Assembly: GCA_964016885.1 (NCBI GenBank)
Contig: OZ024741.1
Location: 29,264,001 to 29,328,000, forward strand
Source: Eledone cirrhosa
Lineage: Eukaryota
Reading direction: 5' to 3'
DNA: 64,000 nucleotides
This document shows positions 1-64,000 of the stretch, in pieces. The notes below the pieces were generated by a model. The model was not told where the DNA came from. It made no database searches and was given only the letters and a program-made list of their open reading frames with translations. Each line of letters begins with the position of its first letter. Position 1 is the stretch's first letter. The position numbers and the translations under genes were made by a program.

Positions 1-183
1 GTCTTAGGAAAGAATCGCTGGACAGATTTTATGATCAAAACCAACCGACAATTGACTGAGGGATAGACCCCGAGTAAGATGGTTGTATAACATCCATGAG
101 CTTGACTGGTCACGCTTGGGAAAGAAGAAGAAGAAGAAGAAGAAGAAGAAGAAGAAGAAGAAGAAGAAGAAGAAGAAGAAGAA
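1..183 (+). mobile_element. Decayed RTE-type LINE 3' fragment with (AAG)n tract
   Basis: Similar to 22600-22914 (agatggttg.ataacatc.atgag...cgcttggg followed by (AAG)n at 121-183). Confidence 0.45.
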
Positions 184-384
184 ACATCGACTTATCGATT
201 TGAAGCGACAAATATATTTACTCAACAATTTATTAGAGGAATTAATCCTAAAACAAAGGCGCTTGAATTTCTTTCATTCAACTAAAGTGTTCATATATTT
301 TTAAAATGTGTATTTTTACATTTTATTGTGGTATTACAGTCTCCGGTCCATGTAAAGGAAAGCCTTTCAAATGATATTATTATA

Positions 385-572
385 GGATTGACAGTATCAG
401 TAGAGGGTCGGACGCCATGCTTTGTAGCATAGAGTTACGGCCCTTTATGATCTGAGTTCAAATCCAGCCGAGGTTAACTTTGCCTTTTATCCTTACGGGT
501 GTCGATAAAATAAAGTACCAGTGATACACTGGAATAATTGCTGGCCTTGTGCCAAAAGTAGAAACAATTATT
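385..572 (+). mobile_element. tRNA-derived SINE, MetaSINE-like core
   Basis: A-box-like TGACAGTATCAG, B box GTTCAAATCC, core GCCTTTyATCCTTACGGG.GTCGATAAAATAAAGTACCAGT, ATT tail; many copies in window. Confidence 0.85.
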
Positions 573-584
573 ATAGGAATGCAT

Positions 585-767
585 GGATTGCCAGTATCGG
601 TAGAGGGTCAGACACCATGCTTTCCAGCATAGTTACGTCCCTTTACGATCTGAGTTCAAATCCCGCCGAGGTTGACTTTGCCTTTCATCCTTACGAGGTC
701 GATAAAATAAAGTACCAGTAATGCACTGGGATAATTGATGGCCTTGTGCCAAAAGTAGAAACAATTA
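585..767 (+). mobile_element. tRNA-derived SINE, second tandem copy
   Basis: Same family as 385-572 and directly downstream of it. Confidence 0.85.
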
Positions 768-1637
768 TAAATTAAAGAAGTCTCGTGTCTTTTCTACTAG
801 TCCAAGTTTGCTTCCTCTTTGGGGTCTTGGAATATGCAATCTTTGTGCGTCCAGCCCACACCTCAGAGTACAGGACGCAGGCCCATCGCCAGTACTATTC
901 CCCACCACATTAAAAAAATAAGACGACTTATATCTATTAATATATCTATCTATATATTTTATACTAGTCCCCACAACATTAAAAATATATAGATATAATT
1001 CGCCCTATTTTTGTTTATTAAACAAATATGAATAATCTATGGGTCGTGTGTGATATCTAATATATTATAAATAACTATATTATACGCAGGATATCATTTA
1101 CTCAAACTGTCTTTTTTTGTACTTAAATATAAAAGAGCACGTAAAAATGGGGCCAGGTATGTTATTAATCTCATGAGCAGAATTCTACTGATAAAGGGGG
1201 TGAATTAAATTGGTCGGTGTACAATGAGCAGTCCTCTAGTAATCGTGGTGAGCCTACACACATAAACATTTCTTCAAGTGTAGTTAGATGAGATTGCATT
1301 ATGATACTGAAATGCGTCTCTTGAATATTGTACAGTAAATGATTATTTAAGTAGATATTAACAAAAACATAAGCTCGAGTAGCATGCATACACAAAACAG
1401 AGACATACACACATGTACCCCCCCACACACACACACACATATATATACATATATATAAACACATAATATATACATATACTTATGTATATATATATATGTA
1501 TATATATATATATGTGTGTATATATGTGTGTGTGTATACATACATGTATATATATATATATATATGCATATAATTGTGGATGTATATTTAGGTATGCATA
1601 CACACATTCACCTCCATACACACACACGTATACACAT

Positions 1638-1668
<31 letters not shown>

Positions 1669-1894
1669 CATACTTATGAAGATTTTATTTTTATGCAAGC
1701 TAAATACTTCTCGAAAGATCTATCGCTTCATCTTTATCATCCATGGCAATAGTGAAAATGAAAAAAGAAGATAAAAACTCAAATATATAGACGTTCGATG
1801 TAATGTGTTCGTGCACGTTTAAAAGGTGGGATGACTAAAACATATATAACATCAGGGAAGGAGCTTTATTTTAAAATCAAAATCATGGAAAATA

Positions 1895-2210
1895 GTTGGC
1901 GTTATAAAATCCGGTACAGAGTTGGCTAACCGTAGGTGTGAGCCCTGTGAGCTGGAATGGCTCTTCCAGCGGGTCTTCCTCACCATCTTCTGGGGAAACG
2001 CGTTTGGGAGCATTTGTTTTTCATTGTACACCCCGTTTAGATTGTTAGAGTTTGGCAGGTCTGTTTTAAGTTTTCTCTCAATCGTATCATTCTCAACAGT
2101 GTGAGTTATAGTTGCAATTGTCATGGTATTCCACGTTTTTAGAGGTTGGCAGGTCTGCATTGTGTTCGGACCTGGTGTTTATTTATTTACCACACCAGTA
2201 AATAAATAAA
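1895..2210 (+). mobile_element. CRE-clade non-LTR retrotransposon 3' remnant
   Basis: ORF 1922 contains ELEWLFQRVFLTIFWGNAF, resembling the end of the CRE restriction-like endonuclease; tail tgtgttcggac..tttatttaccacacca is shared with 16680-16725 and 57690-57760. Confidence 0.55.
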
Positions 2211-2212
2211 CT

Positions 2213-2213
2213 G

Positions 2214-2272
<59 letters not shown>
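2213..2272. repeat. (TAC)n microsatellite
   Basis: Direct reading. Confidence 0.95.
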
Positions 2273-2456
2273 GGAAGGTACATTAACTAATATATAAAGG
2301 AAAATATAAAATATTAATAATATACGTAAATGCATTAGCAGCAAAACTAATGCTATTTAAACACTTCATATAGAGAACGGTTTTGATTTACCTCAAAGTT
2401 GTAATAAATAACATTCGTGTGTGTGTGTGTATATGTGTACGTGTGTGTGTGTGTGT

Positions 2457-2491
<35 letters not shown>

Positions 2492-2975
2492 CATGTGCGT
2501 GATGTTTTGTATTGTTATATATCGATATAAATCTGTAAACTATGACGTGTCGAATGAGTGCTTCAAAGATAAATTTAGATATGAACATTTTATTTTTAAA
2601 ACACAACTCTATATAAAATATTCAATATAGCAACTATATACTATTTACGATAACAGAAAAACCGTGAATTACATATATAGCGCTGTCAATGTTTCTTTTA
2701 TTGTGTAAAGTATATATAGTAGATATATTTCGACGAAGTTCACACAAGTAAGCTATGTTTGTGATCTAACAAATACAATTCATGAAATCTGAACGAAGTA
2801 AAATTTTCCCTATTCTCCGTTATCAAGGTGAAGATATGAACACTGTGGATATTGAACATTCCGTGAATGTTTTAGGGGAGAAGATCGTTTATATTCTATT
2901 GATACCGTTAGCTGGATAAATGTCATACCAGTTCACTCTCTCTCTTTTTCTCTCATACACACATATATATGCATG

Positions 2976-3023
<48 letters not shown>

Positions 3024-3058
3024 ATGAAGGAGTAACCAATCGTCCTTGTTATTTTATT

Positions 3059-3117
<59 letters not shown>

Positions 3118-3334
3118 GTTAAAAATGTACATCTACATATGCATACTGAAATACTAGTGTGTATATGAATACACACACGTATACATATGTAGGTGTACCA
3201 AGTCTTTCACTGGTCGCTTTACAGTGAGCGGCCCAGCTATTCTGTATGTAAACACACAGACAAACCGGTTTTTAGAGTCATACTGGTTTTTCGGGGGAAC
3301 ACCTTCCCCCTATTCTCCAGAAAGCCAGACAAGG

Positions 3335-3379
3335 AATATTGAACTAGTTTCGTTGTTGTTACAACTCATCAGCAATATT
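3335..3379 (-). ncRNA. Type I hammerhead ribozyme (468-unit family)
   Basis: Reverse complement of 4108-4152. Confidence 0.9.
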
Positions 3380-4107
3380 TACCTATCTACCGGCCTTTCT
3401 GGAGAATTGTAAAAGCACATATCGTTATATGCTTTTTCTATGAAAATTAGTAGTGGGCAGACCAATTTGCATAGAGTGTGAGTACGCACCGGTTCAGCGG
3501 AGACGATAAAAACAAATAACGAAACGAAATTAAATTTCGTTTCGTTTGTAACTCACTTTTGTATGACTGACGCTTAAACAATTAAGTTAAAAATGTACAT
3601 CTACATATGCATACTGAAATACTAGTGTGTATATGAATACACACACGTATACATATGTAGGTGTACCAAGTCTTTCACTGGTCGCTTTACAGTGAGCGGC
3701 CCAGCTATTCTGTATGTAAACACACAGTCAAACTGGTTTTTAGAGTCATACTGGTTTGTCTGTGTGTTTACATACAGAATAGCTGGGCCGCTCACTGTAA
3801 AGCGACCAGTGAAAGACTTGGTACACCTACATATGTATACGTGTGTGTATTCATATACACACTAGTATTTCAGTATGCATATGTAGATGTACATTTTTAA
3901 CTTAATTGTTTAAGCGTCAGTCATACAAAAGTGAGTTACAAACGAAACGAAATTTAATTTCGTTTCGTTATTTGTTTTTATCGTCTCCGCTGAACCGGTG
4001 CGTACTCACACTCTATGCAAATTAGTCTGCCCACTACTAATTTTCATAGAAAAAGCATATAGCGATATGTGCTTTTACAATTCTCCAGAAAGGCCGGTAG
4101 ATAGGTA

Positions 4108-4152
4108 AATATTGCTGATGAGTTGTAACAACAACGAAACTAGTTCAATATT
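4108..4152 (+). ncRNA. Type I hammerhead ribozyme (468-unit family)
   Basis: AATATTG-CTGATGA-GTTGT aaca ACAAC-GAAA-CTAG-TT^-CAATATT: 7-bp stem I, canonical core, 5-bp stem II, palindromic CTAG in place of stem III. Confidence 0.9.
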
Positions 4153-4575
4153 CCTTGTCTGGCTTTCTGGAAAATAGGGGGAAGGTGTTCCCCCGAAAAA
4201 CCAGTATGACTCTAAAAACCGGTTTGTCTGTGTGTTTACATACAGAATAGCTGGGCCGCTCACTGTAAAGCGACCAGTGAAAGACTTGGTACACCTACAT
4301 ATGTATACGTGTGTGTATTCATATACACACTAGTATTTCAGTATGCATATGTAGATGTACATTTTTAACTTAATTGTTTAAGCGTCAGTCATACAAAAGT
4401 GAGTTACAAACGAAACGAAATTTAATTTCGTTTCGTTATTTGTTTTTATCGTCTCCGCTGAACCGGTGCGTACTCACACTCTATGCAAATTAGTCTGCCC
4501 ACTACTAATTTTCATAGAAAAAGCATATAACGATATGTGCTTTTACAATTCTCCAGAAAGGCCGGTAGATAGGTA

Positions 4576-4620
4576 AATATTGCTGATGAGTTGTAACAAC
4601 AACGAAACTAGTTCAATATT
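4576..4620 (+). ncRNA. Type I hammerhead ribozyme (468-unit family)
   Basis: Identical to 4108-4152, 468 nt downstream. Confidence 0.9.
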
Positions 4621-4925
4621 CCTTGTCTGGCTTTCTGGAGAATAGGGGGAAGGTGTTCCCCCGAAAAACCAGTATGACTCTAAAAAAGGTTTGTCTGTGT
4701 GTTTACATACAGAATAGCTGGGCCGCTCACTGTAAAGCGACCAGTGAAAGACTTGGTACACCTACATATGTATACGTGTGTGTATTCATATACACACTAG
4801 TATTTCAGTATGCATATGTAGATGTACATTTTTAACTTAATTGTTTAAGCGTCAGTCATACAAAAGTGAGTTACAAACGAAACGAAATTTAATTTCGTTT
4901 CGTTATTTGTTTTTATATATATATA

Positions 4926-5370
4926 TAGTGAAATAAAACGATTGGTTACTCCTTCATTACGTTTATTGGTTGGTGACGCGCGTTTCGTCACTGATCAGAT
5001 CAAGGGTCGATCTGTATCGATCTGACCCGACTTTGTAATCCGCGGCTCGTCATACCCTTGTAATGGTAATAGAAAAAAAAAATTATTATTATTTTTTTTT
5101 ATTTAGTTTTTTTCCATTATCATTACAAGGGGTCTGACGAGCCGCGGGTTACAGAGTCGGGTCAGATCGATACAGATCGAACCTTGAGCTGATCAGTGGC
5201 GAAACACGCGTCACCTACCAATAAACGTAAGAAGGAGTAACCAATCGTCCTTGTTATTTTATTTCACTATAATACACTCTGTCTAGCTCTACACCTCGAT
5301 ACCGAAGTGAACCTAAACATCGAGTGCTCACCCTGGTGAACCTACAGTAACTCCAAGTTACACTCCCTAG
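4926..5370. mobile_element. Fold-back non-autonomous PLE-like element with HHR
   Basis: Inverted arms ~4926-5075 and ~5110-5270, unique tail to 5370, (TA)n on both sides; 5227-5270 is also duplicated at 3021-3063. Confidence 0.75.
5130..5216 (+). ncRNA. Type I hammerhead with extended stem/loop II
   Basis: GGGT-CTGACGA-GCCGC..50 nt..GTGGC-GAAA-CACGCG-TC^-ACCT; the minus-arm copy has palindromic CGCGCG but a C3A lesion. Confidence 0.7.
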
Positions 5371-5396
5371 ATATATATATATATATATATATATAT

Positions 5397-5619
5397 GAGT
5401 TTTCCAAGATATGACAACATGAATGGACCTGTTATTTTTATCTAAAGACATTTTTTCCAGTTGCAACCCGCCCGTCCCCTCAATCTATCTTATTTCTCAT
5501 TATTTCTTCTGATGAAGGACTAGTGTCCGAAACGTTAAGACCCTCTTCCTGCTATATCAAGCGTTAACCTAATACATTCCTTCCATATACTGTACCGATT
5601 ATGTTATTTCTGTTTACCT

Positions 5620-5620
<1 letters not shown>
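5397..5620 (+). mobile_element. PLE-type 3' end / non-autonomous element with HHR
   Basis: Lies between (TA)n and (TACA)n; second copy inverted at 7292-7492. Confidence 0.65.
5505..5540 (+). ncRNA. Minimal type I hammerhead
   Basis: TCTT-CTGATGA-a-GGAC tagt GTCC-GAAA-CG-TT^-AAGA; AACGTT is self-complementary. Confidence 0.8.
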
Positions 5621-5651
<31 letters not shown>

Positions 5652-5653
5652 CA

Positions 5654-5699
<46 letters not shown>

Positions 5700-5701
<2 letters not shown>

Positions 5702-5920
5702 GGAAAAGAGTCAGAACCCGACGGCTGAGCTCCGGCCATTTCGACAGCTAGATTCGAACTAAGTTTTATATCCTTAGCTCGGATCTAGCTGTCTAAACGC
5801 CCGTAGCTCAGTAATCGGGGTCCTAACTCTTTTCCTATTTTACCCACTCTACTACCCTAAGTATCGAGTACTCTGGTGCGTTATGGTTCACATGGTCCCT
5901 TACCACGCTTCTTTGTTATA
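5700..5920. mobile_element. Fold-back 3' end of the PLE family at 50971
   Basis: Inverted arms 5700-5762 and 5774-5837; the tail matches the reverse complement of 50971-51045, 20321-20396 and 56545-56620. Confidence 0.7.
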
Positions 5921-6102
5921 TATAGTATTATTATTTATTAAATAAATAATAATAATACTATCCTTGGTTTTCTTAAAACTTAAATTGTAAATGCTCTGCT
6001 ACCGGATCTGCCGATTATTCGTCCAGCTTTCTTTTCACGCCTGAAGAACAGACAGAACTTATCTCATCTAACCAATGGAAATAGTGAATTATTACACTAT
6101 AA

Positions 6103-6142
<40 letters not shown>

Positions 6143-6182
6143 GAAAACGAAGAATCAGTGTTGCATCGGAACACAATTTATT

Positions 6183-6245
6183 ACGTATTACAATTGTTTC
6201 TCTTGATCGAACCTGACTCTGGATTCGCAAGTTCCTCAGATACGT
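6183..6245 (-). ncRNA. Type I hammerhead
   Basis: Minus strand: ACGTAT-CTGAGGA-a CTTG CGAA..TTCG at CAAG a-GAAA-CAATTG-TA^-ATACGT; element 6137-6320 lies next to (TA)n. Confidence 0.8.
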
Positions 6246-6344
6246 CTAAGTGATTTCGAAGCAAATTCTCTTTCTGCCGAGCCCCGACCCTTTGAATCTA
6301 TATCATCTGCAACCATACGACACACACACATATATATAGGCATA

Positions 6345-6612
6345 CAATACAACAGGAGGAAACATAATAGCACCACTGACGATGTTGCAGATGTGCAACG
6401 GAAGAACTTTGTTAGACTATATATATGTGTTTGTGTCTATATTGTATCTGTACTTTTGACCGTTGGTCAGTCAATGGTAAACATTGAGGAGAGAATAAAT
6501 TAAATTAAACGATATAAAAGACACAGAAGCGAAAACCAACCAAACAGTGAGTGTGTTCTGTCATTAATTCTGGCAATATTACACAAATATGACCCTCCCC
6601 AAGTATAACAAT
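6345..6612 (+). mobile_element. Diverged relative of the 17673 element with a damaged HHR (6372-6413)
   Basis: CTGACGA-t-GTTGCA gatg TGCAAC-GGAA-GAAC-TT; the 3' end tgaccctccc.aagtataacaatat is shared with 18193-18217. Confidence 0.6.
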
Positions 6613-6714
6613 ATATATATATCTATATACACATATATATATATATATAGTGTATGTGATTCAGTAAATTATTGCTCAATGCACAGGCCGGATGTATATA
6701 TTAGGAAAAATTAT

Positions 6715-6919
6715 GAAGTTTCGTTTACATGTATTTAGTTTTTTATTGTGTATCGACCTGTTACGCGCGTTTCGCAGAGGGTTGGTTCAGAATCACCCAT
6801 AAAAGTTATGGATCCGACCCATTATTGATTTCCTCATAACTTCTACGAGCCAATTCTCTGCAAAATGCGCGTGACAGGTGGATACACAATAAAAACCTAA
6901 ATACATGTAAACGAGCTTC
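6715..6919. repeat. Inverted-repeat element carrying the 3' half of an HHR
   Basis: Arms 6715-6787 and 6847-6919; the minus strand of the left arm reads CTGC-GAAA-CGCGCG-TA-ACAGG. Confidence 0.65.
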
Positions 6920-7021
6920 ACCGATTTTTTAACACACACACACACCCAAACACACATACACACACACACATATATATATATATTTATATAGAGGGAAAGA
7001 ATGAGTGAGAGAGAGGGAGAG

Positions 7022-7093
<72 letters not shown>

Positions 7094-7243
7094 TGCGGTG
7101 CTGAAACCGAGGAGACCATTAATCATGGAGGTACTCAATGCATGGGGAGATGCAGAGTCGGTATAGAGATAGGTAGAATCCCGACCACAATACTGTCAAT
7201 ATTTTACCCCGCTCTCTCTCTTTCACACACACACGCACACGCA

Positions 7244-7291
<48 letters not shown>

Positions 7292-7294
<3 letters not shown>

Positions 7295-7492
7295 AAAAGG
7301 TAAGCAGAAATACCAACACAATCGGTAGGTATATACTAGGTTAACGGTTGATATAGCAGAAAGAGGGTCTTAACGTTTTGGACCCTAGTCCTTCATCAGA
7401 AGAAAGAATGAGAAATAAAATAGATTGAGGGGACGGGCGGGATGGAATTGGAAAAAAATGTCTTCAGATAAAATAACAGGTCCATTCATGTT
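7292..7492 (-). mobile_element. Second copy of the 5397 element, HHR with a G12A lesion
   Basis: Reverse-complement similarity to 5410-5620; reads ctgatgaaggactagggtccaaaacgttaaga. Confidence 0.7.
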
Positions 7493-8128
7493 GTGCGTTA
7501 TTCTATCGTTATTATATATATATATATTCACGATGGGATTACGCACAAATTCCGGTTAACAAATAGTTCTCGTGGGGCCCTTATTCAAATGGAGGTTATG
7601 GGAAAAGAAACATATTGCCGTAAGGAGAGATTGAACCCAAATGTTTGTTAAACTCAGTCCTTAGCTGCTTTGCTATACTAACTTGGAATGTGCAAGCTTA
7701 AGAAAATTTTCTTCAATTTACCAACTACTGTGTTTAAGGTTTACTGAACATTTTAAAGAGATATCTCTTCGAATGCGGTTAGAAATATGAATAAAATGCC
7801 TAACTGCATATCATGAGGTGTAATATCAGCATTGAGTGACGTTTATCTGTTTCTTTGAATAATCTTATGTCATGAATTACATTTGTAACTTATGTGGACA
7901 GTTTTATTCTCTGGTCCTTATGAGACGCTTCTTCTATTAACAATATTTTGTATACCACTTAATGATTATAAATGCTTATAATCATTAATGCATACACACA
8001 CACACACATATATATACATATAAAACCTCTCGCGACACACATACATACACATCTGTATACACACACATACATTTATATGTAGGGTGTACATCAATATAAA
8101 TGTTTATAATCGTTAAGGTATATATATA

Positions 8129-8204
<76 letters not shown>

Positions 8205-8323
8205 TATATATAAATATATATATGTGAGAGAATATATATATATGAAACCCTTCACGATACACACCTATACACATACATGTATCATACATGTATGTACAGA
8301 CACACACACCACACACACACACG

Positions 8324-8380
<57 letters not shown>

Positions 8381-8764
8381 ACATATATTTATGTGTATGT
8401 GTTTACATATGAGTGTGGATATGTATGTTTAGTATTTCACCATTTTTCCTTTTACTTGCAAGTGAGGAAATGTTTTCATAGTTTGAGGCTAACGTAAGTG
8501 ACATCCAAGACGAATGGTTTTCTTTTAATGTTATGTATTAAGTGAGTAGCAGAGATGCTGTGGAGACCATTATGCTAGCCTCAAAATATTTCTAATTCTA
8601 ATCTTAATTTCTTCTAGAATGCGTTTGCTGTCTGGTTTAATTTACTTTTGGTAAAGTTGATAACAAAATAACAATGTATGATGGGAGGTTCCAGTGATTC
8701 TATGACAGCATGGGGAGGTGCTGAGTGGATGTTGAGATTGGCAAAATTCCGAACATGGCGCGGC

Positions 8765-8829
<65 letters not shown>

Positions 8830-8833
8830 TCTC

Positions 8834-8865
<32 letters not shown>

Positions 8866-9234
8866 CCTCTCTTTCTCTCTCTCTCTCTCTCTCTACTCCC
8901 TTCCAGCATCCACTTTTTACTCTGTTCATTATGGTTAAATTTTTATTAATTGTTTGCAATCTTTGTCTCGGCTTTCTACCCGGAACCCCTGGTCGTGTTC
9001 TTCATGGACCATTTTTTTCTTTTTTCAATTTGAGAAAAATGTTCCAGCATGTTCTTTGAAATAACATGATTAAAAATAGTAGCTTGGGTCATTGATCCTA
9101 GATGTCATTGAAAACAAAAGCACTGACAGATCTGCTGTACACAAAGGTGACAATTTAGTAATATTGTATAACATGAACAGTCACACTGTTTAGATTTAGA
9201 GAGAACCTAATAGGAATTTTAACGAAAGACAATT

Positions 9235-9470
9235 CAACTCTCCAAATACCGGTCGCTTTCCGATAGATTTGCGGTCGTATCCTTGACAGTGGAGACTTCT
9301 GGTGTCCTTGGGCCTAGGGCTACCTCCCTACTCACCACCATAGGCTCTGAGTTGGCCAGCCCCAGGTGTGAGTTTCGCGAGTTGGAATGGCTCTTCCAGC
9401 GCGTCTCCCTTGCCGTCCTTCTGGGAAACACCTTCTCCATTCTGTCCGCCGACGCTGTATGGAGGCCATC
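9235..9470 (+). mobile_element. CRE-clade LINE remnant
   Basis: VETSGVLGPRA...ELEWLFQRVSLAVLLGN. Confidence 0.65.
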
Positions 9471-9550
9471 AATATGATTGACTGACTTGTCATTTTATCA
9501 TGTACTTTTTTATATCTATATGTGTCCAACACCATACGATGAACATTTAA

Positions 9551-9860
9551 ATGTCTACATTAACAATCATGGCTGGAATGAAAATCAGTGCTACGAAAAC
9601 TAAGATACTCGTTCACCCAAGGAAGCATTGGGATAACAAATGCATTGTAGTCGACTTCTCCATCTACTTCTGCTTACATGGAGTCCCCTCGTGGAGAAGT
9701 CCAAGTATTTCGGGAACGTGTTCAGGAGTGATGGAAATCAGGACGCTGAATTAAGTGCAAGAATTGCAGCAGCTGGAGCAGTAATACACCAGCTTCAGCA
9801 TTCGGTAATCAGAAGAATGCAGGTAGGTGTAAAAGCCAAACTCGCTATCTTCCATTTGGT
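9551..9860 (+). pseudogene. RTE-type LINE RT/thumb fragment
   Basis: GMKISATKTKILV and VEKSKYFGNVFRSDGNQDAELSARIAAA, split by a frameshift. Confidence 0.6.
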
Positions 9861-9919
9861 ATGCGAGCCATACAAAATTTCTGGCTTTCATCGTTCTCGT
9901 TCGTACATAAATAGTTAGT

Positions 9920-11860
9920 CCAGCTGTTCAAAGAGATTATAAAAGATCCTGAAAAATCACCTGACAGGATAACAAATGGTATTACGTACTTACTACCAAA
10001 GAATCATGACATCAAAGACCTAAACAACGATCGGCCTATAACCTGTTTATCCACCACTTATAAGGTTTTAACATTTAATCTCATGGAGAAAACATGCATT
10101 TATGGAAGAGAACAATGTTTTCCTTATTGAACAAAATGGGTGCCGACGAGGTTTGTATGGATGTAAAGAACAACTTTTAATCAATCTATGATCCTTTAGA
10201 ACTGTCATAACAAGCGTAGAAATCTAAGTTACGCATGGATTTATTATATAAAGACTTTTGATAGCACACCACATTTATTCTGAAATCACTGGACATCTTC
10301 AGCATTTTTCTTGTAATTTCAAACTATTTGAAATATAATGTCATTGTGGAACACGAATCTCCAATTATATCACTCCAATGGAGTTCTAAGTTCAATCAAT
10401 ATTAACATCGATTGTGACATTTCCAAGGTGACTCACTCTCACCTCTAACAGTTTATACAGCTCTAATGCCTCTTACAATCAAACTTAACACAACAAAACA
10501 TTCGTAAGTTGCTGAATTGTAATAAGATGCACCACCCAAACTAAACGAAGCCAAGGCTTGATCCAGTTTGAATTGTCTTACACAACCACACACTTAGACT
10601 GGTCAAATACATGGGAGCAACAAACGACGAAAAGCAGAACTTCGTTGAAAAACATGAAACGAATAAGAAGCTTCATTCGATGTTGAAAGAGAGCAAAACA
10701 TTTGTTACTGGCCTCATAATATCCTTGCTGGACAGATCTAGGGAAATGTGGCAACTGTTATTGCAAAGCAGGTAAAAAAGTGCATGAACATTTAGTATCG
10801 AAGTGGAAGCAGATACCATGGTATTGCAAATATGCCCAGTAGCATACAAGCTTATGTTGACCAGAAGCACACCCATCAGTGGCTAGATAGCTGAGGGGTA
10901 AAGGCAGAGAGTGAAGGTTTCATCTTAGCTGCTCAAGATCAAAGATTAATAACTCAAAATTATCAAGCCAATATGATGAGAAATGGAATAAATCCAAAAT
11001 ACCGATTCTGCAATGATGAGATTAAAACAGTGGACCACTTAATCTCTGGATGTAAAGTTTTAGCACCAGTAGACTATAAATCAAAGCACGGCAGACTTGG
11101 CCAATATCTACATTGGTTAATACGTCAGCATTATTAAATTAAAACTGCTGACAAGTGGTATAAGCATCACCCTGAGGCTGTAACTGAGGGAGAAAATGTA
11201 ACGATTCTTTAGGACTTTCCTGTACATAGAGACAGAACTATCAAAGCTAACAGACCGAATATTATTGTAATATTGTAAAATACCAAACGAACAAAGTTAT
11301 TGATTGATATGAACAATATTGTGGCAACAGAATTTGGCAATCTCAGAAAATATAAAGATGTGCTGAAATTGAAAGAAATGTGGCATCTCAAGATGGTTAC
11401 AATAACAATGATTGTAGGAACACTAGGATGATAAAAAAAAGGAACAGAAATTTTTTTTAGAATGAACTTTGGCTTACCATTGCTGCAAGGAATTCAAAAC
11501 ATGTGTTAATTGCTACAGGACACGTATTGAGAAAAAAATCACAATTGCCGTGAGAAAGATAATCATCTATGTTTATTTTTTTTAGTTAACTTTATTAGAT
11601 TATATTCCATAATTATTGTAAGTTGTAAATTATTGAGCACTTTTATATATCATTCTGTTGTAAATATGATTTTAAACAGATAATGTGACCATGTATAAAG
11701 CAAATGATATATTTATAAGTGTGTAAAGTGCTTGCCGTAACAACCTGGTGTGTTTAGTTTATGGCTTACCAACAATATATGCTGTGAGTTTCTCTGTCCT
11801 TGGTGTCAAGATGATACGCGGCATGAAATGAGAACAAAACTAAAAGAAAATGAAAAATAA
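9920..11860 (+). pseudogene. Decayed R4/Dong-clade non-LTR retrotransposon (RT, zinc knuckle, RLE endonuclease)
   Basis: Manual translation gives GITYLLPK..RPITCLSTTYK, EQNGCRRGLYGCKEQLLIN, EGFILAAQDQ, FC..ETVDHLISGC-like and DFPVHRDRTIKANRPNI; many stops and frameshifts. Confidence 0.75.
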
Positions 11861-11971
11861 ACAATAATTATATTTTATATAATTATATTATGATTTTAGG
11901 TAGAAGGCCAATACTTTTTTGTGGGGTGGGGGAATTGACACTCTACTGATACTTTAATTTATCGACCCCGT

Positions 11972-12192
11972 AATAATGGTTTCTGATTTAGGCACAAGGC
12001 CAACGATTTTTGGGGAGGGGAAAGTCGATTAAATCGACCCCAGTGCATTACTGGTGCTTTATTTTATGGACGCCATAAGAACGAAAGGTAAAGCTAACCT
12101 CGGCGGGATTTGAATTCAGAACGTAAAGGGATGTAATTCTATGCCGCGAAGCATGTTGTCCGACGCCCTAATGATACTGCTAATCCACCGCC
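11972..12192 (-). mobile_element. tRNA-derived SINE (MetaSINE-like)
   Basis: Reverse complement of the 385 family. Confidence 0.8.
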
Positions 12193-12289
12193 CTATCGAT
12201 CCCGTAATAATGATAATAGTTCCATTAGCAAAATGATCAAGAATGTAACGAGCGCGTGTGAGGACAATTATTGGTAAATATTTCTCGGT

Positions 12290-12800
12290 TAACTTTATTC
12301 AGAGGTGGTTTGTATTTTTGAATAAATATATTTTATTTATTTATTCGAGTTTGGTCTGTGGTATTGTCTGGACAAAGGTAAAGTGGAAAGATCTGAAATT
12401 TGGGAGACTTTTTGTTGCACATAGGTCTAAATATCAACTAAGTGGTATCTGTCTTGTGGTGGGGCCTCTTAATTGTCGGCAATGAATTGTCATTCTGTTT
12501 CTGAGGGTGACTTATGTTTGTCCTATGTAATCTTAGTTACATACTTTACGTTTCATAAGCATGCATTAGATATTTTGATGGATAGATAAATGATTCTTTA
12601 CAACAAATGTTTGTCCTGATTTCAATGTATACAATATGCCTTCAATGAGGTAAATGCAAATTACGCAATTAGGGTGACCACACGGTTTGACTGTTGGTGT
12701 TGGGTTTGTGGTGGATAATTTGGCTCTAGTGAGTAGTTTTTAAAAGGACTTTGGTTGTCTTTTACTTTTGATTATGTTATATGTTTCGAGTATAGAGGTA
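12290..12800 (-). pseudogene. Decayed GIY-YIG region of the PLE family at 38361
   Basis: Reverse complement matches 39450-39930 (e.g. ctcagaaacagaatgaca, cagataccact, aaaagacaacc). Confidence 0.7.
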
Positions 12801-12833
12801 TTTATTTACGCTTTAATTCATATTTTTAATTAT

Positions 12834-13120
12834 CGTGTCTATACTCTGCCTCTCATAGGTTATAGATTCCATACACAGGTGGTTTTTCCCTGTTTTATTG
12901 ATAGCGCACTGTATCTCTCTCTGGTGTGTTACCTTTTCAACATATTGTATTTATATATATATATATGAAAAAGAATTTGCCATATATATATAAAGCAGTA
13001 CCGTGTCTATACTCTGCCTTTCATAGGTTATAGATTCCATACACTGGTGGTTTTTTCCCTGTTTTATTGATAGCGCACTGTATCTCTCTCTGGTGTGTTA
13101 CCTTTTCAACATATTATATT
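12834..13120 (+). repeat. Direct repeat of about 118 bp (12834-12951 and 13002-13120)
   Basis: Near-identical copies separated by short (TA)n. Confidence 0.85.
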
Positions 13121-13253
13121 TTAAAGAGCTCATGATTTCCTCTCCTTTGAGCACAAAGTACCAGTAATGCACTGGGTAATTGCTGGCCTTGTGCCTAAAG
13201 TAGAAACAATTATTTACAGGGAATGGCGAGAGTCTATGGTTCCGTTAATTTAT

Positions 13254-13314
<61 letters not shown>

Positions 13315-13335
13315 TATACATATAAATATACATAC

Positions 13336-13392
<57 letters not shown>

Positions 13393-13406
13393 CGTGTGTG
13401 TGTGTG

Positions 13407-13492
<86 letters not shown>

Positions 13493-13563
13493 CGATGTCA
13501 GTCTGTGTCTGTGTTAGTGTATGAAAATGTAAATATATATATTCATAAGAGAGAGAGAGAGAC

Positions 13564-13658
<95 letters not shown>

Positions 13659-16429
13659 TAGGAGAGAGATGGTGGTAGAGGAAGATTGTTTGAATTTATG
13701 TTGGTAGACACTGTTCTTTTGATGGATGTATTCACTGTAGAAATAACATATGTCAAACCACGAAGTCTTCAAAAGTGAATCAATTGCAAAGAAACCTTGC
13801 CATCGATTTCATAGTTTTATTGATAATTATATATTTTTAGAATGGTATAAACAGTTAAAAAGTGTTTGTGTGTTTCCATACCTCGCAGACATTATAAATT
13901 TTATGACTTATCCTGTTGTAATGTGACGTTATATGTTTTGTTTACAGATTTCATCCGGCCGGAATGGCAAACCTCGCAAAATGTTTTTCCCACTGGTTGT
14001 TATAGTTTAGTATTCATATAAAAATGAGAGAACTCATCGCTAGAACAGCTATTAAAACAGCAATAGGCAAAATGCCTCAGAGGACAGGGACCAGTAGCCT
14101 GTGGTCGGCAGAGAGATAATCCATGAGGTCGGTGACAGGCAGATGAAATATAGAAAAGATTGAGAAGGAGAAGTGTGTTAGCGCATAGAAGTGTGTTGGA
14201 AGAAGGAAATAAAGAAAGGCGATGTACAAGACAAGTTAACACACACATATCTTGACTCTCATCAACGCTCAAACGCTCAAACCAGCAAAATGGTTTCGCA
14301 CGATTTAATTGAGAATACCATTTTAAAATACTGGATCGTACAACAGAAAAATTAATCTTAGTTGTAGGAAGGAAGTTATTCTTCAGTCAGACACCTTGTT
14401 CAAATGCTTACAACAAAGCCCAAAATTTAACTTTGTTAAAGGCAGCTAATATACCACGTGATGTTGTTAAACCTGATGATAGAGTATGTCTTGCACTCAA
14501 GAAGGTAGACAGCATGACCAGATCAAATATCATGAAACATTTCGTCCAGTTCTAACAATTCAGTTACATCATTTCACCTGCATCACCTATTGTGGCTAGG
14601 TGTTTATAGAGCAGGGGTTTCAATTGTAATAATTCACATACCCCACTTACTCTCTTAGTCCCGTAACTCCCGAGGGCGCCGTATTAACATACACCGTCGC
14701 TAGGGCATTTTTTAAAAACCTGGCAGAGTCCATCTCTTCTCTAGGTCTGAATACAATAGTTTTCTTCCAGGGAAAGATAAAGAGTGAGAGCATGGAAGCG
14801 AGAAAAAAATACAGGAAGAATAAACCCTAGTACTTTTTCTATCGACCCCGAATGAATGAATGGCAAAGTTGACCTCGGTAGGATTTGAAATGAGAGAGCA
14901 GAAAGTGGAAACGAATACGGCAAATGACTCTAATGACTCTGCTATCTACTCCCCACTCATATGTGTATTCATTTTGATGAAAAACATACGTCTCAGTCAA
15001 TCAGCTCTAGTGTATCTAGCAATATAATTGTTGTAACTCCCTCCCCCCGCCCCACACACTCATCCCAATCTTTGACCTCTGTGCGTCTTCCTCGGGATGT
15101 AGTAGCTTGTTTGAGTCCTTATGTTTGAGTCTACTGATATAGCAGATAGTGATCGGAAACTTGCGCATTGGTTTAAGGAACAAGTTCTGGACGTATGTCA
15201 AAACAGGGGTCCCCAGCGACTTGCTCCTTCATTACACCTAACCCTAATTCCCAGAAGTGCCACCATTTCTTGGCTAACATCAGAACAACGATTAATCATC
15301 TACGTTGGTTCACCCAGACAGTGTGAACAACCGAATGATTTTCCTTTCGTCACATATACCAAATCCTACATTCATTTATCTAAAACAAATAAACCCCACA
15401 ATCCTCACAAAACACCGTCTAGAAAGTATTACCTCCCAGAAAATATATTCAACACATAGACACATACTTTTCACACCTCCATATACAGCCCACACCCTCT
15501 CACAGTCCACACGCTCTCACAGTCAACACCCTTTCACAGTCCACACACTCTCACATTATCCACATATGCATACACAAAAAACCTAATCCGCAAGAAACAC
15601 AACAATCGCCATTAGCGACATCTCCTTTACTGCGTCCGTCTTTTCCATCACTTCCACCTTTTCGCTATGCGAGATTTAATGAAAATACGCATCTTTCGCG
15701 TCTCCTTCAAAAGATTGTTTTCCTCCCTCTCTTTCTTGTTTTCTATCGAATTACAACTTCGAGAAACGTCAGATAATTCTTCATTTCGTCCTTAAAGCAT
15801 ACAAACTAAAACACTTTACTGTGTATTGTCATTTCTTTCATTTATTTTTCTGTTTTATTTCAGAGACATTTCCAATGTTAGAAAAACGACAGAAAAACAG
15901 AAACAAAATCAATAACAATACTACCTGCAACAAACAATATTAAAACAAGACAAATGATAAAATAAAGTACAGTTTAACAAATTAGATTTAACACAAAACA
16001 TCTATTTTGTTCATAATTACTCAATAATTTAATTGTTAACCAATTAATGTCATTTACTGCCATACATCCCATTTGGATACAGCCATTTCCGCTTGAAAGA
16101 TAGTTTTGAGATGCGCAGTCAGCGTGTAGGAGAGCAAAAAGGCCAGTGTAAATATATTGTGCGTTAGCAGGCTATCGACTTGTACTTTTAGAAGTAGCTA
16201 CTGCTTTTATTTTAGCGAATTAATATTATTTCCTTCTCTATTAAGCTAGTTCTGTAAGTGTTCTGGAATAATTTTAATACTCTTACAATAATTTTATTGA
16301 TATAGTTTCACTGTTATTGCTTTACTAATTAAAATGAATAATGGGGAATTATAATTACCAGAAACTATTTGTTTTAAATTGCATGAAGGAATCGAAGCAG
16401 GTCATTGACAAAAGGAAGTGGCAAGTAAT

Positions 16430-16732
16430 GCAAACCATCTCCGTATTCACCACCATCGGCACGGAGTTGGCTGCCCACAAGGGTGAGCCCCGCGAGGTGG
16501 AATGACTCTTCCAGCGAGTTTCCCTCCTCCTCCACCTCCTCCACCTCCTCCTCCCGTGAAACGTCTTCTCTATTCTGTCCGCCGGGGCCGCGGGGCGTCC
16601 AGCGCGTGGGACCCCATTTGCTTATAACAATGAGAGATGAGGAGAGCAGGAGAAACGGAGGAAGTGACAGTGGGAGTTTTGTGTTCGGACATGGAGCATA
16701 TGTATATATTTATTTACCACACCACATTAGTA
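16430..16732 (+). mobile_element. CRE-clade LINE 3' remnant
   Basis: caccaccatcggcacggagttggc...gaggtggaatgactcttccagcg is homologous to 9330-9410, followed by the shared 3' tail. Confidence 0.55.
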
Positions 16733-17272
16733 CTAAACGTGCTTCACTGAATTCGATTTCTGACCATTAAGAAATGAAACAAAAACAAAAGAGAGGCAGT
16801 GGCCTCGTACGATTACTATTTTTGGGTACTTTTTTCCGCATTAAGAAGATATTTTCCAGATTTTATTCAAATATATTAGAGTTAATATACGTTGTAATAG
16901 ATTTCCAAAAAAGCAAAACGTACACTTCAATTTCAAACTTGCCATTAGGTCTACCATTGCTTATATTCTAAAATTCTACCCGAAATATATGAGTTTAAAT
17001 TAATGGAAAGGACTGGGAGGCTTAACCTCTGTGTAGTGTTAATATGGTTGTTGGATAAACGGACGTGACATAGTACTATTCCCTCAGGCGATTTTCTCCA
17101 TGTTTCGGGTCTCAAGGCGTCATAATCTAGATTTTATTCAACTACATTATATTTACCATGCGTTGTAGTGGCCTTTGTAAAAACCAAACATACTCGTGTA
17201 TATATATATAATAAAAAAAAACAAGGAAGTTTAGTTTAGACAGACACACACACATATATATATATATTTAAT

Positions 17273-17538
<266 letters not shown>

Positions 17539-17840
17539 TAAAATAACAGATTAAAGTTTAAGCAAAGAATCGCTGCTTTCACCCTTAACGGGATCTTCTT
17601 TGGATTTTAGTCTTCGGATTTATTATTATTATTATTGCAAGATTCTTTATCTGAAATCGTGTGTTGAAACCGATATTGTTATACTTTGGGAGGGTCATGT
17701 TGCCAATAAGAAACACACGCACCAGTTGCTTTCACTTCAATTTATTATATATTTATAAATTTATAAATTTACAAATCTACAAACTTATAAATTTCTGGTT
17801 GGTTGGTTGGTTCCACAACCAGATAGTTGTTTATATATAT

Positions 17841-17885
17841 AGTCATAGTCCTTTCGTCACACACTCTGTGACCTCTTCAGTGACT
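17841..17885 (-). ncRNA. Type I hammerhead
   Basis: Reverse complement of 18001-18045. Confidence 0.85.
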
Positions 17886-18000
17886 GGGGATTCCTTTCTT
17901 CTCTTCGTTTCTGCGCCTTTTCTTTCTTCTATCCTACGCCATTTTGTCGTAGGATAGAAGAAAAAAAAGGCACAGAAACGAAGAGAAGAAAGGAATCCCC

Positions 18001-18045
18001 AGTCACTGAAGAGGTCACAGAGTGTGTGACGAAAGGACTATGACT
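18001..18045 (+). ncRNA. Type I hammerhead
   Basis: AGTCA-CTGAAGA-g-GTCACA gagtg TGTGAC-GAAA-GGAC-TA^-TGACT. Confidence 0.85.
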
Positions 18046-18209
18046 ATATATATAAACAACTATCTGGTTGTGGAACCAACCAACCAACCAACCAGAAATT
18101 TATAAGTTTGTAGATTTGTAAATTTATAAATTTATAAATATATAATAAATTGAAGTGAAAGCAACTGGAGAGTGTGTTTCTTATTGGCAACATGACCCTC
18201 CCAAAGTAT

Positions 18210-18240
<31 letters not shown>

Positions 18241-19834
18241 CTTAGAACAGCAACTCTATCAAGAAATAGAGGAAAAATATAGTACTGACTTTAGAAAGTA
18301 CATTGAAAAATCTTGGAAGAGATACCTTGACGACTGTTTTATCATCTGGACAGAATCTCTAGATACTCTGGATGAGTTCAATATCCTCCTGAATAACCTA
18401 CACCCATCTCCCCAATTCACAAAAGAGATGAGTAGTACCAAATTACCATTCCTAGATATAATGATAATCAAAAACGACACCACCATTACCACGGATATAT
18501 ATTATAAACACACAGACACCCATCAATATCTGAATTTTAAGTCGTGCCATCCACCTCATACAAAACGCAACTTCCCATACTGCCTAGCCAGAAGAATTTG
18601 TACCATTGTAGAAGATACGAATACCAGGTACAAACGCCTAACAGAACTAAGAGAATTTTTGCTCAAACAAAAATACCCATCTCTACTTATAGAAAATGGC
18701 ATACAGCGGGCTATAAAAATACCTATACAACAACTTAGGACAACCCAAGGAAGAGAAACCAAGAACTGATCATACCATATCACCAGAATATCTTCAACAC
18801 GGCCAAAGCAAACCTACCGATTATTGCTCAAAATAATGAATTAAAAGGCTTAATCACAGATCGATCTTTGACTCTTAGTAAAAGACAGCCGAAAATTTTG
18901 AAGCAATCACTAACAAAAGCAAAGTTTGACCTTAACAACAAAGACCAATCATTCACTGTATCTAAATGCAATGATAGTCGATGTGGCACATCTCAATCCA
19001 TACACGCCGGTCAATATATGAAAGCAAAAACTGGAAAAATATTCCCAAATGCAAATATGAACTGCAAAAGCAGAAATCTAATTTACTGCATTAAATACCC
19101 GAATTGTGAAGAACTATATGTATTTCAAACAGGAAATGCACTATCGGAACGTGCACGGGTACACCGACAGCAAATCAGAGACCCAAATGTCCGTCAGATA
19201 CCCCTAAGTAACCATCTAGCAACATGTGGTCAGGGAATATTTATAATATTCCCATTCTACAAATTACACAGCCCAAGTGAAATCAAGAGAAAATTCAAAG
19301 AAAAGAATTTTATTGATAAGATCAAACCCAAGCTAAATGAACAATAATAATGGGGTATCCTACTATGACTATGACTACGACCACTAACAACAACAGCAAT
19401 AATAATAATAATAAAAGTGATGTTGATGGTGATGATTACTAGAAAATGGTATTTTCATCATTTCTAAAAATAGCAAAACAATTGATGCTTTGGATAGGGT
19501 CAATTAGTAGTCGTTAGACATGCTCAACCATCCGCAATCCAGTGAAACTACACACCGATTGGTCGAAATACAGTTTGCAAGATTTAGCATTCTGGAGCCA
19601 CTTTTCACTGTATATAAGGCACAAAATTTACCCATCTGATTACAGTTGAAAATTGCAAACTTGACTGTCACCACACAATATGAACCTGAAGATTACGAAA
19701 GCATGAAAGTACTTGTTCAATTAACACTTAACATTTAATATTCTACCACACTATTTCATTCTAATACCATTATAAATTTTAAAGGATTGTAAATAAAACG
19801 AGTAAATCAGACAAAGTTGGAATTCCTTTTATTA
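18241..19834 (+). pseudogene. 5'-truncated Penelope-like element (family 1, Neptune-like), ORF broken
   Basis: Highly similar to 27690-29374; RYLDD motif and GIY-YIG region present; stop/deletion near 18770; (TA)n on both sides. Confidence 0.9.
19681..19719 (+). ncRNA. PLE 3' hammerhead with a stem II mismatch
   Basis: TGAAC-CTGAAGA-tTAC gaaa GCAt-GAAA-GTAC-TT^-GTTCA. Confidence 0.75.
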
Positions 19835-19862
19835 ATACATATATATATATACATACACACAC

Positions 19863-20121
<259 letters not shown>

Positions 20122-20127
20122 GATAGA

Positions 20128-20178
<51 letters not shown>

Positions 20179-20278
20179 TTACCGGTTTCACAGTTATTTT
20201 CAAAAGTAGAATAGAGATGGAGGGGGTTTTATTTTTTCATTTGAAAAAAAAACCTTATCTTCTTATATATACAATATA

Positions 20279-20320
<42 letters not shown>

Positions 20321-20323
<3 letters not shown>

Positions 20324-20450
20324 CGAAGGAAGTGTGGTAAGGAACCAAGTGGACCATAACGCACCTGAGTACTCTACACTTATGGTAGTAGAGTGGGTTC
20401 GGATCTACCTGTCAAAACGGCCGGAGCTCAGCCGTCGGAGACCTGACTCT
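20321..20450. mobile_element. Rearranged 3' end of the 50971 PLE family
   Basis: Matches 50971-51047, then 5778-5832; TA-flanked. Confidence 0.65.
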
Positions 20451-21298
20451 TTATACATATACATATATATATGTGTGTGTGTGAGTGTATGTGGTGTGAG
20501 TGTGTTTGTGTTATATATACGCACCGCGCATGTGTGTGTAAGTGTTACGCTTTGTATTTATCAGGCAGTGCTACAAATCCCATACTTATTAACAAAATTA
20601 GTTAGCACAAACCATAGAAATTATTCATAAATTAAGTTGAAAGATGTTTGATTTAAACGAAATAAACATGGCAGAGTGAAGTGAATGAATAATTGAAGGT
20701 ATCTGAATATTATTAGATAATTTATCCCTATTACTTTAAACTCAGTTAATCCGAAATGTACCATTTTTGCTGATATAAACAGAATGTTATCCATGTACAA
20801 CGTATGGGATGAAATATCACCAACGAGCAGCTTTCAAGACCAGAAGATACGGAGTCGGAAATGAAGATATTAAGCAGATGATTGTTTCAATATTTATCAA
20901 CTGATTTATGGCTCAACGACGCGTTAAGAGATTGGTCACCTATGAACAATAGTAATTGTCCAACTATCCCAGCAGGTCTACAACACCAAATCACCTGGCT
21001 TCAGGGTCAGAGCTAGACCACGCCGGCAAAGAACTGACAAATTCTCAGATATGTTCTTTACCCACTTGGTACTATCACAGGCCGCCGCACGCCATAACCC
21101 TGCGACACCTTCCCAGAAGCGCTTGTGAAAAAAAAACAAGCGAAAAACACCATCGTATGAAGGGAAATATATTCAAATATATGGCACATTATACGTAAAG
21201 CTTTGAATATTGTTTCTACGAAGCGATAAGAAAAGGAAACCTCACCACTCTAAAATATTTAGTTTAGATCGACATATTCCAGTAACACAAATATCTGC

Positions 21299-21409
<111 letters not shown>

Positions 21410-22409
21410 GAGAGAGAAAGAGAGGGAGAGAGAAATATATATATATGTGTGTATGTGTGTGTGAATGTGACCGACTGTGTATGTGTTTGTGTATGAATAG
21501 GTGTGACTCAGGTGTGTGTGTGAGTATTTGTGTATTTGAGATATTCAGCTTAAATAATGAAATCTATGGATAATTTTATTTGTTCAGTACTTATTATTCA
21601 AGTTAAAATATATTTTTACACCAGAAAATTTAGCAGCAGTCACATAACAGCAATAGGAACAACAGGAAGAAAAAAAATAAAAAGAAAAAGAAAGAAAAGG
21701 CAACGGTATGTAGAACACCGACTGTTAGCAACAACAACAACAAAAACAACAGTAGCCACAACAATACAAAACAACAACAACAACAAAAGTTCAATAGCAA
21801 AAAAATAAAGATAAGAATCTGAATGTAAACCAAAATCTCTTATCGACTGCATTAAATAACATTAATGATTAAAATCTCCAAAATCCGTTTCCAATACCAA
21901 TAATTAACTGAAGTGCTTCCTAGCCACATGTGTTTAGCAATATTTACTAGTATTTTAATTAACAAATAAACAAAAATGTATACGCTACTCTGTCAATGAA
22001 GGAGTTTCTACACAGTTGCTAGATACGTTGAAAATAGCAGCCAAAACTCTCTCATATTAAAACCTATACCTCTTTGCTATCAGTAAAAAGGACAACCGCT
22101 GGAGAGATTCTTGAGCAGCAATATCATACATGTGGAATTGTCGTAGCAAATTACAAAGATACTTTTTACTTGTTTTCGTATATTTTTACTTGTTTTCGTT
22201 GGGTATATTCTTTTTCAGGAGACACTCTCTCCTCGGTTAGAGACAGACATGTCTATCACACCTGCCTAGACACTGGAAAGGTAAAAGATGAAGAAAATAC
22301 TGCCTACAATACATTATTCGAGACTGGCAAAATAATTTACTGACTCTGGAAGAAAGAAATGTGATGTTGACATCGACATCATTTGATATCAGAACATACA
22401 AATTCGGAT

Positions 22410-22914
22410 CAATTAGTGAGAGGCATTTTGTCCAAAACTGAAATAGTCTGTGGAATAACGTTACTCGATAGATTGCGTAGCTCGGAGATCAGAGAGTCAC
22501 TCTCGGTAGAACGGCTATTTCTCCAAATCGAGAGATCACTGCTTCGATACTACAGGCATGTGGTTACAACGTCTCAGGAAAGTCGCTTGACATATTTTAT
22601 TTGTAAAACTAACTGGAAGGAAACCCAGGAGTAGACTTAGAGCAAGATGGTTGGATAACATCTATGAGTTTTGGTGTTCTCGCTTGGGGTTCCAGTTGGA
22701 TCAGTTGGAGACAGTTGCTTGTTACAGAACCCGCAGGAAGATTAAGGTCTCTGCCCTCTCGACCCTCTTAGGAGTAAGTGAGCGAAGAAGAAGAAGAAGA
22801 AGAAGAAGAAGAAGAAGAAGAAGAAGAAGAAGAAGAAGAAGAAGAAGAAGAAGAAGAAGAAGAAGAAGAAGAAGAAGAAGAAGAAGAAGAAGAAGAAGAA
22901 GAAGAAGAAGAAGA
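22410..22914 (+). mobile_element. RTE-type LINE 3' fragment with (AAG)n tract
   Basis: GITLLDRLRSSEIRESLSVERLFLQIERSLLRYYRHV is a typical RTE C-terminal region; (AAG)n at 22784-22914. Confidence 0.7.
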
Positions 22915-23194
22915 ATGCTCCAGAAACTTATCGACTTATTGATTTGAAACGACAAAGAGTTTTGCTAATTCGCTAACATTTAAACATTATCTCCTTGAAA
23001 ACTAACTCCCTGAAATGTTGAAGAGGTGGTAGCCGCGAAACTATGCTGTGAGGACAATGTGAAACGACATTTCAATGAAGTAGGCGACAAATAGATGGAA
23101 CAATACAGATAAATACACATAAGTGTTGGTCTTCTCTCTCTTTCACTCACTGCCTCAGACTCTCTCGCTATTCCCATCTCTCACTATTATAAGC

Positions 23195-23460
23195 AAATGG
23201 GAGCTCCCGCGATGGCCACCCCCACAGTCCCAGAAGGCACTTCCCTGAAGGATGGTGAGGGTGATGTGTTGGAAGAGCTATTCCAGCTCACGAAGCTCAC
23301 ATCTGCAGGTAGCCAACTCTGTGCCGATGGTAGTGAGTAGGGAGGTAGTCCTAAGGCCAAGGACACCAGATGTCTCCATAGCTACGGGCTCGACCGTAAG
23401 TCTATCGGAGAGCGACCGATACTTGGTGAATTTACCCTCCTCGGCAAAACCTGCATTAGT
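23195..23460 (-). mobile_element. CRE-clade LINE remnant
   Basis: Reverse complement of 9240-9440. Confidence 0.65.
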
Positions 23461-24035
23461 CGTAGTCTTAGAACTTCTATTGTGGATGTTGTAGGCGGAG
23501 TTTCTATGAAAATAAATAATTTTCTCTAGATAAATTTCTGCAGCCAGATTTCAGAACGGTTTTGTTCTCCAATTTTAATTCCTACGACATTGCTGTTTCC
23601 ATAGAATCCTCTTGTTTGGAGAAGTCTAGACACAATTCGGTAAAATCACAGACGAGAATTAGTAGGTTAGAACATCTAGTAAGGTTGAGGTATACAAGAC
23701 CTGTAGTTTCAGCAGACATTTGAATGAAAGGGAATGAGAGGTAGTCATTATGGACAACATAGGCTTTATAAGAACACCAACTTTACTTGTTTCATATGAC
23801 TTCTCCTCTCACTGCTGAATCCTTGCGAATACAACTGAAATAAAATAACTGTTTCTACTTTTGGCACAAGGCCAGCAATAATCCAGTACATTACTGGTAC
23901 TTTATCTATGCTAGACAGTAATCTGAACTCCTGTATATGACCTCTCAATGAAGAATATAAATTATACTTAGTTAAAGTAGTAAATAAACAAAGTATCATA
24001 AAGTAAATAAACAAAAATAAACAAAGTATCATATA

Positions 24036-24220
24036 TATTGTTTCTACTTTTGGCACCACAAGGCCAGCAACTACTCAGTGCATTACTGGTACTTTATTTT
24101 ATCGAACCCGTAAGGATGAAAGGCAAAGTTAACCTCGGCGGGATTTGAACTCAGAATGGCAAGGGCCGTAACTCTATGCGTCAACGCATGGCGTCCGACC
24201 CTCTACCGATACTGCCAATC
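24036..24220 (-). mobile_element. tRNA-derived SINE (MetaSINE-like)
   Basis: Full reverse-complement copy; an additional 3' fragment lies at 23848-23905. Confidence 0.85.
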
Positions 24221-24342
24221 CATATGTGTGTTTGTGTGTGTATATATAGGTACATACATGCACACACATATATACGTGTATAAATACATATATGTATGAA
24301 CATATATGCGAATATAGTATATATATATATATATATCATTTT

Positions 24343-24384
<42 letters not shown>

Positions 24385-24659
24385 TGTGTGTGTGTGTGTG
24401 TGTGTGCATGTGTGTGTGTATGTGTGTGCGTGTGTGTGTGCCTGCCTGTTAGGGTGTTCGTGTGCTAGTGTGTATAATCCCGAATACTCTGTGTAGACTC
24501 AAATTCCTTGTTTAACGGACAGTTTACGGAAACGAAAGACTGAGCAAATGAAATACTGATATAAATGCTTAGTTTAACTAGAAATGCGTTTACTTTTATT
24601 CATAAATTCATAATACAGGTGAATCGTATATTCATACATATATAACATATTGACAATTA

Positions 24660-24730
<71 letters not shown>

Positions 24731-24738
24731 CATATATA

Positions 24739-25390
24739 TAGTATAAAAAAACGAAAAATCATGGATGCATCTGAATCCAGTTTATTGCGTGTTACACTAG
24801 TTTCGCCGGCAGGTAACTCGAGACATGATCACTGAATTGATCTGGCTGATTCTACGGCTGCAGGTTCCTTCGGACACGGGTAGTTCGTTCGGAGCAAATT
24901 TTCTCACTGAGGTGTTATTGTCAAAAGAACACCTTCAAAAAATGTATATGTGTGAGTACATACTCTGGAGTGTGAACAGAGTGTGAGATACCGAACCCAG
25001 CATGACTCCATTGAGATGTGTCGGACGGAAAATGGGTGATGACCCGTGTAGCAGTAAATAGTGACCAGAACTTAAGATGACGTGGAATGGGAACAGCCAA
25101 TGGCATGACAGGAGTGGAAGATGTTTTTTGAAGGTGTTCTTTGACGATAACACCTCAGTGAGAAAATTAGCTCCGAACGAACTACCCGTGTCCGAAGGAA
25201 CTTGCAGCCGTAGAATCAGCCAGATCAATGCAGTGATCATGTCTCGAGCTACCTGCCGGCGAAACAATTGTAACACGCAATAAACTGAGTCCAGATGCAT
25301 CACTGATTTTTCGTTTTTTTTATACTATCCACACTCTACTCTGTTTGAATATTGAGCGCTAATTTTGGCATAACGCCTATGGAAGCACCA
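24739..25390. mobile_element. Fold-back element with a non-canonical HHR-like motif
   Basis: Arms 24739-24942 and 25124-25327, about 180-bp spacer, tail to 25390, TA-flanked. Confidence 0.8.
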
Positions 25391-25405
25391 TAGCTACCAT
25401 TATAC

Positions 25406-25477
<72 letters not shown>

Positions 25478-25495
25478 ATATATATGTATATATAT

Positions 25496-26023
25496 GGCAA
25501 CCCCACCAAGGTTTCTTGGTGAGGAGGGTGACTTTGGAAATCCTGCAGGACTAAAAACAAAACCTGTCAAAGGGCAAAGAAGCTCTTAAGAGTCAATGGC
25601 CATCCAAAATCACCGAGAGAGATGACCCCTTAGCCTTTGTCAAGGCAGAATTCTAGGAGAAGGAAAACTCTGATATAACCCCTGCAGCCCTGATTGTATC
25701 CAATGATGTTGACTTGTTCTTATTTTTGGTAAATATCATCTTGGTTAAGAGAGTGGTACTGGCTTTGTGCAGTGCGTTTGCTCACTATAAGAGTTTCACG
25801 GCACAGGCATTGCTTTATATCTGAAGATCTCTCTGAACTTGTCGTCACATGGTACCATGATCCCAGCATTATGTGTCAATAATTGTCAGAAGTGTAGTGT
25901 TTGTACCAGAGCTTTCAAGTCCCTGGGTGGACTAAAAAGTCACACTCGTTCAGTGCATCGGTAGGGGTTCTCCTACATGGATATAAAGTAGTGGCCGTAC
26001 TCGAAAACGAGTTGGCAGCCACC
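25496..26023 (+). mobile_element. Non-autonomous RTE-derived element ending in a C2H2 coding remnant
   Basis: The 3' part translates KCSVCTRAFKSLGGLKSHTRSVHR*; terminal ctcgaaaacgag hairpin; second copy at 49097-49503; TA-flanked. Confidence 0.55.
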
Positions 26024-26175
26024 ATATGTATATATATGTATGTATATATATATATGTATATATATATATGTGTATTTATAAATGTATATATACACATACA
26101 CTACTCACACACATATACATGCATACATACACGCACATATATATATACATATATATATATATAAATAATATATAT

Positions 26176-26303
<128 letters not shown>

Positions 26304-26711
26304 GTATTACGAGATGTAGTGATGGTAGTTTGTGCACTGTCCTCGCACGAAATTAAGGTCAACAACTTCAGAAAAGTTCAGAGGAATAATTGAATTCATA
26401 ATCTGTAGGAAATTGATTTAGACTTTAGACGATAAGCGAAAGTTATGATTGAAAATATTTATTAAATTTCAATTTTCTCCTATCGTGTCTTTTAAAATGT
26501 GTTGATTTAGAATTATTTTAACTCCGATGTTTTCAATGAAAAATCTAGAAAGGAAGGAAGAAAGAAGAAATTAATACAATATCTGTAGATGTATCATAGA
26601 TGAAATATGAAAGTGGACAGTGACTAGACAAGACGCGATCTTCGTCTTCTCGCATTAACGAGATATATCTGAATATCGTCTCGTTTTGTTTTATCCAGAT
26701 ATCTATAGATT

Positions 26712-26796
<85 letters not shown>

Positions 26797-26805
26797 GTAT
26801 GTATG

Positions 26806-26870
<65 letters not shown>

Positions 26871-26995
26871 GTATATATATTAATAAGAGGAATTCCAACT
26901 TTGTCTGATTTACTCGTTTTATTTACAATCCTTTAAAATTTATAATGGTATTATAATGAAATAGTATGATAGAATATTAAATTCTAAGTGTTAAT

Positions 26996-27034
26996 TGAAC
27001 AAGTACTTTCATGCTTTCGCAATCTTCAGGTTCA
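26996..27034 (-). ncRNA. PLE hammerhead (inverted pLTR)
   Basis: Reverse complement of 29224-29262. Confidence 0.85.
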
Positions 27035-27348
27035 TAATATGTGGTGACAGTCATGTTTGCAATTTTCAACTGTAATAAGATGGGTAAATTTTCTACCTTT
27101 TATACATTTTATACAGGGAAAAGTGGCTCCAGAATCCTAAGTCTTGCAAACTGTATTTCGATCAATCAGTGTGTAGTTTCACTGAATTACTAAAGCTGAT
27201 TGGTTTAAGCGTCACGGCTGGTTGAGCATGTCTAACGACCAATAATTAACCATATCCAAGGCATCAATTGTTTTGCTATTTTTAGAAATGATGAAAATAC
27301 CATTTTCTATTAATCATCACCATCAACATCACTTTTATTATTATTATT

Positions 27349-27381
<33 letters not shown>

Positions 27382-27602
27382 AGTGGTCGTAGTCATAGTG
27401 ATAGTAGAAGTAATACCCCTAAGCGTTATTATTGTTCATTTACCTTGGGTTTAAATTTATCAATAACATTATTTTATTTGATTTTTCTCTTGATCTCACT
27501 TGGGCTGTGTAATTTGTAGAATGGGAATATTATAAATATTCCCTGACCACATGTTGCTAGATGGTTACTTAGGGGTATCTGACGGACATTTGGGTCTCTG
27601 AT

Positions 27603-28817
27603 TTGTTGACGGTGTATTACATCCAAATTAGAGGCATAGCGATGGGAACGAAGTTTGCTCCCGTTTACGCGAACTCTGTAATGGGATACTTGGAACAACA
27701 ACTCTACCAAGAAATAGAGGAAAAATATAGTACTGACTTTAGAAAGTACATTGAAAAATCTTGGAAGAGATACCTTGACGACTGTTTCATCATCTGGACA
27801 GAATCTCTAGATATTCTGGATGAGTTCAATATCCTCCTGAATAACCTACACCCATCTCTCCAATTCACAAAAGAGATGAGTAGGACCAAATTACCATTCC
27901 TAGATATAATGATAATCAAAAACGACACCACCATTACCACGGATATATATTATAAACACACAGACACCCATCAATATCTGAATTTTAAGTCGTGCCATCC
28001 ACCTCATACAAAACGCAACATCCCATACTGCCTAGCCAGAAGAATTTGTACCATTGTAGAAGATACGAATACCAGGTACAAACGCCTAACAGAACTAAGA
28101 GTATTTTTGCTCAAACCAAAATACCCATCTCTACTTATAGAAAATGGCATACAGCGGGCTACAAAAATACCTATACAACAACTTAGGACAACCCAAGGAA
28201 GAAGAAACCAAGAACTGGTCATACCATTTATAATGGCACACAACCCATGTCACCAGAATATCTTCAACACGGCCAAAGCAAACCTACAGATCATTGCTCA
28301 AAGTAATGAATTAAAAGGCTTAATTACAGATCGATCTTTGACTCTTAGTAAAAGACAGCCAAAAAATTTGAAGCAATTACTAACAAAAGCAAAATTTGAC
28401 CTTAACAACAAAGACCAATCATTCACTCTATCTAAATGCAATGATAGTCGATGCGGCACATGTCAATCCATACACGCCGGTCAATATATGAAAACAAAAA
28501 CTGGAAAAATATTCCTAAATGCAAATATGAACTGCAAAAGCAGAAATCTAATTTACTGCATTAAATGCCCGAATTGTGAAGAACTATATTTCGGTCAAAC
28601 TGGAAATGCACTATCGGAACGTGCACGGGTACACTCTCAACAAATCAGAGACCCAAATGTCCGTCAGATACCCCTAAGTAACCATCTAGCAACATGTGGT
28701 CAGGGAATATTTATAATATTCCCATTCTACAAATTACACAGCCCAAGTGAAATCAAGAGAAAAATCAAAGAAAATAATTTTATTGATAAATTCAAACCCA
28801 AGCTAAATGAACAATAA
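27603..28817 (+). CDS. Penelope-type RT (C-terminal half) + Cys-rich linker + GIY-YIG endonuclease, N-terminally truncated
   Basis: GIAMGT and RYLDD motifs, thumb DIYYKHTDTHQYL, linker KCNDSRCGTC, endonuclease LIYCIKCPNCEELYFGQT..R...H...H; the listed start is an artefact of the inversion junction. Confidence 0.9.
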   Translation: MLTVYYIQIRGIAMGTKFAPVYANSVMGYLEQQLYQEIEEKYSTDFRKYIEKSWKRYLDDCFIIWTESLDILDEFNILLNNLHPSLQFTKEMSRTKLPFLDIMIIKNDTTITTDIYYKHTDTHQYLNFKSCHPPHTKRNIPYCLARRICTIVEDTNTRYKRLTELRVFLLKPKYPSLLIENGIQRATKIPIQQLRTTQGRRNQELVIPFIMAHNPCHQNIFNTAKANLQIIAQSNELKGLITDRSLTLSKRQPKNLKQLLTKAKFDLNNKDQSFTLSKCNDSRCGTCQSIHAGQYMKTKTGKIFLNANMNCKSRNLIYCIKCPNCEELYFGQTGNALSERARVHSQQIRDPNVRQIPLSNHLATCGQGIFIIFPFYKLHSPSEIKRKIKENNFIDKFKPKLNEQ

Positions 28818-28864
28818 TAACGCTTAGGGGTATTACTTCTACTATGACTATGACAACGACCACT

Positions 28865-28909
<45 letters not shown>

Positions 28910-29223
28910 AATAATAATAATAAAAGTGATGTTGATGGTGATGATTAATAGAAAATGCTATTTTCATCATTTCTAAAAATAGCAAAACAATTGATGCTTT
29001 GGATATGATTAATTATTGGTCGTTAGACATGCTCAACCAGCCGTGACGCTTAAACCAATCAGCTTTAGTAATTCAGTGAAACTACACACTGATTGGTCGA
29101 AATACAGTTTGCAAGACTTAGGATTCTGGAGCCACTTTTCCCTGTATAAAATGTATAAAAGGTAGAAAATTTACCCATCTTATTACAGTTGAAAATTGCA
29201 AACTTGACTGTCACCACATATTA

Positions 29224-29262
29224 TGAACCTGAAGATTGCGAAAGCATGAAAGTACTTGTTCA
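29224..29262 (+). ncRNA. PLE minimal type I hammerhead
   Basis: TGAAC-CTGAAGA-tTGC gaaa GCAt-GAAA-GTAC-TT^-GTTCA, with palindromic GTAC. Confidence 0.88.
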
Positions 29263-29440
29263 ATTAACACTTAGAATTTAATATTCTATCATACCATTTC
29301 ATTATAATACCATTATAAATTTTAAAGGATTGTAAATAAAACGAGTAAATCAGACAAAGTTGGAATTCCTCTTAATAATATAATCTTCTATACACAATCA
29401 TACACACCCGTGTATATTTATCTATCTCTATATATATGTT

Positions 29441-29485
<45 letters not shown>

Positions 29486-30145
29486 GTATATATATGTATG
29501 TATATATATATATATAAATGTATACATATATATATATATATATATATACCCCCCCACATATATATATATATATATATATTTATGTATGGTCAGGTAAATT
29601 TGATTATAATACTATAAACTAAATTCAGGTCAGAATATTTGTCTCTTTATTTCAGGTAATACGGTATGTCAATGGCTGTTGAAATTCGATACTTAATTCA
29701 TCAATATTCTACTTAATCTCACCTGGCTATAATGACGTGATGTTACATCAACCGTACACCTTTACATGACGATCCTTCAATCTGCTAGAAATTTTTATTA
29801 GTTACAGTTGTACCAATAAGTGGAGGATATTCGTTAGGATGTCACTTTCACACATGTATTGAGTGCCTTTTTTTAACTGTTGACTAACAGTTTAGCAGTT
29901 AACAACATCTTTAGCATCTTGTCTATAGAGATTTGGGGGGTAAAGACCCCTTTTGGTCACGAAGAAAGTTCCCTTCGAGGCACAAGTCCGGGCAAAGTTG
30001 CTCTACTCTCATTATCGACTTCAAAAGGTTGAAACGTAAAGTCGCCCTCGGCGTGATTTGAATAGTTTAGCAGAGAATGTCTTTGGTCATAGGCGTTTGA
30101 ATAGTGGCTAAACAACAATAATAATGGTATGCACTTTCTAGTAGC

Positions 30146-30282
30146 TACTAGTCCACCTGTGACCCGTGGGGTCACGTTCACTTCAAAATATAAAAAAAAA
30201 ATCATGTTCACTTCAAATTAATTTTCAAATAAGTAAAATATACACAGACATGTATATAATGTGAAATGAAGGTGTAAGGCCC

Positions 30283-30316
<34 letters not shown>

Positions 30317-30765
30317 GTATATATATAAATGTGTGTGTTTGTATACATATATATATTTATATATATGTATGTAAGTGTATATATATATATACACTGGTCA
30401 TAGACACACACATATACACAAAGATACACACACACACACACATATATATTTACACAACAACATCACCAGCTCTCACTCTCTCTTCCATTCTCCTTCTCTG
30501 TCTCCTCTCCCTCTCTCTATTTCTCTCTTTCAATCTACTCTCTCACAACCACTATCTCTCCCTCTCTATTTTACTCTTTCTTTGTTTATGAAAGTACCCG
30601 GAAAAAAACCCGTGGTCCGATTTACGCGAAACTTGTTTGATTTTATTTGTATTCCTATTTCAAGGGCAAATTCATTTTAAAGTATTTTCCTATTATGCGC
30701 TGTATTACATTACAGACAAGCAAGCAAGCAAGTAATCACAGCCTTTTAGTAATATATAGAGAGAT
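30146..30765 (+). mobile_element. Possible non-autonomous Helitron/Helentron (HINE-like) element
   Basis: Starts ctACTAGT followed by the hairpin GTGACCC gtg GGGTCAC, contains microsatellites and ends in a tttagtaatatatagagagat-like terminus; recognised by pattern only. Confidence 0.35.
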
Positions 30766-30941
30766 AGCAAGAGGCCTTTCTCAAATATAAATATTTCAGC
30801 TATTTTGATATCACGTACACACACACACACAGACAGACACACACAGACACACAGACACACAGACACACACACACACACACATACACACACACACACACAC
30901 ACAGACAGACACACACAGACACACAGACACACAGACACACA

Positions 30942-31018
<77 letters not shown>

Positions 31019-31582
31019 GACAACACATACACATTAAATGTCTTTCCTTTGCTGAAATAACTCAGCCTAATGTCCGACAAAAATATTTTCTTTCGTTTCT
31101 TTGTTTTGTCTCAATTTTATCCTCCATTTCGTTTTTTTGGTGCAAATACATTTTAGCTTGTCTTATAAAACTGCCAGTTGGTTGACTGGAGACGCTAGTT
31201 TGTAAATCATCAATCTTTATCTTCATATATATATATATATATGTATAAAATATGTAAACATGACATACCGTATTTCCTTAAATTAATCTCGAAAATCTAC
31301 CATGCATTTTGGAGGCCGAAGGTTGTGTTTCCCACAGCCATATCCTAAAGCCCGAGGAAAATTATCTCTGCTAGACAGTAATCTGAGCTCCTGTATATAA
31401 CCTCTCAATGAAGAATATAAATTATACTTAGTTAAAGTTATAAATAAACAAAGTATCATAAAAAATGTTAAAATATATATGGAATCACAAATATTATTTT
31501 CTGAATGGACATAGTCTAGTAGATGAGGTGACTGACGAGTGGTGTCATTACATGTATATACATATGATATTTATATTAACTA

Positions 31583-31798
31583 TAATAATGGTTTCTTATA
31601 TAGGCACAAGGCCAGTAATTTGAGGGGAGTTGAAGTCGATTAACACGACCCTAGTACGTTAGAGGTACTTTATTTTATCGATCCCGTAAGGATGAAAGGC
31701 AAAGTTAACCTCGGCGGGATTTGAACTCAGATCATAAAGGGCTGTAACTCTATGCTGCAAAGCATGGCGTCCGATCCTCTACCGATACTGTCAATCCA
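31583..31798 (-). mobile_element. tRNA-derived SINE (MetaSINE-like)
   Basis: Reverse-complement copy. Confidence 0.85.
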
Positions 31799-31984
31799 AT
31801 GGCAACTATAATGACACCAATAATAAAAAAAAGGAAACAAAAAGGATAGAAAGAATAGGGAAATATAGAGAAGAAAGAGAGAAAGAAAGAAGAAAAGGAT
31901 CGATAAGGGGAGGGGAGGGAAAGAGCTCTGGTGTCGCAGGAGAGAAGTGAGGGGTGAAGGGGAGGCTGATTGGGCTTTGGGCCT

Positions 31985-32455
31985 AGGACAAGAGGGCAGA
32001 ATTCCTGCACCCCCCTGAGGACAAAGACTGCAAAAGCATTCCCCCGGACGATGGCCAGTGACACCCGCTGCAACAGCCACCCAACCTTGTGGGGCTGCCT
32101 CCTCAGACGGGCCGCCGACGCTCCGGTCTTGTGGAGGAGCTCGGCAGTACGGGGTTCAAGTACGCCTGAGGTCACGACGGCGACTGGTGCGAAGAGGAAG
32201 TGACCGGACAAACCCCGGTATTTCTTTATTTTACGTTCTTCTGCGAGGCGGGCTGCGATGCCGGGGTTTGTGTCCAAAGCGACTAAGCAAGTGGCGCCCC
32301 AGATGATGGATCTATCATCTTCGAATGGGAAAAGGGTGAATCCGTCGGGGCGCTTGCCATCACCGCGGTCTAGGCCCGTTGGCTACAATTGAGATGGAAA
32401 GCCAGCTGTGTCCAGGCTTCTTCTCAGTATGTCGAGAGCGGCGTCTCAGGGGAAC
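31985..32455 (-). pseudogene. CRE-clade LINE restriction-like endonuclease remnant
   Basis: DRGDGKRPDGFTLFPF..IWGATC and AEERKIKKY..FAPVAVVTSGVL..WLLQRVSLAIVRGNA. Confidence 0.75.
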
Positions 32456-32590
32456 ATGTGTATGCATATTGCCGTTATTTTCATTCTCTTTAAACAATCC
32501 GATTTTAAGGGAGGGACATTATTAAGTGACAATAGAAGTAAAAGGGTTTAGTATCAAATATTTATAAGACTTATTTTTTTCAAAGAGCGA

Positions 32591-32740
32591 TGGATTGGCA
32601 GAATCGGTAGAGCGTCGGGTAAATGCTTCGTGGCATAGAATTACGGCTCCTTACGTTCTGATTTCAAATCTCGACGAGGTTAGCTTTGCCTTTCATCCTT
32701 ACGGAATCGATAAAATAAAGTACCAGTAAGGAATGGGGTA
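32591..32740 (+). mobile_element. tRNA-derived SINE (MetaSINE-like), 3'-truncated
   Basis: Head and core match the family. Confidence 0.75.
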
Positions 32741-33379
32741 ACAAATTGTAGTGTAGGCATAATCAGAGCCACCATTCCTCATCTGCACATACAAATTCAA
32801 AACTAAATCTATATACTAGCTTTCCTCATTCACAAAACCGTTGTATATAAGAGTGTCATCACTCTTAAAGCACCAAAATCTTAGCAAAATCTTTATTATT
32901 AGAGCTGCAGACGGAAATGTCAGAAAGTTGCGGATCAAAACAGCAATCGAACATTAAACGAACCGAATCTGCCAACATTAGCTGTTAGGAATTGTAGACA
33001 GACCATTAGATATGCTAGCCACTCCTACCTGTTCCTGTAAAAGAAATATAAACATTTTCTACACCCACGAAACACATGTTATTTGCATCTCAACCTACAG
33101 ACAAAGAATTAGCCTCCGCCCAAAACTAAATATGAATAACATATCAGATATAACAGGTCACCATGCAAACTTAAACATCTGACGTGCTCAGAAGTTTCCT
33201 CCGATCTTTTCAATCTATCACTGGGAATAACCTATCTGTAAATATATCAGTGTTATATTTTAAGGTAAAAACGTTTAAGCTTTATCTTATTTATCAGTCA
33301 ACTATTCCCAAATAATGCCTCATGGTTCCATTTATTATTTTCAACAATACTTCAAGCACATTGTTACTCACATCCATAT

Positions 33380-33793
33380 AAGTACACACGCACAGACAAA
33401 GAGACAGACACACATACCCCCCCCCCCCACGCACCCACACACATACACACACACACACGCACAGACAAAGAGACAGACACGCAGACACCCACACATACAT
33501 ACACACACACATACACACGCACCCACACACATACACACACACACGCACAGACAAAGAGACAGACACACAGACACCCACACATACATACACACACACACAC
33601 ACGCACACGCACAGACTAAGAGACAGACACACAGACACCCACACATACATACACACACACACGCATACACACACACATACACTCACACACACAGACACAG
33701 ATACAGACACACAGACACCCACACATACACACACACACACTGACAAATGACAGAGACACATACACTCACACATACATACACACACGCACATAC

Positions 33794-33825
<32 letters not shown>

Positions 33826-34005
33826 GCGCGCGCGCCGACAAAGAGACAGACACACAGACATCCACACATACATACACACACACATACACACACGCACACA
33901 CACACATACACACACACACACGCACTGACAAAGAGACAGAGACACAGACACTCACACATACATACACACACGCACATACACGCATACACACATACACACA
34001 CACAC
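33380..34005. repeat. CA-rich compound minisatellite
   Basis: Recurring acagacaaagagacagacacacagacacccacacatac within (CA)n. Confidence 0.8.
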
Positions 34006-34017
34006 ATATATATATAA

Positions 34018-34048
<31 letters not shown>

Positions 34049-34355
34049 AAGAGAGAGAGAGATAGAGAGGGAGAGGGAACGAGAAAACATAAAGACATAA
34101 ACAAGACGGTATTTGGTGAAAATTGAGCATATTAGTTTAACGCACAGGAAATATTTAGTACATATCGTTTCGGGTTATGCCCTTCAACAACGACACTCCA
34201 CAGTTAAAACAGTGAATTAACCATTAACTATAATAGTTATATCCTAGAATACAGATTTCTTGCAAATTCCGTCAAGGAAACATGCATAACCGAAAAAATA
34301 GAAAATTTTTATTGTACCGTCCAATGACTAGTAAAAGCGTGATAGAGCACTTCTC

Positions 34356-34551
34356 TATGAGGGTCGGCTGAAAAGTTTCTAGGCTGACTATGATGGAGTG
34401 AAGCTAGAGCTGTGAAATCTTGCATGCATTAATTTCAATTGTTCCTATTAATAACTGCATTGTTTCTTTCCAGGAATTATGTTGAAAAATAAACATCGTT
34501 TGGTCATTCTATGAGAGTATCTTAGTCAGTACGTTTCATCTCCCCTTCGTA
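34356..34551. mobile_element. Mariner-like MITE remnant
   Basis: Degenerate TIRs TATGAGGGTCGGCTGAAAAGT / ACGTTTCATCTCCCCTTCGTA with TA ends. Confidence 0.5.
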
Positions 34552-34629
34552 TTTGCACAGGAGAACATTCAATTTTACATTTTAAACATAAGCCTATATC
34601 GGATAATTTCTAATTGCCAGCTTGATAAC

Positions 34630-34890
34630 GGTAGGGATGTTGGAATTACAATCATAATGCCGTGGTTTCCATTCTTGGACTGGATTTTTGTTCTTATACA
34701 AAATCCTTCATTTCACGTTGCTCCAGTATACCCAGCTGAAAAAAAAATGCCAGCAATAACTGGGGGTTTAAACCTGCGATGGACTGGCATCCTGTCTAGA
34801 AGGAGAGTTATGTAATCTCAGTCGCTTCACGCCACCAATCCGGGATAAGCACCAGTCTAACGACTGCCTAGCTTCAGACAGACTTTAGGC
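34630..34890 (+). mobile_element. Second tRNA-derived SINE family
   Basis: aacctgcgatggactggcatcctgtc...gtcgcttcac...ccgggataagcacc; relative at 44235-45005. Confidence 0.6.
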
Positions 34891-35217
34891 TTTAGATTAA
34901 TGTGTGTCCAGAATACATGAAGACATCCATTACACGAGGAAAATAGTTTCAAAGTGATTTCCTTTCATCCGGGTTTACCCTTTCTAGAATACTTTGCATC
35001 TCATAGTGAAACCACGTGATCTGAGCTAAACTATTGAGTACATATGTTTACTGCCATAGTTAAAATATTCTTCTAAACCTACATCATGTCACACGCGAAA
35101 CTCTGAACACTAACACAGGCACAGAAATTCCGCGTAAACTTAATAATACTTACTTCCATACGTACATACATACATATATATGTATGCATGCATACGTATA
35201 TATCTATACATACACAC

Positions 35218-35283
<66 letters not shown>

Positions 35284-36794
35284 CTTGAATGTGCATGTGC
35301 CGTGGGCGTCGGTTTATATATATATATATGCGTGCGGGTGTATGTGCTTCTTAGTGTAGTGTTTGTCTGTGTCAGAGAATATATTTATTTCCTATCTAAA
35401 TACTATTCTAGCAAGTTACTAAATGGCTTTTACTAGTACCACATATATTACATTATAAATCTTCATTTCGTATTTATCACGATGTCGGAACATCAATAGA
35501 CATTTACAAGTCATAAGACCCGGCCATTTTTAAAGATTTTCTATAATAAGATTTACTCTGATTTTAAATGGGATGCAAAAACTGAATTGTCATTGATTAG
35601 ATTCATAGCAGAACTGCCAAAGAATTTGAAGACGAACCAACCAATTTTTACTAACAACGTGATAAACCAAACATGATATTTCATACTGTCCTAATGTATT
35701 ACCATTTAAAAGCTAATTTAAAATCCAAACAAACGAATGCACAAACGGAACTAAATAAAAAAAAAGTGTTAAAAAGAAACGATTTTAATATTTTATGACA
35801 AGAAATACTATATTTAGGTTCTTTCAAATATTTTTTATTGCTATTTTTTCTTTATTCTTTGTCTCTTGAAACGTTTAACGAAGAAATAAGAACATATAAA
35901 CTCGAACGCTTCTCCAACAACATAAAGATATTTAATGAATAATAAAATGGCGGATACAATAAGGAATTTACTTTTAACTAACACTGTTGATTGTCCGCAG
36001 TGAGAAGCGGTTAGAAGGTATTGGACATAAACGGAAACAGCGCTAGACTAACTACTACTATACGCTACTTAGTTTTTGTTATGTAAAACCTCAAATAATA
36101 CGGTGCATCTTACCCTTACCCATACATTTGATGAAATATGAACCTAAATCATTAGTTATTCGCAATGCACCTATAAACATCGCCGCCAATGACAATTATT
36201 CCCCTTGATTTCTTATGCAGAGGTATGTCTATATAGCATATTATTTGCTACTTCACCACTAACCATTTACCTGTTTAACAAAACCATTCTACTGACTGGT
36301 TGAACGGCTACCATGAGCACAAGATTGGTTTTGGCGTCTGACTCCTTTCTGTATGACCCTTGGATCACGATTTTGATGTTTTCAACCTATTCTTAGACAG
36401 GAAAATAATACGTTGTTGATCAAACAATCTAGTTCAACCTTTTACCAACCCTAGTGTAACGCTGAGCTATATAAGAAAGTAATAGATTGTTAGTCAATGA
36501 TTCTAACAACACTAATATAACGTAGATATGTATTAAAACGCAGAAAGTTGTTGATTAAACAAACAAGTCAAGACTTCTGCCAAAGCTAATGCAACGTAGA
36601 GATATATAAATAAACAATATCATGTTGGTTAAACAATCTGGTCCAACATCCTAACAGCGATAGATTTTAAACTCTTCTACGGAATAATTATTTCTAATGG
36701 CAAACAAAAGATAACCAAGAACTTGTGTATGGTTTAATGTTATTCTACCAAAGATGCTGCAATCGAAGATATTTTTTGTTCACGTCAATACCAA

Positions 36795-37236
36795 ATGATA
36801 ATTTTTAATTTAGGCACAAGTCCAGTAATGTTCGGGGCTGGGATAGTCAACTACATTGACTCCAGTATCTAGCTAGTAATATATTTTATTGACCACGGAA
36901 GAATGATAAGCAAAGTTGACCTTGGTGAAATAGGAACTAAAACCTGGAAATTACCTCAAGGTATTTTGCCCGATGCTCTAACGGTTCTGCCAATCCACCG
37001 ATTTACATCAATATATAAAAATGATTTCTACTTTAAATAGAAGGCCAACAATTTGGAGAGAGGGCAAATCAATTAAATCGACCCCAGTGCGTTACTGGTA
37101 TTTTATTTCAACGACCTCTTAAGGATGAAAGGCAAAGCTAACCTGGGTCGGATTTGAACTCAGAACGCAGACGGCCGTAACTCTATGCCACTAAGCATGT
37201 TGTCCATCGCTCTACCGATTCTGCCAATCCACTGCC
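36795..37236 (-). mobile_element. Two tandem diverged MetaSINE-like copies
   Basis: 36795-37000 and 37020-37236. Confidence 0.75.
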
Positions 37237-37565
37237 ATTCATGTCGAATTAAAATAATGAGAAACGTATCCATCAAGAAAGCAATTAGCATTGTTTTCAA
37301 TCAAGTGAATTTTCAGTAACGTTAATCTCCTGAAAGAAACATTTGCATTGATTTGCATTAACTACCATCTTCAACATTATTTTATGAGTAATAGGAATCG
37401 AGTGCATTTCATTTAAAACTATCTTATATGATGCTGATATTAACGATAATGCACGCCTGAACATACAACTAACAAACGGTAATTTAGACATATACAAAAC
37501 ATAGAGTACAAATAAACACACACGTCCGTAACAAAAGCATATCTACACAGTGAATATCTATACAT

Positions 37566-37606
<41 letters not shown>

Positions 37607-37784
37607 CACGCGCACATACACAGTCAAGTACACACACACACACACATACACCCACACACACACACACACACACACAGACACATATATATATATATTTAGG
37701 GATAGTTTCCAGAAAGGGATAGGAAAAAATACCGTTAAATAAGGTACTCAATACGTTAGTAGAGAAGAAGCATATATATTTCCA

Positions 37785-37894
37785 ATAGAAATGACTTCTA
37801 CAGGACTAGAACTGTTTCATTCGTCTGAAATCATCGGAAATCCTGATGATTTCATTCGATTGAAACAGTTCTAGTCCTGTAGAAGTCATTTCTA

Positions 37895-37895
<1 letters not shown>
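37785..37895. repeat. 111-bp palindrome of two outward-facing HHR modules
   Basis: Plus arm: tc-CTGATGA-tttc attc gatt-GAAA-CAG ttctagtc CTG-TA-GAAG; same family as 17282. Confidence 0.8.
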
Positions 37896-37952
<57 letters not shown>

Positions 37953-38130
37953 GAGTCCACCTGATTGTGGTGGGACTGATGATGTTGTTAGAACTCAATG
38001 TATCCTAGGAAGGATAGCTGCGGTGAGAATCAGCAGTGTGACCAGTAGTTCTTGTGGTAGGTGGTCACGGCATAAGGTATCCTCGAAGAAAACCAGTCCA
38101 GGTTACAGAGTCATTTATATTGTGTGTCTG

Positions 38131-38297
38131 GTAGGTAGAGTTTAATGTTTCTGAGGAGGACAGCCGATGGAACAGGATTTTCGAGACTAGTAATAGGTAA
38201 TAACTTAACCACTACCATGCTGGTCGATACAACGATCTCTACTATTCGATCGACACACTGAAACGATCTTAAAACGATGAACTAACTCTCTACCTAC
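38131..38297 (+). ncRNA. Candidate hammerhead with about 100-nt domain II
   Basis: GTTT-CTGAGGA...GAAA-CGATCT-TA-AAAC with distal stem I GTAGGTAGAG/CTCTACCTAC (10 bp); stem II uncertain; element 37951-38325 is TA-flanked. Confidence 0.5.
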
Positions 38298-38360
38298 TTC
38301 TGACTTCTGTTTTTATCGTTCAGACACGCATATGTATATATATATGTATATATATATATA

Positions 38361-40151
38361 AAAAAAAGATGAAATCGAAAATGCAACTGGAGTTTTATTT
38401 AAAAAAATATATATATATTTATTTGGTTCCTTTACCGGCTTCGCAGTTCTTCTGCTTTTCAAAAGTAGAGTTGAGATGGAGGGTCTGTGGTTTTTCAACA
38501 TCTGGTTGATCTTTGAATGTTAAATGGGAGTTGATCTTGGCTGTATTCCATTGTGAATTGGATGTGGTTATTGATGCCGTTTATTAAGTTTTTGAAATCC
38601 TTCAGTTGGTCGAGTGTGTGGGACCAAAGAATGAGACAATCATCCAAGTAGCGTTTCCAATTCTCTGATGAATATTTGTGGAAGTTCAATCCGTATTTTG
38701 ATTTGGACTGTTCATATATCTGGACTTCTAAGTATGCCATGTCTAAGTTGGCATAAGTTGGAGCGGCTTTTGTACCCATCGCAGTCCCCGATATTTGCTT
38801 GTAAGTACTGCCATCGAAATTTAAAAAAAGTTGTTCTGTAAGATGAATTTTAATCCCTCGGTGATGAAGCTTTTTTCTATTCTGCCAGGTATCTCATTGG
38901 GATATTTTTCTTTGGTCCCACACACTCGACCAACTGAAGGATTTCAAAAACTTAATAAACGGCATCAATAACCACATCCAATTCACAATGGAATACAGCC
39001 AAGATCAACTCCCATTTCTGGACATCCTAATCTTAAAAAAAGACACAAATATTGAAACTGACATACACTACAAACCAACAGATTCCAAACAATACCTGCT
39101 ATTCACCTCCAACCATCCAAAGCACACGAAGACGAACATTCCTTTTAACCTAGCAAGAAGAATTTGCACAATTATCTCCAATTATGAAAGCGAAATAAAA
39201 GACTTCAAGAATTAAAGGAAATTCTACTCGAAAGAGAGTACCCACCATTACTGATAAATAATGGAATAGAAAGGGCTAAAGCAATAGGCATTGATGAATT
39301 ACGAAAACAGAAACAAATTCAAGGTACGTCCAATATTCTATCATATATCTCAACACACAACCCAAGAAATGCGGAAGCTTACAACACTATTCACAAGAAC
39401 ATCCAACTACTAAAACAAGACCCAAGAATGAAAAAAGACCTTGAAACACACAAAATAATCAAAAGCAAAAGACAACCGAAATCACTGAAAACATTACCCC
39501 CCAATGCCAAATTACCTACCACAAACCCACAACCAACTGTCAAAAAATGTGGTCGCTCTAATTGTGGAAACTGCACTCACCTCATTGAAGGCAACACATA
39601 TACATTTAAACCAGGACAAGATTTTGCTGTAAAAAATCACTTCACTTGCTCATCAAAAAATCTAATTTATGTAAATCTAATAAATGTAAAGATTGCAATG
39701 AAGATTATATAGGAGAAACTAAACTCACACTCAGAAACAGAATGACAGTTCATCGCCAACAATTACGAGATCCAACCACGAGACAGATACCACTAAGCGC
39801 ACATCTAGACATATGCGCAAGTAATAAGACACCAAAATTCCAAGTCTTCCCATTTTACCTTTGCGCTAACAATACAACAGAACAAATACGAATAAATAAG
39901 GAAAATATGTTTATTAAAAAATATAGACCAGCATTAAATATGGTTTAATATACATTATGTCAACACCATAACATGCTAACCATCCAAACAGACACACACA
40001 CACACACATAACACCTGCAACTTTAGAAAATAAAAACCCAACTAAATAAACCTTAACATACGTTTCGGCTGACAATACAACAGAACAAATACGAATAAGT
40101 AAGGAAAATATGTTCATTCAAAAATATTCCTACACACACACAATCATTTTA

Positions 40152-40236
<85 letters not shown>

Positions 40237-41205
40237 ATATATATATTCTCTTCATCTTAACATGCTTACTATACTCACACACACACATAACACCCATACA
40301 CACACATAACAACCCCCACACTCACACACACACAACTCCCTCCCCCATTTCTACTAATAGAATCACTTTCCTACACACATATATACACACACACAAAATA
40401 TATATATTCTCTCCATCTTAACATACTCCCACACACATACATAACACCCATATACACACAACTCCCTCCCCCATTTCTACTAATAGAATCATCACACACA
40501 CACAAGCACACAAATAAACATACATATCTTTACTTTCTTTATTTCAATAGAAAATCTGAATTCTGACACCCCAGCGAACTAACCATATTCACTGAACCAG
40601 AACAGTCCTCCTATCCCATTTCTCTTGACCATTATCTTTTGTTTGTCATAAAATTCTCTAAAAAGGCTACAGAATAGATTTTCAAATACGGGCGCGATAT
40701 TTAATGAAAAGTTGTTCACATGACAGATAATTTCATTTATAACCAATCAAATTACGTTTATTAAAAAAAAAAGCCTTCGTGAGCCTCCTTTTTTTAAGTA
40801 AAAAGAAATTCAAACACTCATATATGAAAAAACAACCTGAGCCCCCCCCCCCTTGTTTGAACAACTTTGTAACGCGAACTGGCGCGAAATTTATTATAAT
40901 TATTGACCAACCAATCAAATTACTTCTCTAAAAACCTGGCGTTTCGAGCCACTTTTTTCCATACAAACAAGTAACATTCAAAGACCAACCAGATGTGAGA
41001 AAAACCACAGACCCTCCATCTTAACTCTACTTTTGAAAAGCAGAAGAACTGCGAAACCGGTAAAGGAACCAAATAAATATATATATTTTAAAAAAAATAA
41101 GACTCCAGTTGCATTTTCGATTTCATCTTTTTTTCTTTATACTTTCACTCGTGTAGCACACCTCGGTTATTTTTCATTTTGTAAAAAAAACCCTCACTTT
41201 CTAAT
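38361..41205 (+). mobile_element. Penelope-like element family 2 (Neptune-like), pseudogenised, with inverted 5' segments
   Basis: Inverted 3' tail 38361-38521; inverted RT fragment 38522-38910 (MGTKAAP, RYLDD); forward RT/GIY-YIG 38912-39948 with frameshifts (YIGET, KCGRSNCGNC); long 3' UTR. Confidence 0.85.
41030..41065 (+). ncRNA. Minimal hammerhead with a U3-A8 core covariant
   Basis: CTT-TTGAAAA-GCAG aagaa CTGC-GAAA-CCGG-TA^-AAG; copies at 50313-50350 (-) and 38430-38465 (-, GAAG lesion). Confidence 0.75.
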
Positions 41206-41310
41206 ATATATATATATATATACGCAACTGTCGTCCCAGGATGATATTTGTTTTTGAAATGCGCATAATAAAATATATGGAACTTTTCTAACCATATTTT
41301 AATTTCTTCT

Positions 41311-41339
<29 letters not shown>

Positions 41340-41344
<5 letters not shown>

Positions 41345-41771
41345 TATTCAAAAAGTTAATAAATGAAAACTATTCTGATAATCAAAATACATATTTCATA
41401 TTAATGTTTCAAAGGTACTATGGTGTTTAAGTACGTTTTCATCAGACAAAATATAAGATTTGATATGTGACATACCGCTACGGTTTTGATTACTCAATTC
41501 CAGTATTCACTGGCAATACTGGCATTGAATAATCAAAACCGTAGCGGTATGTCATATCAAATCTTATATTTTGTCTGATGAAAATGTACTTAAACACCAT
41601 AGTACCTTTGAAATATGTATAATAAAATATATATTTTGATTATGAGAATATGTTTCATTTATTAACATTTTGAATAATATTAAATACTCCAGGAAAATCT
41701 CTGGTCGAGTGCTTCTAATTTATTGTAAAATTGTATTTGTTGATTAATCAACGAACCATATTAATCCTTGG

Positions 41772-41773
<2 letters not shown>
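41340..41773. mobile_element. Fold-back HHR element
   Basis: Arms 41340-41508 and 41515-41681; plus-strand HHR 41566-41630 ATATTTTGT-CTGATGA-aaat GTACT..AGTAC cttt-GAAA-TATGTA-TA-ATAAAATAT; TA-flanked. Confidence 0.75.
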
Positions 41774-41854
<81 letters not shown>

Positions 41855-41867
41855 ATATGTATATATC

Positions 41868-41961
<94 letters not shown>

Positions 41962-42620
41962 GTGTATGACTAAATGATCATGAAATTATGTTCCACTATA
42001 AGAAGCCATATTAAGCAGGTATCATCGCTGCTCTTACTAATTGGGTTTTCATATTGGCACAGGAATGGAAATCACTTGATGATAAGGAGCGAGTGAAATT
42101 TCTATAATTAATAAAGAACCATGTTAGAAACTTAGCAAATTCAACGAAGCAGTAGATGGTACGCTTGGTAATAACCCAATCAGTAAAATTACCGCTGAAT
42201 TCAGCTTAATATGGCTGCTCTTTATGAAATACAGATTGAATTACCTAAATATCTAGCATTAAATATATATTCCTCAGTGTCAGAGGGCATTAGATTGATA
42301 TTATCGTTAGTTTAGAAAGAAATGTACGAAATTCTAATACCATCTGTTGTTATGGATATAAAATATTGAAGTCTTGGCGATTTCAGTTCGAACGCAATTA
42401 TCGAATCCTAGCGTAGATGTGAATATGAAAATAATTTGCCATCCCTAGATGTGAGGCCAGCGTTGAAGCGGCTCCTCCACCATACAGAGGTGGCCAGAAC
42501 TGGACTCGAAAACTAAGGTCTCACAGACATGTCTAGTTTATGAAACTTTATCTATACTAAATAAACTCTCTCGCAATACATTCAGCATTGTTTTCCTTGA
42601 CTTTTTATCTTCGGATATTC

Positions 42621-42777
<157 letters not shown>

Positions 42778-42791
42778 GCACACACACACAC

Positions 42792-42882
<91 letters not shown>

Positions 42883-42885
<3 letters not shown>

Positions 42886-43055
42886 CCCGTTCTCTTTAAC
42901 ATTACACCGAAACACATTAAAACAGAAACAGATCCTGTAAAATTCAAAACGTCGCTGGACAAATTCCTCCATGAAATTCCGGATAAACCTCTTCATTCTC
43001 TATATAATTTGAAAGACCTTGCCGGGTAGTGCTGTTAAGTTGACATGGTCTACAC
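42883..43055 (+). pseudogene. CR1-like LINE 3' remnant
   Basis: Translates PVLFNITPKHIKTETDPVKFKTSLDKFLHEIPDKP. Confidence 0.6.
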
Positions 43056-43062
43056 CCCCCCC

Positions 43063-43109
<47 letters not shown>

Positions 43110-43110
<1 letters not shown>

Positions 43111-43290
43111 GGTGGTCTATTTGAGTCGTTAGTGTGGATATTTGTTCCGGGCTTCTATGGTAGGGGTTCAAACCCCACCGAGGTACAGTTTCCATTTAAT
43201 CCTGTTGGGGTCGATAAAGAGATAAAATCACGATTCTCTTCTAGTCTTCAAAAACCAACCTTGCTCTGCCTTGTGCCTCTGAGGAGAACC
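43110..43290 (+). mobile_element. Diverged tRNA-derived SINE with Meta-like core
   Basis: B box GGTTCAAACCCC, then atcctgttggggtcgataaa. Confidence 0.55.
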
Positions 43291-43663
43291 TTCCATGTGC
43301 AAATCCCATAGTCATTCATGACCGAAAGGTTTTTTTTATCCCCTTTATACATAGATATAAAGAATGATATATGTTATCTATGACAGATTCTTAGCCAATA
43401 ATTAAATATAATATTTTTGTTTATTGGTTTCTATTCAGAATTCTAGCATTTTCTGAAATTACAGATGTATGACATATTTATGAGAAAATGATACATAAAA
43501 GCGAGCAATCAGTCTCATGTATGTATGTATGTATGTATGTATGTATGTATGTATGTATGTATGTATGTATGTATGTATGTATGTATGTATGTATGTATGT
43601 ATGTATGTATTTACGTATGTATGTATTTACGTATGTATGTATAAATGCATATATGTCTGTATG

Positions 43664-43780
<117 letters not shown>

Positions 43781-44234
43781 GTGCTTGCATGTATGTATAT
43801 GTATGTTTTTAAGTATGTATGCAAGTATGTATAATCACACATATATGTATATGTTTATATATATATTTTCTTTTTTAATTAATTAATTTATTTATTTATA
43901 TATGTATATGTCTGTGTGTATGTATGTTTTTCACTGTATATATATGTATTATTTCCCTCATAAATAATTGTTCTCTATAAAAACATATTAATTATATTAT
44001 TAATATTAATGATAATATTTATCATAATGCTGGTTTCTTTCATTCAGCGAAACTGTTCAAGTTGAAATACAAAACAGGAGACGGCAACCACGAATCAGTG
44101 AAGTTTTGTATACTTCGAACATCGAGTATTGGCGAGATCATCAATAACAGTGAAGAGATTATTAAATGTAGAAAGATATACAACAATGTCAGTATGAAAC
44201 AACAACATAATGGTTTCTGATTCAGACACATGTG

Positions 44235-45005
44235 TGGAGCAGCGTAGTCTAGTGGTAAGGGTGTTGGACTTACGATCATCATGCTGTGTGTTCGATTCAT
44301 TTTGCTCCATTATTCTAAGCTGAAAATGTGTACCAGCAATAGCTGGGGTTTTAAGCCTGCGATGGTCTGGTGTCTTTACTCTCTGTCGCTGCATGTTTAA
44401 ACCTGCGATGGTCTGGTGTCTTTACTCTCTGTCGCTTCATGTTTAAGCCTGCGATGGTCTAGTGTCTTGACTCTGTCGCTTCATGTTTAAGCCTGCGATG
44501 GTCTAGTGTCTTGACTCTCTGTCGCTTCATGTTTAAGCCTGCGATGGTCTGGTGTCTTGACTCTCTGTCGCTTCATGTTTAAGCCTGCAATGGTCTGGTG
44601 TCTTGACTCTCTGTCGCTTCATGTTTAAGCCTGCAATGGTCTAGTGTCTTGACTCTCTGTCGCTTCATGTTTAAGCCTGCGATGGTCTGGTGTCTTGACT
44701 CTCTGTCGCTTCATGTTTAAGCCTGCGATGGTCTGGTGTCTTGACTCTCTGTCGCTTCATGTTTAAGCCTGCGATGGTCTAGTGTCTTGACTCTCTGTCG
44801 CTTCATGTTTAAGCCTGCGATGGTCTAGTGTCTTGACTCTCTGTCGCTTCATGTTTAAGCCTGCGATGGTCTAGTGTCTTGACTCTCTGTCGCTTCATGT
44901 TTAAGCCTGCGATGGTCTAGTGTCTTGACTCTCTGTCGTCTCACGGAACCGAAACCGAGATAAGCACCGGCTTGATGAGCCTTCTGGTTTGAGACAAACT
45001 TTAGA
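44235..45005 (+). mobile_element. SINE containing an internal 46-bp minisatellite
   Basis: tRNA head at 44235-44300 (gtagtctagtggtaagg..gttcgattc); 3' end resembles 34825-34890. Confidence 0.7.
44350..44942. repeat. 46-bp minisatellite, 13 units
   Basis: Unit tttaagcctgcgatggtctrgtgtcttgactctctgtcgcttcatg starting at 44350, 44396, 44442, 44486 ... 44900. Confidence 0.95.
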
Positions 45006-45014
45006 CTAGAGTAG

Positions 45015-45362
45015 ATTTAGGCACAAGGCTAAAGCTAACTTCAGCGGGCTTTGAACTCAGAACGCAAAGGGACGCAACTTTATCCTGCAAAACATGTTGT
45101 CCGATGTTCTACCAATACTGCCAATCCACCTCCCTTAACATCAAAACAATAGCTTCTGATTTAGGTACAAGGTCAGCAATTTTTCGAGTGGGAAAAATCG
45201 ATTAATCAACCCCAGTGCGTGACTGGTACTTTATTTTATCGACACCATAAGAATGAAAGGTAAATCTAACCTCTGTGGGCTTTGAACTCAGAACTGAATG
45301 GGAGATGATTCTATGCCACAAATATCTTGTCCAACGCTTTACCGGTTATGCCAATGAACCGC
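45015..45362 (-). mobile_element. Two MetaSINE-like copies
   Basis: 45015-45133 (internally deleted) and 45148-45362. Confidence 0.7.
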
Positions 45363-45978
45363 TCTCAACAACAAAATAAGAAAAGATTCCCCAAATAAGT
45401 GGGCGATCCCATCCCGAATATCATGTATTGCTGGCGGCTCGAACAACACTTAAACTCTAGAATTTATCCTAAACAGACACAATCCCGCCACCTTTGACGA
45501 AACCAATCAAAGGACTATTGGAAATTGTCTATAAACCCCGACATGAATATCGGCCAGAAAAAACAACACCTTATATCCGGTTAAATGCCAAAATTCACTT
45601 CCAGAGAAACGTCACCCATATCTTATATTAACATTCTATAGAATGAGAGGGCTGATGTGTCACCGATAGCATTATCTCGTTGACAGAGCCTCGTTAGCGC
45701 ATGGAAATATATCAAATTCCGCTGCATTACTTCAATTTCTGCTTGACCAAGAGCAGCAACACCTTAAACACCGATGACACTTATTCATATGAAAGATATT
45801 GACAGCCATTCATTGCCGTTGTTGACCAGGAATCTCTGTAGATGTGTCACCCTTAGTATATTCCTAGTCATAATCAAACATGGCATTCCAAGACATCTTT
45901 TAGGTATTGGCAGCAGGAGGATTTCCTGAGGGGTAAAACCTGCTCCTTGCATATAATGCAAATGAGAATACGCTCCAG

Positions 45979-46015
<37 letters not shown>

Positions 46016-46230
46016 TTTACGTCCGCTTTTCCCTGCTTATAGAAATGAAGGTAGAATCTTTCACGTTAACTGGCAGGTATATTCCGTGTTACGAATAATC
46101 CCAACACGGATGATACTGATGAAAAAACTATGAATAATTATACATTAACAATTCCACCAATAGAAATACCTACATGATTTTTCTTCGAGAGTGAGGTAAA
46201 CCACACCTAGTATTACACAGACACACACAG

Positions 46231-46401
<171 letters not shown>

Positions 46402-47006
46402 TACACACACACATATATATATATATAAATAGATCAATAGATGGATACATATGTGAAAAGTAAACGAATAAGTCGCACAGGGAAACGATACAGTACATTG
46501 AAGGTATATATCTATTAAACTATATGCATATGCTTTCATATTTACTTACATATAGGCATATAGACATACACATTCCCATATAAACTTATATTCATATATA
46601 ACAGACATGTAACTATATATTTATGTATATATATATATATATTCAATATATATATATCATTATATACGCATGTGTATATGCATGTGCGTATATATATATA
46701 TATATATATATACATACACTAATATTAGAATTTTTTCCCATTCAATTAGTGCTTCATTCATTCATTTATTGTGCTAGTTCTATTTTCTTCTATTTATGCC
46801 TTATCGATTTCTTTCTTATTTATTATTAAAATTATTGTTTTTATTCGAAAGATATTTTGTTGTTGTGCAGTGCGGATGATAAATATCTGGAAACACTGCT
46901 AGCAACAATATTTATTTTCACGAGAGGAACTGATATAAATTTTTGTTTAGAACAATACACCAACCACAACCTGAAGACAGGAAAATTAATAATATACATA
47001 TAATAC

Positions 47007-47037
<31 letters not shown>

Positions 47038-47081
47038 ATGTATGTATGTATATATATATGTATAATATATATATATATATT

Positions 47082-47165
<84 letters not shown>

Positions 47166-47220
47166 TAAACAAATAATGAATAAACAATGAAACAGTTCCT
47201 TATATTAAACAAAAAAAGTT

Positions 47221-47370
47221 CATTATTTAACGATCGTTTCTAGGATATATATGTGTTAGAATTGGCATGCATATTCAACAGATCTATGTACAAAATTATA
47301 CAAAATTATACAAACTATCAAGATTAAATATACATACCAACACATATATACGCCGTCTTCAGAAATAATG
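47221..47370 (-). ncRNA. Hammerhead with a very long domain II
   Basis: CATTATTT-CTGAAGA-cggcg TATATATGTGTT..~80 nt..AACACATATATA tccta-GAAA-CGATCG-TT^-AAATAATG. Confidence 0.75.
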
Positions 47371-47790
47371 AAATATATTTATTGATAATAACAACAATTC
47401 AAAATTTCAGGTCCGTTTGGGAACAAAATTGACCAATGAAAATACAAAAGGTTTAATGCAGTTCGGTGTGTGTATATACATGTAACTACCCTTACACATA
47501 TTTTACAAAAATGTATGCAGAACCTGTATACGCATACCAAAAGGATGGATGCAAATACAAAATTTCAAGGTTAATGTCTCTGTAAGTTTATAATGCACAG
47601 ATAAGATGCGTATAGACACATAAATATGAAATAAGTGTATATACATATTCTCATACTCACACATATCCGTACAATCACACACACACGCGCGTATATGCAT
47701 AAACATACACATAACTTCTTTCCATGATATCCGGAATACATTGAGTTCTTCATACGGATTGGACACTACCGTAAACTCTTGGTAGATTTA

Positions 47791-47933
<143 letters not shown>

Positions 47934-47981
47934 ATATATATATATATAATATATATATATAAAATAATAATATATATATTT

Positions 47982-48013
<32 letters not shown>

Positions 48014-48198
48014 AATATATATAATAATATATATATATTATTATATATATATTTATTTCATCCTTACGGTGTCGATAAAATAAAGTACCAGTAATACACT
48101 GGGTAATTGGTGGCTTTGTGCCTAAAGTAGAAACAATTATATATATATATAATAATATAATATATATATAATGTATATATATAATATATATATATATA

Positions 48199-48265
<67 letters not shown>

Positions 48266-48528
48266 TTGAATATACAAGAGAGATGAACACTAATATAAAC
48301 ATACATGTGTCCGAATTGTAAGGACCAGGTTTGCTAGGGTGAAAAAATACTAACTACAGCAATATGGTTTGCCAGTCTTAATTTAAAGTAGTAAATTAAG
48401 AAAAATAATAACATTGGGCAACTGCCTGAAAACACCTAGACAGTTATAGAAACTGTTTAGCAAACCTGGTCCTTACAAATCGGACACATGTATGTTTATA
48501 TTAGTGTTCATCTCTCTTGTATATTCAA
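48266..48528. repeat. TA-adjacent inverted-repeat element
   Basis: Arms 48266-48336 and 48458-48528; only a degenerate HHR-like trace (ctgaaaa...gaaactgtt). Confidence 0.75.
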
Positions 48529-48607
48529 TTATATTACACGGCTCAGAAAAGCTTTTTTCTTAGAGCTATTTATTTGTAAGACACACACACACCACACATA
48601 TATATAA

Positions 48608-48740
<133 letters not shown>

Positions 48741-48780
48741 TGTATATACATATATATATATATATATATATACATATATG

Positions 48781-48826
<46 letters not shown>

Positions 48827-48838
48827 CATATATATATG

Positions 48839-48884
<46 letters not shown>

Positions 48885-48889
48885 CATAC

Positions 48890-48972
<83 letters not shown>

Positions 48973-49005
48973 CATATATATATACATATATATATATATA
49001 CGTAT

Positions 49006-49043
<38 letters not shown>

Positions 49044-49096
49044 GTATGTATATATATGTGTATATATACATGTATGTATATATACATGTATATACC

Positions 49097-49501
49097 GGGA
49101 GAGATGACCCCTTAGCCTTTGTCAAGGCAGAATTCTAGGAGAAGGAAAACTCTGATATAACACCTGCAACCCTGATGGTATCCAATGATGTTGACCTGTT
49201 CTTCTTTTTGGTAAATATCATCTTGGTTAAGAGAGTGGGACTGGCTTTGTGCAGTGCCTTTGCTCACTATAAAAGCTTCACAGCACAGGCATTGCTTTAT
49301 ATCTGGAGATCTCTCTGCACTTGTCATCACATGGTACCATGGGCCCTGCACTATGTGTCAATAATGGTCACAAGTGTAGTCTTTGTACCAGAGTTTTCAA
49401 GTCGCTGGCTGGACTAAAGTCACATTCGTTCAGCGCATCGGTAGGGGTTCTCCTACATGGATATAAAGTAGTGGCCGTACTCGAAAACGAGTTGGCAGCC
49501 A

Positions 49502-49503
<2 letters not shown>
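49097..49503 (+). mobile_element. 5'-truncated copy of the 25496 element
   Basis: Aligns with 25615-26023; TA-flanked. Confidence 0.75.
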
Positions 49504-49535
<32 letters not shown>

Positions 49536-49542
<7 letters not shown>

Positions 49543-50132
49543 TTGTAGCTCTGAAATAGCAATATATATATGGATATAAATATAATGTATTTTGCAATAC
49601 ACTTTATGCTTAATTAAAAGCATTTTGAAGACCGTAAGCTATTGTTTTAAAGTAGTGACAAATTCACTCACTTCGAAACATGTCATGTCGGCTTATCTCC
49701 TCCTGTTTGCTGAGATCGAAGTGAGTGAATTTGTCACTACTTTAAAACAATAGCTTACGGTCTTCAAAATGCTTTTAATTAAGCATAAAGTGTATTGCAA
49801 AATACATTATATTTACATCCATATATATATTGCTATTTCAGAGCTACAATTCTAATTTTTAATTTCTGCCTGACCAACAACCGCTCTGCATAATCAGCTC
49901 CTGATTATTTACTAGATTTCTATAAGAATATAACATCATTGATCTCAGCAGACGGGCGGGGTGGCCTTGATAAGCTTCAACAAAAGCGAAACATGTCATG
50001 TCGGCTTATCTCCTCCTGTTTGCTGAGATCGAAGTGAGTGAATTTGTCACTACTTTAAAACAATAGCTTACGGTCTTCAAAATGCTTTTAATTAAGCATA
50101 AAGTGTATTGCAAAATACATTATATTTACATC

Positions 50133-50135
<3 letters not shown>
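49536..50135. mobile_element. Retrozyme-like element: inverted 5' arm plus about 1.5 tandem 313-bp units
   Basis: 49536-49676 is the reverse complement of 49717-49856; period 313 (49674/49987); (TA)n on both sides. Confidence 0.85.
49941..50030 (+). ncRNA. Extended type I hammerhead, U3-A8 covariant
   Basis: GATCTCAGCA..GGCC-TTGATAA-GCTT caacaa AAGC-GAAA-CAT gtc ATG-TC^-GGCT..TGCTGAGATC. Confidence 0.8.
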
Positions 50136-50167
<32 letters not shown>

Positions 50168-50172
<5 letters not shown>

Positions 50173-50790
50173 AAAGTGAGGTTTTTTTTACAAATTGAAA
50201 AATAACCGGTGTCCTACACGAGATACACGAGTGAAAATATAAAGAAAAAGAGATGAAATTGAAAATGCAACTGGAGTCTTGTTTTTTAAAAATTATATAT
50301 ATTTATTTGGTTCCTTTACCGGTTTCGCAGTTCTTCTGCTTTTCAAAAGGTGAGTTGAGATGGGTTTTTCTCACATCTGGTTGGTCTCTGAATGTTACTT
50401 ATTTTATATGGAGAAAGTGGCTCGAAATGCCTGGTTTTTCGAGAAGTAATTTGATTGGTTTGTCAATAATTATAATAAATCTCGCGCCAGTTCGCGTTAC
50501 AATAGTTCTTCAAATAAGAGGTGGGGGGGGGGGGGTGTCACAGGTTGTTTTTTCATATATGAGTGTTTGAATTTCTTTTTACTTGAAAAAAGGGGTTCAC
50601 GAAGGTTTTTTTGGGGTTGGTTATAAATGAAATTATGCCTGTCACGTGAACAAGTTTACATTAAATTTTCGTGCCCTTATTTGGAAATCCATTCTGTAAG
50701 TGAAAGGAAATGGTCAAGAGAAAGGGATCGGAGAATTGTTCTGGTTCAGTGAATATGGTTAGTTCGCTGGGGTGTCAGAATTCAGATTTT
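50168..50790 (-). mobile_element. 3' end of PLE family 2 with intact HHR (50313-50350)
   Basis: Reverse complement of 40550-41200; TA-flanked. Confidence 0.85.
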
Positions 50791-50884
50791 ATATATATAT
50801 ATATATATGTGTAGTTCATTAATTACTAAATATTTCTAAGTCTGCGTTTACTCTGTTTCTCATGATATTTTCATTTAGTATAGT

Positions 50885-50970
<86 letters not shown>

Positions 50971-50973
<3 letters not shown>

Positions 50974-53200
50974 CGGAGGAAATGTGGTAAGGAACCAGGT
51001 GGACCATAACGCACCAAAGTACTCAATGCTTAGGGTAGTAGAGTGGGTAATAGGAACGAGTAGGACCCCGACGGCTGAGCTCAAGCCGTTTCGACGGCTA
51101 ATTCTGTCCACAATTATTGGTTTTGTCAGAGTGGACTAACACATTTTTTGAGGAATTTAGGTTTGAAATTGTGTTCTTGAGATTTACAAGGTGCTCTTGT
51201 CCTTTGCAAGGGTATCTCTTGAATTTAAGATTTTTTATAATTTTAGTTAACTCTTCCTCGAATTGCACTAGATTTTTGTTGGAAGGAGGATTTCTTCTAG
51301 AATTAAATAGATGATCTATTTAATTCCTCAAAAAATGTTTTATTCCACTCTGACAAAACCAATAATTTATATGGTATTTCCAAGGATAATTATAACAACC
51401 TTATCCTAAAGGAACTTAGGAAAAAATATGGTAAAACCAACCATGATAATTTAGAATACATAAACTTTAAAGCCTCTGAGATCATGTCAAAACTTGGCAT
51501 TGAAAAAAAGACCGAACCATTCCTCCCAAGAACTCCGAGGATAAATCTCAAGGATCACAAAAACAATTTTCGCACTGAATTCATTCCTCCATTTCGCCTT
51601 CACTTCTCAATAATGCTCTATCTTTCGCACTTAAATATTCTGACATCACCACAGATGAACTTCACATCATTCTCACCGCACGTAAAACCATCCTAGATTT
51701 CAACAATGAATATTGGACCAGAGCCGATACCTCTAACAACTTCGACATCATAACGGGAGCATCCGATTCATCCCAATTGACAGATTTAATTGGTATCTTT
51801 ATTTTGAACTCTTTGAGTCGGAAAATTCCTCAACTTCGCGGTGGAATTTATCGTGACGATAGACTCTTTACTATCTTAAATTGCAACATAGTTAACCTTA
51901 ATATTATTAAGAACAATATGCGTAATCTCTTTAACCAACATAACCTAAAAATTGAATTTGATAACAACATCAAACTAGCTAATTTCATGGATGTATCTCT
52001 TAATCTTGACACTGGCCTATATTACCCTTACCATAAAAACAATGAGAACCTAAATTATGTTAATTTTAAATCTAACCATCCTACTAATATCAAGAATGCT
52101 ATAGTTAATAATATTGGAAAAAGAATATCTAACCTATCTTCTAATAAAAACATCTTTGATGCTAACGCCAATTACTATAATAACGCGCTTTCTAAAGCTG
52201 GCTATCCTGATAAAATCAAATATGGTAAAGAAACAAATTCTAGAAGATCTTACAGTAGAATAATTAATCATGATCATTCCAATAACTTTAATAAAAGACC
52301 TAGATACAAAAACATAATCTGGTATAATGCTCCTTTCTCCATCTCTATTAATAATAATATTCCTAAATTATTCTTTAGTGCCTTAAATAAATGCTTCCCT
52401 CCCTCACATATCTATAGTAAAATATTTAAAAAACACACTATAACATTTTCCTATTCTACATCCTCTAACATTTCCAACATTATCTCTAAACACAACAATA
52501 AAATACTAAATACTAAATCTCTTCCTTCCAACACTGAATATCATAATAATAGTAATAGTACTCCCGACGTCATTGTAAACCCTAAGCTAATTTCTGCAAA
52601 CCCAAATACAACGTCAAACACAACTTCGCTAAATGTTCTTAATCCCATTCTAAATCAAGAAACTATTATTCCTATCGCAAATAACTTCTCCAATCCAATT
52701 CCTTCTATAGATAACACTAGGTCACTCGTTAATAATCTCTCTAATCGCAATTGCAATTGCCCTGTTAAAAATAAATGTCCTCTCAACAACCATTGTCTTG
52801 ATAAAAACTTAATTTACGAATCTAAAGTTATAACTGACACTAATTCCTTCACCTATTTTGGCTCCACTTCGACCTCCTTTAAAGCTCGTCTTTATAACCA
52901 TCATTCGTCTTTTAAATACAAACTTAAAAGAACCAACACGGCTCTCTCAGAACTCATATGGTCCTTGAAAGACAAACATATTAAATATAGCATATTTTGG
53001 AAGAAGGTTTCTTCTGCGTCATACTTGAACAGTTCTCTATCCAAGATTTGCAATCTCTGTCTAAATGAAAGTTTTTATTATACATTATATAATACTTGTT
53101 ACTCATTCTATATCGCTCCTATTTATCACTTCCCTTTCTTCTCTTTTTCTTTTAATGTCTAACCCCTAATCTGTACCTTTTCTCACTGTTATAGAAACAA
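50971..53200 (+). mobile_element. Penelope-like element family 3 (Nematis-like) with inverted 5' segments
   Basis: Inverted tail 50971-51110; inversion 51113-51160 versus 51319-51366; upstream RT piece INLKDHKNNF. Confidence 0.8.
51777..53162 (+). pseudogene. PLE RT (GIYRDD) + thumb + GIY-YIG, truncated
   Basis: GGIYRDD, NFMDVSLNL, YVNFKSNHP, CNCPVKNKCPLNNHCL, LIYESKV..YFGST..FKARLYNH. Confidence 0.85.
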
Positions 53201-53852
53201 TTATTACATAATACAATACATTCTTACTCTATATCACCTTGTAAAAATCCTTCGTAAACATAAACATTTTTTTGACGTTAGATTATTCATCCTCAATTCA
53301 TTATTCTTTTCTCCCTTTCATCTAACTTATTCATGCTCATCTCACAATATATCCTTACTTAAATTACTTGTTGTTCTTTTCAATAATACATATCAATATT
53401 TTCTTTCCATCGCACATATTATTAAACCCTTAAATATTATTCTTAATACATATTAACATTTTCTTTTCATCGCACATATTATTAAACCCTTCAATATACA
53501 AACCTTAACGTTACATTATTTTTCTCTTCGTTAATTTTCAAATTCTATTAATTTATACATTATCTTCCAACGGTTTTCAACCTCTCTATGTAAAATAATA
53601 TATCTTTCTCAGTTATAAAAGCTATCTCTCTCTCTCACTATCACCCATCTCTCCTCCTATCTCATCCTTCCTCATTATACTCCTCCCTCTCCGCTTTTTA
53701 CTCTCATCTCCTCTTTTTCACCCCCCCCCCCCCATCAAAATAAAATATTTTTTTCCCCAATATCACACATCAATCTAAAACTACTTTTCATATGTTGATT
53801 TAAAACTGCACTATCCACAAGTGATTTGTAACCTTCATATCATGTCTTCCTG

Positions 53853-53919
53853 TTTTATCTGATGAAAACACAAATATTATTGCATGATGATATTTGTTTT
53901 TGAAATGCGCATAATAAAA
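53853..53919 (+). ncRNA. Type I hammerhead with a 16-bp stem II
   Basis: TTTTAT-CTGATGA-AAAcACAAATATTATT gcat GATGATATTTGTtTTT-GAAA-TGCGCA-TA^-ATAAAA; a 3'-half copy lies at 41240-41310. Confidence 0.8.
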
Positions 53920-53953
53920 TACATGGAACTCTGTTAACCATCTTTTGATCTTA

Positions 53954-54016
<63 letters not shown>

Positions 54017-54021
<5 letters not shown>

Positions 54022-54266
54022 GTGGTTACACAACAGTTTGTTCACCATATCGAGAACAATTGTTTCACCTTAGCGGCTGTTCAGCTCGCAATGGACATGT
54101 TATACGGAACCGTATAACCATGTCCATTACGAGCTGAGGATGCGCTAAGGTGAAACAATTGTTCTCGGTATGGTGAACTAACTGTTGTGTAACCACTTCT
54201 ACCTAACTCTTCCCATGGACTGAGTGCTCTACCACTACGGATATTACCTTCCAGTGTTCTACCACT
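54017..54266. mobile_element. Fold-back element with HHRs at 54051-54088 (-) and 54130-54167 (+)
   Basis: Arms 54017-54106 and 54111-54201; consensus CGAG-CTGAnGA-GCC gctaa GGT-GAAA-CAATTG-TT-CTCG; TA-flanked. Confidence 0.8.
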
Positions 54267-54465
54267 ATATATATATATATATATATATTGTTTACAAAAG
54301 TGGCCGAATTTATTACAGGGATTTCCGGCCATGACCCACTCACTCAATGAGACAATAAACTTGCGGTTATGAAGTTGAATCTTAAAGTTCAGAGTGCACA
54401 CATTATAGTTAGTCAGTGTTCTGGTAATGATACCTCACGTAACTATCTCCTGTATTTATATGTTC

Positions 54466-54496
<31 letters not shown>

Positions 54497-54568
54497 TGTA
54501 TGTATGTATGTATGTATGTATGTATGTATGTGTGTCTGTGTGTGTGTGTGAGGGAGAGGGAGTGCATA

Positions 54569-54606
<38 letters not shown>

Positions 54607-54644
54607 TGTGTATGTGTGTGTGTGTGTGTGAGGGAGAGTGTGTA

Positions 54645-54678
<34 letters not shown>

Positions 54679-55384
54679 TGTGTGTGAGAGCGTGTATGTG
54701 TGTGTTTAGATGTAGGCACAGATATTTTAGTGTTCTGAATAAAGAAACTGTATAAACATACTGGACATATGTTGTCAGACAACAACAGTGATATGAAAGG
54801 ACTTAGAAAGCAGTTATTGCTGTTAAAGACGAGCCAGGAAATGAAATATCACCTACTGGATGTACCATTTATTAATTGGACTAGAAGAAAAACCACCCGT
54901 CGTGTGGTTTTCTGCTAGCATGTGTAGTGTGCACATTGATATTATACGCAAGTATATATGCATGTAGATATGATATATCAAATAACATCGTAATTGACAA
55001 TATACACAGAAATTGAACGAAGACTGAGTTACACTGTCTTATGTAATCAGTAACGTAATCCATGATACATTAAAATAGACGATATTATATATAAACTGCA
55101 TTAGGAGAAAATTAGTGACGGAATATATATGAATATTTATTTAAGCGATCGCTAAGCGGGAGTGTTGACATTTGAAAATTTTAAAGAAGTGAATCTTTAA
55201 ATAAACAATAAAATATATTTAATCAACAGCCACGAAATTTAGGAGATAAATTATTATGTAATATTCATTCATTATTTATTCAAATTAAACCAACTTATTT
55301 TACTAATGGGATAAAAAATTATAAGCTGTACCCAGTCCCGCACTCCTTACTTTATTATAGTTTAGATATATACATATATCCAAC

Positions 55385-55875
55385 ATAATGATTTCTAGTA
55401 TAGACACAAGGCCAGTAATTTGGGGTGAGTGAAAAGTCGATTAAATCGACCCCAGTACGTTACTGGTACTTTATTTTATCGACCTCGTAAGGATGAAAGG
55501 TGGAATTTGAACTCAGACCGTAAAGGACCGTAACTCTATGCTGCAAAGCATGGTGTCCGACCCTCTACCGATACTGCCAATCCATCGCCCTCACATATAT
55601 ACAACATAATATAATTAGTTGAAATTGTCCCTGCATATATTATATGTAATGCGCTCTTAATAGAAAAACATTGCACAACAATATAAATAATTGTTTCTAC
55701 TTTAGGCACAAGGCCAGCAATTACCCAGTTCATTACTGGTACTTTATTTTATCGACCCCGTAAGGATGAAAGGCAAAGTCAACCTCGGCGGGATTTGAAC
55801 TCAGATCGTAAAGGGACGTAACTATGCTGGAAAGCATGGCGTCCGACCTCTACTGATACTGCCAATCCACCACCG
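55385..55875 (-). mobile_element. Two MetaSINE-like copies
   Basis: 55385-55589 and 55688-55875. Confidence 0.85.
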
Positions 55876-55904
55876 CACAACAATATAAATAATCTACCTA
55901 TACT

Positions 55905-56140
55905 ATAGTTTGATTCCCGGCGGTGCGTTGTGTCCTTGAGCAAGACACTTTATTTCACTTTGCTCCAGTCCACTCAGCTGGCAAAATTGAGTTGTACCTA
56001 CAGTTCAAATGGCCAACCATGTTAAGGCGGTGTATGTCTGTGGAATGCTCAGCCACTTGTACGTTAATTTCATGAGCAGGCTGTTCCGTTGATCGAATCA
56101 ACTGGAACACTCGTCGTCGTAACCGACGGTGTGCCTCAGT
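55905..56140 (+). mobile_element. CORE-like tRNA SINE fragment
   Basis: B-box remnant gtttgattccc followed by gtgtccttgagcaagacacttt. Confidence 0.55.
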
Positions 56141-56379
56141 CAGTTACGATATTATTAAAGTCTTTTGTCCAAGTTGCAATGAATTGATAACAATACAGAA
56201 ATACTGATGGTGATAATACTAAAGTAATTGAAATACAAAACATGATGAATTCGTTATGACATTGGTAGTAGCAGTAAATGGAAATATAGATGAAATGTTA
56301 ATACATATATATATATATATATACATTATTATATATTAGTGCTACTGTTTATGAGTGGGGGTAATATAACATAACTCAC

Positions 56380-56409
<30 letters not shown>

Positions 56410-56410
<1 letters not shown>

Positions 56411-56739
56411 GGTAAGTTATTTCGGGTTGAATTGGACGTAACCCCAGTAAGTAAGGTACTCAATACATAGCAGAGTATAACAGTTTTAATATAGATGAGA
56501 TTCTACAGGACTAGAACTGTTTCATTCTTGAGAAATCATGTATATAACGAAGGATGTGTGGTAAGGAACCAGATCGACCATAACGCACCAGAGTCCCCAA
56601 TACTTAGGGTAGTAGAGCGGGTAATAGGAAAATGTTTAACCCCGACGGCAGAGCTCAAGCCGTTTCGACGGCTATTTCTGGCTCCAGAAATAATAGCCGC
56701 CGAAACGGCTTGAGCTCTGCCGTCGGGGTTAAACCTTTT

Positions 56740-56744
<5 letters not shown>
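56410..56744. mobile_element. Adjacent 3' ends of two PLE-type families (17273 family at 56410-56540; 50971 family fold-back at 56545-56744)
   Basis: Sequence matches to the named loci; inverted repeat 56624-56744. Confidence 0.7.
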
Positions 56745-56806
<62 letters not shown>

Positions 56807-57829
56807 TTCCCTCTCTCTCTATATATATATATCCTGAAAAAGGAACGAGAAATACATATATATATATATTCACACATATATATATACATATATATAATTT
56901 AAAGCGTATCTTCATCTGTCGACTGTTTTACGTATACTTTAGTATAAATGTATACATTACATATTACGGCTCCGATTTCATTCTATAGTTTATCAGATAA
57001 TTCTGAATCGAATAATCGTTGTGTACGTTATAGATTATGTCTTCGATGTAGTACTGTTGCTTCTCAGTAAATTGATTTCCGAAGAATAGACATGGTGAAA
57101 TGTGTATAATATGTTATGTATTTGTTTCCTTCTATATTTTAAATGCTATATAGGCCATCAACGCCGAATAATAATTCTAGTCGTCATATTCCTCTATAAT
57201 AACAAGGAAGATATGAAGGAATATTTACACGAATATTACCATGAATATAACAACAACAGCAACAAACATTACAACAACTACATTCTATATTGTAGCATAG
57301 TAATGCTTCCAGCAGGTATTATGTAGTTTCACATTTCGAGAAGATAGATATAGAAAATATACAACGATAGACCTGAACACGGAGACTAAATGAAATATAT
57401 CATCACGAAAATACGCAGTTGGTATATGCAAGATTTAAAAAAATGCATGAATTACAAAATTAATTGATGATGGAAGGAACGTAAATATCCCCCCCCCCCC
57501 CCGAAAAAAAACCCCAAGAGAAAATGTATGTATTAAGAAAAGGAAAAATGGTGAAACACTATTTGACGGCAATGATGGTGACTTATCACTAGAACGAAAG
57601 GGAAATTTGTACTTCAATTGTTGTTGAATGTGAAACGAGAGATGGGGAGAGCAGGAGAGACGGAGGCAGTAACGGTGGAAGTTTGCTTCCATTGTGTTCA
57701 GACTTGTTATATATATATATATTATTTATATATATATATATATTATTTATCACACCACATTAGTGCCATGTTGCTAATGTAAAAGATGTCACTTAGATAC
57801 ACAAAGCGTAATGTACTTTAAATGTAGGT

Positions 57830-60800
57830 GTCTAAATATTTGGGGCAACACACACATACACACAAAGAAATATGTAAATGTCTATCTACACATACACACA
57901 CACACATACACACACATACATACACACACACACATACACACACACATACACGCACAGAAATATGTAGATGTCTAACTACACACACACATACACATACATA
58001 CACACATACACACAAAGAAATATGTAGATGTCTAAGTACACACATACATACACATACAAACGCACACATACACACAAAGAAATATGTAGATGGCTAACTA
58101 CACACACACATACACATACATACACACATACACACAAAGAAATATGTAGATATCTAACTACACACAAAGAAATATGTAGATGTCTAACTACACACACACA
58201 TACACATACACACAAAGATATATGTAGATGTCTAACTACACACGCACATACACATACACACAAAGAAATATGTAGATATCTAACTACACACAAAGATATA
58301 TGTAGATGACTAACTACACACACACATACACATACACACAAAGATATATGTAGATGGCTAACTACACACACACATACACATACACACAAAGATATATGTA
58401 GATGTCTAACTACACACACACATACACATACACACAAAGAAATATGTAGATATCTAACTACACACAAAGATATATGTAGATGTCTAACTACACACACACA
58501 AACACACACACACAAAGATATATGTAGATGTCTAACTACACACACACATACACATACACACAAAGATATATGTAGATGTCTAACTACACACACACATACA
58601 CACACACACAAAGATATATGTAGATGGCTAACTACACACACACATACACACACACACAAAGATATATGTAGATGTCTAACTACACACACACATACACAAA
58701 CACACAAAGATATATGTAGATGGCTAACTACACACACACATACACATACACACAAAGATATATGTAGATATCTAACTACACACAAAGATATATGTAGATG
58801 GCTAACTACACACACACATACACATACACACAAAGATATATGTAGATGGCTAACTACACACACACATACACATACACACAAAGATATATGTAGATATCTA
58901 ACTACACACAAAGATATATGTAGATGGCTAACTACACACACACATACACATACACTCAAAGATATATGTAGATGGCTAACTACACACACACATACACATA
59001 CACACAAAGATATATGTAGATGGCTAACTACACACACACATACACATACACACAAAGATATATGTAGATATCTAACTACACACAAAGATATATGTAGATG
59101 GCTAACTACACACACACATACACATACACACAAAGATATATGTAGATGGCTAACTACACACACACATACACATACACACAAAGATATATGTAGATGGCTA
59201 ACTACACACACACATACACATACACACAAAGATATATGTAGATATCTAACTACACACAAAGATATATGTAGATGGCTAACTACACACACACATACACATA
59301 CACACAAAGATATATGTAGATGGCTAACTACACACACACATACACATACGCACAAAGATATATGTAGATGGCTAACTACACACACACATACACATACACA
59401 CAAAGATATATGTAGATATCTAACTACACACAAAGATATATGTAGATGGCTAACTACACACACACATACACATACACACAAAGATATATGTAGATGGCTA
59501 ACTACACACACACATACACATACACACAAAGATATATGTAGATGGCTAACTACACACACACATACACACACACACAAAGATATATGTAGATGGCTAACTA
59601 CACACACACATACACATACACACAAAGATATATGTAGATGTCTAACTACACACGCACATACACATACACACAAAGAAATATGTAGATATCTAACTACACA
59701 CAAAGATATATGTAGATGACTAACTACACACACACATACACATACACACAAAGATATATGTAGATGGCTAACTACACACACACATACACATACACACAAA
59801 GATATATGTAGATGTCTAACTACACACACACATACACATACACACAAAGAAATATGTAGATATCTAACTACACACAAAGATATATGTAGATGTCTAACTA
59901 CACACACACAAACACACACACACAAAGATATATGCAGATGTCTAACTACACACACACATACACATACACACAAAGATATATGTAGATGTCTAACTACACA
60001 CACACATACACACACACACAAAGATATATGTAGATGGCTAACTACACACACACATACACACACACACAAAGATATATGTAGATGTCTAACTACACACACA
60101 CATACACAAACACACAAAGATATATGTAGATGGCTAACTACACACACACATACACATACACACAAAGATATATGTAGATATCTAACTACACACAAAGATA
60201 TATGTAGATGGCTAACTACACACACACATACACATACACACAAAGATATATGTAGATGGCTAACTACACACACACATACACATACACACAAAGATATATG
60301 TAGATATCTAACTACACACAAAGATATATGTAGATGGCTAACTACACACACACATACACATACACTCAAAGATATATGTAGATGGCTAACTACACACACA
60401 CATACACATACACACAAAGATATATGTAGATGGCTAACTACACACACACATACACATACACACAAAGATATATGTAGATATCTAACTACACACAAAGATA
60501 TATGTAGATGGCTAACTACACACACACATACACATACACACAAAGATATATGTAGATGGCTAACTACACACACACATACACATACACACAAAGATATATG
60601 TAGATGGCTAACTACACACACACATACACATACACACAAAGATATATGTAGATATCTAACTACACACAAAGATATATGTAGATGGCTAACTACACACACA
60701 CATACACATACACACAAAGATATATGTAGATGGCTAACTACACACACACATACACATACGCACAAAGATATATGTAGATGGCTAACTACACACACACATA

Positions 60801-61457
60801 CACATACACACAAAGATATATGTAGATATCTAACTACACACAAAGATATATGTAGATGGCTAACTACACACACACATACACATACACACAAAGATATATG
60901 TAGATGGCTAACTACACACACACATACACATACACACAAAGATATATGTAGATGGCTAACTACACACACACATACACACACACACAAAGATATATGTAGA
61001 TGGCTAACTACACACACACATACACATACACACAAAGATATATGTAGATGTCTAACTACACACACACATACACATACACACAAAGATATATGTAGGTGGC
61101 TAACTACACACACACATACACATACACACAAAGATATATGTAGATATCTAAATACACACAAAGATATATGTAGATATCTAACTACACACAAAGATATATG
61201 TAGATGGCTAACTACACACACACATACACACACACACAAAGATATATGTAGATGGCTAACTACACACACACATACACACACACACAAAGATATATGTAGA
61301 TGGCTAACTACACACACACATACACACACACACAAAGATATATGTAGATGTCTAACTACACACACACATACACATACACACAAAGATATATGTAGGTGTC
61401 TAAATGCACACACATACACATACACACACACAGCCACACACACATACACACACATAC
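57830..61457. repeat. Compound minisatellite of 48-bp and 30-bp units with a 1410-bp higher-order repeat
   Basis: Unit aaagatatatgtagatggctaact + CA-rich spacer; rare variants recur 1410 nt apart. Confidence 0.92.
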
Positions 61458-62629
61458 AGAGTTAGTGCGTCAGTAATTTGTTGGTAGTTGCCTGGTTCAT
61501 TTTTGGCTTTGTAACAGGAGTTATGAGATGAGTTATGGAAGCTGAATGAATGAAAGGTTTGTTCGTTGAGTCCATAGCAAATGAGCGAAGTGTATCTCAG
61601 CGAGTCGAGATAATTGTGGTTGCGAAGTCTTGCTATGCTCGATGAAACCAGTAGTTGCAGTCTCTTGTAGAGGGTGATGTGATGATATTGATATGTATTT
61701 ATAAATGAATCAGAGACTGTTAATTTTTATGTTTTTGTTGGTTGCATGATTTACTCCCAAATCCTCCGCAGCAGAACATAAATATATTATTTTTATAGAT
61801 GATACACATATGTTTGTGATGTGTTAGTTTGGTTGGATTATCTGTGTTAATGTAGAATGTAAATTCTGCTAAACTTAGTAGAAGTATGTATTCGTAGCCA
61901 CTAACTTGGAAGCAAACGGGACTCTGTGGCTGAGCGAAAAGGCAGAGTGTACTGTCTGGGGTCAAAATGTTTTGTATATATAATGACTAAGTCTCCAGAA
62001 GCTTAAAACGGATCACCTTTCTTTTTAAATAAAGACAGTAAATCAAACGACGATAATGTGAGTTCAAATAAAAGAACTGGTATCTAAATTAAGATGAAAG
62101 AGTTTAAAGGGCAGTGTGTGTGGTGATATGAGACTATTTGCAAACATGAGAAAAATCTCATTGAGGTTTCGCTACATTAGTTTCCCGCCCATATCGATGC
62201 AGGAACAGAGTTCTATTATAGAAGAGGTTGCGAAATCGGATTGCTAACGTACGCTTTGTGGGATCGTGACCTTTCTGGCTTCATGTAATCGAACCTTGAG
62301 TTGTTCTTTCAAGTTGAAAAAACCAATGTCTATTCCTCAATTTGTCGGGAAGATAATACTAGGTTGATATCGAAGTAAAGCTATTGGCTTTTGTGTGCAA
62401 TTCCAAGTAGAATGTCCATCTGCAACTGTTTGAGTTGCACGCCGAGTCTCGGGGCTTGCATTCTGAAAGCTATTCCGCTATATCAACACTAGTTGTGAGT
62501 GAAAGGGACAGAACTATCTCGTTATATCACACATAAACCAATTTGCATATCTATGTTTTGTGTGAAAATACAATTTGGAAATGTTTGTGGCTATGTGTTA
62601 GTGCATGTGCGCACATGTGTATACACATA

Positions 62630-62810
62630 TAATTGTTTCTACTTTTGGCACAAGACCAGCAATTACCCAGTGCATTACTGGTACTTTATTTTATCGACCC
62701 CGTAAGGATGAAAAGCAAAGTAAACCTCGGCGGGATTTGAACTCAGAATGGCAAGGACTGTAACTCTATGCGTCAAAGCATGGCGTCCAACCCTCTACAG
62801 ATACTGCCAA
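62630..62810 (-). mobile_element. tRNA-derived SINE (MetaSINE-like)
   Basis: Reverse-complement copy. Confidence 0.85.
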
Positions 62811-63086
62811 TAATACATAAATTTCATGCACGAGATAATGAGCCCATCACCCTCTTCCCTTTGCCCCCCTTTCTCCTGTGGTCCAAGAGTCCTTGCCTTT
62901 TTCCCTCCTTTACCTCTCATTTATAGCATTAATAGACCTTTCATCTTCTTTCCCATACAGCCAGATCTGCCCTTCTTTACTCCTTCCACTTTTTCTCATT
63001 ACTAAATTTTGTTTTTATCTGTTTTTCATATTTATGTAATTATTAATGGTTTTTAAGCCAACTTTGTGATATATTACAGTTATAAA

Positions 63087-63277
63087 TAATTGTTTCTACT
63101 TTTGGCACAAGGCCAGCAATTACCCAGTTTATTACTGGTACTTTATTTTTATCGACCCCGTAAGGATGAAAGGCAAAGTTAACCTCGGCAGGATTTGAAC
63201 TCAGACCATAAAGGACCGTAACTCTATGCTGCAAAGCATGGCGTCCGACTCTCTACCGATACTGCCAATCCACCGCC
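63087..63277 (-). mobile_element. tRNA-derived SINE (MetaSINE-like)
   Basis: Full reverse-complement copy. Confidence 0.85.
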
Positions 63278-64000
63278 ATTACAGTTATAAATAATGAAGC
63301 TATAAAGAATAATAATAAAAAAAACATATATACATCTATTTGAAATATAACTGAAGGTTGAAGAAAAACAAAATATCAAATTGATTAAACTGCAAAACAT
63401 GAATGTGTGTGGAAGTTATAAAAAGGGAACAGCTAGAGTTCGTGATCGAAGGTTTGTTTTATAGGATGAAAAAACAGTTGTAAACAGTTAGAGTTCATAC
63501 AGTTCTTGTGTGCGTATGTGTGTGAGTGAGTGTGTGTATGTGTATGCGTGTGTGAGTGTGTGTGTGTGTGCGTGCGTGAGTGGTTTTTTGTGAATAACTG
63601 TTGTCGTTGCCATGGGCCAGAATTTGATTTTTTTGGTCTGCTTGTTGTTGTTGTAACGGAGTTTGGTATTGAAAACGTTCCTGTTATTGTTGTTGCCTCA
63701 TGGTGTTGTTGTTGTTGTCGTTATTGTTGTTGTTGTTGTTGCGGTGATATTGGCGTGGGGAAGACTATTTACTCCAATCACATTGATATTTATTTCCAAA
63801 TGAACAAAACACCGTTAAATTCATGTGTTTCTGGGTGGCTTAATTTATTTCAAATCACGTGCAGTAGAACAACAGAAATATATGTTTTTATATATGGTAC
63901 ACGTATAATTGTGGCGTGTTAAGTTGGTAGGAGTGTGTCTGTGAATATTGAATCTAAAATTCTATTAACCTTAGTTGATTGAGGTGGCTATGTGTAACCA

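Follow-up and report, generated by a model that had tools for sequence, protein, structure and literature searches.

What kind of element occupies positions 3112 to 4916 of the window, the 64,000-nucleotide stretch of Eledone cirrhosa DNA analysed here, and how was it inserted? The window is AT-rich animal DNA with microsatellites throughout, and the element consists of two outward-pointing arms of a single 468-nt non-coding unit, diverging from a junction near 3755. The short-end arm (3112..3760, minus strand; 649 nt or 1.39 units, unit positions 50 to 230) and the tail-end arm (3750..4916, plus strand; 1,167 nt or 2.49 units, unit positions 73 to 304) both join (TA)n at their 3' ends, on the left within flank sequence (3065..3111) and on the right at a short run (4917..4927) where an older repeat next to the element also ends. 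A 'tail' of about 70 nt (unit 231–304; 4843..4916, plus strand) with a 13-bp hairpin at 4876–4904 separates the two fixed ends. The arms are more than 99% alike, the plus arm differing from the unit at 4146–4613 by four substitutions and one 1-nt deletion and the minus arm by five substitutions. The head-to-head junction (3728..3760) comprises a 20-nt loop and an 11-nt arm overlap, carries two changes (3728 and 3734) resembling the nearby unit 51–66 repeat, and likely arose by a fold-back join. An earlier note on this DNA had placed the element at 3111..4914; the element itself stands, with its ends corrected to 3112 and 4916 (a matter of TA ambiguity).

Three type I hammerhead ribozymes are predicted in the element, at 4108..4152 (plus strand; cut after 4145), 4576..4620 (plus strand; cut after 4613) and 3335..3379 (minus strand, in the inverted arm; cut after 3342), each with a palindromic stem III (ACTAGT) and a GUU cut site. 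They are identical, reading stem I AATATTG, core CTGATGA, a 5-bp stem II, GAAA, CTAG and TT^CAATATT, with the caret marking the cut. The plus-strand cores at 4115 and 4583 place the predicted cuts 468 nt apart, confirming the tandem unit that the earlier note had described, and a minus-strand core at 3372 accounts for the third hammerhead it had placed on the opposite strand. All three match the Rfam model HH9 (E 1.4e-7) with 38.6 bits, short of the gathering score of 52; no match in the Rfam scan of the window reached a gathering score, and matches to miRNA families were rejected as generic hairpin matches. The unit's hammerhead has U at position 17, which we take to be a slow cleavage site. 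When two 60-nt hammerhead segments were cofolded, they formed a double hammerhead through the ACUAGU palindrome (−22.2 versus 2 × −9.4), in agreement with the dimeric stem III that had been suggested, and a lone segment folded with its core paired to CUAG. Metazoan type I hammerheads have been described as acting in such a double form (PMC4209133).

The 468-nt monomer between the two plus-strand cuts (4146..4613) contains no ATG frame longer than 20 aa on either strand (19 aa sense and 20 aa antisense in the circular unit), in line with the claim that it lacks a credible ORF. It is predicted to adopt a branched fold, with a circular minimum free energy of −156.4 kcal/mol compared with −97.7 ± 5.9 for 60 dinucleotide shuffles (z −10), a comparison that the earlier note had proposed as a check, and all four of the self-complementary blocks it had named pair in this structure. 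The 5' stem I extension of this unit carries a private G27A change (4172). Thirteen monomers gave a consensus fold in which 98.7% of cells are paired, a level reached by none of 500 shuffles, and its covariation score exceeded those of all 500. Six of its 153 pairs are changed on both sides, including a U-A to A-U change in hammerhead stem II, compared with 3.9 in shuffles, and 52 of the 500 shuffles match this figure for the 13 related sequences. We consider the covariation modest and the structure probably under selection. Among young genomic copies the ribozyme core is no better conserved than the remainder (7/1,372 versus 462/61,923). Independent variants are about 2.5 times more frequent at unit positions 1–60 (window 4146–4205), just 3' of the cut, than in other parts of the unit (7.9 versus 2.6–3.3 per 1,000 bases), for which a mutation hotspot, or mistakes made by reverse transcriptase along the long stem I, might account.

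The element belongs to a young, dispersed family of about two thousand copies. Genome-wide, exact patterns matched 2,205 junctions of the tail end with (TA)n and, for the ribozyme core, 5,212 sites (0 for either control); a search with the monomer returned 780 candidates, with full-length matches at 92–100% identity among the 40 that were scored. These matches and the near-identical arms support the recent insertion proposed earlier. Subfamilies occur at about 99, 94 and 87% identity and keep the same two ends (compared over 85–99% identity). A sister family (L023:4450-5050, L142–L154 and L162–L177) has a 420–442-nt unit about 60% identical to the 468-nt unit, with a GUA or GUU cut; it retains the hammerhead type, the tail hairpin, a downstream motif and a similar predicted fold, and it ends at two points homologous to those of the 468-nt unit. 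A motif pattern common to both families had 15,595 matches, compared with 14 for its control. One sister-family locus (L153) alternates units in an X-Y-X-Y order, one type having a stem I mismatch, which would fit either a dimeric circle or block duplication. The 468-nt unit was also partly covered in sequencing runs of two other organisms.

Hammerhead repeats of several further types are present in the genome. The element is itself inserted in the (TA)n at the end of an older head-to-head repeat (4925–5370, with a fragment at 3021–3064) that had 3,559 candidates in the genome search. One end of this neighbour is short and lies at (TA)n, the other is longer by about 100 nt, and each of its arms holds CTGACGA, a long stem II and GAAAC-GCGC-GTC; it may be a further type I hammerhead family that is laid out in the same way, and its fold is no better than those of shuffles. 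The 3021–3064 fragment matches the family form of the neighbour, whose near arm has a private deletion, and may represent an inverted target duplication. Elsewhere in the window, an inverted pair (5451–5584 and 7324–7457, 90% alike) belongs to a further repeat that has a minimal hammerhead (CTGATGA at 5509, GAAACGTT) and was also seen in L147 and L160. At 57976–61465, the short CA-rich unit of a long tandem array leaves reading frames open on both strands.

The arms of the family have fixed ends. We surveyed 72 stretches, comprising 39 found by whole-monomer similarity (and so biased to long arms), 32 pattern hits on contig C1 and the window, which yielded 127 arms of at least 28 nt, or 125 after removal of two cut by a stretch edge. 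Overall, 117 of the 125 end at fixed points, 49 at unit positions 230–236 and 68 at 301–304 (64 of the latter exactly at 304), with eight ending elsewhere. Because arm ends are fixed at two points of the unit, start points are not circularly permuted among the copies, as the earlier note had suggested they might be. Wherever a locus has one long arm of each type, the arms are head-to-head (44 of 44). Two tail ends were seen in a single stretch, which contains two distinct insertions, and a pair of short ends at one complex locus. The first 30 tail ends on contig C1, a set without the bias to long arms, gave the same picture: among the 29 informative cases, the remaining one having been taken from the wrong side, an inverted short-end arm was present in 25 (19 long and six of 5–17 nt, with one of only 5 nt being weak), four had no short-end arm and none had a second tail end. 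In run contigs (AT)n follows the 304 end. Both ends fall at predicted single-stranded, U/A-rich spots flanking a hairpin. The inner junctions vary, 13 of 44 being near-palindromic (within 40 nt) compared with 7.6 expected (P 0.03), and the lengths of the two arms are uncorrelated (Spearman −0.03, n 44). The idea of one concatemeric cDNA with an incidental fold-back is not supported, since inversion is the rule of the family and each arm has its own fixed 3' end at (TA)n; fold-back likely acts only where two cDNAs are joined mid-element.

A tail at one end, an inverted 5'-truncated copy and (TA)n flanks are what would be expected of mobilization by a Penelope-like element (PLE). PLEs are known to carry a 'tail' and an inverted 5' copy (PMC8557442, PMC3846280), and in vitro work on a PLE from Anolis traced the tail to two internal reverse transcriptase start sites and found that the enzyme, a predicted dimer, cuts both strands of AT-rich DNA (PMC11167929). 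Penelope-type twin priming is likely because the ends described here match this combination of a tail, an inverted 5' copy and two internal starts, with each target strand apparently primed at one of the two sites. We consider mobilization by a PLE enzyme of some kind very likely.

Candidate partners exist in the same genome, which encodes two intact GIY-YIG PLE families with 775-aa open frames in many copies. In one of them, inverted copies occur, the ends lie at (TA)n, and the hammerhead is built like that of the 468-nt unit, with U17 and a palindromic stem III of four bases. Both probably belong to the Neptune clade, an assignment based on the Cys motif before the endonuclease rather than on a tree. 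Both families (L126–L129 and L157–L158) are young, and in them an upstream frame overlaps the 775-aa RT-endonuclease frame, in the −1 frame at a conserved T-TTT-TTA heptamer; we rejected this two-frame layout as a novelty, since a frameshifted ORF1 is already drawn in Fig. 1 of PMC8557442. Within the window, broken GIY-YIG PLE copies occur at 18212–19347, 27573–28817 and 38495–39948, and a 527-aa RT-like frame at 51579–53162, part of which is rich in asparagine, resembles by eye an element of the Penelope/Poseidon type and has no Pfam match. Neither intact family, including its pLTR, shares sequence with the unit or the sister family beyond TA-rich noise. Nine loci with variant tail motifs and 20 with variant hammerhead cores proved to be sister-family copies or chance matches, none of them joined to a PLE ORF, so that no autonomous element sharing unit sequence was found among the two PLE families and these 29 loci.

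What template did the enzyme copy? The cut site is traversed by 99 of 117 arms, and by 24 of the 30 unbiased tail arms. A cut linear monomer would allow at most 304 or 235 nt, yet most arms pass the cut, which leaves a circle or an uncut multimer as the template. We rejected the cut linear monomer, which should also produce a pile-up of 5' ends at the cut, whereas only two ends fall at positions 1–5 in 195 passes; within 12 nt of the cut, arm 5' ends show a mild excess (11 versus 5.7, P 0.03).

Sequence variants were compared at 40 young loci (positions 44–55, 84–85 and 108–110 and four misaligned stretches were dropped). At 18 of these loci, 24 variants are present in every covering unit; 20 span both arms and nine are private to their locus (eight of these across both arms). 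When units were shuffled among loci, the mean number of locus-wide variants was 0.43 and the maximum in 500 shuffles was four. The other variants comprise 173 singletons and 15 that are partly shared. Four unit-specific single-site variants are shared across arms, all in mirror register about the junction, which would fit fold-back copying or later conversion, and no pair of loci has two unit-specific variants in common. At one locus, all 18 full units are identical over both arms and carry their own haplotype, differing from another long locus by six substitutions and an indel. The sharing of variants across whole loci suggests that a single unit was read repeatedly, probably as a circle, and given PLE mobilization we regard a circular template as rather likely. 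The earlier proposal of a template read around a circle has indirect support from these locus-wide variants.

Not all of the length of the arrays needs to come from copying RNA. Period-2, period-3 and mosaic variant patterns confined to one arm show later duplication at the DNA level, which could also homogenize a source array; we accordingly rejected array length as proof of a rolling circle. Arrays of 14 to more than 30 units (G000:C1:5738400-5752700, 14044600-14050900, 30831600-30840900 and 56387300-56398000) range from fully identical to mosaic and appear as retrozyme insertions turning satellite-like.

Tandem hammerhead units, ends at 230–236 and 304 that occur once each per insertion, and (TA)n on both sides are the observations from which we build a mechanism. 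We think it probable that a Penelope-like RT-endonuclease acting in trans primed both cut (TA)n strands on RNA, probably a monomeric circle, and, jointly with that full mechanism, that 3112–4916 is one insertion of a high-copy non-coding hammerhead repeat, that is, a non-LTR retrozyme. Multimeric transcripts would self-cleave as double hammerheads after GUU, releasing a 468-nt monomer whose lone ribozyme is predicted to fold into an inactive form, and a host ligase would close the monomer, by analogy with published retrozymes. A dimeric GIY-YIG/RT enzyme would then bind the conserved 223–384 region and nick both (TA)n strands, with one cDNA starting in the loop at 230–235 and the other at 304, each a U/A-rich single-stranded spot. 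From there, each cDNA would extend backwards past the cut site, covering about 0.1 to 3 rounds before it stops at a variable point, and microhomology or fold-back would then join the two into head-to-head arms. Periodic variants show that some arrays were later enlarged at the DNA level. More tentatively, and at slightly less than even odds, the process could be twin-primed rolling-circle retrotransposition, in which a PLE dimer primes each strand of a cut (TA)n site at its own fixed site on one small ribozyme-made circle and both reverse transcriptases travel around it.

The same twin priming might instead have used an uncut, linear multimeric transcript, with the homogeneity of units coming from DNA-level expansion of the source array and the ribozyme being slow or serving another end. 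We consider this unlikely, while noting that the Anolis PLE enzyme used and preferred uncut RNA and did not need the ribozyme (PMC11167929), and that eight of nine Xenopus (frog) retrozyme dimers failed to cleave in vitro (bioRxiv 2026.07.22.740005). The periodic and mosaic arrays also favor it, and the four cross-arm unit-specific variants, being offset by one unit, fit priming on neighbouring units. Against it, sharing within arms is rare in short arrays (the 15 partly shared variants versus 173 singletons), private locus-wide variants outnumber cross-arm unit-specific ones (nine versus four, the latter all in mirror register), no two loci inherited the same unit-specific variants, and the hammerhead has been kept, with compensatory change across subfamilies and retention in the sister family.

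Closest to the earlier note, and to the antisense self-priming idea for PLE inversions (PMC3846280), would be a single cDNA that starts at 304, goes round the RNA, folds back and copies itself, with the endonuclease or a bound protein fixing the second end at 230–235. The excess of near-palindromic junctions, which includes the 3112–4916 locus, and the four mirrored variants are consistent with such a history, but most junctions are far from palindromic, unit-specific variants are mostly unmirrored, at 16 of 44 loci the short-end arm exceeds the tail-end arm in length, and the two starts that bound the tail have been measured in vitro (PMC11167929); we judge it improbable. Still more improbable is a DNA-level element (foldback, MITE-like or satellite) or an assembly artifact in which the hammerhead is incidental. 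Large inverted repeats, TA flanks and array expansion would suit it, as would the fact that the junction of the 3112–4916 element is not bridged by any contig of runs X1–X4, although this proves nothing either way. An artifact, which the earlier note had named as a possible refutation, is unlikely because the same layout recurs at dozens of loci with different junctions, and a DNA element is disfavored by two ends that differ in sequence, variable inner junctions, the existence of 5'-truncated single arms and the compensatory change in the ribozyme.

Twin priming by L1 offers a useful comparison with the preferred reading, in which a PLE enzyme primes both strands. In L1, both target strands prime on RNA and produce a 5' inversion; the place where the second primer anneals varies, and there is no overlap between the arms. 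Priming by both target strands is the shared feature, but the family described here has a fixed second start and two arms that run repeatedly over the same unit.

How, then, should the family be classified? Every tandem unit carries a type I hammerhead, with two or more in succession, all scoring below the Rfam gathering score. The monomer is highly self-paired (z −10; six compensated pairs), the family is dispersed and multi-copy, and the short non-coding unit apparently has no LTR-type PBS/PPT layout, the whole element being tandem 468-nt units. Plant LTR retrozymes have type III hammerheads in their LTRs and a 4-bp target duplication; here the topology is type I and no LTR pair surrounds an internal region. 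An autonomous PLE would have an ORF encoding RT and GIY-YIG domains, whereas the unit has no ORF and no PLE ORF is attached to the arms examined. Judged by these sequence features, the family is a non-LTR retrozyme and neither an autonomous PLE nor an LTR retrozyme, and the tandem hammerhead units in a multi-copy family agree with the retrozyme-like nature proposed earlier.

Metazoan non-LTR retrozymes, for which circles have been demonstrated and PLE mobilization proposed (Cervera and de la Pena 2020, PMC7229834), are described as non-coding tandem units, a few hundred bases long, with a type I hammerhead each (PMC7229834; Li et al., bioRxiv 10.64898/2026.07.22.740005), a short palindromic stem III, low GC, a strong predicted fold, thousands of copies and PLEs in the same genome (PMC7229834), all of which apply here. 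The unit is longer than the 170–400 nt given in PMC7229834 but within the range of 51–972 in bioRxiv 10.64898/2026.07.22.740005. Circles were shown for those retrozymes, whereas the circle here is predicted from genomic sequence; insertions here consist of two arms placed head-to-head, each with its own fixed end in (TA)n, a structure that we did not find described in those two sources; and no pLTR homologue of the unit was found in the two intact PLE families compared. With EN+ PLEs (Poseidon of Anolis, PMC11167929; Neptune and Naiad types, PMC8557442) the family shares an inverted 5'-truncated copy, a tail at one end, an AT-rich or (TA)n target and a hammerhead with palindromic stem III (PMC4209133). 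Unlike them, it has no ORF, its tail is about 70 nt rather than 30–40, the whole element is the repeat unit, and a near-obligate pairing of short with tail ends can be counted at thousands of loci. MRC1 and other non-autonomous elements of Chlamys are likewise PLE passengers with multicopy head-to-tail insertions, but as described in PMC8557442 they resemble their autonomous partner at the 3' end and most are without hammerheads.

Animal retrozyme circles are known, while the inserting enzyme and the circle as template have been proposals based on co-occurrence and pLTR likeness (PMC7229834; bioRxiv 2026.07.22.740005). In the literature covered, mostly the main texts of open-access papers and preprints, we found no description of fixed two-site, head-to-head retrozyme ends. 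What is new here is the insertion footprint, consisting of two fixed ends, one per side, together with a single-unit bottleneck. The family bears the PLE end signature at thousands of young insertions, with two reverse transcriptase start sites used one per end, and the intact PLE families in the same genome mean that insertion can be tested directly in vitro. As a tool, too, a short circular RNA able to guide a target-primed integrase would be of interest. If twin-primed rolling-circle retrotransposition is true, every insertion would be a head-to-head pair of concatemers of one molecule, the PLE tail would reflect one start site per target strand, and the thousands of copies would be a genomic record of retrozyme circles as transposition intermediates.
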